Assembly: GCA_964016885.1 (NCBI GenBank)
Contig: OZ024756.1
Coordinates: 38,254,001 to 38,318,000 of the forward strand
Source: Eledone cirrhosa
Taxonomy: Eukaryota
Direction of reading: 5' to 3'
Length of the DNA stretch: 64,000 nt
The position numbers and the translations under genes were made by a program. The notes beneath the pieces were generated by a model. The model was given only the letters and a program-made list of their open reading frames with translations. It did no database searches and had not been told where the DNA came from. Shown piece by piece: positions 1 to 64,000 of the stretch (positions within the stretch are counted from its first letter, which is position 1; each line of letters begins with the position of its first letter).

Positions 1-1060
1 GTAATACCAACTGATATTTATATTATATTTATATTATTATATATTTCTGCCCCCTTTTTTTAATTTCTTTGTTAACGACAACCTTAAATATTTATCGCTT
101 ATCAATTCTAAGATTCAGAAAAGGTTCTATTTTGTGTTTCTTCAGTAATAATTAATGTTTTTTGTTTTTTTTTCTAATTGTATGAAGATTCTTCCCCCCC
201 CCCCCCTGTAATTCTGTCATTTTTTTCTCTTTTCTTTTACAAGATTTGAAAAAAAAATCATAAGCTGTGGGTGTATGTATGTGTGCGCACACGTATGTAT
301 ATGTGTGTGTGTGTATATAGATATATATATATGTGTTTGTGTGTGTGTATATATATACATACACACATATATGTATATAACTCAAGCATATAGTGCTATT
401 ATATATTTCATTTATGACTTTTTTCTTCTTCTGAATATCTTAGTTTGAAATTCTTTTATATTGAGAGAAATCGAGACGTTTTACTTCTATATAGCTAAAT
501 CTTTATATAGTCACATATACACACATACATATGTAAATGTATGTATGAAGTGCATTGAAATAGTCTACTGTGGTGTCAAGTTTTCTTCATGGCAGAAAAA
601 CACATGCGCATTGAAAAGCTCTTAATTATTGAATTTGGTTGATATTGTTTAAAAAATCTATTTATCTACAGATACACACATTTATATATATACGTGTGTG
701 TGTGTATATATAATAGTTAAAACCAACTAGTGTCTTAGTTTTAGATCTGTACATGTAGAGAGATGAAATGTTTTAAGTTAAACCAAATCTGTTGCATTCA
801 CTTTGGCAGAGTTAAATTTACTCGCTGTAACTTGAGGTGTAGTAATGAATTTTTTTCAATTAATCAAACATTTTATTATTATTACTATTATTATTATTAT
901 TATATTATTAATATATTAAAAATTTTTACTACATTTAAAAAAAATTTTTTTTTTTTTTTTACTTTTCGATAGTTAACATAAAGCTGTTCTTGATAAAAAT
1001 AAAAATGTTTGATTTGATAAATCCTTTAATTTAAATCCTTCCCGAATATTACGTATATAA

Positions 1061-1128
<68 letters not shown>

Positions 1129-1283
1129 GTGTGTGTGTATGTATGTATGTATGTGTGTGTATACATATATATTAATATATATGTGTGTGTGTATATATAT
1201 ATTAATATATGTGTGTGTGTGTGTATATATATTAATATATATGTGTGTGTGTGTGTATATATATATGTGTGTGTATATATATA

Positions 1284-1320
<37 letters not shown>

Positions 1321-2399
1321 CATAGTCTATTTTTTTTTACATTTTTGAAATTCAAAAATCGTAAAACGCACCGACTATATATTTAAATTAAAATTCTTCC
1401 TGCAACCGTTGCAACCCCCCCCCCCCCCCCATGCACCACTCTTTTACTATCCATCACATCCACCACCACCCTCTCTTTTCAACTGTTACATCATGGCTGG
1501 GTATATATATATATATATTTTCTTGTTAGTTTGTGAATTTCTTAAGGTGTTTTTTTTTCTTCTTTTTTTCCACACACCCCCTTTTTATTTAAACACTAGA
1601 AACCAGTTTTTAAAACTTTGTGATATTATATTTATATATATATATATGGTTTTTTTTATTAACGACTTTTTAAAAAATATAATGATACACATTCATTATG
1701 AACTTTTCAGTTTCGAGAAAAATTTATTTTATTTTTATTAAGTTTAGTAACATCAGCAAAAAATAGTTTTAAATAACTTTCTACATAGCTTCAACATAAT
1801 CAAATTAGTTTATTTAAGACTTTTACTTTCTTTTTTTTTTTATTAATAATTTCAGTGATATTTTATTTAAATATTTCTTTTTTTTTTCCCCTGTTGGAAA
1901 AGTCTTTATAGTTTTTGCTATAAAATATTTTGAAGAAAATGTTTTTACTATGATGAAGACAAATTTTTTATCTTTCTTTAAACAAAATATCTTGTTAAAT
2001 TCAGCATAATAGTGTTTAGTATATAACTTATCATCATAGAGGTTAGAAAAGTGCATGTATTCATACTTTGTGTGTATCAGTGTGTGTGCGCGTGCGTATC
2101 AGTGTGTGGGTATCATCATCATCATCCATCTGTTTTTCCATCCTGGCATGGGTTTGAGATATATATATATACATATATATAATGATAAACCTGGGAATTA
2201 AACAAATGAACAAATACGCATGCTGTCGTTGCAACAATTTTCATAGATAAATGGCAATAGTCGTTAGTAACATGAAGTAGTTAAACCACAAAAGTCACAC
2301 ATATTTCTCTCTCTTGCAACCAAATCCTGTGCCTGCTTCAATGCATCTTATCTTAAAGCTTTATCATTCAGCCTTTCGTCAACGTGGTAGGAGTGGCTT

Positions 2400-2606
2400 G
2401 GTCGCAGTACATGCGCAATGCATGCAACTGCAGTTTTAAGCAGCCCCACTGGTAGCACCTATTCAGTGCATAAATTCTCTGAAAGGAAAAATACTCGCCA
2501 TATTGGACAGACCTATATATATATATTTTTATATATATATATATATTTATATAAATATATATATATATATATATTATATATCCTTGTAAAAATGTTTTAA
2601 CGAAAG
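2400..2606 (+). promoter_or_regulatory. Candidate promoter 1 and non-coding first exon of the miRNA host transcript
   Basis: Unique CpG-containing sequence with an NRF1-like ACATGCGCA (2409-2417), an Inr-like TCAGT (~2463), a YY1-like CGCCATATT (~2496) and a strong donor AAG|GTAAGG at 2607. Confidence 0.45.
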
Positions 2607-3139
2607 GTAAGGCACACTGTTGATATTATATATTACACTTAGATTTTGAATTTATCTCCGAACACATTCAACAAATTATTTTCTCGCATTCGTTGCAATT
2701 GTATAAGTTAAAAAAAACTCCAACCATTGAAATATTTTCTCAAACATTTTATTTTGACGGACCCTTTAAAAAACAATTAGTTCCTATATACCATATAGTA
2801 CTTTTAGTATCAGTAAGTACTTAGTTACAGATTTTTTTTCTTTTCTCCTCTTTAGAAAATTCAAATATTTTTCTCAAATATAAACTTCACCATTAGTCGA
2901 AATAACTATTTTCTGTCGCTCCTCTTGTTATTTTTGTCACTTTGAAAAGTTTTTCCCATTTTTTGAAACATTACCACAACTACATTTTTTTCTCTCTTCC
3001 CTCTAAAATATATTTAGTTTTACAATACTTTAAACTTATAAGCATCTAATTAGCCACGGGCAATTGCAACAGGCGATAGATAGATTTACACATTCTAGAT
3101 TTAAATTTTTCTACATTTTCAGCAGATTTTCTTATTTAA

Positions 3140-3548
3140 AGAGTGGAAGTGATAGAAAACCTGCTATTCGAGGAAGTGGTCTGATAGAAGCACATGCGCA
3201 GTTATTCTCGTGTTCGCATTCTTTCACTAGCTTTTGCAGTCATATTATTTGTTGTATTAAAAACTTATATTTAATTATTTAATCTAAGAATTAGCATTTT
3301 ACATCCTCAATACATATATATATACATATATATATACATACACACATGTATATATATAATATACATATCAAATTATGCTTTAGAGTTTTCTTTAATAAGT
3401 CGCAAACGTTTACTGAAACGCCTCCTAATATCCCCGACCACACACACACACACACGTCTTTGCCGCCGTGTCATATGATTGCTGTTTCAAATCTTCATGA
3501 AGATCTACCACTTTAAAGAGATGTTGTAAATTACTGACCATATACACA
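3140..3548 (+). promoter_or_regulatory. Candidate promoter 2 and alternative non-coding first exon
   Basis: Two ETS-like GGAAGT (3145, 3172), an NRF1-like ACATGCGCA (3192-3200), CpG-containing unique sequence and a donor ACA|GTAAGG at 3549; only short uORFs upstream of the donor. Confidence 0.4.
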
Positions 3549-3734
3549 GTAAGGACTTTTCTAAGAGTATATATACACACACGCGCGCACACATATATAT
3601 ATTGTTTAGATTTTACCATTTTGATAACTATCATAATGGTAAAAGCTTAACAAATGGACACAAAATCCTTATAATATCTCTGTATAGAATATTAAGTTGA
3701 ATAATCGTCTCAACTAGTAACATCTATCTCTCTC

Positions 3735-3824
<90 letters not shown>

Positions 3825-3826
<2 letters not shown>

Positions 3827-3935
3827 GTGTCTCCCAGGAGAGGGATAGGCTTTGCTAGGTTTAAATTGCCCAAGACATGCGCTGTATGTCGCGACAGCGC
3901 CCCCTATAACTCCATCAGGAGTTATGGCCCCATGG
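3825..3935 (+). repeat. Unclassified interspersed repeat (other copies ~33165-33255, ~60385-60455)
   Basis: Shared TTTAAA-TG-CCAAGACA...AACTCCATC sequence in three places, with a small hairpin TAACTCC-ATCA-GGAGTTA in this copy. Confidence 0.55.
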
Positions 3936-3950
3936 ATGGATGTGATAATT

Positions 3951-4290
3951 ATATAAAACAATACTCTGGTAAGAAATGGTTTATCATTAGTAAAATATAT
4001 ATTTAAATCCTGGTTAGTGAATGTTTAACATGAACAATCTTAAAAATATAAAAATTGTAATTCTAAAATCATTGAAATTTACGCAACAGTTTTCAAAAAT
4101 AAAATCTAGTGATTCTAAAGCTGTACAACTCAGCTATATATATATGTTCAAATTTTTCTATGGAATAGCTTGTATTAATATATTTTTGAAAACTGTTGCA
4201 TAAATTTAAGTGATTTTAAAATTACAACAGGATTTAAATATATATTTTACTAATGGTAAACCATTTCTTACCATTATATTGTTTTATGTT
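3951..4290. mobile_element. Long imperfect inverted repeat / foldback MITE-like element
   Basis: 3951-4012 is the near reverse complement of 4228-4290, and 4054-4101 of 4181-4227. Confidence 0.75.
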
Positions 4291-4319
4291 AATACCCATT
4301 AGTTCTAACATTCCTTTAT

Positions 4320-4625
4320 CAGCCATGGTTAACGAGATGTGTGTGTGTGTGGGACACAGGTAATTAGACTTCTGAGTAAGCCATGGCTAACGAGACTTCT
4401 GTGTAAGCCATAGCTAACAAGACGTGCGTGTGTGACACAGGTAATATGGGTTTGTACGTGACTTCTGTGTAAGCCATAGCTAATGAGATGTGTGTGTGTG
4501 ACACAGGTAATGTCGTTTGTACGTGACACAGGTAACATACATGACTTCTGTGTAAGCCATGACTGAGCCGTGTGTGTATGTGTGTGTGACACAGGTAACA
4601 AGACTTGTGTAAGACATAGCTAACT
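4320..4625. repeat. Degenerate minisatellite
   Basis: Recurrent GTGTGACACAGGTAA and GACTTCTGTGTAAGCCATAGCTAA motifs. Confidence 0.7.
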
Positions 4626-4630
4626 AAATA

Positions 4631-4870
4631 TGAAGGTGTGTGGCTTAGTGGTTAGGATGTTGGATTCATGATCAAAAGGCTGTAGGTTCAATTTCTCTTC
4701 CAGGTAGTACATTGTGTTCTTGAGCGAGGTGCTTCATTTCACTTCACTCCAGTCTACTCAGCTTGAAACAAAAAAAAAAATGAGTATGTGCCATTAATAG
4801 GTGGGAGTTAACTCTTGCAAAAGACTGGCATCTCGTCCAACTGTTTCATGGTGGGACTGGGGGCCCCTCG
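4631..4870 (+). mobile_element. tRNA-derived SINE, family B (V-domain-like core), degenerate
   Basis: A box TGGCTTAGTGG, B box GGTTCAATT, core TTGTGTTCTTGAGC...CTTCATTTCAC shared with other copies. Confidence 0.7.
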
Positions 4871-5799
4871 TTAAAACACCTGTGAAAGCAATAGCAATAC
4901 AGTTAATAAAACTTGCATAAGCCATGTGCCAGTCATAGCCTGGCTAAAAGGGCCTCTTATTTTATGAAACAAATGATCTGTTTTAAAGGCTTCCTATATA
5001 TATATGTGTGTGTATATGTATATATCCATACGTTTAGATGGAAAAATGTACTCAATACTAAAGTAGAAAATATTGTATATTTTTCTATATTTTTGAGATT
5101 ATTTTCTCTTGTATATATTATAAAATGTGTGGTTTTTGTTATTTGTGTGTATAGATCACTCTGTGTTGTCTGTGTGTATATATTACATAATGTCCTACCC
5201 ATGCTAGCATGATGATGATGAATGGTTTCTCTTTGTTGTGTGTGTATCTAGATCACCCTTTGTTGTGTGTATATATAGATTACTCTCTGTTATTTGTGTG
5301 TGTGTGTGTATATATATATAATAGAGAATGCGTAGTTACTAGTTACTGCTACCTTGTATACAGGTTGTCCCACCTTGAGTTTTTCTATGAACTATGCCTC
5401 GTTTTCAAAAGTTGAAACTGAATCTGATGGTCATGTGTGCACATACATGCACACGCAACATGCACATACATAGCCGTGTGTTTATTGCACACACACACTA
5501 ATTCATGTATGTATCAACGTAGGTTTATCTCATACGCATGTAATAATTCATATGGGCGCACATTACTGTATGCTGAGCTCACACACATACGCAATAGTTC
5601 ACGTGCTCACATCAACATACATTTTATACACATATACCTGTATACACACACGATAGGTCACATTGCCATGTTCTTACCTCACGCACATAAATACGCATAC
5701 ACAATAGTTCACACATACACACATCAGCGAACACTTAGATTACTCAGACATCTTAGTCACGTTTTCACGCACAATTCAACATACTCTTACCCCGCATGC

Positions 5800-6150
5800 G
5801 CACACACACCATAGTTCATATGCGTGCACACCCTAGGTCACATGCGTGCACACCCTAGGTCACATGCATACACACCATAGTTCATATGCACGCGCATGCA
5901 CCATAGTGCACATGCACACACTCACACCATAGTTCATATGCACACATAACTCAAACACCATAGTTCATATGCGCACGCATGCACCATAGTTCACACACGC
6001 ACTCATGCACTGCCGTTGATATGCACACACATAGTTCGCATGCGCACTTACCATAGTTCACTTGCACACACACAGTTCACATGCGCACTCATACCACAGT
6101 TCACACGCGCACCATAGTTATATGCCCACACACTACAATTCACATATACA
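5800..6150. repeat. Imperfect minisatellite (CACCATAGTTCACATGC core)
   Basis: More than ten recurrences of CACCATAGTTCA(C/T)ATG in CA-rich sequence. Confidence 0.75.
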
Positions 6151-6514
6151 CACAAATTACATAATACTACACATGCATATCACAAATGTATACATACATC
6201 TTTACCCACATAGGCACAATCATACACACACACACACACACACACATGTACACTTATTTTCATATTTGTATGTTTGTGTAAGTATATGTATATATACATA
6301 TGCAGGTGTATATCTATTTATATGTAAATATGTATGTGTAGAAACACATTTACGTTTACACACATACATTTACACTTGTGGCCACAGACATACATATACA
6401 TACATGCTTGTACAAACCCTTACACATACGCACTAGCAAACTCATACATGCGTATCCGCGCACACAGTTTTAAAAAGTATATTACCAGTTATGTATATAT
6501 ATATATATATATAA

Positions 6515-6666
6515 TCATCATCATCATCGTTTAACGTCTATCTTCCACGCTAGCATGGGTTTAGACGGGAATTTGTCCTACTTGAGGCAAGATTGGTTGG
6601 GTGACCATGTCTCGCTCGTATAGGGCTGTCTGGCAGGTTTTCTACGACTGGATGCCCTTCCTAACA
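6515..6666 (-). mobile_element. SINE-like family C, 3' part with (GAT)n tail
   Basis: (CAT)n-CGTTTAACGTC...CTAGCATGGGTT...CTGGATGCCCTTCCTAACA; many copies in the window. Confidence 0.75.
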
Positions 6667-7128
6667 TATATATATATTGCCTGTACAGGTAATCAAAGTG
6701 TGTATACATCTTGACACCTTTTATATAATATTCTGTGTGTATGTATAATGTTATGTGCAGGAGTCTGTTGTAAAGTGTAGAGGTGGTTGTGGTAGTAATA
6801 GTGGTATAAGTGGAAGTAGTAATAGTAGTAGTAGTAGAACCAGTTACTTTAGTCTGGAGGTTTAGTAACAATGGCCTATTAAGTTAAACAGGATATTAGT
6901 ACTAACTCTTTTATCTTTATTCTTTATTAAGGTGACAAATTGCCAAGGGTGACAGGTAGAATCCGAGGTGGTTTTACATACTGAGCCCAAATCCCGCCCA
7001 GGTCGACTTTGCTTCTCATCCTTTTGGAGTTAAATTATTACCAGTCATGTACTGGGGTCGATGTAGCACAAATCGTTGGTCTAGTGTCTAAACTAGAAAT
7101 CATCATCATCATTATTATTATTATCAAG

Positions 7129-7252
7129 GGCCATATCACACTGAAAACACCGGTTTTCGTCCGATCACCGAAGTTAAGCAACATTGAGTCTAGTTAGTAC
7201 TTAGATCGGTGACCACTTGGGAAACCTAGGTGCTGTAAGCATTTAAAAAAAA
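7129..7252 (+). pseudogene. 5S rRNA processed pseudogene (5'-truncated, A-tailed)
   Basis: GGCCATATCAC...CGTCCGATCACCGAAGTTAAGCAAC...GTTAGTACTT...GGTGCTGTAAGCATTT matches metazoan 5S; lacks the first ~6 nt, carries several substitutions, is solitary and is followed by A8. Confidence 0.92.
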
Positions 7253-7254
7253 GT

Positions 7255-8120
7255 GGGGGCTGGATTGGCAGTATCGGTAGAGGGTCAGACACCATGCTTT
7301 GACGCATAGTTACGGCCCTTGCCATTCTGAGTTGAAATTCCGCCGAGGTTAACTTTGCTTTTCAGCTTTACGGGGTCGATAAAATAATGTACCAGTAATG
7401 CACTGAGGTTGATTTAATCAATTTTCCTCTCCCCGCAAATTGCTGGCCTTGTGCGAAAATTAAAAAGAATTAATATAACAGAAGACAATAAATTGAGTGA
7501 GTGAGCGCGAGACATGTTTAGTTGGTACTTAGTTATGTCCCTTTACAGCCCGCGCTTTGAAATTTGCTGAGGAGGTCGGCTTCACCTTTTGTTCTTCCAC
7601 AGCGTTCGATAAGTACTAGAGCTAATATAATCTATTTTTCCTTCCACCTTGAATTGCCCACCATTTGCCTGAATTAAAACCCATATTATTATTATTATTA
7701 TTAGGGCAGTGGATTGGCAGTATCAGGTAGTGACGGACAACATGCTTTGTGGCATAGAGTTATGTACCTTTATTTTCTGAGTTCAAATCTTGCCGGGGTT
7801 AGCTTTGCTTTTCATCCTTAATGGGGTTGATAGAATAAAGTACCAGTAAAAAACTGGAATTGATTTAATTAACTTTCCCCTCCCCTAAATTGTTGACCTT
7901 GTGACTAAATCGGAAACCATAATTATTAGGGCGGTTGATTTGTGGTATCAGCAGAGCTTCGGACAACATGCTCTGCAGCATATAGTTATGTCCCTTTACA
8001 TTCTGAGTTCAAATCCCATCGAGGTTAGCTTTGCCTTTTATCCATTTATGAGGGTTGATTTAATCAACTTCTCCCTCCCCAAGAATTGTTGGCCTTGCGC
8101 CTAAATCAGAAACCATTATT
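7255..8120 (+). mobile_element. Cluster of tRNA-derived SINE family A copies (Meta-domain-like core)
   Basis: Head GGATTGGCAGTATCGG (A box) ... GAGTTCAAATCC (B box), core CTTTGCCTTTCATCCTTACGGGGTCGATAAAATAAAGTACCAG, tail GCTGGCCTTGTGCC...AGAAAC(ATT)n; copies at ~7255-7470, ~7703-7925, ~7928-8120. Confidence 0.85.
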
Positions 8121-8129
8121 TTAATAAAT

Positions 8130-8520
8130 CTTAGTTTCATTGTGTGTTGTCACAGCATTACCGAGCACAGATATATCTGCCTTGGCTGTCTGCAGTTTTG
8201 CTTTTGGTGGTTTGGTTTCTATTGTTTCTTATTATTTTCGTGTATGTTATGTTGTGTATGGTGTGTGTGTAATGTGAGTTGTGTTATTTTATTAGGTAGT
8301 GAATATATGTGTCTTAGTATCAGGTGTGTTGTGTGGCTTGTATAGCCTTATTTCTTTGTTAATGTGCAGTACCTAGTTAGTGCTATTTTTTCTATATTCT
8401 GCATATATTTGTAAGTCCTGACGTTTTAGTTATGTCTATCATGTGGGTGTGTGGGATTTTTCTGTATCATTCCCAGAGCATTTATTATTTTAGAAATTGT
8501 TTCTGTATACTTCCTGCATT
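8130..8520 (-). mobile_element. R4/Dong-like (REL endonuclease) non-LTR retrotransposon 3' fragment
   Basis: The minus strand reads as degenerate ETI..II.ALGMI...EKIAL.GTAHI, typical of the C-terminus of these ORFs, followed by a 3' UTR; part of the UTR recurs at ~12455-12612. Confidence 0.6.
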
Positions 8521-8850
8521 ATTCTGGGTGGTAGATTGAAGTGTCAAAAAGTCTTTCACAGTATTTCTTATGGTTCTTTGTTCTGAGTTGAAATTCCACT
8601 GGTGTCAACTATACCTCTAATCCCTCTGGAAGGGATTGGGTTGATAAATTAAAGTACCAGTAATGCACTGGGGTAATTGCTGGCCTTGTGCCAAAAGTAG
8701 AAACAATTATTATTATTAAGGGGTTAATAAAAATAAAGCACCAGTAATGCACTGGGGTTGGTTTAATCGACTTTCCCCTCTCTTCAAAATTGCTGGCCCT
8801 GTGCCTATATAAGAAACCGTTATTATTATTATGACAGTCGAGAGCATTGA

Positions 8851-11800
8851 ACGGTAGATACAGCAGTGTCAGTCATGGGTAATGGTAGATACAGCAGTGT
8901 CAGTCATGGGTAATGGTAGATACAGCAGTGTCGGTCATGGGTAATGGTAGATACAGCAGTGTCAGTCATGGGTAATGGTAGATACAGCAGTGTCAGTCAT
9001 GGGTAATGGTAGATACAGCAGTGTCGGTCATGGGTAATGGTAGATACAGCAGTGTCAGTCATGGGTAATGGTAGATACAGCAGTGTCAGTCATGGGTAAT
9101 GGTAGATACAGCAGTGTCAGTCATGGGTAATGGTAGATACAGCAGTGTCGGTCATGGGTAATGGTAGATACAGCAGTGTCAGTCATGGGTAATGGTAGAT
9201 ACAGCAGTGTCAGTCATGGGTAATGGTAGATACAGCAGTGTCAGTCATGGGTAATGGTAGATACAGCAGTGTCAGTCATGGGTAATGGTAGATACAGCAG
9301 TGTCAGTCATGGGTAATGGTAGATACAGCAGTGTCAGTCATGGGTAATGGTAGATACAGCAGTGTCAGTCATGGGTAATGGTAGATACAGCAGTGTCAGT
9401 CATGGGTAATGGTAGATACAGCAGTGTCAGTCATGGGTAATGGTAGATACAGCAGTGTCAGTCATGGGTAATGGTAGATACAGCAGTGTCAGTCATGGGT
9501 AATGGTTGATACAGCAGTGTCAGTCATGGGTAATGGTAGATACAGCAGTGTCAGTCATGGGTAATGGTAGATACAGCAGTGTCAGTCATGGGTAATGGTA
9601 GATACAGCAGTGTCAGTCATGGGTAATGGTAGATACAGTAGTGTCAGTCATGGGTAATGGTAGATACAGCAGTGTCAGTCATGGGTAATGGTAGATACAG
9701 CAGTGTCAGTCATGGGTAATGGTAGATACAGCAGTGTCAGTCATGGGTAATGGTAGATACAGTAGTGTCAGTCATGGGTAATGGTAGATACAGCAGTGTC
9801 AGTCATGGGTAATGGTAGATACAGCAGTGTCAGTCATGGGTAATGGTAGATACAGCAGTGTCAGTCATGGGTAATGGTAGATACAGCAGTGTCAGTCATG
9901 GGTAATGGTAGATACAGCAGTGTCGGTCATGGGTAATGGTAGATACAGCAGTGTCAGTCATGGGTAATGGTAGATACAGCAGTGTCGGTCATGGGTAACG
10001 GTAGATACAGTAGTGTCAGTCATGGGTAATGGTAGATACAGTAGTGTCAGTCATGGGTAATGGTAGATACAGCAGTGTCAGTCATGGGTAATGGTAGATA
10101 CAGCAGTGTCAGTCATGGGTAATGGTAGATACAGCAGTGTCAGTCATGGGTAATGGTAGATACAGCAGTGTCAGTCATGGGTAATGGTAGATACAGCAGT
10201 GTCGGTCATGGGTAATGGTAGATACAGTAGTGTCAGTCATGGGTAATGGTAGATACAGTAGTGTCAGTCATGGGTAATGGTAGATACAGCAGTGTCAGTC
10301 ATGGGTAATGGTAGATACAGCAGTGTCAGTCATGGGTAATGGTAGATACAGCAGTGTCAGTCATGGGTAATGGTAGATACAGCAGTGTCGGTCATGGGTA
10401 ATGGTAGATACAGCAGTGTCGGTCATGGGTAATGGTTGATACAGCAGTGTCAGTCATGGGTAATGGTAGATACAGCAGTGTCAGTCATGGGTAATGGTAG
10501 ATACAGCAGTGTCAGTCATGGGTAATGGTAGATACAGCAGTGTCAGTCATGGGTAATGGTAGATACAGCAGTGTCAGTCATGGGTAATGGTAGATACAGC
10601 AGTGTCAGTCATGGGTAATGGTAGATACAGCAGTGTCAGTCATGGGTAATGGTAGATACAGCAGTGTCGGTCATGGGTAATGGTAGATACAGCAGTGTCA
10701 GTCATGGGTAATGGTAGATACAGCAGTGTCAGTCATGGGTAATGGTAGATACAGCAGTGTCAGTCATGGGTAATGGTAGATACAGCAGTGTCAGTCATGG
10801 GTAATGGTAGATACAGCAGTGTCGGTCATGGGTAATGGTAGATACAGCAGTGTCAGTCATGGGTAATGGTAGATACAGCAGTGTCAGTCATGGGTAATGG
10901 TAGATACAGCAGTGTCAGTCATGGGTAATGGTAGATACAGCAGTGTCAGTCATGGGTAATGGTAGATACAGCAGTGTCAGTCATGGGTAACGGTAGATAC
11001 AGCAGTGTCAGTCATGGGTAATGGTAGATACAGCAGTGTCAGTCATGGGTAATGGTAGATACAGTAGTGTCAGTCATGGGTAATGGTAGATACAGCAGTG
11101 TCGGTCATGGGTAATGGTAGATACAGCAGTGTCAGTCATGGGTAATGGTAGATACAGCAGTGTCAGTCATGGGTAATGGTAGATACAGCAGTGTCAGTCA
11201 TGGGTAATGGTAGATACAGCAGTGTCAGTCATGGGTAATGGTAGATACAGTAGTGTCAGTCATGGGTAATGGTAGATACAGCAGTGTCGGTCATGGGTAA
11301 TGGTAGATACAGCAGTGTCAGTCATGGGTAATGGTAGATACAGCAGTGTCAGTCATGGGTAATGGTAGATACAGCAGTGTCAGTCATGGGTAATGGTAGA
11401 TACAGCAGTGTCAGTCATGGGTAATGGTAGATACAGCAGTGTCAGTCATGGGTAATGGTAGATACAGCAGTGTCAGTCATGGGTAATGGTAGATACAGCA
11501 GTGTCAGTCATGGGTAATGGTAGATACAGCAGTGTCAGTCATGGGTAATGGTAGATACAGCAGTGTCAGTCATGGGTAATGGTAGATACAGCAGTGTCAG
11601 TCATGGGTAACGGTAGATACAGCAGTGTCAGTCATGGGTAATGGTAGATACAGCAGTGTCAGTCATGGGTAATGGTAGATACAGTAGTGTCAGTCATGGG
11701 TAATGGTAGATACAGCAGTGTCGGTCATGGGTAATGGTAGATACAGCAGTGTCAGTCATGGGTAATGGTAGATACAGCAGTGTCAGTCATGGGTAATGGT

Positions 11801-12080
11801 AGATACAGCAGTGTCAGTCATGGGTAATGGTAGATACAGCAGTGTCAGTCATGGGTAATGGTAGATACAGTAGTGTCAGTCATGGGTAATGGTAGATACA
11901 GCAGTGTCGGTCATGGGTAATGGTAGATACAGCAGTGTCAGTCATGGGTAATGGTAGATACAGCAGTGTCAGTCATGGGTAATGGTAGATACAGCAGTGT
12001 CAGTCATGGGTAATGGTAGATACAGCAGTGTCAGTCATGGGTAACGGTAGATACAGCAGTGTCAGTCATGGGTAATGGTA
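8851..12080. repeat. 31-bp minisatellite, ~104 copies
   Basis: Unit GGTAGATACAGCAGTGTCAGTCATGGGTAAT with few single-base variants. Confidence 0.98.
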
Positions 12081-12715
12081 TATTAGTTATGTCGCTTTAC
12101 AGTTGAAAATTTCAATTCTCGTTGAGGTTGACTTAGCCTTTCATCTTCCCAGGGTTGACAGAATAAACTAGTAGTCAAGTACTGTAATTCCTGATATACT
12201 ATACATGCACCTTTGATGAGTTGTAGTGCACCTGAGCACTGTACACAATAATTATCAATATTATTATTATTATATGTGATCAACTATACTCTCTCTCTCT
12301 CTCTCTCATGTCTGTTACAAACTATTATTTTTTCAAGAGTGTCATGTGTATATCTACTGCATCACCTGATGCACCTGAAGTGGTGCAGTATTGTATGTTC
12401 TTATTTTAGTGTGCAGATGTTGGAGTATAGACCCCCCCCCCCCCCCCCATCAGTCTTGTTTTGTTATGGGTTTTTTAGTTTGTTGTTTCTTATTATTTTC
12501 GTGTATGTTATGTTGTGTATGGTGTGTGTGTGTAATGTGAGTTGTGTTATTTTATTAGGTAGTGAATATATGTGTCTTAGTATCAGGTGTGTTGTGTGGC
12601 TTGTATAGCCTTATTGTTAGTATTATAAGCACACTAGTACACCATCTATTGTCTTACTAACAGAATGACTAATGTTTGCTCTCTTCACCATAATTTAATA
12701 ATAATAATAATAATG

Positions 12716-14390
12716 AAATTATTGTGTACAGTGCTCAGGTGCACTACAACTCGTCAAAGGTGCATGTATAGTACATAGAACAACGTACAAATGTCAGGGA
12801 AGTGAATAGTGTATGAGTCGTGATATACACACATGCAGATGCATGTGTGTGTGTATGGAGGGGGAATATTAGGTGTAGTGTTGGCGAATCTCAGGAAGCA
12901 TGGAGGTTTTAAAGGATGCAGTGTCTCGACAGCTAATAACTGATGCAGGGAGTTTGTTCCATGGAGGTTTTAAAGGATGCAGTGTCTCCACAGCTAATAA
13001 CTGATGCAGGGAGTTTGTTCCATGGAGGTTTTAAAGGATGCAGTGTCTCCACAGCTAATAACTAATGCAGGGAGTTTGTTCCATGGAGGTTTTAAAGGAT
13101 GCAGTGTCTCCACAGCTAATAACTGATGCAGGGAGTTTGTTCCATGGAGGTTTTAAAGGATGCAGTGTCTCCACAGCTAATAACTGATGCAGGGAGTTTG
13201 TTCCATGGAGGTTTTAAAGGATGCAGTGTCTCCACAGCTAATAACTAATGCAGGGAGTTTGTTCCATGGAGGTTTTAAAGGATGCAGTGTCTCGACAGCT
13301 AATAACTGATGCAGGGAGTTTGTTCCATGGAGGTTTTAAAGGATGCAGTGTCTCGACAGCTAATAACTGATGCAGGGAGTTTGTTCCATGGAGGTTTTAA
13401 AGGATGCAGTGTCTCCACAGCTAATAACTAATGCAGGGAGTTTGTTCCATGGAGGTTTTAAAGGATGCAGTGTCTCGACAGCTAATAACTGATGCAGGGA
13501 GTTTGTTCCATGGAGGTTTTAAAGGATGCAGTGTCTCGACAGCTAATAACTGATGCAGGGAGTTTGTTCCATGGAGGTTTTAAAGGATGCAGTGTCTCCA
13601 CAGCTAATAACTGATGCAGGGAGTTTGTTCCATGGAGGTTTTAAAGGATGCAGTGTCTCGACAGCTAATAACTGATGCAGGGAGTTTGTTCCATGGAGGT
13701 TTTAAAGGATGCAGTGTCTCCACAGCTAATAACTGATGCAGGGAGTTTGTTCCATGGAGGTTTTAAAGGATGCAGTGTCTCGACAGCTAATAACTGATGC
13801 AGGGAGTTTGTTCCATGGAGGTTTTAAAGGATGCAGTGTCTCGACAGCTAATAACTGATGCAGGGAGTTTGTTCCATGGAGGTTTTAAAGGATGCAGTGT
13901 CTCCACAGCTAATAACTGATGCAGGGAGTTTGTTCCATGGAGGTTTTAAAGGATGCAGTGTCTCGACAGCTAATAACTGATGCAGGGAGTTTGTTCCATG
14001 GAGGTTTTAAAGGATGCAGTGTCTCCACAGCTAATAACTGATGCAGGGAGTTTATTCCATGGAGGTTTTAAAGGATGCAGTGTCTCCACAGCTAATAACT
14101 GATGCAGGGAGTTTGTTCCATGGAGGTTTTAAAGGATGCAGTGTCTCCACAGCTAATAACTGATGCAGGGAGTTTGTTCCATGGAGGTTTTAAAGGATGC
14201 AGTGTCTCCACAGCTAATAACTGATGCAGGGAGTTTGTTCCATGCTTCAGCAACTCTGAGTGTGAAAAGATCTTTCTGAAAGTCATGGGAGCTGTGCTGT
14301 TTTCTGACTTTGTGGGCATGCTCACGTATGTTAGACACATGGAAATCAAAAAGGTACTCAGGGTTGTTGTTGGCAAGATGGTTAATAATT
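12716..14390 (-). mobile_element. CR1-clade LINE 3' fragment containing an internal tandem expansion
   Basis: Minus ORF HAHKVRKQHSSHDFQKDLFTLRVAEAWNKLPASVISC..ASFK resembles the CR1 ORF2 C-terminus; the 3' UTR ends GTAGTGCACCTGAGCACTGTACACAATAATT. Confidence 0.85.
12899..14240. repeat. 61-bp minisatellite, 22 copies, derived from CR1 ORF2
   Basis: Unit CATGGAGGTTTTAAAGGATGCAGTGTCTC(C/G)ACAGCTAATAACTGATGCAGGGAGTTTGTTC; single-copy in the CR1 fragment at 54355-54740. Confidence 0.97.
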
Positions 14391-14664
14391 TAACTAAGCT
14401 ATATTAAAATGTAAAGGAATACAACCTGACCGACCTCCTGTCATTTTACCCTATAAAATATATATATATATATATAATCGTCATCATCATCATCGTTTTT
14501 ACATCCCGGCATGGGTTGGATGGGGTGTTTTGGGACAATGTTTTACAGCCAGATGTCCTTAACACCAACTGTTTTAGTTGCCTCTCTCTCTCTCACGAGG
14601 CACAGAGTGTGTCTATTCTAAAATCTGGGATACACAGAATGTATATATACATATAATGTATCAA

Positions 14665-14993
14665 GTATCATTTTACGCCCGCTTTTCCCTGCTTGCAAGG
14701 GTGGGACGGGAACTGATTCTGGCTTGATTTCTACAGCTGGATGCCCTTCCTAACACCAACCTCATTTACAGTGAGTGCTGGGTGCTTTTTTGCCGTGGCA
14801 CCTCCACGACCACTTTGCAGTGGAATGATAGGGACCCCAGTCCCTATCATCTCATTTCTACAGCTGAGTAAACTGGAGCAATGTGAAATAAAGTGTCTTG
14901 CTCAAGGAAACAACACATCACCCGGTCTGAGAATTGAACTCACAACCTTTCAATTGCAAGGCCAGTGCTCTAACCACTAGGCCATGTGCCTCC
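14665..14993 (-). mobile_element. Full-length composite SINE (family B tRNA head and core + hairpin + family C tail)
   Basis: Minus strand: A/B boxes, CTTGAGCAAGACACTT core, 11-bp stem ATGATAGGGAC/GTCCCTATCAT, AGGAAGGGCATCCAGC tail; near-identical copies at 21360-21694 and 22800-23128. Confidence 0.85.
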
Positions 14994-15039
14994 ATATAAC
15001 ATATATACACATATAATATATATACATAGAATACATATA

Positions 15040-15235
15040 TAATGTTATGCAAATGGAGGATGACTACTTCATAAAGAAATATAGAAAGCTTAAAGTCAAT
15101 GGAACCTATAGGAGGGAAAGACCTAGGAAAACCTGGAATGATGTTGTGAAGCTGACCTCACGAAGGAGATGACCCAGGATCAAGACAACTAGCAACATGC
15201 CATACTGTAGAAAAGTTGCCTTCCCAAGCAAGTAG
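15040..15235 (+). mobile_element. RTE-clade LINE 3' fragment
   Basis: Translates VMQMEDDYFIKKYRKLKVNGTYRRERPRKTWNDVVK, matching the RTE C-terminal G.R.RGRP.KTW motif. Confidence 0.7.
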
Positions 15236-15879
15236 GATGAAATGAGCATGGAGAAGATGTCCCCTCTGTCCACCTTCCCCCATTTTAAATCTAAAAAGCA
15301 GAGAGGTGGAACATTTAGGTCCCCGCCGTCGGCCAATATACTTCTAATTAACCCATCTAAAACCTCCGCCCACTCATATGCTTCTTCTCTTCTCCCTTTC
15401 TTTGTCCAACCCATGCCAACACAAAGCTAGAGTGGACCTTCTCTGATACGTTGATTGTCCTAATATGTAGTGTTATGTGGTAGTATAGGTATCGTGGAAA
15501 AAAACATTCCAGCAGACACTGAAGTGGTTAACTTAGAAGACGAAGCCTAAAATAGACCAAATAAGCAAGACATGGTTACCTCTCCTTTCTCGCCTCAATG
15601 TAATAGCCCATAACCCATGCAAACACATGGAAAATACATGTTAAACAGTGATGATGATGATGATATAATACATGAGTGTGTGTATGTATGTATGTCTAAT
15701 GATGATGAAGTACATTTTTGATAGATCTTAACATTGTGTGTGGCAGACAGATGAAAAGGCTCTACAGATATTGTAATATAGATTAAAAATAAAGGTGGCT
15801 CAATTGATAGAAGAAAATATAGAAGAACGGGATATGTGGGATTTTAGTTACATCCCTTTACATTCTAAGTTCGAGATTC

Positions 15880-16046
15880 GCCAACTCTGCACCTGATGTG
15901 GCCCCCCCTCCACACACATACACACATGTATTTCATGACTCATACACTGTTCATTTTCCTGACATTTGAACATTATTCTATGTACTATACATGCTCCTTT
16001 GATGAGTTGTAGTGCACCTGAGCACTGTACACAATAATTTCATTAT
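15880..16046 (+). mobile_element. CR1 3' end fragment
   Basis: Same 3' UTR ending TTGATGAGTTGTAGTGCACCTGAGCACTGTACACAATAATT. Confidence 0.8.
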
Positions 16047-16759
16047 ATTGTTTGTCCATCATTTCATGGTTTAATCTATATATAAATTTGAGTGACTTCC
16101 ATCCGTCTGTCACACGTGTGTGTTTGTGTAAATATGTCTGAGTGTGTATTTTTGAAAGTGTGTCTGTGTTTGCTCATTTATATTTATACACTCATACCTA
16201 TAAATGTAGGCATATGCACATACACACACGCATACACATATACACATACGCATCAGTGTGTTGGAAAAACTCCTAGTAATATAAAATTACATTAACTACA
16301 TTGATACTTCACGTTCCTGGCCTTATTTCAGAAAATCATAACTCTTTCATTACCATATTTCTAGTGAAAGACATTGCTTATAGTTTTCAATTTAGTAATG
16401 TAATTAACTTTCTCATCATTCAGCTGATGTTTGGAATACTTACATGCAAACGCCTTGTTTTGAGGGGGTACCAGGGAACAAGTCCCTCCCCCCACTTTTT
16501 CAAACGTCTATGTTTTATTTTGTGTTTATTTGATATAATAAATTCATTTTAAGCTTATTTTTTTTTTTTAATATATAAAATTTAATTAGCGTAATATGTT
16601 ACTTATGTGATAGGGTCCAGGAAAGGCACCATAAGCAATACTAACATGCCCCTTTAAGAATCAACAAATGTTGGTTTGTTCCCCTCACATTTTTAAGGCA
16701 AACGAGGGCCCTGCTTACATAGAATTATGATGGAAGGTTTTTAGATGAATATAAACACT

Positions 16760-17233
16760 TTAACTCTTTAGTATTTACATAACACTATATATACTATTAT
16801 ATTTTCACAGTAAAAATCTTTGCCTCACATAATATCAAATCTATGAGGTTTTGATATTTATTTTGAGAACAATACCTTACTACTGAGGGTTTGAATAGAA
16901 AGAGGTGAGAGAATTCTGGCCAGATATGGCCGGTTTAAATGATAAAAGGTTAATGTCAGTATGAGTGGCCGGTTACAGCTGGTTTGGACAGAAATAGGTG
17001 AGAGAATTCTGGCCAGATACGGCCGGTTTAAATGATAAAAGGTTAATGTCAGTATGAGTAGCCGGTTACAGCTGGTTTGGACAGAAATAGGTGAGAGAAT
17101 TCTGGCCAGATACGGCCGGTTTAAATGATAAAAGGTTAATGTCAGTATGAGTGACCAGTTACAGCTGGTTTGGACAGAAATAGGTGAGATCAATCTGGTT
17201 GGATATGGCGCCGGTTTAAATGCTAAAGGGTCA
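16760..17233 (-). mobile_element. piggyBac-like MITE 1 with an internal 93-bp triplication
   Basis: Same body as 20611-20839; 93-bp period at 16903/16996/17089/17182. Confidence 0.75.
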
Positions 17234-17489
17234 AAACAAAAAGCAATTGAACCAATCCTCAACTTGGAACATTTTCTTTCTCAATATCATCACCTTCATT
17301 TGCTAAACGTATAGCTTTTAAATCACTGGAAAGTCTTTGTCTTTTCTAGAATGAAACCAAGAGTTATAGGAGAATTATGCTGGTTTTGAACCTTTAATGT
17401 AATTAATGATAGACATTTCATTTCAATAATTTGACCCCTACATTAAGAAAGACCTTTTTATACATTCCATTATTCTACTTTGTCCTTTA

Positions 17490-18090
17490 GCCCTTTTGAT
17501 ACCAAACTTCTTAAAATGTCCCTTGGTTCTACAATACAAATGCACTAAAGTGTTTATATTTATCTAAAACACCTTTCATTATAATTTTATGTAAGAACCT
17601 TTGTTAGGTAATGTTCCAACCACCCTTGGTTCTACAATACAAATACGCTATACTTTAAAGTGTTTATATTTATCTAAAACATCATCCATCATAATTTTAT
17701 GTAAGAATCTTTAAGTTATGTTCCAACCACCCTTGGAAATACTATATTTTAAAATGTTTATATTTAACTAAACAATCCTTACATCATAATTTTATGTAAG
17801 AACCTTTAAGTTATGTTCTAACTACTCTTTGTTCTACAATACAAAACTGTTTATTTTAAAGTGTTTATATTTATCTAAAAACAACCTTTCATTATAAATT
17901 TTCGATGGTATTTATAATATACCTTACCCAGCACATAATGTAACAAAGAACTTTTGTGAAATTATGTTCTAAACACTATCTCAACATAAGAAAGTCAGCT
18001 ATATTATAAATCCCTCTAAATTCTTGACTGTTTTCAAAATGATTTGAAAATCATTGGCAGCATCTTTCATTAGAAATATTGGGTAAACAT
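17490..18090. mobile_element. piggyBac-like MITE 2 with ~4 degenerate internal tandem copies
   Basis: Repeated AAGTGTTTATATTTATCTAAAA...ATAATTTTATGTAAGAACCTT...GTTCCAAC blocks of the MITE 2 body. Confidence 0.65.
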
Positions 18091-18272
18091 TTTATCCCAT
18101 ATATATTGTTATTTTTTTACCATTTATCATAAAAGAAATTTATCATTGTTTAGCTTACCCCTTGAGTATTTACATTACTCTATATATGGCACCAGTTAAA
18201 ATGCTAAAGGGTTAAGACTGCCCTGATTGTTGTCCAGCTGTAGTTTAACACCTTTCCACTGCTTCATTGATT

Positions 18273-18328
18273 CTCTTCAATTTCTTTACTATTTCAACTA
18301 AAGTTGAAATAGTAAAGAAATTGAAGAG
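18273..18328. repeat. Perfect 27-bp-arm palindrome
   Basis: CTCTTCAATTTCTTTACTATTTCAACT-AA-AGTTGAAATAGTAAAGAAATTGAAGAG. Confidence 0.95.
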
Positions 18329-18580
18329 TTGCTGAAGCATGGAACAAACTACCTGCATCAGTTGTTAGCTGTCAAGACACTGCATCCTTTAAGGCCTCCA
18401 TGCTTCCCGAGATCCGCCAACACTACAGCTAATGTTCCCTCTCCATACACATACACACATGTATACCATGACTCACACACTATTCACTTCCCTGACATTT
18501 GTGTATTATTCTATATACTATACATACACCTTTGACGAGTTGTAGTGCACCTGAGCACTTTACACAATAATTTCATTTTC
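18325..18580 (+). mobile_element. CR1 3' fragment
   Basis: AGAGTTGCTGAAGCATGGAACAAACTACCTGCATCAG (RVAEAWNKLPAS) through the conserved 3' terminus. Confidence 0.85.
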
Positions 18581-19364
18581 ATTATCATAAAATTATGATG
18601 GAAGATTTTTTAGATAAATATAAACACTTTAATCCTTTCATTATATTTCTAATGCAAAAAAAAAAAAATACATGATTTTCAAATAATTTTTTAAATACTC
18701 AAGAATTTGGAAGTATTTAGAATTATAATTTTTTCATCAAGTTCGTGTTTGGAACATAATTTAACAAGAGTTTTTAGACAAATATAAGCACTTTAAAAGT
18801 AAACAGTTTTGTATCATAGTATAAAGGGCAATTTGGTATCCAAAGTGTTAAATTTTATTCAGTACCACCTTATCTTGCAGGACCCTGGGATTTCGCAGAA
18901 CCTGCATAACATCAAAATATATTTTTTTCTCCTTACACAACTCTACCCAACAACTAAATGCAACAATTCTAAATAGGCCAAAAAAAACCACTAATTACAA
19001 TTAACCAATTTAAATTATTCTAGTAATTCTTACAGGTTGGTGGTTGTTTGGCAGGGAATGTTGGACATGGTTTAGAAGGTTGAGTGTGGTTTTTGGCTTT
19101 CCTTGTGTGATATATGAATCTGGTTAGTGAAGTCATAAGTGGGTTTATGTGATACATTTGCTTGAATTCAGGATAGCTTTGGTTTATTCTAGGTGTATTT
19201 ACATTCGACTTTATGCAACTGATTATTATATTTACATATATATGTATATGTGAATTTCGTATATCGAAAGATATACGGTATGTTTAATAAATACACATTT
19301 TCGAAACCTCAGCTATGAATAGAAGACGGATGGTCAGCACCCAATATATATATCCCACTCCTGC

Positions 19365-19680
19365 CAACACCACCCTTTCTTTATAAAGTTATGTTGGTAC
19401 CACAACATCCAGTCCACACTAATGAGGTTGTGCAGGTGTCACAACAAAAAAACCCACAGTCCATGCTGTAATGTGGTCGTATAGGTAACACGGTTAAAAG
19501 CTCCCAGTCCACACTAAATGTGGTTGGTGTTAGGAAGGGCATCCAGTCATAGAAAACCTGCCAGATAGTCCTATACAAGCGAGACACAGTCGCCCCAATC
19601 TTGCCTCAAGTGGGACAACTCCCGGCTAACCCATGCTAGCGTGGAAGATAGACATTAAACGAGGAGGATGATGATGATGA
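19365..19680 (+). mobile_element. SINE-like family C, long copy with internal ~48-bp subrepeats
   Basis: Near reverse complement of 49990-50310; ends GACATTAAACGAGGAGGATGATGATG. Confidence 0.8.
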
Positions 19681-20610
19681 TATATATAATCATCATTTTA
19701 TGTCCACTGTTCTACACTTGCATAGGTTGGATAGGTCCTTTTCTCCTCACCAAAATTGTGTTGTGGGGAAATCAAACAACTATCTGTCTATAATTAGAGA
19801 TAATACCTGGGTATTTAGTATCCAAGGCTAGTTCTAAAATGTATGCCCACTTCTCCTAGTTATGCATCCCATTCTCCCAAATGTAATCATTTCAACTTAC
19901 AGCTTGGTGAACTTACAAACCTAGTTTTAGACACTTCTTGCTCTGCCCACGCTAACAAAATTGCTAAGCCAGCATTCTCCACTGTACTGCTCACATTCAC
20001 TCATGTGACAGGTTATCACCATACAACCCTCACCACTGCTTTGAATATTTCCATAATGTTGCTTTACAGCATCATCATCATCATCATTGGTTAGACAGGC
20101 TGTCACATACTCAGGTTAGACTGGTCAGGTGACTACACCCTATATGTTCTGTTTTGGGCTTAGTTTCTATGGCTGGATGCTCTTTCTAACGCCAACCACT
20201 TTATGTGTACTTGGAGCATTTTATCATGACTCCAGCACTGTCATCTTACAGGGTGAATTTATATTAAGTAATGAAGAATCTAGAGGGATTTACTAAAATT
20301 ATTATTTCATTACTAAGATAGTATTTGTAACAAATGGTTTTTATATAAAATTATGTTGGAATTATAAACTGTCTTGATGTATTAGTCATACTGATTCTAG
20401 ATAGAACACTTACAATGTACCATATATGTTGAATTGGAGTTTTGTAGGTTCAGTAGGTACGTGGCATGTGGCTATCTTTTGTCATCTCTAGGGTAGCCAT
20501 CCTCCACCTGTCAATGTTTTTTTGTCTAATGTTCCATTCCCTGATGGTCAGTGTCCCAACATCAGCTCTAATTAATCATCACCATCATTTGTCTGTTTTT
20601 CCATACTTGC

Positions 20611-20839
20611 TTAACCCTTTAGCATTTAAACTGGCCGTATCCGGCTAGAACTCTCTCACCTGTCTCTGTTCATCTGGCTGTAACTGGCCGTAACTCATAC
20701 CTACACTAAGGTATTGCTCTCAAAATAAATCATATCAATCTCATAGATTTGATATTATGTGTGATAATTATGTAGGATAACGCCTTTATTGTGAAAATAT
20801 AATAGTAAATATAGAATAATGTAAATGTTAAAGGGTTAA
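20611..20839 (+). mobile_element. piggyBac-like MITE 1 (complete)
   Basis: TIRs CCCTTTAGCATTTA / TAAATGTTAAAGGG flanked by TTAA on both sides. Confidence 0.85.
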
Positions 20840-20849
20840 GTCAAACTCT

Positions 20850-21055
20850 ATCAGCTTCTTTCTACTTGTTTCATTCATTTGTAATCTTTGTGAGGTCTAG
20901 TGTTTTGAAATCAGCTCTCAACCACTTCTGCCCAGGTCATCCTTGGTCTTCCTCTACTGTAGCTCTCTTCCACTGGTTCTTTTCTCATGTCTTCACCACT
21001 CAACAATCATCCATACACATCATGTGTCCAGACCAACACAATCTTCTTCTCTTAT
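20850..21055 (-). mobile_element. RTE-clade LINE 3' fragment
   Basis: Minus strand RRRLCWSGHMMCMD...RGRPRMT, degenerate. Confidence 0.6.
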
Positions 21056-21359
21056 ACAATCAATGTTTAATTAGAATTAAAGAAAACGAACTACGCTAAC
21101 GAAATATATATGATTTTCTGTAATTAACTTGTGTATTTTTGTATTTTTATGGTAAAGGCTGTACTTACATAATTATCTCACATAATATCGAATCTATGAG
21201 ATTTTGATATTTATTTTGAGAACAATACCTTAACATCAGTATGAGCAGCTGATTATGACCGAGGTGAGAAAATTCTGGCCAGTTTAAATGCAATGATTCT
21301 CAAATAGGAGGCATTTGGCTCCTAAGGGAGGAATTCAATCTAGGAAAGAATGGTGTATC

Positions 21360-21694
21360 ATCATTTCATTTTTCATTTCATTTTACGTCCACTTTTTCCC
21401 TGCTTGCAAGGGTGGGACGGGAACTGATGCTGGCTTGATTTCTACAGCTGGATGCCCTTCCTAACACCAACCTCATTTACAGTGAGTGCTGGGTGCTTTT
21501 TTGCCGTGGCACTTGCACGACCACTTTGCAGTGGAATGATATGGACCCCAGTCCCTATCATCTCATTTCTACAGCTGAGTAAACTGGAGCAATGTGAAAT
21601 AAAGTGTCTTGCTCAAGGAAACAACACATCACCTGGTCTGAGAATTGAACTCACAACCAAGGCTAATGTTCTAACCACTAAGCCATGTGCCTCC
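21360..21694 (-). mobile_element. Composite SINE copy
   Basis: Near-identical to 14665-14993 with a short deletion in the head. Confidence 0.85.
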
Positions 21695-21697
21695 ATT

Positions 21698-22800
21698 GTG
21701 TGTATTGTGTATATATCATACGACATACCAATATACCCAACTATAGTGTATATTGTATATATATCATATGACATACCAATATACCCAACTATAGTGTATA
21801 TTGTATATATATCATACAACATACCAATATACCCAACTATAGTGTGTATTGTATATATATCATACAACATACCAATATACCCAACTATAGTGTATATTGT
21901 ATATATATCATACAACATACCAATATACCCAACTATAGTGTATATTGTGTATATATCATACAACATACCAATATACCCAACTATAGTGTATATTGTATAT
22001 ATATCATATGACATACCAATATACCCAACTATAGTGTATATTGTGTATATATCATACAACATACCAATATACCCAACTATAGTGTATATTGTATATATAT
22101 CATATGACATACCAATATACCCAACTATAGTGTATATTGTGTATATATCATACAACATACCAATATACCCAACTATAGTGTATATTGTATATATATCATA
22201 CAACATACCAATATACCCAACTATAGTGTATATTGTATATATATCATACGACATACCAATATACCCAACTATAGTGTATATTGTGTATATATCATACAAC
22301 ATACCAATATACCCAACTATAGTGTGTATTGTGTATATATCATACAACATACTAATATACCCAACTATATTGTATATATATCATACAACATACCAATATA
22401 CCCAACTATAGTGTATATTGTGTATATATCATACAACATACCAATATACCCAACTATAGTGTATATTGTATATATATCATACAACATACCAATATACCCA
22501 ACTATAGTGTATATTGTATATATATCATACAACATACCAATATACCCAACTATAGTGTATATTGTATATATATCATACAACATACCAATATACCCAACTA
22601 TAGTGTATATTGTGTATATATCATACAACATACCAATATACCCAACTATAGTGTATATTGTATATATATCATACAACATACCAATATACCCAACTATAGT
22701 GTATATTGTATATATATCATATGACATACCAATATACCCAACTATAGTGTATATTGTGTATATATCATATGACATACCAATATACCCAACTATAGTGTAT
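21698..22800. repeat. 48-bp minisatellite array 1, ~23 copies
   Basis: Unit GTGTATATTGTATATATATCATACAACATACCAATATACCCAACTATA. Confidence 0.97.
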
Positions 22801-23128
22801 CATCATCATTTCATTTTACGTCCACTTTTTCCCTGCTCGCAAGGGTGGGACGGGAACTGATTCTGGCTTGATTTCTACAGCTGGATGCCCTTCCTAACAC
22901 CAACCTCATTTACAGTGAGTGCTGGGTGCTTTTTTGCCGTGGCACTTGCACGACCACTGTGCAGTGGAATGATATGGACCCCAGTCATATTTCTACAGCT
23001 GAGTAAACTGGAGCAATGTGAAATAAAGTGTCTTGCTCAAGGAAACAACACATCACCCGGTCTGAGAATTGAACTCACAACCTTTCGATTGCAAGGCCAA
23101 TGCTCTAACCACTAAGCCATGTGCCTCC
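22800..23128 (-). mobile_element. Composite SINE copy
   Basis: Shares ACTTGCACG and ATATGGACCCC with 21360-21694, variants not seen in 14665-14993. Confidence 0.85.
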
Positions 23129-25171
23129 GTGTATATTGTATATATATCATACAACATACCAATATACCCAACTATAGTGTATATTGTAAATATATCATAT
23201 GAAATACCTATATACCTAACTATAGTGTATATTGTAAATATATCATATGAAATACCTATATACCTAACTATAGTGTATATTGTAAATATATCATATGAAA
23301 TACCTATATACCTAACTATAGTGTATATTGTAAATATATCATATGAAATACCTATATACCTAACTATAGTGTATATTGTAAATATATCATATGAAATACC
23401 TATATACCTAACTATAGTGTATATTGTAAATATATCATATGAAATACCAATATACCCAACTATAGTGTATATTGTAAATATATCATATGAAATACCTATA
23501 TACCTAACTATAGTGTATATTGTAAATATATCATATGAAATACCTATATACCTAACTATAGTGTATATTGTAAATATATCATATGAAATACCAATATACC
23601 CAACTATAGTGTATATTGTAAATATATCATATGAAATACCTATATACCTAACTATAGTGTATATTGTAAATATATCATATGAAATACCTATATACCTAAC
23701 TATAGTGTATATTGTAAATATATCATATGAAATACCTATATACCTAACTATAGTGTATATTGTAAATATATCATATGAAATACCTATATACCTAACTATA
23801 GTGTATATTGTAAATATATCATATGAAATACCAATATACCCAACTATAGTGTATATTGTAAATATATCATATGAAATACCTATATACCTAACTATAGTGT
23901 ATATTGTAAATATATCATATGAAATACCTATATACCTAACTATAGTGTATATTGTAAATATATCATATGAAATACCTATATACCTAACTATAGTGTATAT
24001 TGTAAATATATCATATGAAATACCTATATACCTAACTATAGTGTATATTGTAAATATATCATATGAAATACCAATATACCCAACTATAGTGTATATTGTA
24101 AATATATCATATGAAATACCTATATACCTAACTATAGTGTATATTGTAAATATATCATATGAAATACCTATATACCTAACTATAGTGTATATTGTAAATA
24201 TATCATATGAAATACCTATATACCTAACTATAGTGTATATTGTAAATATATCATATGAAATACCTATATACCTAACTATAGTGTATATTGTAAATATATC
24301 ATATGAAATACCTATATACCTAACTATAGTGTATATTGTAAATATATCATATGAAATACCTATATACCTAACTATAGTGTATATTGTAAATATATCATAT
24401 GAAATACCTATATACCTAACTATAGTGTATATTGTAAATATATCATATGAAATACCTATATACCTAACTATAGTGTATATTGTAAATATATCATATGAAA
24501 TACCTATATACCTAACTATAGTGTATATTGTAAATATATCATATGAAATACCAATATACCCAACTATAGTGTATATTGTAAATATATCATATGAAATACC
24601 TATATACCTAACTATAGTGTATATTGTAAATATATCATATGAAATACCTATATACCTAACTATAGTGTATATTGTAAATATATCATATGAAATACCTATA
24701 TACCTAACTATAGTGTATATTGTAAATATATCATATGAAATACCTATATACCTAACTATAGTGTATATTGTAAATATATCATATGAAATACCAATATACC
24801 CAACTATAGTGTATATTGTAAATATATCATATGAAATACCTATATACCTAACTATAGTGTATATTGTAAATATATCATATGAAATACCTATATACCTAAC
24901 TATAGTGTATATTGTAAATATATCATATGAAATACCTATATACCTAACTATAGTGTATATTGTAAATATATCATATGAAATACCTATATACCTAACTATA
25001 GTGTATATTGTAAATATATCATATGAAATACCTATATACCTAACTATAGTGTATATTGTAAATATATCATATGAAATACCTATATACCTAACTATAGTGT
25101 ATATTGTAAATATATCATATGAAATACCTATATACCTAACTATAGTGTATATTGTAAATATATCATATGAA
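23129..25171. repeat. 48-bp minisatellite array 2, ~42.5 copies
   Basis: Unit GTGTATATTGTAAATATATCATATGAAATACCTATATACCTAACTATA, a variant of the array 1 unit. Confidence 0.97.
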
Positions 25172-25472
25172 TTAACAATTCACAAAAATCTGCTGCTTCA
25201 GGCTTACTCTTATTTGGGACTATACAATTATTGAGATTTGAGAAGCTTGCTTATGATAATTTGGTGAAAAATTACTAAGATGACAATTCAAAGTAGAAGA
25301 GGAATTGGGGAAAATTGGGTTTGTAAAGGTAGAAATGTGACCTAGGTCTCTGAGAAACATATGTTAACTCTTCTAATACTAAACTGCTTGGAACTGCTCC
25401 TGGTTCTTATGATTCAGAACTGTTTGTTTTAAACCAGCCATATTCGGGCAGAATTCTCTTACCTTTTTCTGT

Positions 25473-25843
25473 TTAACCCTTTAATGTTCAAACCGGCCAG
25501 AATTCTCTACCTTTTTCTGTTGAAACTGGCTGTAACTGGTCACTCAAACTGATGTTAAGGTATTGTTCTCAAAATAAATACTTTCAAAATCTCATAGATT
25601 CAATATTATGTGAGATAATTAGGCGAGGTAAAGCCTTTACCATGAAAATATAATAGTATATATAGAGTAATGTGAATGCTAAAGGGTTAAACCGGCTGTA
25701 ACCAGCTACTCATACCGATGTTAAGATATTGTTCTCAAAATAAATAATTTCAAAATCTCGTAGATTTGATATTATGTGAGCTAAAGCCTTTTCTATGAAA
25801 ATACAATAGTAAATATAGAGTAATGTAAATGCTCAAGGGTTAA
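25473..25843 (+). mobile_element. piggyBac-like MITE 1, one full copy plus a tandem partial copy
   Basis: TTAACCCTTTA start; AAAGGGTTAA ends at 25690 and 25843. Confidence 0.75.
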
Positions 25844-27051
25844 TAAGTGTTTATATTTAAAACCTTTCCATCATAATTTTATGTGAGAAGCTTTAAGTTA
25901 TGTTGCTAAAAGTTTTATTTATTTGAAAATGATGAGCAGTCTTTCGTTAGAAATATAGTAATGAAAGGGTTAAGAGTACACACGTTAATTCATGAATGGT
26001 TGAATACTGATTGTCAGAGCTAAGTCTCCACTATCACTTATCTGTAGCAACTGTGTCTTCAGTGTATTGTTTTGTCTCCCAACTCATCTACTTACCTCTA
26101 GTTTCCAGAGAAGAAGAACTCTGCTAGAAGGTTCATTGTGATGTGTCCCATGTCCAACTAATGCAAACTTCTGTCACTTTATGATGACAAAAAAGACAAG
26201 GATGTGAACCCTAGAACAGTTTATTTGTTACATGTACTTGCCAGATGTTCTGGACTTTTCTCAACATTCACGTGTATCTGCCATTTATCTTCTTTGGAAG
26301 GGTTTTTGTTAATGTCCATTACTCACATCTATAGAGGAGAATAGACTCTGTTGTAGACCAACTTATTTAATAGTCTATGTACTATACATGCACTTTTGAT
26401 GAGTTGTAGTGCACCTGAGCACTGTACACAATAATTTTCATTATATCATTAGAAAGAAGAAAAAAAACTTATTTTTGTTGCATATATATGTTATACATAA
26501 CATTGCATATGCCTTCATATACATATCTATTATATGGTTAAAATATGTATTTCCAGGCTTTTGTCATTATTGTTGGCTTAACCATACTGAAGTATCAAGT
26601 GATGTTCCTGATGAGAGTGCTTGGCTGTTAGTGTCTCAGACACGCAGTACTTCCATGAGTATCTTGGCTTGTCTGAAAAATATTTCTGACACTTATTAAC
26701 TTCACCAGAATGTGCAGTAATGCCATGAATGTCTTTGATTGTCTCAAAGATTCTTAGAAAGCAACACCAGCATTACCTGTTGTAGTGTGTAATTGTGTAT
26801 TGGATGTCACATCTTATTGAAGTATCAGCTGATGTTTTTGGTGAGTGTGATTGGTTATTTGAGAATCTTAACCTCGCTATCACTTTCAGTAATGTATTGA
26901 ATATCTTGGTTTACCTTAAACATTATTAGAAGTCAACATCACCATTTGTTGTTGTGTAATTAACTCTTCATATCTTCTCGCATATTTCTTGTTTCCTTTC
27001 TCTGTCACTCTTTTTATTGATTTGTTTCTCCTGTAAATCGTAAACATTATA

Positions 27052-27241
27052 TGGTGGATTGGCAGTATCGGTAGAGAGTCGGACGCCATGCTTTGACGCA
27101 TAGAGTTACGGCCCTTGTCATTCTCAGTTCAAATCCCGCTGAGTTTAACTTTGCCTTTCATCCTTACGGGGGTCGATAAAATAAAGTACCAATAATACAC
27201 TGAGTAATTGCTGGCCTTGTGCCAAAGTAGAAACAATTATA
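27052..27241 (+). mobile_element. SINE family A
   Basis: Complete head-core-tail as in other copies. Confidence 0.85.
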
Positions 27242-27265
27242 TAATTTAATACACATTATATAATT

Positions 27266-27481
27266 TTAACCCTTTAGCACTTAAACTGGCCATATATGGT
27301 CAGATTTTCTCACCTCTTTCTGTTCAAACCGGCCATAACCGGCCACTTATACCAATGTTAAGGTATTGTTCTCAAAATAAATAGCAACATCATCAAAATC
27401 TCGTAGATTTGATATTATGTGAGATAAAGTGTTTACCATGAAAATACAATATTAAATATAGTAATGAAAATGCTAAAGGGT
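27266..27481 (+). mobile_element. piggyBac-like MITE 1
   Basis: TTAACCCTTTAGCAC ... AATGCTAAAGGGT. Confidence 0.8.
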
Positions 27482-28017
27482 AGTTGTATTCATCTAGAAA
27501 CATGCCATCACAATTCTATTATGTTGTTCCAAATATCAGCTTAATAATGAGTAAATTAATATTACTAAATCTCTCCAATTATTGATTATTTTGAAAATTA
27601 TTTTGTAACTTTAAGCAGTGTTTTTTTATATTAACAATAAGGTAAAGAAAGGGTTTAAGTAAATTTAAATGAAAATCGAACTTCAAACCTAGAATTTCAT
27701 GACTTACAACCAACCTACAAAATTAACACTCCCACCCAACTCACTGTTCTAAACTTTAACCTTTGTTTGCTGCAAGACGAACCTGTTTCATCAAATATAT
27801 TTAAATGGGAGCTGTGTGTGTGTAATAGAAATATGCAAGGGAAATAACTGTTGTCTGACCATGTTCAGTAACAAAATTAACTGATATTATACTGTAAGAT
27901 AAAAAATACTAGTACCCCTGGTAAACGTGAAGTGCTTTTAGGATTGCTCGAACTGGCTTATCCTCACAAAATTACAACATAACAACTACATATAAACAAC
28001 TTATCTTCTGAAATATA

Positions 28018-28050
<33 letters not shown>

Positions 28051-28099
28051 CATCATCATCATGTGTGTGTGTCTGTGTGTTTATATATAAATATATATA

Positions 28100-28277
28100 T
28101 CCAATTGTGGTTGATAGCCGAGAGAAAAGAGTACACAATACCGAAGTAGAGTTCTAATATTCATTTTATTAAGGCTAACTAGAGAGTCTTGTTACTCTGG
28201 AGTTTTGCCTGCGTATCACAGGGTCATCAGACAAGAACTAGATAACCCTGTGATAAACAGGCGAAGCTCCAGAGTAG
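28100..28277 (-). mobile_element. Penelope-like terminal repeat fragment with degenerate minimal hammerhead ribozyme(s), inverted arrangement
   Basis: Minus 28236-28187: TCTTGT-CTGATGA-CCCTG..CAGGC-AAAAC-TCCAGA-GTA-ACAAGA, then AATAAA; an inverted partial copy at 28239-28276; flanked by (TA)n. Confidence 0.65.
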
Positions 28278-28279
28278 AC

Positions 28280-28316
<37 letters not shown>

Positions 28317-28617
28317 CAGTAAATTTTCTTAAGACACCTTGTCTTGTGGAACTCACTTAGAGAAATATTGTAATAAGATATTGCACGTATTTAGAACAAA
28401 ATATTTTTAGAGATAGAATTGTTTTTATTGTCTACAAATTCCCCCGAATCACAAAACCCATATCTATATTTTACAGGAAGTCTCTACCACCATCATCATA
28501 ATTTCAATAAGGCATTAAATGGAACAAAAATTGTATTAAAGAGGAAAAATTTATTCATAGAGAAGAAAAAATATAATGTAAGTAGATTTTATAAACTCTT
28601 ATTATCCTGTAATGATT

Positions 28618-28844
28618 TTAACCCTTTAACATTTACATCACTCTATATTTACTATTATATTTTGAAGGTAAAGGATTTACCTTACATAATTATCACATAA
28701 TATCAAATAATATCGAATCTAAGAGATATTGATATTATTTATTTTGAAAACACTATCTTAACATCAGTATGAGCGGCCGGTTTGAACAGAAAGAGGTGAG
28801 AGAATTCTGGCTGGATACGGCCGGTTTAAATGCTAATGGGTTAA
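28618..28844 (-). mobile_element. piggyBac-like MITE 1 (complete)
   Basis: TTAA-CCCTTTAACATTTA ... TAAATGCTAATGGG-TTAA. Confidence 0.85.
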
Positions 28845-28854
28845 TATTATAATA

Positions 28855-29312
28855 AAATCCCGCCGAGGTTGACTTTGCCTTTCATCCTTACGGGGTCGAT
28901 AAAATAAAGTACCAGTAATCACCGTCAACGTTTAACGTCTGTGTTCCACGCTTGCATGGGTTTGGACGGAGGTTTTCCCACTTGAGGCAAGAGTGATTGT
29001 CTTGCTCGCATAGGACTGTCTGGCGGGTTTTCTACAGCTGGATGCCCTTCCTAACACCAACCACATTTACAGTGGGTAATTGCTGGCCTTGTGCCTAAAG
29101 TAGAAACAATTATAATAAATAGGGCAGTAGATTGGCAGTATCGGTAGAGGGTCGGACGCCATGCTTTGCAGCACAGTTACGCCCCTTTACGGACTGAGTT
29201 CAAATCCCGCCGAGGTTAACTTTGCCTTTCATCCTTACGGGGTCGATAAAATAAAGTACCAGTAATACACTGGGATAATTGCTGGCCTTGTGCCAAAATT
29301 AGAAACAATTAT
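28855..29312 (+). mobile_element. SINE A fragment interrupted by a family C tail, followed by a complete SINE A (29120-29312)
   Basis: The family A core stops at ~28920 and resumes at ~29075 after a minus-strand family C segment. Confidence 0.75.
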
Positions 29313-30664
29313 AATAAATGATTTTAATATTTGGTTAATTGATTGAAATTCAGTGTATTTCTTTGAAAATCATCATCATCATTTTATGTCCACTTTTCCC
29401 TGCTTGCAAGGGTGGGGTGGGTCTTCTTCAGCACAGCATCTCTCCATTTGTCATGGTCCTTCGTCATTTCCTCTGTGAGCTTCAGCAATCTGAGGTCAGC
29501 TCTCACCACCTCCGTCCAAGTTTTCCATGCTCTACTTCTACTGCATCTTCCTTCCACTGGGATTACTTGGCACTTTAGAAATACGATAATGGAAAGGTTA
29601 ATATGATTCAGTCATCTTGCTACTGTGGTTTCATGCAGCACAAGATGTTATTAAGACTTAAATGTCACCTTATCTTACAGAACCCACTTGGAGAAAACAT
29701 GATGATAATGATAATGAAAATGATTGTATACAGTGTTCAGGTGCACTACAACTCATCAAAGGTGCATGTACATAATACATAGAATATTAGGATATTAGGA
29801 TATATCTTCTTTCTTAGATTTGTGTTTTACTTTCTTACCATCCATGTACTCTGAACTCTTGATGAAGTCGTAAGGGACCCCTGAATGATATATGGCAGAT
29901 CTTGCAAGCTGTTATACTTTCTGTACAATAATTGCTTTAGTTTTGGGCTTCACATTGAGGTGGAATTCCGCGTGTATGTGTGTATATGTATGTATATATA
30001 TATGGCCATACTCGATAACGAGGGGGCAGCCATCTTGTGTATATATATATATATTTATAGAGAGAGGCGGGGTATATACAAAAAAAATATATATATATTT
30101 AATCAAATTAGAAAGAGATAAACGTGTCATTATTTAGAAAGAAAACTATTGGTGGGTGAGGTGAAATCAATTAAACTGATTGATTGAATCTACCTCCTTC
30201 AATATACTGTATATACTTGTATATAAGATGAGAAATATGTGACCAAAAAACAATCAAATGTAAAATGGAAATCGGCTTATATTCAAGGTCAATATTTTGC
30301 CCATTTTCACCAACTTCAAATTCTATGTAAATGAGGTGCTAAATTATTTTTGCTTCGGAGGTGAATATTACATTGGTTTCATTTTGGAGGTGACATTTGG
30401 TTTTCCTATTGTTTTTTTTTTATATCTATTTTAAATGAATTTGGCCTTCAATAAGGTTGGAAACAGCTAAAAAAATAAAAATAAAAATAAAAAGTCATTA
30501 TGGAGATGTGAAACAAATTCTATATTATAAATGACACTTAACCCTTTATCATTTATAATACTCTATATTTACTATTGTATTTTTGCGGTAAAGGCTTTAT
30601 CTTATATAATTATCCCACATAATATCGAATCTATGAGATTTTGATATTGTTTATTTTCAGAACA

Positions 30665-30840
30665 ATACCTTAACATCAATATGACAGAGTGTACTGGGTG
30701 CATTATATTGTGGCACCAGTCTGTTCAATCACCACCCACTATACAGGGTGTACTGGGTGCATTATATTGTGGCACCAGTCTGTTCAATCACCAGCCACTT
30801 TACAGGGAGTACTGGGTGCAATATATATTGTGGCACCAGC
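30665..30840. repeat. ~59-bp tandem repeat, ~2.7 copies, related to the family C subrepeat
   Basis: ACAG.G.GTACTGGGTGCA-TTATATTGTGGCACCAG occurs three times. Confidence 0.75.
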
Positions 30841-30890
30841 ATGTCTGAATGATCCTTTCTAACCAACATTGTCTCTGTTCAAACATATGT

Positions 30891-31058
30891 GAAGGTGCAT
30901 GGCTTAGTGGTTAGAGCATTGGGCTTGCAATTGAAAGGTTGTGAGTTCAATTCTCGGACCGGGTGATGTGTTGTTTCCTTGAGCAAGACACTTTATTTCA
31001 CGTTGCTCCAGTTTACTCAGCTGTAGAAATGAGATATAGGACTGGGGTCCCTATCATT
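30891..31058 (+). mobile_element. SINE family B head and core
   Basis: TGGCTTAGTGGTTAGAGC...GAGTTCAATTCTC...CTTGAGCAAGACACTT. Confidence 0.85.
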
Positions 31059-31264
31059 AAATCACCCAAGACACCTCCATTGAGATTTACCTTGGAGGAG
31101 GCGAGCTAAACCTGCATAGGTGTGACTGTCACACTGTTCAAACAACGACCACTTTACAGAGTGAAACAGGTGCATTTTATCATGGTACAAGCACCATTGA
31201 AGTTGTTGTGTACTCAGCAGGAATAAAAGATAAAAGCTTCTTTCAACAACCCACCAATATTCAA

Positions 31265-31495
31265 CAGAGGTTCTCCAAGTAGGTGGTACTGTCCTGAGAA
31301 GGTCCAGGTGGTGGTAGAGAAGATATTATATAAAAAATATATACTATTTATTTATACGTAGTATATATATAATTTATTATATATTATTTAAAATTTGCGT
31401 GTAGGCAGGTCTCTCTGGAAATAGGGTTGTGGGGAGCTGGAGGTATTACGGGGCTCTGAGGGGAGGCTGTGGACCAGAAAGTTTGAGAACCTCTG
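31265..31495. mobile_element. hAT (Charlie-like) MITE
   Basis: TIRs CAGAGGTTCTC / GAGAACCTCTG; imperfect 8-bp flanks ATATTCAA / TTCTACAA. Confidence 0.65.
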
Positions 31496-31639
31496 TTCTA
31501 CAATGTTGGATATATACGTACAATGCAGTTGTACAGAAGACCCGACTACCGTTGCATACAACCTACAGTCAATAGGCACCTCTTAACTCAATGTACACCC
31601 CACTGCCACACCCTACCCCACCCGTTCCATCCACTGTGT

Positions 31640-32056
31640 CGATGACACAACAGTCCACACTGTAAGGTGGACGTGTAGAAGACACGGTGAAAAGGCTCCC
31701 AGTTCACACTATATGTAGTTGGTGTTAGGAAGGGTATCCAGCTGTACAAAACCTGCCTGTGTGTGTGTGTCTGTCTACCTGTTTGTCTGTCAATCTATCT
31801 ATATATACCTACCTAGCTCTCTCTCTCAGTCCACCTTGTAAAATGGTCATGTAGGAGACAGTAAAAAGGCTCCCAGCACTCACTGTAAATGAGGTTGGTG
31901 TTAGGAAGAGCATCCAGCTGTAAAAAAAATACCTGCCAGAGACATTTCCGTGCGAGCAAGACATGATCTCCTGACCATTCCCGCATCAAATGGAACAAAA
32001 CTGTCTAACCCATGCTAGCGTGGAAGATGGACGTTAAACGATGATGATGATGATGA
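31640..32056 (+). mobile_element. Two tandem family C SINE segments
   Basis: GGTGTTAGGAAG.G.ATCCAGCTGTA twice; ends GGACGTTAAACGATGATGATG. Confidence 0.75.
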
Positions 32057-33255
32057 ATGTTAGATGGCATTACTATAAAATAACTGGAGGTAAAGGTATG
32101 TAGCTCAGTGGTCATGGTGTAGGACAGAAGGTTGTGGGTTCAATTATTAGGCCTAATGGTACATTATGCTCTTGAGCAAGATGTTTCATTTAATGTTGCA
32201 TCAGTCCTCTTTTGCAGCTAAGAAAATAAAAATGTGAGCCAGCACCAGTAACTGGAAGTTAACACCTGTAATGGGCTGGGGCTTAATACCTTCAAAGGAC
32301 TAGGGCTCCTATCATTAGAAACCTTTCAGCATAAATCTATGTAAGAACTTTCCTTAAGTTATATTCCAAGCACCAGCTTAATAATGAGAAAGTTATTTTA
32401 TTAAATCCCTTCAAATACTTGATTTGAAAAAGATTGTAGTCTTACTTAGTGACTGTCATTAGAAATATAGCAACGAAAGTGTTAATAGTAGGATTTCCTC
32501 CTAATATAAACAACAACAATAATAATAATTATAATAACTGTCACTTGAGGGTGACAGTGTTTCTAGTAGTGGTGGTGGGAGGAAGGGTCAGAGGTTATGG
32601 CATTATTACAAGAACAGAATGCCTTTATATATATATATGTTGCATTCTTTAAGGGTATGTCAATATTTATTTATAAAACTGATCTATATTATATTTTATC
32701 TGATGAAAGCACACCATAATTTAACTTGGTGTCCTTGAAATATGTATAATGAAATAAATATGGTTTTATAAATATAGTTTCCATTTGTTAATATCGTATA
32801 TATATATATATAACAAAGGAAATGTGGTAAGGAACCAGATGGACTGTAACGCACCAAAGTACTCAATACTTAGGGTAATAGGAGTGGGTAATATATATAT
32901 ATATATATTGCTGTGAAGTGGCAGACTCATTAATTAGAATATTGGATAGAATGCTTTGTAGTATTCTGTTCAGCTTTCTGCATTCCCTGAGTTCAAATCC
33001 CCTTGTTGGGGTCAACTTTGCCTTTCATCCTTTCAAGGTCGATAAAAAAAAAGTACCAGTCCATCGCTCACCCCACCCCCACCCCTAGTTTCCTCCCTCT
33101 CCCTCTCTCCTTTTCTCTTTCTCTCTCTCCCCTTCTCTGGAAATTGGCTATATTCTGATCTAGAGAGAAGGGACAATGATCTCTGCCAGGTTTAAAGTGC
33201 CTAAGACACGGTGTATGTCACAACGGCATCCTTACAACTCCATCTGTAGTTACGC

Positions 33256-33306
<51 letters not shown>

Positions 33307-33597
33307 TATGTGTATGTGTGTCTGTCTGTCTGTATAACAGACAAGCCAACTCACATAGTAACACTCACTACTTATATATTGATTCCCTTCAATCGAGGTT
33401 GTTACCTCCCCTTGTCTTGCTCTCGCTTTCTCCTCCTTCACTCTTTCTGTCTACTCACTCACTCTCTCTCCTTCTCTCTCTTGTACCTATCTTGTTCCCT
33501 GTGTTGTCAGCCTAAGTCTGTCTTTCTCTCTCTCTTCAACTCTCTCTTTCTCTATTACTCTGTCTCTCGTACTTATATTGCTCCCTGTGTTATTAAC

Positions 33598-33645
<48 letters not shown>

Positions 33646-35944
33646 ATATATACCATCTTTAACTTTCACTCTCTCTCACCATCCATACCACCACCACTGC
33701 CACTACCACCAACCCCTGTCTAGTACAAGCAGCCTGTTACTGCTGCTGTTGGTGCTGCTGTTGCTGTTAGTACTATTACTGCTGTTGTTACTGCTGCTGT
33801 TACTGTAGTCCTTGTCTAGACAGCCTTCTAGGTCAACCAGTCATTTTTGCTAAAATAAATATAAATATAAGAAAGGCAATGATAAAAAGTAGGCCTGCTG
33901 GTTGTGGTGGTAGTGGTAGTGGTGGTGGTAGTAGTAATAGTAGTAGTATTAGTGGTGATAGTAGTAGTTATGGTGGTGGTATTACTACTACTACCACTAC
34001 TGTTACCACTGTCTCCAACACCACCACCATTACTACTACCACCATTACCACTACCATCATTACCACTACAGCTATTGACACTGAGCATCACAGCTGATGA
34101 CAACAAGGAAAGTCTGAGGGCTTACTTTAACCTGGCAACAACAGACAACCAGACATTCAGACAGACAGATTGCAATAGCTCCTCCTCATCCTTCTCACAC
34201 AGTCTATCTATCTATCTACCTATTTATTTATTTAAATAACTAAGGTAACATTTTATATATATATTATATTACATTCTTTATATACTTTTCTCATAATTCT
34301 GCTATCCCTCTAAAACAAAAAAGAGAAATGAAATGTTTCTAGTATTAACACTTTAACATCCCTCTCTAAATTCTTTAGAGAGACATACACCAAAACAAAA
34401 CAATTTACAGAGGCATGACGAAGGACAAGAAGAGATAAGATGCTCTTTTTTTTTTTCTTTTTTCTTTTTGCTTCCTAGACATTTTTAGTATTTTCAGCTG
34501 TTTGTTTACAATGTGATCGGTCCATCCTCCCCACCCTCTTCTCTGAAACAAATGGGTTTTGTTTTTGTGGTGAGGGTAAGGGATATTATTGTTTCATTTC
34601 ATTCCATTTCGTTTTAATCCTTTTGATACACCCCCTGCTCCTCTCAGACTAAAACTGACCCCTTTGCATCTAGAATACAAAATTACCATCATCATCATCA
34701 TTTAACATTGTTTTTACCCTGCTTGCAAGTGTTTATATTTATCTAAAAACCCTTCCATCATAATTTTGTGTAAGAACCTTTATTAAGTTATTCGTCCAAG
34801 CACCAGTTTAATAAGAAGAAAGTTTGTTGTATTATTAAACCGCACCAAATACATATCTGCATTCCAGCTGAGGGACTGAGGCCATGCTGGGGCACCATAC
34901 TTGATTATTTTCAAAATTATTTGAAAATCATAGACAGTGTCTTTTATAAGAAATATATTACTGAAAGCGTTAACAATCAGAATTGTTTTTAAAATGAAAC
35001 AAATGAAATTAGACAAAATACAAGTTTTAGACTATAAATAATTTTTAGTTTGGAGAAATTAATTGATTTTAACTTTAAATTAAATTATTTGTGTTAGAAT
35101 AGGTACACTGTATCCTTAAATGTCGTAAGAGATGTCTAAAAGTGTTGGTACCAGGAAGAGGACATCCAACATTACCTTGGAAAAGACCCATGGTGTGTAT
35201 GAAGCCTATTATAGACTCCTTAAAGGCTAACCCCTGCTCCGACAGGGAAAAAGGCTACAACCCTTTCATTACTACATTTCTAATGAACAATTTTACCTAA
35301 ATGATTTTTCAAATAAATTTGAAAATAATCAAGAATTTAGGGCGTTTTGTTATATAATGAACTTTCTCATTATTAAGCTACTGTTTAGAACATAACTTCA
35401 CATGAAATTAGATGAAAGGCTTCTAGAAAAATGTAAACACTATAATAAATAGTTTTCTATCATAGAACCTGGGGTATAAAAAAAGTTGGATGACTTCTTG
35501 TTATGTGTAACTAATTTTAATTTTATTTATTTCAAAGTTTAGTTATTTTAAAAGTTTTATTTACTCTCCAGAAAAGGTGTTTAAGGCCCTAGCTTCTTCT
35601 GTGATTAATGTCTGGTTAACATATTTAAAAAATAGCTGTATACACTGGTATATATATATAGTTACACCTCGTTTTGTGTATATAATATTTGGGTTTCATT
35701 TATCTTCATTACCATAGTTCTAATGAAAGACACTACTTATGAAATTCAAATAATTTAGTAATATAGAACTAACTTTCTCATTATTCAGCTGGTGATTTTT
35801 TTTTTTATAATAATTTAACAAAAGTTCTTCCACAAAATTTTGATCAATCAGACTATTAGATGTCCCCTTATATATTGCTGGTCACAACAGTTCAATCAGG
35901 GTATCAGATTATTGGGCCCTTCTCTCCCATTTTGATCCAAATCA

Positions 35945-36135
35945 TTTGACTATGTCATTTTTTCCAATCGTCTTAAAATGGTATTTCAAATTGTCTCTTC
36001 CAATCTCTTGGATATCATACATTTGCACTGATCAACCTGTCGTTTCTGTGTGGACCTTGCAACATGTCAGTCCCAGGCACAATTTCTTCATTCAATATTC
36101 TGCAACCGCATTCTTCATTCTGCCCCATTTTCGAA
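35945..36135 (-). mobile_element. RTE-clade LINE 3' fragment, decayed
   Basis: Minus strand reads ..HVAR....YPRDWKR.....DIVK with frameshifts. Confidence 0.5.
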
Positions 36136-36519
36136 AATACAGTGTGTTTTTTTATGATGATTGCTATATGTTCCATCTAAGTCCTTTTTTCCTGGTAGAA
36201 AAGGAAAAGTCCTCATTTAACCACCTCTGTTGACACTAAATATATATGTGAGGGATTTATCAGAATAATAACACTTGTGTGTGTATATATATATATATAT
36301 ACATAAACACACACATATATATAATATATATACACATACATACATATACACACACATATACATAAATACACTTACAATGATTGAAAGTTGTGAAATCAAT
36401 GACTGTCCATTTTTTTAGGGTGTGGTTGGGTGATTGAAAGGTGGGCTGTCCGTTAGCAATAATCATATGATGATCTTGTATCAGCTGACAATCAGTTTAT
36501 TTTCTTAGAAAAAGTCTGT

Positions 36520-36783
36520 TTAACCCTTTCTTGTACTAAACCACCTGAAACCACTCCACATTCTACAATACAAGACTGTTTCTTTTAAAGTGTTTGTATT
36601 TATCTAAAAACTTTCCATCATAATTTTATGTAAGAGCCTTTATTAAGTTATGTTCCAGACACCAGCTAGAAAATAAGAAAGTTAGTTATATTTCTAAAGC
36701 CCTCCAAATTCTTCTTTATTTTCAAGATCATTTGTATATTTTAAGTAGTGTTTTTCATTAGAAATATGGTAACAGAATGGTTA
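36520..36783. mobile_element. piggyBac-like MITE 2 (further copies ~18629-18851, ~38435-38671 and many fragments)
   Basis: TTAACCCTTT...AAAG(G/A)GTTAA termini and a shared ~250-bp AT-rich body. Confidence 0.7.
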
Positions 36784-37528
36784 GAATTATAAGATATTTT
36801 GCTTTCAAAATTTATCCAATTATTTTAATATGTAGTTGTAAAAAGTAGTTGCTATAAGTAATATTGTTGTTATCTTATAAAAGTAAAGTTACTGTGTATC
36901 TCCAGTTTATACAAGGTATACAATATACTTGTGTATCTTAAAGCTATTGAACCTGGAAGGGCATCTAGCTCTTAAACATTGCCTTGCAAAGGACTTTATG
37001 ATGAGTATGAAAACCCAATCATGTGGGTCCTTGCCATATTAACCCTGCTTTATTTAGCAAGGAAAATTACCTTAAATCACTTGCATTGTTATATATCTTA
37101 TTAAAAAAATTAACGGAAATTGTTGTGTACAGTGCTCAGGTGCACTACAACTCATCAAAGGTGTATGTATAGTACATAGATATAAAGTAAAGACAGCTTT
37201 TATTTATGTTTTAAATTATATTACCATATATAGTGTGTACTTGTTTATAAGTCAACTTAGCTATAAGACCTACAAAATTTTATCAGCAAGAAAAAAAAAA
37301 AATACTGAGTCCAAGAATGTATATAAAGTGGTGGTGTAGCAACAAATACACAAGTATATATATATACATGGTAAGTGTTATTATAATATATTTAATATAG
37401 ATGACAGTTAAGTTTGTCTGAATGTTGTGTGGTGTGTTCATTTCTCTGTTCAAATTCTCACGTTGGCTAACTTTATCTTTCATCTTTTCGGGGTTGATAA
37501 ATAAAGTACCAGTCTGGTACAGAAGTTT

Positions 37529-37694
<166 letters not shown>

Positions 37695-39740
37695 GGTTAT
37701 AAATGTCCTTCGGGTGTTAGGCTCATGATCATAAACTTCTTAGACTGGGTAGCGTGTTCTCTTCTTGAGGCTTCATTTCATGTTGCTTTTCACATTAGGG
37801 CTGGAGCCCTTATCCTTGATAACATACATGCAGGAAACCTGTTTGATGCAACTTCATGTGAGCTGTAAATTTCTTTTCTTCTTTTTTTTTTTTGTTTCAC
37901 TTTCTGTGTTAGACCTGGAGAAGGGTAAATATCCAAGGTACATCACAACAATGTACCAACCCTCTCATAGATTGATACCAGGCAGTAACCCCTCCCCCCC
38001 CTAAATGTGTACTTTTTCCCCCATTAATCTTACACATTATGGACTTAACATGATCTAATGTCCTTGTTTCCCCCATAAAGCCTGGTTCCTGGTCCCCTTT
38101 TTTCCACATTTGTTGTTCTAGTTCACACCTATGTAGGTTTAGTTGGTTTCTTAAGGGTTTTAATGAAGGGCTAGTGGAGTGTGTTGTGCTATTGTTGTTA
38201 CAGCTGACACCTCTCCACGTTTAGCTAGCCTCCTATGAAGTTGCATCTCGTAAGAGGTTTGTTGGGTGTTTTAATGATAGAAGCCCCCTATCAAGATAGG
38301 ACTATCCTTTCACCACTATAGAGCCATTTTAATTCATGACTTTTCTTATAAATTCATCATTGTATTGCCCATGTATTTTCAAATTAAGGATTGTTTTATA
38401 TTTGAAGACAGAGGATCTTTGAAAGTGTTTCACTTTAACTCTTTTGGTACCAACATACCTGAAACTATCTTTGGTTTTACAATATGAAGCTGTTTATTTT
38501 AAAGTATTAATATCTATCTAAAAACTTTACATCGTAATTTTATGTCAAAACCTTTAAGTTAGGTTCCAAACACCAACAATGAGGACATTAGTTATGTTAT
38601 TAAATCCTTCAAAATTATTTGAAAATTCTAGAGAATGTATTTCATTAGAAATATGGTAACAAAAGAGTTAATTAGCTATTTAATAATATAGCTTTTTTTC
38701 TTATTATGGAGCATAACTTAACAAATGTTCTTACATAAAAGTTTCTAGATAAATATTGATTGATCAAAGGGATTAACAAGATCCCAGGTCCCATTCACTT
38801 ACTGAATGAGGTGAACCTGTCAAATTGGACCAAAGAAACAATGTTTCCATTGCTAATACTATCAACCGGTTACAACTTCTGGCAGAAAGAGTAACTTAAA
38901 ATAAAGTGTCTTGCTCTAGGGTATAACACATTGCCTGGTCCGGGAATCAAACTCACAACCTCGTAATTGTGAATCCAATTCTCTAACCATAACCACTAAG
39001 ACACACATCTTCACCTTCACAGATAAAGACTTTAAAAAATATAGTTTTTTATTTTTTTTTTGTATTGTAGAAATCAGTGGTTTCAGGTGATTTTGTATCA
39101 AAAGAGTTAATTAAACTTATTAATCAATTAATTAGTTAATTTCTCAGCAACTTTTATTGTGCATTGAAACATAGAAAAGTTGATTTTCTTGTTAATTAAT
39201 CCGTTATAATTTCAAAAATGTTGACAGAATTTTTTCATTCAAAGAAAATTATTTTTTCTTTGAAATAATTTCTTTCCGTTCTTTTTATTAAATCTGTCTG
39301 TGAGTCTTTAAATGTTAAACAGGAAGAATATGGTATAATTTGGTTTTTATTTCTTCTAGTTAGAACTTAATGAGCAATTTAGTTAAACTTGTATAATAAC
39401 ACTTAACAAGTCATATGATGAAAACATATCTCATGTGATTTTAAGTGAGTGTATATATGTGGGTGAGTATATATATATATATATATATGTGTGTATGTGT
39501 ATATGAGTGCATATGTGTGTATATCGGTGCGTATTTATGTGTGTGTGTGAGTATACATATATATGTGTGTCTGTGTATATATGTGTAGATGAGTTCATGT
39601 GTGTGTATGTATGTATATATGTGTGAGTGTATATATGTGTGTGTCTATATACATATGTATGTGTGTATATATATGTGTGTGTGTGTTTATATATACTTAT
39701 GTATGTGTATATGAGTGCATATGTGTGTATATCGGTGCGT

Positions 39741-39771
<31 letters not shown>

Positions 39772-39909
39772 TGAATGTGTTTGTGTGTTTATGTCTGTGT
39801 GCACATGCAAATACCTGTCATTCTGTCTACATTCTACATCCTGTACACATATTTTAACATGTGTGACTGCATATGTGTATACACATACACTCCTCCACAC
39901 ACACACCCA

Positions 39910-39941
<32 letters not shown>

Positions 39942-40024
39942 CACATACACACATATATTATGAGAGCATATTGTCAGTTTGTGAAAGTATGGAATGTATT
40001 GTCCACTGATTAGTGAGTTTTAAA

Positions 40025-40800
40025 AGCAGACAGATACACAGCTATGAGTAATAGAGAGTGGGAAAGAGAGATAGTTATGGGGGGGGGGACAAAGACAGGC
40101 AGAGAGGGAGAGAGAGAGACAGACAGAGAGATAGAGAGGAGAGACAGATACACAGCTATGAGTAATAGAGAGTGGGAAAGAGAGAGAGTTGAGGGGGGGG
40201 GGGGCAAAGACAGACAGAGAGGGAGAGAGAGGAGAGACAGATACACAGCTATGAGTAATAGAGTGTTAGAGAGAGAGAGAGAGTTAGGGGGGGGGGCAAA
40301 GACAGACAGATAGGGAGACAGAGAGAGACATTAGAGGCAGGGAGAGGGGAGAGACAGATACACAGCTATGAGTAATGGAGAGCAGACAGACAGGAAAGAG
40401 AGAGAGGTATGAGAGGGAAAGTGACAGACACAAAATTATGAGTAATAGATAGAGAGACAGACATATATATATATAGAGAGAGAGACAGACATATATATAG
40501 AGAGAGAGAGAGAAAGGCACAAAGTTATGAATAATAGATAGATAGCAAGAGAGACAGACACACAGCTATGAGTGAGTGATAGATAGATAGATAGCAAGAG
40601 AGACAGACACACAGCTATGAGTGATAGATAGATAGATAGATAGCAAGAGAGACAGACACACAGCTATGAGTGAGTGATAGATAGATAGATAGCAAGAGAG
40701 ACAGACACACAGCTATGAGTGAGTGATAGATAGATAGATAGCAAGAGAGACAGACACACAGCTATGAGTGAGTGATAGATAGATAGATAGATAGCAAGCA
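40025..40800. repeat. Degenerate GA-rich minisatellite (ACACAGCTATGAGT core)
   Basis: Repeated GAGACAGA(T/C)ACACAGCTATGAGT separated by (GATA)n or GA-rich spacers. Confidence 0.85.
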
Positions 40801-40856
40801 GGGAAAAGCGGACGTAAAATGAAATGAATGAAATATATGTATAGAGAAACTGATAT

Positions 40857-40864
<8 letters not shown>

Positions 40865-40947
<83 letters not shown>

Positions 40948-40948
40948 C

Positions 40949-40981
<33 letters not shown>

Positions 40982-41012
40982 CATATATATATATATAGAG
41001 AGAGAGAGAGAC

Positions 41013-41075
<63 letters not shown>

Positions 41076-41124
41076 CATATATATATATATAGAGAGAGAG
41101 AGACATATATATATAGAGAGAGAG

Positions 41125-41155
<31 letters not shown>

Positions 41156-41183
41156 CATATATATATATATATATAGAGAGAGA

Positions 41184-41279
<96 letters not shown>

Positions 41280-41280
41280 C

Positions 41281-41313
<33 letters not shown>

Positions 41314-41314
41314 C

Positions 41315-41345
<31 letters not shown>

Positions 41346-41406
41346 CATATATATATATATAGAGAGAGAGAGAGACATATATATATATATATAGAGAGAG
41401 GGAGAG

Positions 41407-41439
<33 letters not shown>

Positions 41440-41466
41440 CATATATATATATAGAGAGAGAGAGAC

Positions 41467-41524
<58 letters not shown>

Positions 41525-41550
41525 ATATATATATATAAAGAGAGAGAGAG
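40865..41550. repeat. Compound higher-order microsatellite [(TA)n(GA)nCA]m
   Basis: About 20 alternating blocks of CA(TA)n(GA)n. Confidence 0.95.
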
Positions 41551-41866
41551 TGGGAGAGACTGAAAGAGATAGAAACAGACTGCTGGCTGTTAGCAACAAC
41601 AAATTATGTATATTTTTGTTCAGTTACTCAGAGAGAAATTGTTAGCTCATTGATTGAGAGAGGGAGAGTGGGGTATGTCAGTCACACTGTATTAGCAGAC
41701 AAGTAATGTATGTATATGTGTATGTGTGTATATACACACTTATCTGTCTGCTGTATGCATGTCAAATATGCACACACACTATATATATGTATGTATATAC
41801 GTATGTATGCATATACTTATCTGTCTGCTGTGTGCATGTCAAATGTGTACTCTTACACACTCACTA

Positions 41867-41909
<43 letters not shown>

Positions 41910-42265
41910 ACACACACACTTGTCTGTCTGCTGTGTCTTGTGTTGTGTGACAGTACCCAATTTTAGATAAGCTTCAGCTAGTTTCAACTTCCTGAGGGGA
42001 AAGGGGAGATCCAGGGGGTACTCACCCCACCCACTACCCAGTTTAGCCAGACCTGTTTCAGGTGCTCCATCCATCCCCACACACTACTCAGCCTGTCTCA
42101 GGGGTCCCCACTCACCACAGTACATACAAATCTGCTAGTCCCCATCCTGGTCACTTCCTGTAGCTCCTAAACATTTCTCAAGACCTTCATGGAAACCCCC
42201 CCAGGGGTGGGGGTTGTTGATGAGCTCAGGAAGGTACCCTATGTGTCTTAAGACCTCAGCACAAA

Positions 42266-42605
42266 GGGGCGGTGGATTGGCAGTATCGGTAGAGGGTCGG
42301 ACGCCATGCTTTGTAGCATAGAGTTACGACCCTTGTCATTCTGAGTTCAAATCCTGCCGAGGTTAACTTTACCCTTCATCCTTACGGGGTCAATAAAATA
42401 AAGTACCAGTAATGCACTGAGTAATTGCTGGCCTTGTGCCAAGAGTAGAAACAATTATTATTTGCCTCTCAGTCAGTAGAGTGCCAGACAATATGCTTTG
42501 CAACATAGAGTTACGGCCATTTACGTTCTAAGTTCAAATCCTGCCGAGGTTAACTTTACCCTTCATCCTTACGGGGTCAATAAAATAAAGTACCAGTAAT
42601 GCACC
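42266..42605 (+). mobile_element. SINE family A, full copy plus an adjacent partial copy
   Basis: Both share the CTGCCGAGGTTAACTTTACCCTTCATCC...GGTCAATAAA variants. Confidence 0.85.
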
Positions 42606-43111
42606 CGGTCACTCTCCCCCAATGGGTAATCTGTTGTGATGAAATTTGTCTATTACCTTGTTATCTGTTCTTATGCTTTACACATTTCTTTATATGTAAA
42701 TCTCTACAGTCCTTGCCTGTTCTTATTGTCCATAATATTTTCAACCTTAGTGGACAATAAAGAAATCATTAGTATTATTATTTCAAGTTGTAACTGCATT
42801 ACTGAGCACAGCTCTGTGGGCCTTGGCTATGTGCAGTGTTATTTCTATTTCTAGATCTTTATATTTGGATAATTTCTCTATTTCCTTGGTGGATATATTG
42901 TCATTTGTGGGGATAGGTGCATCAATTAAAAGACATTTGTTATTATTAATGGCAAAGACGTTAGAATGTTAGATAGACTACTTTGAGGTATTTGTTCCAA
43001 CTCAGCGCCCAGAGTTCTATCCTTTTGAAATTGATAAAAAGTACCAGTTGAGTACTGGAGTCAATTCTTCCTCTTTTGAACCCTGTGTGGCTAATAAAGA
43101 AATCATTATTA

Positions 43112-43545
43112 TCGGATATGCCTGAAAGGGCTGAAGACGAGGCACTTTCCTTTTCGGCAACCCTCAGATTAAATTTCTTCAGGTTTCAGTTGAAAAGGAA
43201 AATGAGGGTGGAGAAGGAAGTGCTGCATTCAAAGCGATTTGTTGAAAGGTGGGTGAAAGAGGTGAGAATGGTCCGAGTGAATTGGCCTGCTTTGAGCGTG
43301 TGCTTGTAGATTGAGGGAGTACACTTGGAAGAGGGCACTTGCCCTGGTGGTCAAGGTAACTGTGGCTTTTGTGGGTTTTCTCCATGAGTAACTCTTAGAA
43401 GGTCCCCCAGGGGAAATTTTCTCTTGTTTTTTTTATTACATCCTTTGTTTTTGTTTTATACTCATTACACACAGAAACCCACCGTCCTGTGCTGTCCTTA
43501 ATGTATTTTTTATGTAAACCCTTTGTGGTCAATAACGAAAACATT
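43112..43545 (+). mobile_element. L1/Tx1-like LINE 3' fragment
   Basis: LNFFRFQLKRKMRVEKEVLHSKRFVERWVK resembles Tx1 ORF2 C-termini; the 3' end CCCTTTGTGGTCAATAA is shared with short fragments at ~42745, ~43080, ~50595 and ~55395. Confidence 0.55.
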
Positions 43546-43801
43546 ATTATTGTATATTATCATTATTATTATATACTTATTCTACTTCCGGACCTTGCCT
43601 TATGTTTGTTAATTATTTTTCCTTACATACCGGATTCCTTTCTTCCCCCCTCCTCTCTCCATCCTTCTATGTGTAATGCTATTATTGCAGGAGAGAGAGT
43701 GGGGAGAGGAGATGTTGTGTTCCAGTCTGTTGCCTACTGCTGCTGCTCTTAAGCCTTGCTGTTGTTGCTTACACCACTGTCTCAAATCTCTCTCTCTCAC
43801 T

Positions 43802-43881
<80 letters not shown>

Positions 43882-43993
43882 CCATGCACTCTTCAAACCA
43901 GTTTAAAGAGTTCACTTAAGCATGAAACTCCAGGCCTCAAGCCACTTGTGTAGCTTCACGGATATGTGTGTATATGCATGTATATATATGTGC

Positions 43994-44053
<60 letters not shown>

Positions 44054-45104
44054 TTTATGATGATATCGTTGACTGTAAATGTATGCCTGAACCTAAACTG
44101 ACCGGCTGTCTGTTTGTGTGGCATGGTGCAGTGGTGGTTGATGGTGGTCGTTCTGGTGGTGTTGGTGTTGCTAGTAGTGTGGTGGTAGTGGTGGTGGTGA
44201 TGGTGGTTCCAGTGGTGGCTTTGATTCTGGCTACTGGTGCTGGTGGTGTTGATATGGTTTTTGTGATACTGGTGATGGAGGTAGTGGTGGTGGTGTTAGT
44301 GGTGATGGTGGCAGTGGTGGTGGTGTTAGTGGTGATGGTGGCAGTGGTGATGGAGGTAGTGGTGGTGGTGTTAGTGGTGATGGTGGCAGTGGTGATGGTG
44401 GCAGTGGTGATGGAGGTAGTGGTGGTGGTGTTAGTGGTGATGGTGGCAGTGCTGGTATAATGGTGGTGTTGGCTTTAACTGGCCACCTTCGTTATGGCAG
44501 CAACAGTCTGGTTGTCTCTGTCCTTTTCTTTTGTTTTCTTCATCTCCATTACTGGAAGGAAAGAAAGGATAAAAGGATTTTACTATTTTCTTCTTCCGCT
44601 TTACAATATTCTATTATTCTTTTATTGCAGTCATTAGACTGCGACCATTCTGGGGCACCATATTGAAAGGATTTAGTCAATTATATTAAGCCCAGTACTT
44701 TTTTATTTATTTAGTTATTTTTTGTCAATTGAAATATTTTGATTTTGTTTGATTAAATACAATTTTGTTCTTTTAGTATAGATTTGAAATAGTTTTATGG
44801 GGTCTCCTCTTCCTCTCTTATATTAGGTCAACTTTTCATCAATCTGTATACAGTCCTTTACAGATTAACCCTTTTGTGACCATATTTCTAATGAAATACC
44901 CTGCCTATCTGTTTCTGTTAAGTCACACAAGTAAAGTTACATGCTCGTTATCATTTGTCATTGTTTTAACATCCATGTTTCCACATATGCTTAAACAAAC
45001 AGCTTAATCATAAAAAAGTTAGATATGTTGCTAAATCCCTCCAAATTCTTCATGAGTTTTTACATGATTTGAAAATTATAAGACAATGTTGTTCCTTAGA
45101 CATC

Positions 45105-45720
45105 TTCATCATCATCGTCTAATGTCCCTTTTCTATGCTAGCATGGGTTAGACAGGTTGCCCCATTAGAGGCAAGTTGGGCCAAGTGTCTTGCTCATACA
45201 AGAGTGTTTCTGGCTTGATTTCTACAGCTAGATGCTTTTTGTCGTGACACCTACACAACCACTTTAGTGTGTACTGGGTGCTTTTTGTCGTGACACCTAC
45301 ATGACCATTTTACAGTGTGTACTGGGTGCTTTTTGTCATGACACCTACACAACCACTGTACAGTGTGGACTGGGTGCCTTTAGCCGTGTCTCCTACACTA
45401 CAACTTTACAGTGTGGACTGGGTGCATTTTGTCGTGACTCCTACATGACCACTTTACAGTGTTGGCTGGATGCTTTTAGTTGTGACACCTACACAACCAT
45501 TTTACAGTGTGGACTGGGTGCATTTTGTCGTGACACCTACATGACCACTTTACAGTGTTGGCTGGATGCTTTTAGTTGTGACACCTACACAACCACTTTA
45601 CAGTGTGGACTGGGAACTTTTAGTCGTGACACCTACACAACCACATTACAGTGTGGGCTGGGAACTTTTAGTAGTGACACCTACATGACCACTTTACAGT
45701 GTGGACTGGGTGCTTTTGTG
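45105..45720 (-). repeat. Family C SINE tail with the internal 48-bp unit expanded to ~10 copies
   Basis: Unit ACCACTTTACAGTGTGGACTGGGTGCTTTTTGTCGTGACACCTACACA; a similar array starts at ~63915. Confidence 0.9.
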
Positions 45721-46826
45721 ATATGGTAACAAAAGGGTTTAATGTTTCTTGGTAGAACATCATATATAGATAAAAGACATAACAAGAAAGTGTCAAAGAA
45801 CTTAAAGGTGCTAAGTGTTTTGTTTAAAATACAACTACTGAGTGGGGTGGTGTGGGGGGTCAAGTAGATGGACAGTTTAATAGCTAAGTGGCAATTATTT
45901 GGGGAAGTGGAATAACTTTTAATGTATGTTGTAATACTACTACCACCACCACCACCACCACTACTACCACTACTACTTACTGCCACTACTACTAATTATA
46001 AGTACCTATCTCATTCTTTTAAAACTGTTGTCTGTCTGCCTCTCTCTCTCTCCCTTTATTTTTGTGTTAGTAAATAACATTCCTTTTGGCAGTGCTAGTT
46101 GTCAAACAAACCCTAAAACCTTGCCATCCACTTCCAATAACCACATGGTAAACTAAACATGGAGTCTTTCCTTCTTATAACCTCTGCCTGCTGAGTGAAG
46201 GCATCATATGTCCTCACTTATTGGAGTCATGGGTTCAATTCTTGGACCAGCATTGTGTTCTTGAGCAAGACTCGTCATTTAACTCTTTAGCATTTAAATC
46301 GGCCGTATCCAGCCAGAATTCTCTCACCTCTTTCTGTTCAAACCAGCCGTAACTGGCCACTCATATTGATGTTAAGGTACATCATCATCATCATCATCAT
46401 CATTTTACATCTGTTTTCAATGCTTGCATGGGTTAGACAGGTTGTCATGTTCTGAAGCTAGACCAGTCAGGTGACCATGTCTTGCCCATATGTTCAGTTT
46501 TGGGTTTGGTTTTCTACAGCTGGATGCCCTTCCTAATCCTCAACCACTTTACTGGCAGAATTTTATTGTGACTCCAGCATTACCACTTTAACAGAGTGGA
46601 CTGGGTGCTTTTTTAGATGTGGCATGGCACAAGTACCACCACCTTGATAAGAGTGACAGACCCTGTCATTAAAGCACCCAAGTGGTTCATGATCATCCAC
46701 CAACCTCTGCCCTCTCCTCCTCCCTTCCTCTTTCTCTCCTCTCACACCCTCATCTCTCTCCACAACATGTCCCATGTTTTAGATGAAATATTTTATATTT
46801 ATGTTTGTTTTTTCATATATTTCCAG

Positions 46827-46876
46827 ATGTTGCCATTGTCATGATTACAAGATGGAAGAGGATCAAAAAGAAAACG
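46827..46876 (+). ncRNA. Candidate 50-nt internal exon of the miRNA host transcript
   Basis: T-rich tract and TTCCAG| acceptor, purine-rich body, consensus donor ACG|GTAAGT. Confidence 0.6.
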
Positions 46877-47798
46877 GTAAGTTCAGTGTTTGTCATATTA
46901 GAATATTATGGTCAAAGTCATTTAGTAACATATAATATGGTGGTGAATTGGTAGAGTTGTTTAGTATGAGCCAAACAAAGGATTGGGATGATTCCTCAGT
47001 TGTTTCAAAGATATGATAACCTCCATAGAATTGGTCATCTACGTGATAAATATACCCAGTACTCGTAAAGTGGTTCGTGAAAAGAAGGGCATCCAGCCAT
47101 CCATAGAAAGCTTGCCAAACAAAATGTCGGGAAGACCCTTCAGTTATGTCAAATATATGATGACCTCACAAGAGTGTAGTCTGAGATATGGGGACTACTC
47201 TCTGAGATTATGGGACCATCACACTAACCCCTAGGACTTTGTATTGACCAGTAATTGTATGTTTGTGACCTCCATACCAACCTAAAGACTGTATTTGTAC
47301 ACTGCTACTGTTCAATAGTGGGAGGAGCATCCCACCCACTCATCTTTTCCACAATTTTAGTGAGCTTCTATGAAGGTGTGTGGCATAGTGGGCTAAAGAT
47401 GTTGGGATCACAATTGTAATATTAGGGATTTGATTCCTGCACTGGGCAGTGCTTTGTGCTCTTGAGTAAGACATTTCATTTCATGTCACTCTAGTCCACT
47501 CAGCTGAGAAAAAAAAAACTGACTACCAACACCACCAGCATCTGGGGCTTAACCCTACGACAGACTAGCATCCCATCCACGAGGGAAGCATTATATTGTC
47601 AGAAAGTAAATGGCAATGAAACAAGGAAAAAGTCTGAACTTCTGGAGTTTAGGGCAGACTTTGTATAAAGTACCAGCTGGTTATATATAACCATCAACCA
47701 CAGTCTGTGTCAATCAATGACTAGTTGAAGGAGAAAACATATTGAAACCTGAGAATCAATCAGTTTCTATATTGATTACATAAACATATGTGTATATA

Positions 47799-47898
47799 CA
47801 GGCTGTGCCAAAAATATGAATATACACTTTGATTACCTGTACAGGTAATATTTATTAGAATGCTGTTGAAGTGTGTATACATTTTTGGGGACACCCTG
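47799..47898. mobile_element. ~100-bp Tc1/mariner-like MITE (copies 56946-57046, 57841-57937, 63084-63183, partial ~6677-6720)
   Basis: TIR CAGGGTGTCCCCAAAATGTATACACACTT, TA flanks, internal palindrome TTACCTGTACAGGTAA. Confidence 0.8.
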
Positions 47899-47922
47899 TA
47901 TATGCATCCATATGTATATATA

Positions 47923-47958
<36 letters not shown>

Positions 47959-49619
47959 CACATACACACACACAAATGAGCAAAACGTGGTCACCTGACC
48001 TGAATTGTCTCATAACGTGACAACGAGTTAAACCCATGCAAGCTTGGAAAATTGAACATTAAATGATGATGATGATTATCATACATACATCTAACATCTG
48101 CTTTCCATGTTGGCATGGGTTCCGCGAATCCCCCCCCCCCCCACACACACACAGACTTTATATTAGATTCTAGTACACAGACAGAAGCTGTTTTGTATTA
48201 TATCGACTATATATATATATATACATATATACTAATATATAATGTAGCAGTTGTGTGTGTGTGTGAGAGACAGTCTCTGAGTCTGTGTGTGTGTTAGTGT
48301 GACACTCTGGTTGTGTGTGTGTGAGACAGTCTCTCTGTATGTGTGGCTGAGTCTGTGTGTGTTAGTGTGACACTGGTTGTGGTTGTGTGTGTGTGTGAGA
48401 CAGTCTCCGTGTATGTGTGGCTGAGTTTGTGTGTGTGTATGAATGTGTTAGTGTGACAGTCTGTGTGTGTGACTGTCTATGATAACTTATTCTATATACT
48501 TTCACTGATAGTCTTTTGTTTTATCTATTATTTCATATATTGTATTATTTGACCATGGGGAGGGAGGGGAGACAGCCATTAGAACACCAGAGAGTATGTT
48601 TTGTGGTGTTGCTATTCCATCCAGTAAGCTCTCTTACACTCTATGTTCAAATCTGGCCAGGGTCAACTTTGCCTTTTATCCTTCCGGCTGTTGATAAAAT
48701 AAAGTACCAGTCAAATACTGGGGTCGATTGAATAGCTTTTCCCTCTCCCTCGCTGGCCTTGTGCCTAAATCAGAAACAATTATTTAACAGGACTGAATTG
48801 GTTGAGGTGTTAGGATGTCATATAGAAGGGTTTGTGGTGTTAGTTTTGACTCTCAGAACCTCTGAGTTCGAGCCCTACACTGGTCCCCTACAGTGCCTTT
48901 CATCCTTTCAAGGTTGATAAAGTACCGGTGCTACACTGGGATTGATTCTTCCTTTGTATCTCTTCCACTCACACCCTTTCTCTTATTCTTTCACATACTT
49001 GCGTACACACATACATACACACACACACACTCTCTTTCTTTCTCCCCCTTTCACACATGTTCACATACACACGCTCACTCTCTCTATCACACACACACAC
49101 ACACACACCCATGGTATTTTCCTAATCAGGGTCTATTGTTATATATTTCTACCTATTACAAGACAAGAGGGTTCCCAGTAAAATTACATTATCTAGGTCA
49201 ATGGACTCACTGTCCACTTGTACACACACACACACGTACATAAATGGAAGTGATAGACTTCAGGTGAAAATCAATAAGTCTACCTGTTTAGCTGGGTGGA
49301 TGGATGGCCAGTCGTACTGCTGACAGACAGACAGACAGACAGGTGAGGCAGACAGAGAGACAAATAGGTATAGCTGATTGACTGACATACAGGCTGGTAT
49401 GCAAAGTAGACAGGTAAGGCAGGTATAGTTGACTGATAGACAGACGCAGACTCTTTACAATATATATACTTTCCTCCCAAGTATTGAGTACTTAGCTGGT
49501 AACATCCAATATCTCTCTCTCTCTCTGTTACCAATATAGATCCTGGTAAAGATGAGAGAAGATCTATGCTAATCAATTTCCTTGATCCAGTAAAACTTGG
49601 TGTTCTTCTCTCCCCATCA

Positions 49620-49775
49620 ACAGCTAGATCCAAGTTTGGATCTAGCTGTAGAAACAGCAGGAGCTCTGCCGTCGGGGTCCTGAATTTTTTCATATTTTCT
49701 ACTCTACTACCCCAAGTATTGAGAACTCTAGTGAGTAATGGTCTAGCTGGTTTTTATCGCCTCCAATCCGATATA
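49620..49775 (+). mobile_element. Penelope-like terminal fragment (related copies 51370-51530, 52255-52355, 32812-32891)
   Basis: Shared CTCTACTACCC-AAGTATTGAG(T/A)ACT motif, ends abutting (TA)n, local inverted repeats; classification is inference. Confidence 0.45.
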
Positions 49776-49914
49776 TATGTGTGTGTGTGTGTGTATATAT
49801 GTATGTGTGTGTACACACACACCTACACATTAGAATTAGAATTATGGTAATGGAGAAGTTCATGAACTGAGAGTGTAATAGAGAAATGGGGTGGGGGATA
49901 GACAACATTAACTA

Positions 49915-50497
49915 AAAACATTTAAACCGGCCATATCCAGCCAGAACTCGCTCACCTCTTTCTCTTCAAGCTGGTCATAACTGGCCACTCATCATCATCA
50001 TCATCATCATCGTTTAATATCTATCTTCCATGCTAGCATGGGTTAGACGGGAGTTGTCCCACTTGAGGCAAGATTGGTCGGGTGACTGTCTCGCTTGTTT
50101 AGGACTACCTGGCAGGTTTTCTACGGTTGGATGCCCTTCCTAACACCAACCATAATTACAGTGTGGACTGGGAGCTTTTTACCGTATTACCTACACAACC
50201 ACATTACAGCGTAGACTGTGTTTTTTTTTTTGTTGTGACACCTACACAACCTCATTAGTTTAGACTGGATGTTGTGGTACCAACATAACTTTACAGAGAA
50301 AGGGTGGTGTTAGTGGGAGGGTGGAGTAGGGGTAGTGGGTTGGGGTGTATATTTGGTTAAGAGGTGCCTACTGACTGTTAAGATATTGTTCTCAAAATAA
50401 ATAACATCAAAATCTTGTAGATTCGATATTATGTGAGACAAAGCCTTTACTGTGAACATACCATAGTAAATATAGAATAATGTAAATGGTAAAGGGT
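49915..50497 (+). mobile_element. MITE 1 split by a nested minus-strand family C SINE (49990-50310)
   Basis: The MITE body stops at CTGGCCACTCAT (~49992) and resumes at TGTTAAGATATTGTTCTC (~50376). Confidence 0.8.
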
Positions 50498-50847
50498 AGC
50501 ATTCAGAACCCTTGCACCTCTTCATCCTCCTACCCTTTAGGGATGTCTCTTTCACCCCAGTGTGTTGTTTATGGTTTTCTATTGTCCTCAATGTGTTGTG
50601 GCCAATAAACAGTCATTACTGTTGTTGTATCATCTGTTACTTTTAGCTGAGTCTCCCTGTCTAATCACAATATTGGTTGGTTTCATGAAATTGTCTCATT
50701 TATATTTTTAACAACCAATGTATATGTGTATGTGTATGTGTGTGTGTGTTTATGTATGTATATGTGTGTGTGTGTTTATGTATATATGTATGTGTGTTTA
50801 TGTATGTATATGTGTGCATATACAGTATATATATGTGTGCATATATA

Positions 50848-50880
<33 letters not shown>

Positions 50881-51320
50881 ATATATATATGTGTTTATGT
50901 ATGTATGTATGTAATCTAATACCTCCCTCATTTTCATTTCGGTATTATTGGTAAGATGTATCTAGCTAGATCCATGTACAATTAGTCTAATTAGTCTAAT
51001 GAGTTGCTAATCTCATAATTTTTTAACTTTTTGTTTGATTTTAATATCTTTAGTGTCTTACCCAATTTCTTAATTACAACACTTTTTGTTATGGTTGTTG
51101 TTGTTGTTACTGTTCTGCTGGGAAAATCTGTTAGCTTTAAGAGAAATAGTTCTTTTATTTTTTTAAACATAAATATATGATGGGCATGGCTGTGTGGTTA
51201 AGAAGCTTTGTAGCTGTGTGGTCTTGGTTTCTATCCCACTTTTGGCCAGTGGCTTCTACTATAGCCTTGGTTACTGCCTGCTGAATTAATTTGGCTGGTA
51301 GAAACTATAAGGAAGCCTGC

Positions 51321-51365
<45 letters not shown>

Positions 51366-51628
51366 ATATATCAGATTGGAGGGGGTAAAAGGCAGTTAGA
51401 TCATTACTCACCAGAGTACTCGATACTTGGGGTGGTAGAGTTGGTAATATGAAAACATTCAGGACCCCGACAGATCGAGCTGTTGAATCTGCTGGAGCTC
51501 AGCCACCGGGCTCCTGAATTTTTTCATATATATATATATATTAATTATACATAATTAAAATTTGTCATGAATATACATAACATCTCAATGACAAGATACC
51601 TGGGCATTGCCAGGTGCCTCTGCTAGTA

Positions 51629-51665
<37 letters not shown>

Positions 51666-53149
51666 ATGCATATATTTATATATATACTGGGGATCCAGCC
51701 GGATCAGTTGGAGGTGGTTGCTTCTGACAGGACCCACTGGAAGGAGTGTTTGAGAGGGGGATGGGAGCTGTGACCCTCCCAAGAATAAGTGGGTGAAGAA
51801 GATATATATATTTGGTCTATAAATACACTGACATAATGAAAACCCCCACAATACAGAGCTGTGTGTGTTTTGTTGGTATGAAAGAAAACTTTCCTTATTG
51901 TTTAGAATTCTTAAGATAAGCCGTTCAATAAATCTTTAAATAAATTTCTTTCTACAGCCCCATTGAGGGGTTGAGTTCATCTGTGGGGACTTATTTGAGA
52001 GAGGAGTGAGAAACAAACATGTGTATATGTGTATACTAGTGTGGAAGATGGCCGTTAAACAATGATGATGATGGTATATATATATATATATGTATTTCTG
52101 AAGAAAAAGCAAAGGAAAAAAGAGTGCTCTATGTATAAAACAGAGCTATTTAATTAGCAAACTAGACATATGTTAATATTGTCTAGGGTCCTGAAACCTT
52201 TGGTAATGGAGTAGTTATATATGTGTTGTTCACTTTCTAATTATATATATATATCGGGGTCATACTTGTTCCTATTACCCACTCTACTACCCTAAGTATT
52301 GAGTACTTTGGTGCGTTATGGTCCATCTGGTTCCTTACCACATTTCCTTCGTTATTTATATATATATATATGATTTTATGGCTGTTCGTACAAATGTGGA
52401 GAGAGAGAAGGGGTGGGGGGCACATTTAGGTGGTATGTTGTATTATCATTTTATTTATCCAGACCTACTGACCTAATCACAGTTGTATCATCTCTAGTTT
52501 CATCCCTTGCATCCCTGTATGCGTGTGTGAGGGTGTGTATGTGTGGGTATGAGAGTGTGTATCTTTGTGTGCCTGGATGTAGTGTGTATGTGCTACAGAT
52601 AAGTAGATAGAACCCATGTGGAGCTGATGGTAAAAGAGCAATTATAGTGGGGGGGGGGGTATAAATGAAAAAGATTAGAGAGAGATACAGAGGAGAAGAT
52701 AGACTTAGATATAGAGTAAGAGGTAGGAAGGGAAAGAGAGAGACTAAACAAAACAGATTTATTTGGCTAGACTCTAAGTTGTATTAAACCCCAGGAAAGT
52801 ACATAGCACTTAACTTGCATCTTAATACAGTAATTAATAGATACAGTGGTGGTGTTTAAATGACCTTGTCAGTAGGCCACCACTATCACTGCTACTACTA
52901 CTCACAACCACCACCATCACCACCACTGCTCACAACCACAACATCCACCATCACCATTGCTACCACCACTACTCACCACCACCACCACCACTCACAGCCT
53001 ACGTGTTGTGTGGGAGGAGATTTTGATTATCAAATATTACACAAATAACCAGACTACGGTTGTTAATATAGTAAAACTACTTTCATAATAAAAACAAGGC
53101 CGAGTGTTTTAATTCTTTTGATGTTGCAACCACCCCTGGTTCTGTCACT

Positions 53150-53733
53150 TTAACCCTTTACCATTTACATTACTCTATATATACTATTGTATTTTCACAG
53201 TAAACACTTTACCTCACATAATATTGAATCTATGAGATTTTGATATTTAGTTTGAAAACTATACCTTAACATATGTATGTGTGGCCAGATACAGCCAGTT
53301 TGAACAGAAAGAGGTGAGAGAATTCTGGCCGGATACATCCAGTTTAAATGCTAAAGGTTTTAAACTATTTTATTTTATTTAAAGTGCTTATATGCATTTA
53401 ATAAAAACCTTCCGTCATATTTTATGTAAGAACCTTTGTTAAGTCATTGATTTCAAAATGCCTGCTTAATAATGAGAAAGTCAGTTATGTTACTAAATAC
53501 TTCAGAATTCTTGATTAGTTTTCAAAAGTATTTGAAAATCATGAGTAGTGTATTTCATTTACCATGTAAACTGGCCGTATCTGGCCAGAATTCTCTCACC
53601 TCTTTTTGTTCAAACTGGTCGTAACTGGCTGAAATAATATCAAAATCTCATTGATTCGATATTATGTGAAGTAAAGCCTTTACCATGAAAATATAATAGT
53701 ATATATAGATTAATGTAAATACTAAAGGGTTAA
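53150..53733. mobile_element. Two oppositely oriented MITE 1 copies (53150-53363 minus, ~53560-53733 plus) within MITE 2 sequence
   Basis: TTAACCCTTTACCATTTAC start and TAAATACTAAAGGGTTAA end, with mirror-image bodies. Confidence 0.75.
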
Positions 53734-53818
53734 GGCATATTTTTCTGGTTGAAGCAGGGATTATTCTTGCAGGCCTCATGACAAAGTTCTTATCGTGGAG
53801 TCCATTTTAAGATAATGC

Positions 53819-54090
53819 CACACAGGGATATGGTGTACATATTCTAGACAGGATACACAGTAATATTACACAGTGATATGGTGTACATATTCTAGACAGG
53901 ATACACAGTAATATTACACAGGGATATGGTGTACATATTCTAGACAGGATACACAGTAATATTACACAAGGATACAGTGTACATATTCTAAACAGGATAC
54001 ACAGTAATATTACACAGTGATATAGTGTACATATTCTAGACAGGATACACACAGTAATTTTTTCCCAGGGATATGGTGTACATATCCTAA
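53819..54090. repeat. 48-bp minisatellite, ~5.5 copies
   Basis: Unit ACACAGGGATATGGTGTACATATTCTAGACAGGATACACAGTAATATT. Confidence 0.93.
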
Positions 54091-54354
54091 ACCGGATAGA
54101 CCTACTGTTTTCATAGGAAAAAGAAATGAAATTAAATAATGGAGCAGACATGGCTGTCTGGTTAAAAAGTTCCCTTCACAGATTTGTGAATTTATGTTCG
54201 ATTCCACAGCATGGAACCTTAGGCTTTTTTTTTTTCTTGTTATAGCTACAGGTTGACTAATACCTTGTTTTAGTGGAAAGGAGCTGTGAGGAAGCTCTTT
54301 GTGTGTGGGGGGTGGTCTACTTTTGTATGTATTTATAATAATAATAATAATTAA

Positions 54355-54740
54355 AATGATTGTGTACAGTGCTCAGGTGCACTACAACTCATCAAAGGTG
54401 CATGTATAATACATAGAATAATTTACAAATGTCAGGAAAGTGAACAGTGTATACACAGACACACGCATCCATGTATGCGTGTGCCTGGAGGGGGGATATC
54501 AGGTGTAGTGTTGGCGAATTTCAGGAAGCATGGAGGTTTTGAAGGATGCAGTGTCCCGACAGCTAACAACCGATGCAGGTAGTTTGTTCCATGCTTCAGC
54601 AACTCTGAGCATGAAAAAATGCTTCTGAATGTCATGGGAGCTGTACTGTTTTCTGATTTTGTAGGCATGTCGACAGGTGTTAAACATATGGAATTCATAA
54701 ATGTGCTCAGGGTTGTTGTTGGCAAGATGGTTAATAATTT
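54355..54740 (-). mobile_element. CR1-clade LINE 3' fragment
   Basis: Minus ORF HAYKIRKQYSSHDIQKHFFMLRVAEAWNKLPASVVSCRDTASFKTSM plus 3' UTR. Confidence 0.88.
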
Positions 54741-55433
54741 TGTGGGTAATTATATTAACCCAAGTATTTTATTCCACCCCCACCCCACTCCTCAGAAGAG
54801 TGAAGGGCAAAATTGAATTCAGCAGGATTTGAACTCAAAATGTAAAAGCCATAGCTATATGTCATGAAGCATGGCATCTGACACTCTACCGACACTGCCA
54901 ATCCACCACCCTTTTAAACTTGATAATAATAAAAGAAAATATTTAACCACTGAAATCTAATATTGTCTGTCAAGGTTTGAATTTTTGAAATTTGAACATT
55001 TTAATAGCGGTAGTTTCAGATATATTGATGTTTAAAGGGTTAAGGCTGGTTTTTGTTAAAATTGCTTCAAATAGAATTTCTAAAGTTTTAACCTGTCCAA
55101 AACCACCTTTGGCCCCTATGAAATAGAATCACCTATTTTAAAGGGTTCCTATTTAAATGAAACTTTCCAACATAATTTTATATAAGAACTGTTAAGCTAG
55201 TTAAAAATACCATCTTAATAATGAAAAAATAATAATAATATATTTAGTAAATTCCTCAAAATACTTAATTAATTAATCGAAAAACTGTATTTTTCTAGAA
55301 TCATGGTCACAAAAGTGTTGTTTATTATGTAATATTTTTTGATTTTATTGTAACTCCCACTGTCCCTGTCTTTTTTATTGTCCCCTATATGTTGGCCCTA
55401 GTGGCCAATAAATGAAACTATTATTATTGGCAA

Positions 55434-55627
55434 GGGACGGTGAATTGGCAGTATTGGTAGAGGGTTGGATGTCATGCTTTCCAGCATAGTTACGTCCCTT
55501 TACGGTCTGAGTTCAAATCCTGTCAAGGTTAATTTTGCCTTTCATCCTTCGGGGTCGATAAAATAAAGTACCAGTAATGTACTGGGTAACTGCTGGCCCT
55601 GTGCCAAAAGTAGAAACAATTATTATT
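55434..55627 (+). mobile_element. SINE family A
   Basis: Complete head-core-tail. Confidence 0.82.
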
Positions 55628-55678
55628 AGTAGTAATAGAATTTTATTAATTTTCTGTTTTGTGTTTCTCTTTATTTAG

Positions 55679-55738
55679 AAACTGCACCACAGTGTCTTGG
55701 TTTACAGCTTATTGTGGACTGGTGGTTATAGCCCTCAG
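55679..55738 (+). ncRNA. Candidate 60-nt internal exon of the miRNA host transcript
   Basis: Long polypyrimidine tract and TTTAG| acceptor; perfect donor CAG|GTAAGT. Confidence 0.7.
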
Positions 55739-56030
55739 GTAAGTATACCTGCTTGCTAACGATATATATGTGCACATACATATATAAGCTGTTTGTTGTA
55801 TGTGTTTATATATATATATATATTTACACATGTGTGTAAAAGTATATTACGTATGTATGTGTTACTCATGTTATTGAGATGGAAAACCTCAAAAACAAAC
55901 TTTTTAATCTGTATGCAATTAAAATGCGATCACCAGAAAAGATGAGCTGGATTGATACTGGTTTCTTGTTTCAACTCATCCTGTTCACTGTCACTCCTAC
56001 ACCCCACCCTCTCTCTCCCTTCACCACCAC

Positions 56031-56090
<60 letters not shown>

Positions 56091-56130
56091 CCGCCATTAC
56101 ATACCTTTTCCTTTTGTGCGTGGCCTGGTT

Positions 56131-56196
56131 ACACAAACCCGTAGCTCTGGACTTGTGTTGAGGTTGGGTCACAAGCTCACGCTTATGGGTCAGTGT
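56131..56196 (+). ncRNA. mir-100: pre-mir-100 (miR-99/100, Mir-10-P2 family), divergent mature sequence
   Basis: 5p AACCCGTAGCTCTGGACTTGTG (56136-56157) is 19/22 identical to canonical AACCCGUAGAUCCGAACUUGUG with the seed intact; the 3p arm CAAGCTCACGCTTATGGGTC pairs with it and resembles miR-99/100 star strands; lies upstream of let-7 on the same strand. Confidence 0.9.
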
Positions 56197-56395
56197 CGCT
56201 ATGGTAACTGAAGTTTTAAGTAGTAGTCTCTCTTTCTATCTCTTTTATACATACACGTGTACGTGTGTATACATACATATATATATATATATATATATTT
56301 ATACATACATACACACACACACACACTCACACATATATACATACACATATATATGTATATATATATATATATGTATGTATGTATTTTCTTCACAG

Positions 56396-56510
56396 CGCTG
56401 CTGCTATCTGAGATGACCACCCACAACAACAACGATATCAGCAGCTGCTGCCCCTGTTCAAAAGGGACAATTAAAAAAAAATAAATAAACCAAAATACAT
56501 ATACTACTAA
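56396..56510 (+). ncRNA. Candidate exon downstream of mir-100 (possibly terminal); 3' end uncertain
   Basis: Acceptor TTTTCTTCACAG| at 56395; AATAAA at ~56480. Confidence 0.4.
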
Positions 56511-56764
56511 ATGAGCACTATAAAGGAAAAGACAACTGCAACAACAACAACAACGTAACATAACAAAAGACAAGAAAGAAAGACATTTCCTGTCACCCCT
56601 CTCCCCTCCTTACCTCCAATCCAACAATCTCTTACCGCCACTACCAGCGTCATCATCAATGCCTGTGATGGCATCATCATCATCATCATCATTATTGTTA
56701 TTATTGTTGTTATTATTATCGTTACTGTCTTTTGCATAATTTTTGCAGGAGTTAAGAGAGAGAG

Positions 56765-56821
<57 letters not shown>

Positions 56822-56905
56822 CATACATGTATACATAACGAAGCAAGTCTTTCTTTTTGGAAGTGATCCTATGTATGTGTGTATGTACATATATATATAT
56901 ATATC

Positions 56906-56938
<33 letters not shown>

Positions 56939-58115
56939 GTATACACACAGTGTCCCCAAAATGTATACACACTTTGATTACCTGTACAGGTAATATTTAT
57001 TAGAATGCTGTTGAAGTGTGTATACATTTTTAGGGGTCGCACTGTGTTTATGTATGAATATATATACGTGTGTATATACGTATGTATGTGTGTGTATATA
57101 TATATATTTACATATACATATGTATATATATATGTGTGTGTGTGTGTATGTTTACTGGGAAAAGGGGGAGATTACAGAAGACAAGCTGAAAACCTGAAAC
57201 AATTACAACACAGTTGAATAACAATGTATGAATTATTTCATTTTATTTCATCTTAACCTCTAATTTATTATCATCATCATCATCGTTATATAGATAATCT
57301 TAATTTAGATGGTTTTGTTTGTTTGTTTGTTTTTTCCTTTGTGTAATTATTGTTGTTATATTTTTTGTATTTTTTTAATATCATTATTATTATTAATTTC
57401 ATTACTACTTATTACTATTAATATTATATATTATTATTTTGTTAAATTTCAGTGTTATATTCTTGATATGTGTGAGATGGGGACAGGGGTCTCTTCCCCC
57501 ACATATTTTTCCCGACATTGTGTATTCTTTGTTCAAGATTTTTCAGTCTCTTTCTGTGTTGTTGTCATTACGCACTAGAGTCGGTTTAATCGACTTTCCC
57601 CTCCCCCACACAAAATTGCTGGCCTTGTGCCTAAATCAAACAATTATTATTATATTGTATATTGAACCTAACAGCCAGTTGCTCCTCCGATTATTCTCAA
57701 TTACAATTTTCCATAGATCTTTAAAATCTTTATTTAAATCTCCACTTCCATCAGACAGGCTTTAGTTTAACCAATATACAGTACTTATTGTTATTCTAAA
57801 CACTTTTGTGTGTATGTGTGTATATATATATATATATATACAGGGTGTCCCAATAAATATGTACACACTTCAACAGCATTCTAATAATTGCCTCTACAGG
57901 ATATCAAAATGTGTATGCATTTTGCGGGGACAGCCTGTGTGTGTATATATATATATATATGTATATATATATGTATATATATATATATGTGTGTGTTTAT
58001 TGCTCTTCTTCAGTTCCATTTTTTTTTTTATATATTAAAATATATGATTTATAATTACATTTCTTAAGATAATTATGTAATTGTCATATTATTATTATTA
58101 TTATTATTATTATTA

Positions 58116-58312
58116 CGGCGGTGGATTGGCGGTATCAGTAGAAGGTCGGACGCCATGCTCTGCAGCAAAGAGTTACGGTCCTTGCCATTCTGAGTTCAAA
58201 TCCCGCCGAGGTTAGCTTTGCCTTTCGTCCTACAGGGTCGATAAAATAAAGTACCAGTAATACATTGGGATAATTGCTGGCCTTGTGCCAAAAGTAGAAA
58301 CAATTATTATTA
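58116..58312 (+). mobile_element. SINE family A
   Basis: Complete copy flanked by (ATT)n. Confidence 0.85.
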
Positions 58313-58853
58313 TTTTCAGGTAGAGTGCCTTGTGGTATTTATTCTGACTCTGTACACTCTAAATTCAAATCTTGCCAAGTTCAACTTAGCTTTTCATCCC
58401 CAGAGTAGGTGATTGGGGGTGGGTCAGGAGTAAAAAAAAAAAGTACCAGTTAAATGCTGGAGTTGATTCACTTCCCCTTTCGCCAACATTGTTGGTTTGG
58501 CGTTGAAATTATAATCATTAATAATATACATACAGCATAGAGTTATGGCCCTTTACGTTATGTCTTCAAATCGCGCCATGGTTAGCTTTGCCTTTCATCC
58601 TTATGGGGTCGATAAGATAAAGTACCAGTCACGCACTGGGGTAATTGCTGGCCTTGTGCCTAAAGTAGAAACGGTTATTAATATACACGCGTATATATAT
58701 ATATTAACAATATTAATAAATGGAAAATATCATTTATAATACCATATTATAATATATTAATATTAATAATACTCCAGATCAAATTTGTAGTGTTTCAAAT
58801 CTGTTATAAAAATAACTTTGTTGAATGATAATCAACAAACTATATAACTCATT

Positions 58854-58897
<44 letters not shown>

Positions 58898-59851
58898 AGA
58901 GAGAAAGTAACAATGGTTAATGTCACAGAAAAAGTAACACATGTGTAACCTGTTAATTCAAGTGAAGATATGCTTCTTATTTTTTTCTTAAAAAAAAAAT
59001 GTTCTTGTAATTTATTACGAAGATCTCTATAATTAAGCAAAAACTAAAATCTATTCTAGATTCTATAAAAGTATAAGTTTGGAGAATTATCTCTCCTTCC
59101 CCCCAAAAATGTTTTCGTAAAAATGCCGTTAGTTGATGTCATTTATAAGCGACATCGTTGTAACCTCAATTGACTGTATGTAGAATATACAGGGTGCCCC
59201 CCTCCTTTAAATGGCTGCTTTACCATTTAAGCATTTTTAATGACTTTTTTCTATTTTTATTTTATTAATTTTTTAATTTTAATTTAATTTTATTTTTTTT
59301 ACTGTTCAGATGTTGAAAAATATGTAACTGGAAATTAAATTGGCAGAGATGTTAGAACATCTGTTAGATGTTAGAATGCTTGTATTGTTCTGGCTATCTC
59401 TGCTATAGGTTCAAATTCTGCTGGGGTCTCTTTTTCAAAATAAATAAATAGACTATCATCAGTCCAGTAAAGGGGTTGATTCTTCCTCTTTTCCGTTATT
59501 AATTTCCAAGTAACAGTTTTTGTGGGGGGGTTGTTTTTTCTTTCAAAATCTGAAATAAAAATAAAAAATAAATTAGGATTGGTTTCAGAAAGTCAGTACA
59601 ATTCAAGTTAGTAATAATTAGAATATACATATTCTAGCTATGATAGCAGGGAAAATGGACATTAAATGATGTTGATGTTATAGGAGTTGATATTAGAATA
59701 GAGTAAGAGAAAACAACAGTTTCTAAGTTTACTTTATATTTTTTTATGAGAAATATAGAGTGATGGGGAGCTGAACTTGCACTCGAATTTTCACTCCTGT
59801 ATTTCTAAATTTGTGATCTCAATGCTCTAACCACTAAGCCACACATTTCTA

Positions 59852-60120
59852 AATGTGTGACTTAGGGGTTAGAGCATTGGGGGATCACAATCGTGAGGTC
59901 ATGAGCTCAATTCCTTGACTTGGGAAGTCTGTTGTGTCCACTTTATCCCATGTTTGTCCAGTTCACTCAGCTAAAAAAATGTGCTGTAATATACATCACT
60001 GGTGCCAAACTGTATCATCCTTTACCTTCTCCTTGGGCCACACTGGTGGCATATAGAGGGGAGACTAGTTTGTATGTATGGGTGATTGCTGGTCTTCCAT
60101 ATAAACAACTTTCCCCAGGC
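59852..60120 (+). mobile_element. tRNA-derived SINE (family B-like head), degenerate
   Basis: GACTTAGGGGTTAGAGCATTGG...GAGCTCAATTCC; preceded by a short inverted head fragment at 59812-59848. Confidence 0.55.
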
Positions 60121-60813
60121 TGTGCCTCAGAGAACTTTCTAGGTGTAAACCCATGGTCATTTATGACTAAAAGAAGACCATATAAATTTCTAAAATAAGT
60201 CAACAAATTGGCAAAGTTGCTTTCTGCACTCCAGGTTGAAATCCTGCCAATCTCTATTTTATCTTTTATCTTTTTGGGGATCAATAAATAAGCTATGAGC
60301 CCATTACTGGGGTCGATCCTTTCTCGATTTCTCTTTCTCTGGAAGAAATTGTCTGTATTTAGACCTAGAATCTAATGGTCTCCATCACATTTAAAATGTC
60401 CAAGACATTATTTTACTGCAGTGTTCCTTACAACTCCATCAGCAGCTACAAGTTCATGCATGCATTTTTTAGTTTGTATTGTACCAGCTTCCCCCAAACA
60501 ATCCTACCCATATATTTCACTGCTTTATTTAAAAGATATAGTATTGTTTAAAGCTAACATTTTTTTTGTTAATTTTTAAAAATAAAGTCATTTATGGGCC
60601 ACTCTGTATATCGATATGGCTGGAGATGTTATTTTTTTTTCTCTTTGTCTCCCACTTTTTTTTAATCCTTCTAAATTTTTATATAATTAAACAAACAAAC
60701 AACTCACCATTTTCTTTCCCCATTCTTACACACACACACACATACACACATATATGTGTGTCTGTGTGTGTGAAAATACTCCTAAGCTGAGAACGAGAAG
60801 AAAACGTTTATGA

Positions 60814-60896
60814 TCCCAGACTGAGGTAGTAGGTTGTATAGTTAAGAAATACACCATTTCAAGGAGGACTGTACAACCTTCTAGCTTTCCCTGGGG
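60814..60896 (+). ncRNA. let-7: pre-let-7 microRNA
   Basis: Exact mature TGAGGTAGTAGGTTGTATAGTT at 60822-60843; star CTGTACAACCTTCTAGCTTTCC at 60869-60890; basal stem CCCAG/CTGGG; CNNC (CAAC) ~17 nt downstream of the 3p arm. Confidence 0.99.
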
Positions 60897-61711
60897 CATG
60901 AATAAGCAACACTTTTCAAACACATCATATCCTCCTGGCGTTTCACAAACAAAAACAACGCTGGATGTGCATCACTATTTCTTTGTTTGTTTGTTTGTTT
61001 TGTTGTTTTTTGGATTTTTTTTTTTTTTTCAGTTGTGTCAAAGACATGACAACCTCTCTAGTATTGGTGATAATATAATGAAAATTATTGTGTACAGTGC
61101 TCAGGTGCACTACAACTCATCAAAGGTGCTTGTATACTACACATGATAAACACACTATATATTTTGTAATGTAATGTAAATGGTGATAGGAAGGGCATTC
61201 AGCTGTAGAGAACCTGCCAGAAATGAGTCGGGAAGACTTCAGCTATGTCAAAGACATGACAACTTCCACCAGTGCTGGTGCCATGATAAAGTACACACAC
61301 TAGAGCATGGGGGTTGTATTCAAGCAAGACAGAGGCTTCTGGCTCATCTGAGATGTCAGTGGGTCCATTTGAGTACTGACACGGTCTATGAAGACCCTCT
61401 CCTCCAACCCATGCTAGCAAGGATAACAATGATCTATCTCTTCTTCTACAGTTATTAAATAACTGCCAAGCATTTAGCCAGTATCTCATGGCAGTCCTTC
61501 CTTGTGCTGGACATAAACAAATATAAATCAAATGACTAGAGACTGCTTTTTGTTGTGTCTGTTTGTTGGCTGACATTTTAATAAAAATGTCCCCCCCCCC
61601 CTTTTTTTAATTTATATATTTATATATTCTTGTTACTGTTTTATATATTTATATTTGTGATGATGATGGTGATGATTGTTTATGTTATGAAATTGTTTGA
61701 AATGTTTGCTA

Positions 61712-61779
<68 letters not shown>

Positions 61780-61819
61780 CATTACTTTTATTTTTATTTA
61801 CATTATTATGTCACAGTTA

Positions 61820-62042
61820 AGGGTGGTGGATTGGCAGAATCGGTAAAGTGTCGGACACCATGCTTTGCGGCATGGAGTTACGGCCCTTTACGTTCTGAGT
61901 TCAAATCCCACCGAGGTTAGCATTGCCTTTCATCCTTACGGGGTCGATAAAATAAAGTACCAGTCATGCACTGGCGGTTAATTTCATCGACTTTCCCCTC
62001 CCAAAATTGCTAGCCTTGTGCCTAAATCAGAAACCATTATTA
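61820..62042 (+). mobile_element. SINE family A (long-tail variant)
   Basis: Complete copy; flanked on both sides by ATTATTATGTCACAGTTAA (target-site duplication). Confidence 0.9.
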
Positions 62043-62357
62043 TGTCACAGTTAATATCATTTTAATAACCAGATATATTCGTAATGTGAAAACTAAAGAT
62101 TTTATTTATTTATCGTGAATAATTCTGTACATAAATATAACAAAAAAGATTATAATTGAACAATATATTGAGAAGGGAGACTTGCTGACTCTTATAATGG
62201 CTGGTCTTCCATAAACCACCCTGTCCAGTGTTGGACCTTGGTAGGGGAACTTTCCTCATGAAAGCCCATAATAAGTCATGACCAAAAGGGGACCTTTTAT
62301 AATAGGTCCCCTTTGGGATATAAATAATTATTTATATCACTTCATGCTCAAACAGTT

Positions 62358-62805
62358 ATATATAGATTATGAAATAACTTGTTAATTTTCATGGCCAGCC
62401 TTGCTAAAACATTTATATATCAAATATATAGATTATGAAATAACTTGTTAATTTTCATGGCCAGCCTTGCTAAAACATTTATATATCAAATATATAGATT
62501 ATGAAATAACTTGTTAATTTTCATGGCTAGCCTTGCTAAAACATTGATATATCAAATATATAGATTATGAAATAACTTGTTAATTTTCATGGCTAGCCTT
62601 GCTAAAACATTGATATATCAAATATATAGATTATGAAATAACTTGTTAATTTTCATGGCCAGCCTTGCTAAAACATTTATATATCAAATATATAGATTAT
62701 GAAATAACTTGTTAATTTTCATGGCCAACCTTGCTAAAACATTTATATATCAAATATATAGATTATGAAATAACTTGTGGATTTTCATGGCTATTCTTAC
62801 TAAAC
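62358..62805. repeat. 66-bp minisatellite, ~6.7 copies
   Basis: Unit TAGATTATGAAATAACTTGTTAATTTTCATGGCCAGCCTTGCTAAAACATTTATATATCAAATATA. Confidence 0.95.
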
Positions 62806-63378
62806 TACATCATATATACAGGTGATGTAATACATTGTTAATTTTCAAGGCTATTGTTGCTAAATCTGATTTTTTTAAATAGATTTATTGATTATTTTTA
62901 AAATAATTTATTCAATTTTAAATTTTAAAGAGAAAGAAAATTTCATGCATATTTTTATGTCATAAAATCTCTCATTGACTTTTTTCATTTCAAAACAATT
63001 GTTAGTCTTTTCCAGGATCAAAAAGATTATATATATTTGCATGTGTGTATATATGTATGTGTGTGTGTGTGCATATATATATAAAGGGTGTTCCAAAAAG
63101 ATGTATACATACTTTGATTGCCTGTACAGGCAATATTTATTAGAATACTGTTGAAGTATGTTTACATTTTGGGGGGCACTCTGTATGTGTGTATATATAT
63201 ATATGTGTGTGTGTATGTGCATATATATATAGCGTTTTCCAGCATTGCATCTTTAACCTGTTTTGAAGAAGCAACTGCTACTACAGTTGACTCAGCCAGA
63301 TCTTAAACCATGTTAACCCCAGGCCTGATATGATGTGTTTTATATTACTGTTGGTATCAGAGAGCCAACCAAAAGTAA

Positions 63379-63482
<104 letters not shown>

Positions 63483-63494
63483 TTCTCTGTCTTA

Positions 63495-63755
63495 AGCCAG
63501 AAGTCTCATTTGGCCAGTGCTTATCCCAGTTTCATGGCATGAAGCGACTGAGAGTACAAGACTCCCCCCTGGACAGGACGCCAGTCTATCGCAGGGTTAA
63601 ACCTCCAGCTATTGCTGGTACTCATTTTCAGCTGAGTATACTGGAGCAACATGAAATGAAGTGTTTTGCTCAGGAACACAACACGCAACCCAGGAATCGA
63701 GCCCACGACATTATGATCGTAAGTCCAACACCCTTACCACTAGGCCACGTGCCTA
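63495..63755 (-). mobile_element. SINE family B
   Basis: Minus strand TGGCCTAGTGGTAAGGG (A box), GGCTCGATTCC (B box), TTCCTGAGCAAAACACTTCATTTC core. Confidence 0.8.
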
Positions 63756-64000
63756 CACATACATACATGCATGCACCTGTGTCCACTTTTTCCATTTCTA
63801 AGGTAATTTACCAAATTTTATCAGTTATTATCTTTAGTCATCAACGGCTATTAGTTGTTTTTTTTACATTTGGGACGTTCAAATTTTCAAATATATATAA
63901 TGTATGTGTATGTGGGCTGGGTGCTTTTTATCGTGTCACCTACACAACCACTTTACAGTGTGGACTGGGTGTTTTTTTTTTATCGTGACACCTACATGAC

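Follow-up and report, generated by a model that had tools for sequence, protein, structure and literature searches.

A let-7-linked miR-100 gene with three non-seed substitutions in Eledone cirrhosa

Among the oldest animal microRNAs miR-100 changes little, and a miR-100-like hairpin with altered non-seed letters in Eledone cirrhosa raises the question of whether it is a functional, lineage-specific variant or a copy in decay. The window, here the whole stretch of 64,000 nucleotides that was analysed, contains a 22-mer that was compared with canonical miR-100, represented by filarial miR-100b (PMC6903752, Table 2; this and the other papers and supplements are cited from extracts) and by the consensus of Rfam RF00104. 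The Brugia counterpart of filarial miR-100b is identical to human miR-100 (PMC3384580).

56136 to 56157, forward strand: predicted mature miR-100 (Mir-10-P2 5p), ends set by homology

Mismatches were found only at positions 10 (A to C, at 56145), 13 (C to U, at 56148) and 15 (A to G, at 56150). The seed (positions 2–8) and positions 16–22 were canonical, and 19 of the 22 mature positions were identical. The original prediction had proposed three non-seed substitutions with an unchanged seed and 3' end, and this was borne out by the comparison with miR-100b and RF00104. By chance, 1.6e-4 sites with at least 19 of 22 matches to miR-100 would be expected in the window, where the runner-up site carried seven mismatches; a degenerate miR-100 pattern was matched once, against 0.03 matches expected.

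The RF00104 model (mir-10 family) aligned at 56129–56199 over model positions 1–74 of 74, with a score of 43.7 bits (E = 1.6e-9). This is lower than the RF00104 gathering score of 47.5, a threshold that is a database cut-off and not a biological criterion, and the miR-100 gene is consequently missed by a default Rfam scan, which in this window returned only a 5S rRNA-like copy and let-7. The remaining Rfam matches around the locus were rejected as microsatellite artefacts. Assignment to paralog P2 of the MIR-10 family was assessed by three features, all of which were found: the seed in the 5p arm, homology across the whole precursor and a same-strand position upstream of let-7.

60816 to 60894, forward strand: let-7 precursor, with the canonical 5' arm at 60822–60843 (Rfam)

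The let-7 precursor scored 58.6 bits with a 5' arm identical to the Rfam consensus, in agreement with the earlier statement that the adjacent let-7 is fully canonical. It starts 4686 bases (4.7 kb) downstream of the miR-100 start on the same strand, and miR-100 upstream of let-7 is the ancestral order (PMC3384580). Judging from this ancestral cluster, the two are probably carried on a shared primary transcript. The nine-base start of miR-125 had no match in the window, which ends 3.1 kb past let-7. In the MirGeneDB 2.1 sheets as extracted, the row below Let-7 is not Mir-10-P3 in either Octopus species. Taken together, these two observations suggest that miR-125 may have been lost from the cluster or moved to a distance from it.

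No host coding gene was found among 100 of 131 filtered open reading frames, which gave one sub-threshold Pfam match, and no tRNA was found in the window. The 5S rRNA-like copy (7123–7241, forward strand, 74.7 bits) has a poorly paired terminal stem, and an A-run comes after the copy, with SINE-like repeats flanking it; it is likely to be retroposed. Two 3' fragments of LINEs lie on the reverse strand, one at 54499–54768, whose closest named relatives are two Octopus vulgaris proteins (76–78% identical), and one at about 13665–14400, after which its own tail is repeated in tandem copies of 61 bases. The two protein matches point to an octopod as the likely source of the window. Minisatellite arrays at 21600–25200 and about 62330–62800 contain long open frames made of repeated units, which are not genes.

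The anatomy of the miR-100 precursor was derived from the predicted fold as follows.

56158 to 56171, forward strand: predicted loop of 14 nt between the arms, from the fold on the assumption of 2-nt overhangs
56172 to 56193, forward strand: predicted star arm, 22 nt, with 56179 (A) opposite position 13, 56177 (U) opposite position 15, 56181 (G) opposite position 10 and 56183 bulged, from the fold and the Rfam alignment
56120 to 56135, forward strand: lower stem, 5' strand, with the base at -6 (56130) unpaired, from the fold
56194 to 56208, forward strand: lower stem, 3' strand, with +4 mismatched, a G at +5 and, between pairs -10 and -11, the U at 56202 bulged, from the fold

The predicted precursor (56136–56193, with 2-nt overhangs) comprises 22 + 14 + 22 nt, with 18 of the 22 guide bases paired. 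MirGeneDB norms are arms of 20–27 nt, an adequate loop and about 19 paired bases (PMC11701709), and the predicted dimensions fall within these ranges. By the motif definitions in section 9 of the same paper, the mismatch at -6/+4, the G at +5, the bulge at -10/-11 and an apical UGU are present. The flanks contain neither a basal UG nor a CNNC, at -5 the lower stem has no C, and the bulge motif has only one of its two C-G pairs. On this model Drosha and Dicer would be expected to cut at 56136, 56157/56172 and 56193.

Part of the original argument for function was that the changed bases can pair with the star arm as C-G, U-A and G-U. All three pairs were present in the minimum-energy fold, C10 with G56181, U13 with A56179 and G15 with U56177. 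In the ensemble the pair probabilities were 0.80 for position 10, 0.46 for position 13 and 0.37 for position 15, and positions 13–15 were unpaired in the centroid fold. Folding at 15–25 C hardly altered these probabilities and did not firm up the pairs at 13 and 15. The Rfam register marks position 10 as non-pairing, and the ancestral register has a mismatch there; position 10 pairs only when 56183 is bulged, that is, with a one-base shift in register. The pairs proposed by eye thus stand in the minimum-energy fold, but they are marginal at positions 13 and 15 and need a shifted register at position 10. As modelled, the pairing argument is weaker than it was first made out to be.

The ancestral pairs were read by eye from the Rfam alignment and from the star arm that PMC7328434 gives for the snail. 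Against these, position 13 has passed from C-G to U-A with both sides altered, a compensatory change, and position 15 from A-U to G-U with one side altered. The star arm is predicted to have changed along with the guide, by substitution of the pairs at positions 13 and 15 and by slippage of the one at position 10. Folding stability relative to shuffled sequences was modest: z was -2.0 for 56120–56210 (8 of 200 shuffles as good) and -0.9 and -1.1 for two other cuts of the locus, compared with -4.7 for let-7. When the consensus letters were placed at 10, 13 and 15 in silico, the predicted probability of the upper duplex fell from 0.75 to 0.01 and ranked 62nd of the 64 combinations, while the native letters ranked only 16th of 64. 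This swap suggests that the 3' side of the hairpin, as modelled, is better matched to the variant guide than to its canonical counterpart.

Conservation was assessed with contigs from 4 of 23 listed sequencing runs; one run was only guessed to be RNA and was not counted as expression. Contigs of the best-matching organism, which may be the window's own sample, showed no differences over 56099–56260. The organisms behind the three outside runs are related and the runs are not mutually independent; the upstream block with which the hairpin was compared is a rough yardstick.

56107 to 56211, forward strand: near-invariant block in the three other organisms, with the whole primary hairpin inside (contig comparison)
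55902 to 55979, no strand assigned: upstream non-repeat block, 87–89% alike in the same three organisms (contig comparison)

Over the hairpin the three organisms showed 2/118, 1/107 and 1/105 differences, none of them listed inside the mature arm, whereas the upstream block carried 8/73, 10/78 and 9/78 differences (11–13%, gaps counted). The contrast was significant in each organism (Fisher p = 0.007, 0.0009 and 0.002) and the hairpin was about tenfold more conserved than the block. The likeness to the other organisms stops just beyond 56211–56216. The difference counts alone rule out the full set of canonical letters in any of the three organisms, and the empty table of differences for the mature arm, rather than a base-by-base reading, suggests that all three changes are common to these organisms. 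The upstream block lies ∼160 bases before the hairpin, shares the hairpin's contig in one organism and may serve the primary transcript as a regulatory element. A second hairpin within it was considered and rejected (z = 0.17 and -1.54).

These comparisons bear directly on two ways of dismissing the variant. The differences could be assembly errors or changes private to one species, and a long CT microsatellite 40 bases before the hairpin, which the compared contigs of the best-matching organism do not span, gives some ground for suspicion. Yet no more than one or two differences were seen over the whole hairpin in three other organisms, and the star arm carries changes that match those of the guide; this explanation is largely refuted and we give it almost no weight. 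Alternatively, the locus could be a copy that is relaxed or in decay, its role filled by a canonical miR-100 at another site in the genome. The sub-gathering Rfam score and the weak folding z would fit such a copy, and filarial worms do have divergent miR-100 paralogs beside a canonical one (PMC6903752, PMC3384580). Against this, the hairpin is far more conserved than its surroundings, the gene occupies the ancestral place before let-7, where Brugia keeps its canonical copy (PMC3384580), MirGeneDB 2.1 as extracted has a single P2 for each Octopus species (PMC8728216 supplement), and the window holds only one miR-100 match. Decay is thus very improbable, if less so than an artefact of assembly, and what mainly disfavours both is how little the hairpin differs in the three other organisms. 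The view of the original prediction, that this is a functional, lineage-specific variant and not a decaying one, is supported by that conservation and by the predicted processing anatomy more than by the pairing seen by eye.

The reading that we prefer, at a probability of roughly 0.8, is that the locus is the miR-100 (Mir-10-P2) gene of the octopod miR-100/let-7 cluster, its changes likely fixed in the ancestor of several species and its product a normal, seed-driven guide of 22 nt. It is likely that the variant is octopod-wide. Processing of the primary transcript would yield a guide of 22 nt that retains the ancestral seed and would act by seed-driven repression of mRNAs. With the seed intact the core targets should stay as they were, and a different reading would be confined to the minority of sites with 3' supplementary pairing.

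The catalogues were consulted for the same gene in relatives. In the extracted supplement of PMC8728216, MirGeneDB 2.1 has one Mir-10-P2 each in O. vulgaris, O. bimaculoides and Nautilus, with the row for this gene directly before Let-7 in both Octopus sheets. The Octopus genes (Ovu- and Obi-Mir-10-P2) resemble the gene in the window in name class, single copy and place beside Let-7, a match made by name only. In PMC9699675 conserved microRNAs were annotated from genomes, and Ovu-Mir-10-P2_5p had a coverage of 2544 in one vertical-lobe library; the mature product comes from the 5p arm, starts with A and is expressed. The searched portions of the supplements of PMC9699675, PMC8728216 and PMC11701709 give only names for Octopus Mir-10-P2, not its sequence. 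The gene itself is already catalogued for Octopus, and its single copy, its synteny and the sharing of the hairpin across organisms make it likely that the catalogued entries carry the variant found here. In the same MirGeneDB supplement Euprymna (bobtail squid) has no Mir-10-P2 entry, and miR-100 is absent from the squid miRNA list as extracted from PMC8125070; a squid copy, more diverged or unassembled, may have been missed so far.

Searches of full-text literature with 15-base pieces of the variant gave no match, and 11-base pieces matched 14 papers, which by title are on nematodes or unrelated. No discussion of a diverged cephalopod miR-100 was found in topic searches, whose coverage did not extend to subscription journals, and the extracts of PMC6962438, PMC12506671 and bioRxiv 10.1101/2021.09.01.458616 hold nothing on the variant. 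The miR-100 of this window is best described as a real, mildly unusual and probably known variant.

With canonical bilaterian miR-100 and RF00104 the gene has in common the seed, positions 16–22, its origin from the 5p arm, the shape of the hairpin and the place upstream of let-7. It differs from them in the three non-seed changes with matching changes in the star arm and in its sub-gathering score, and the cluster differs in the 4.7 kb that separate it from let-7 and in having no miR-125-like start in the 3.1 kb that follow. Divergence of this kind has precedents: sea urchin mir-2003 and tunicate mir-1473 are likewise orthologs of miR-100 in let-7 clusters with lineage-specific divergence (PMC3384580), although these are independent lineages and the likeness is one of description. 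Biomphalaria miR-100 keeps the seed and is changed at position 11, not at 10, 13 or 15 (the sequence printed in PMC7328434), so the triple change is not mollusc-wide. Filarial miR-100a and miR-100d also keep the seed with non-seed changes, and miR-100d shares the C at position 10 (PMC6903752); unlike the gene in the window, these are extra paralogs. Divergence in nematodes is the subject of bioRxiv 10.1101/2024.07.19.604269.

The three changes differ in how unusual they are. Position 10 falls in the hotspot at positions 9–12, where changes are common; positions 13–15 are conserved more strongly than any other non-seed stretch, and change without duplication is rare (PMC5204344). The changes at 13 and 15 are transitions and would form G-U wobbles on a site of the ancestral type; the predicted pairing energy of positions 12–19 goes from -9.6 to -6.9 kcal/mol on such a site and is -10.5 kcal/mol on a matched one. 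Wobbles within Argonaute are weaker than energy models of this sort predict (PMC8940178). Within positions 13–16 a CG has been swapped for a GG, both dinucleotides being named as the likeliest to support productive 3' pairing (PMC8940178).

It is conceivable, on this evidence, that selection favoured the changes as a retuning of 3' pairing, such that positions 13–16 now match new supplementary, compensatory or decay-triggering sites and the target set or the half-life is altered. The rarity of such changes in the absence of duplication, the exchange of one favourable dinucleotide for another, the modelled loss of energy on ancestral-type sites with a gain on matched ones, and the near-invariance of the variant across the compared organisms would all be in keeping with it. 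Supplementary sites, however, make up only ∼5% of conserved mammalian sites, and pairing at 13–16 gave only about a twofold gain for let-7a (PMC8940178). Nor is conservation today proof that the original changes were adaptive. Selection for retuning is on balance doubtful, though it deserves much more weight than decay. In its boldest form it would hold that the 3' half of the sole octopod miR-100 was rewired by a star-matched triple change that was then frozen, with CG exchanged for GG in favour of new 3'-compensatory targets or a decay trigger. That scenario is speculative and we consider it improbable to the same degree; if true, it would amount to a change of function, so far unreported, in a microRNA among the most ancient of animals, and would let the purpose of non-seed conservation be tested in nature. 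Under the preferred reading of a normal, seed-driven guide, the small share of supplementary sites makes a shift at a few targets the likely effect. A shift in 3' supplementary pairing, as raised in the original prediction, is plausible.

For surveys of the family, the variant is missed by exact-match searches and by the default Rfam cut-off, and probes for canonical miR-100 would have three mismatches to it. The gene also bears on the question of why ancient microRNAs preserve letters outside the seed. As a single-copy miR-100 in which positions 13 and 15 changed and were then refrozen, it offers a natural comparison for this question, between the 3'UTRs of octopods and those of other molluscs.
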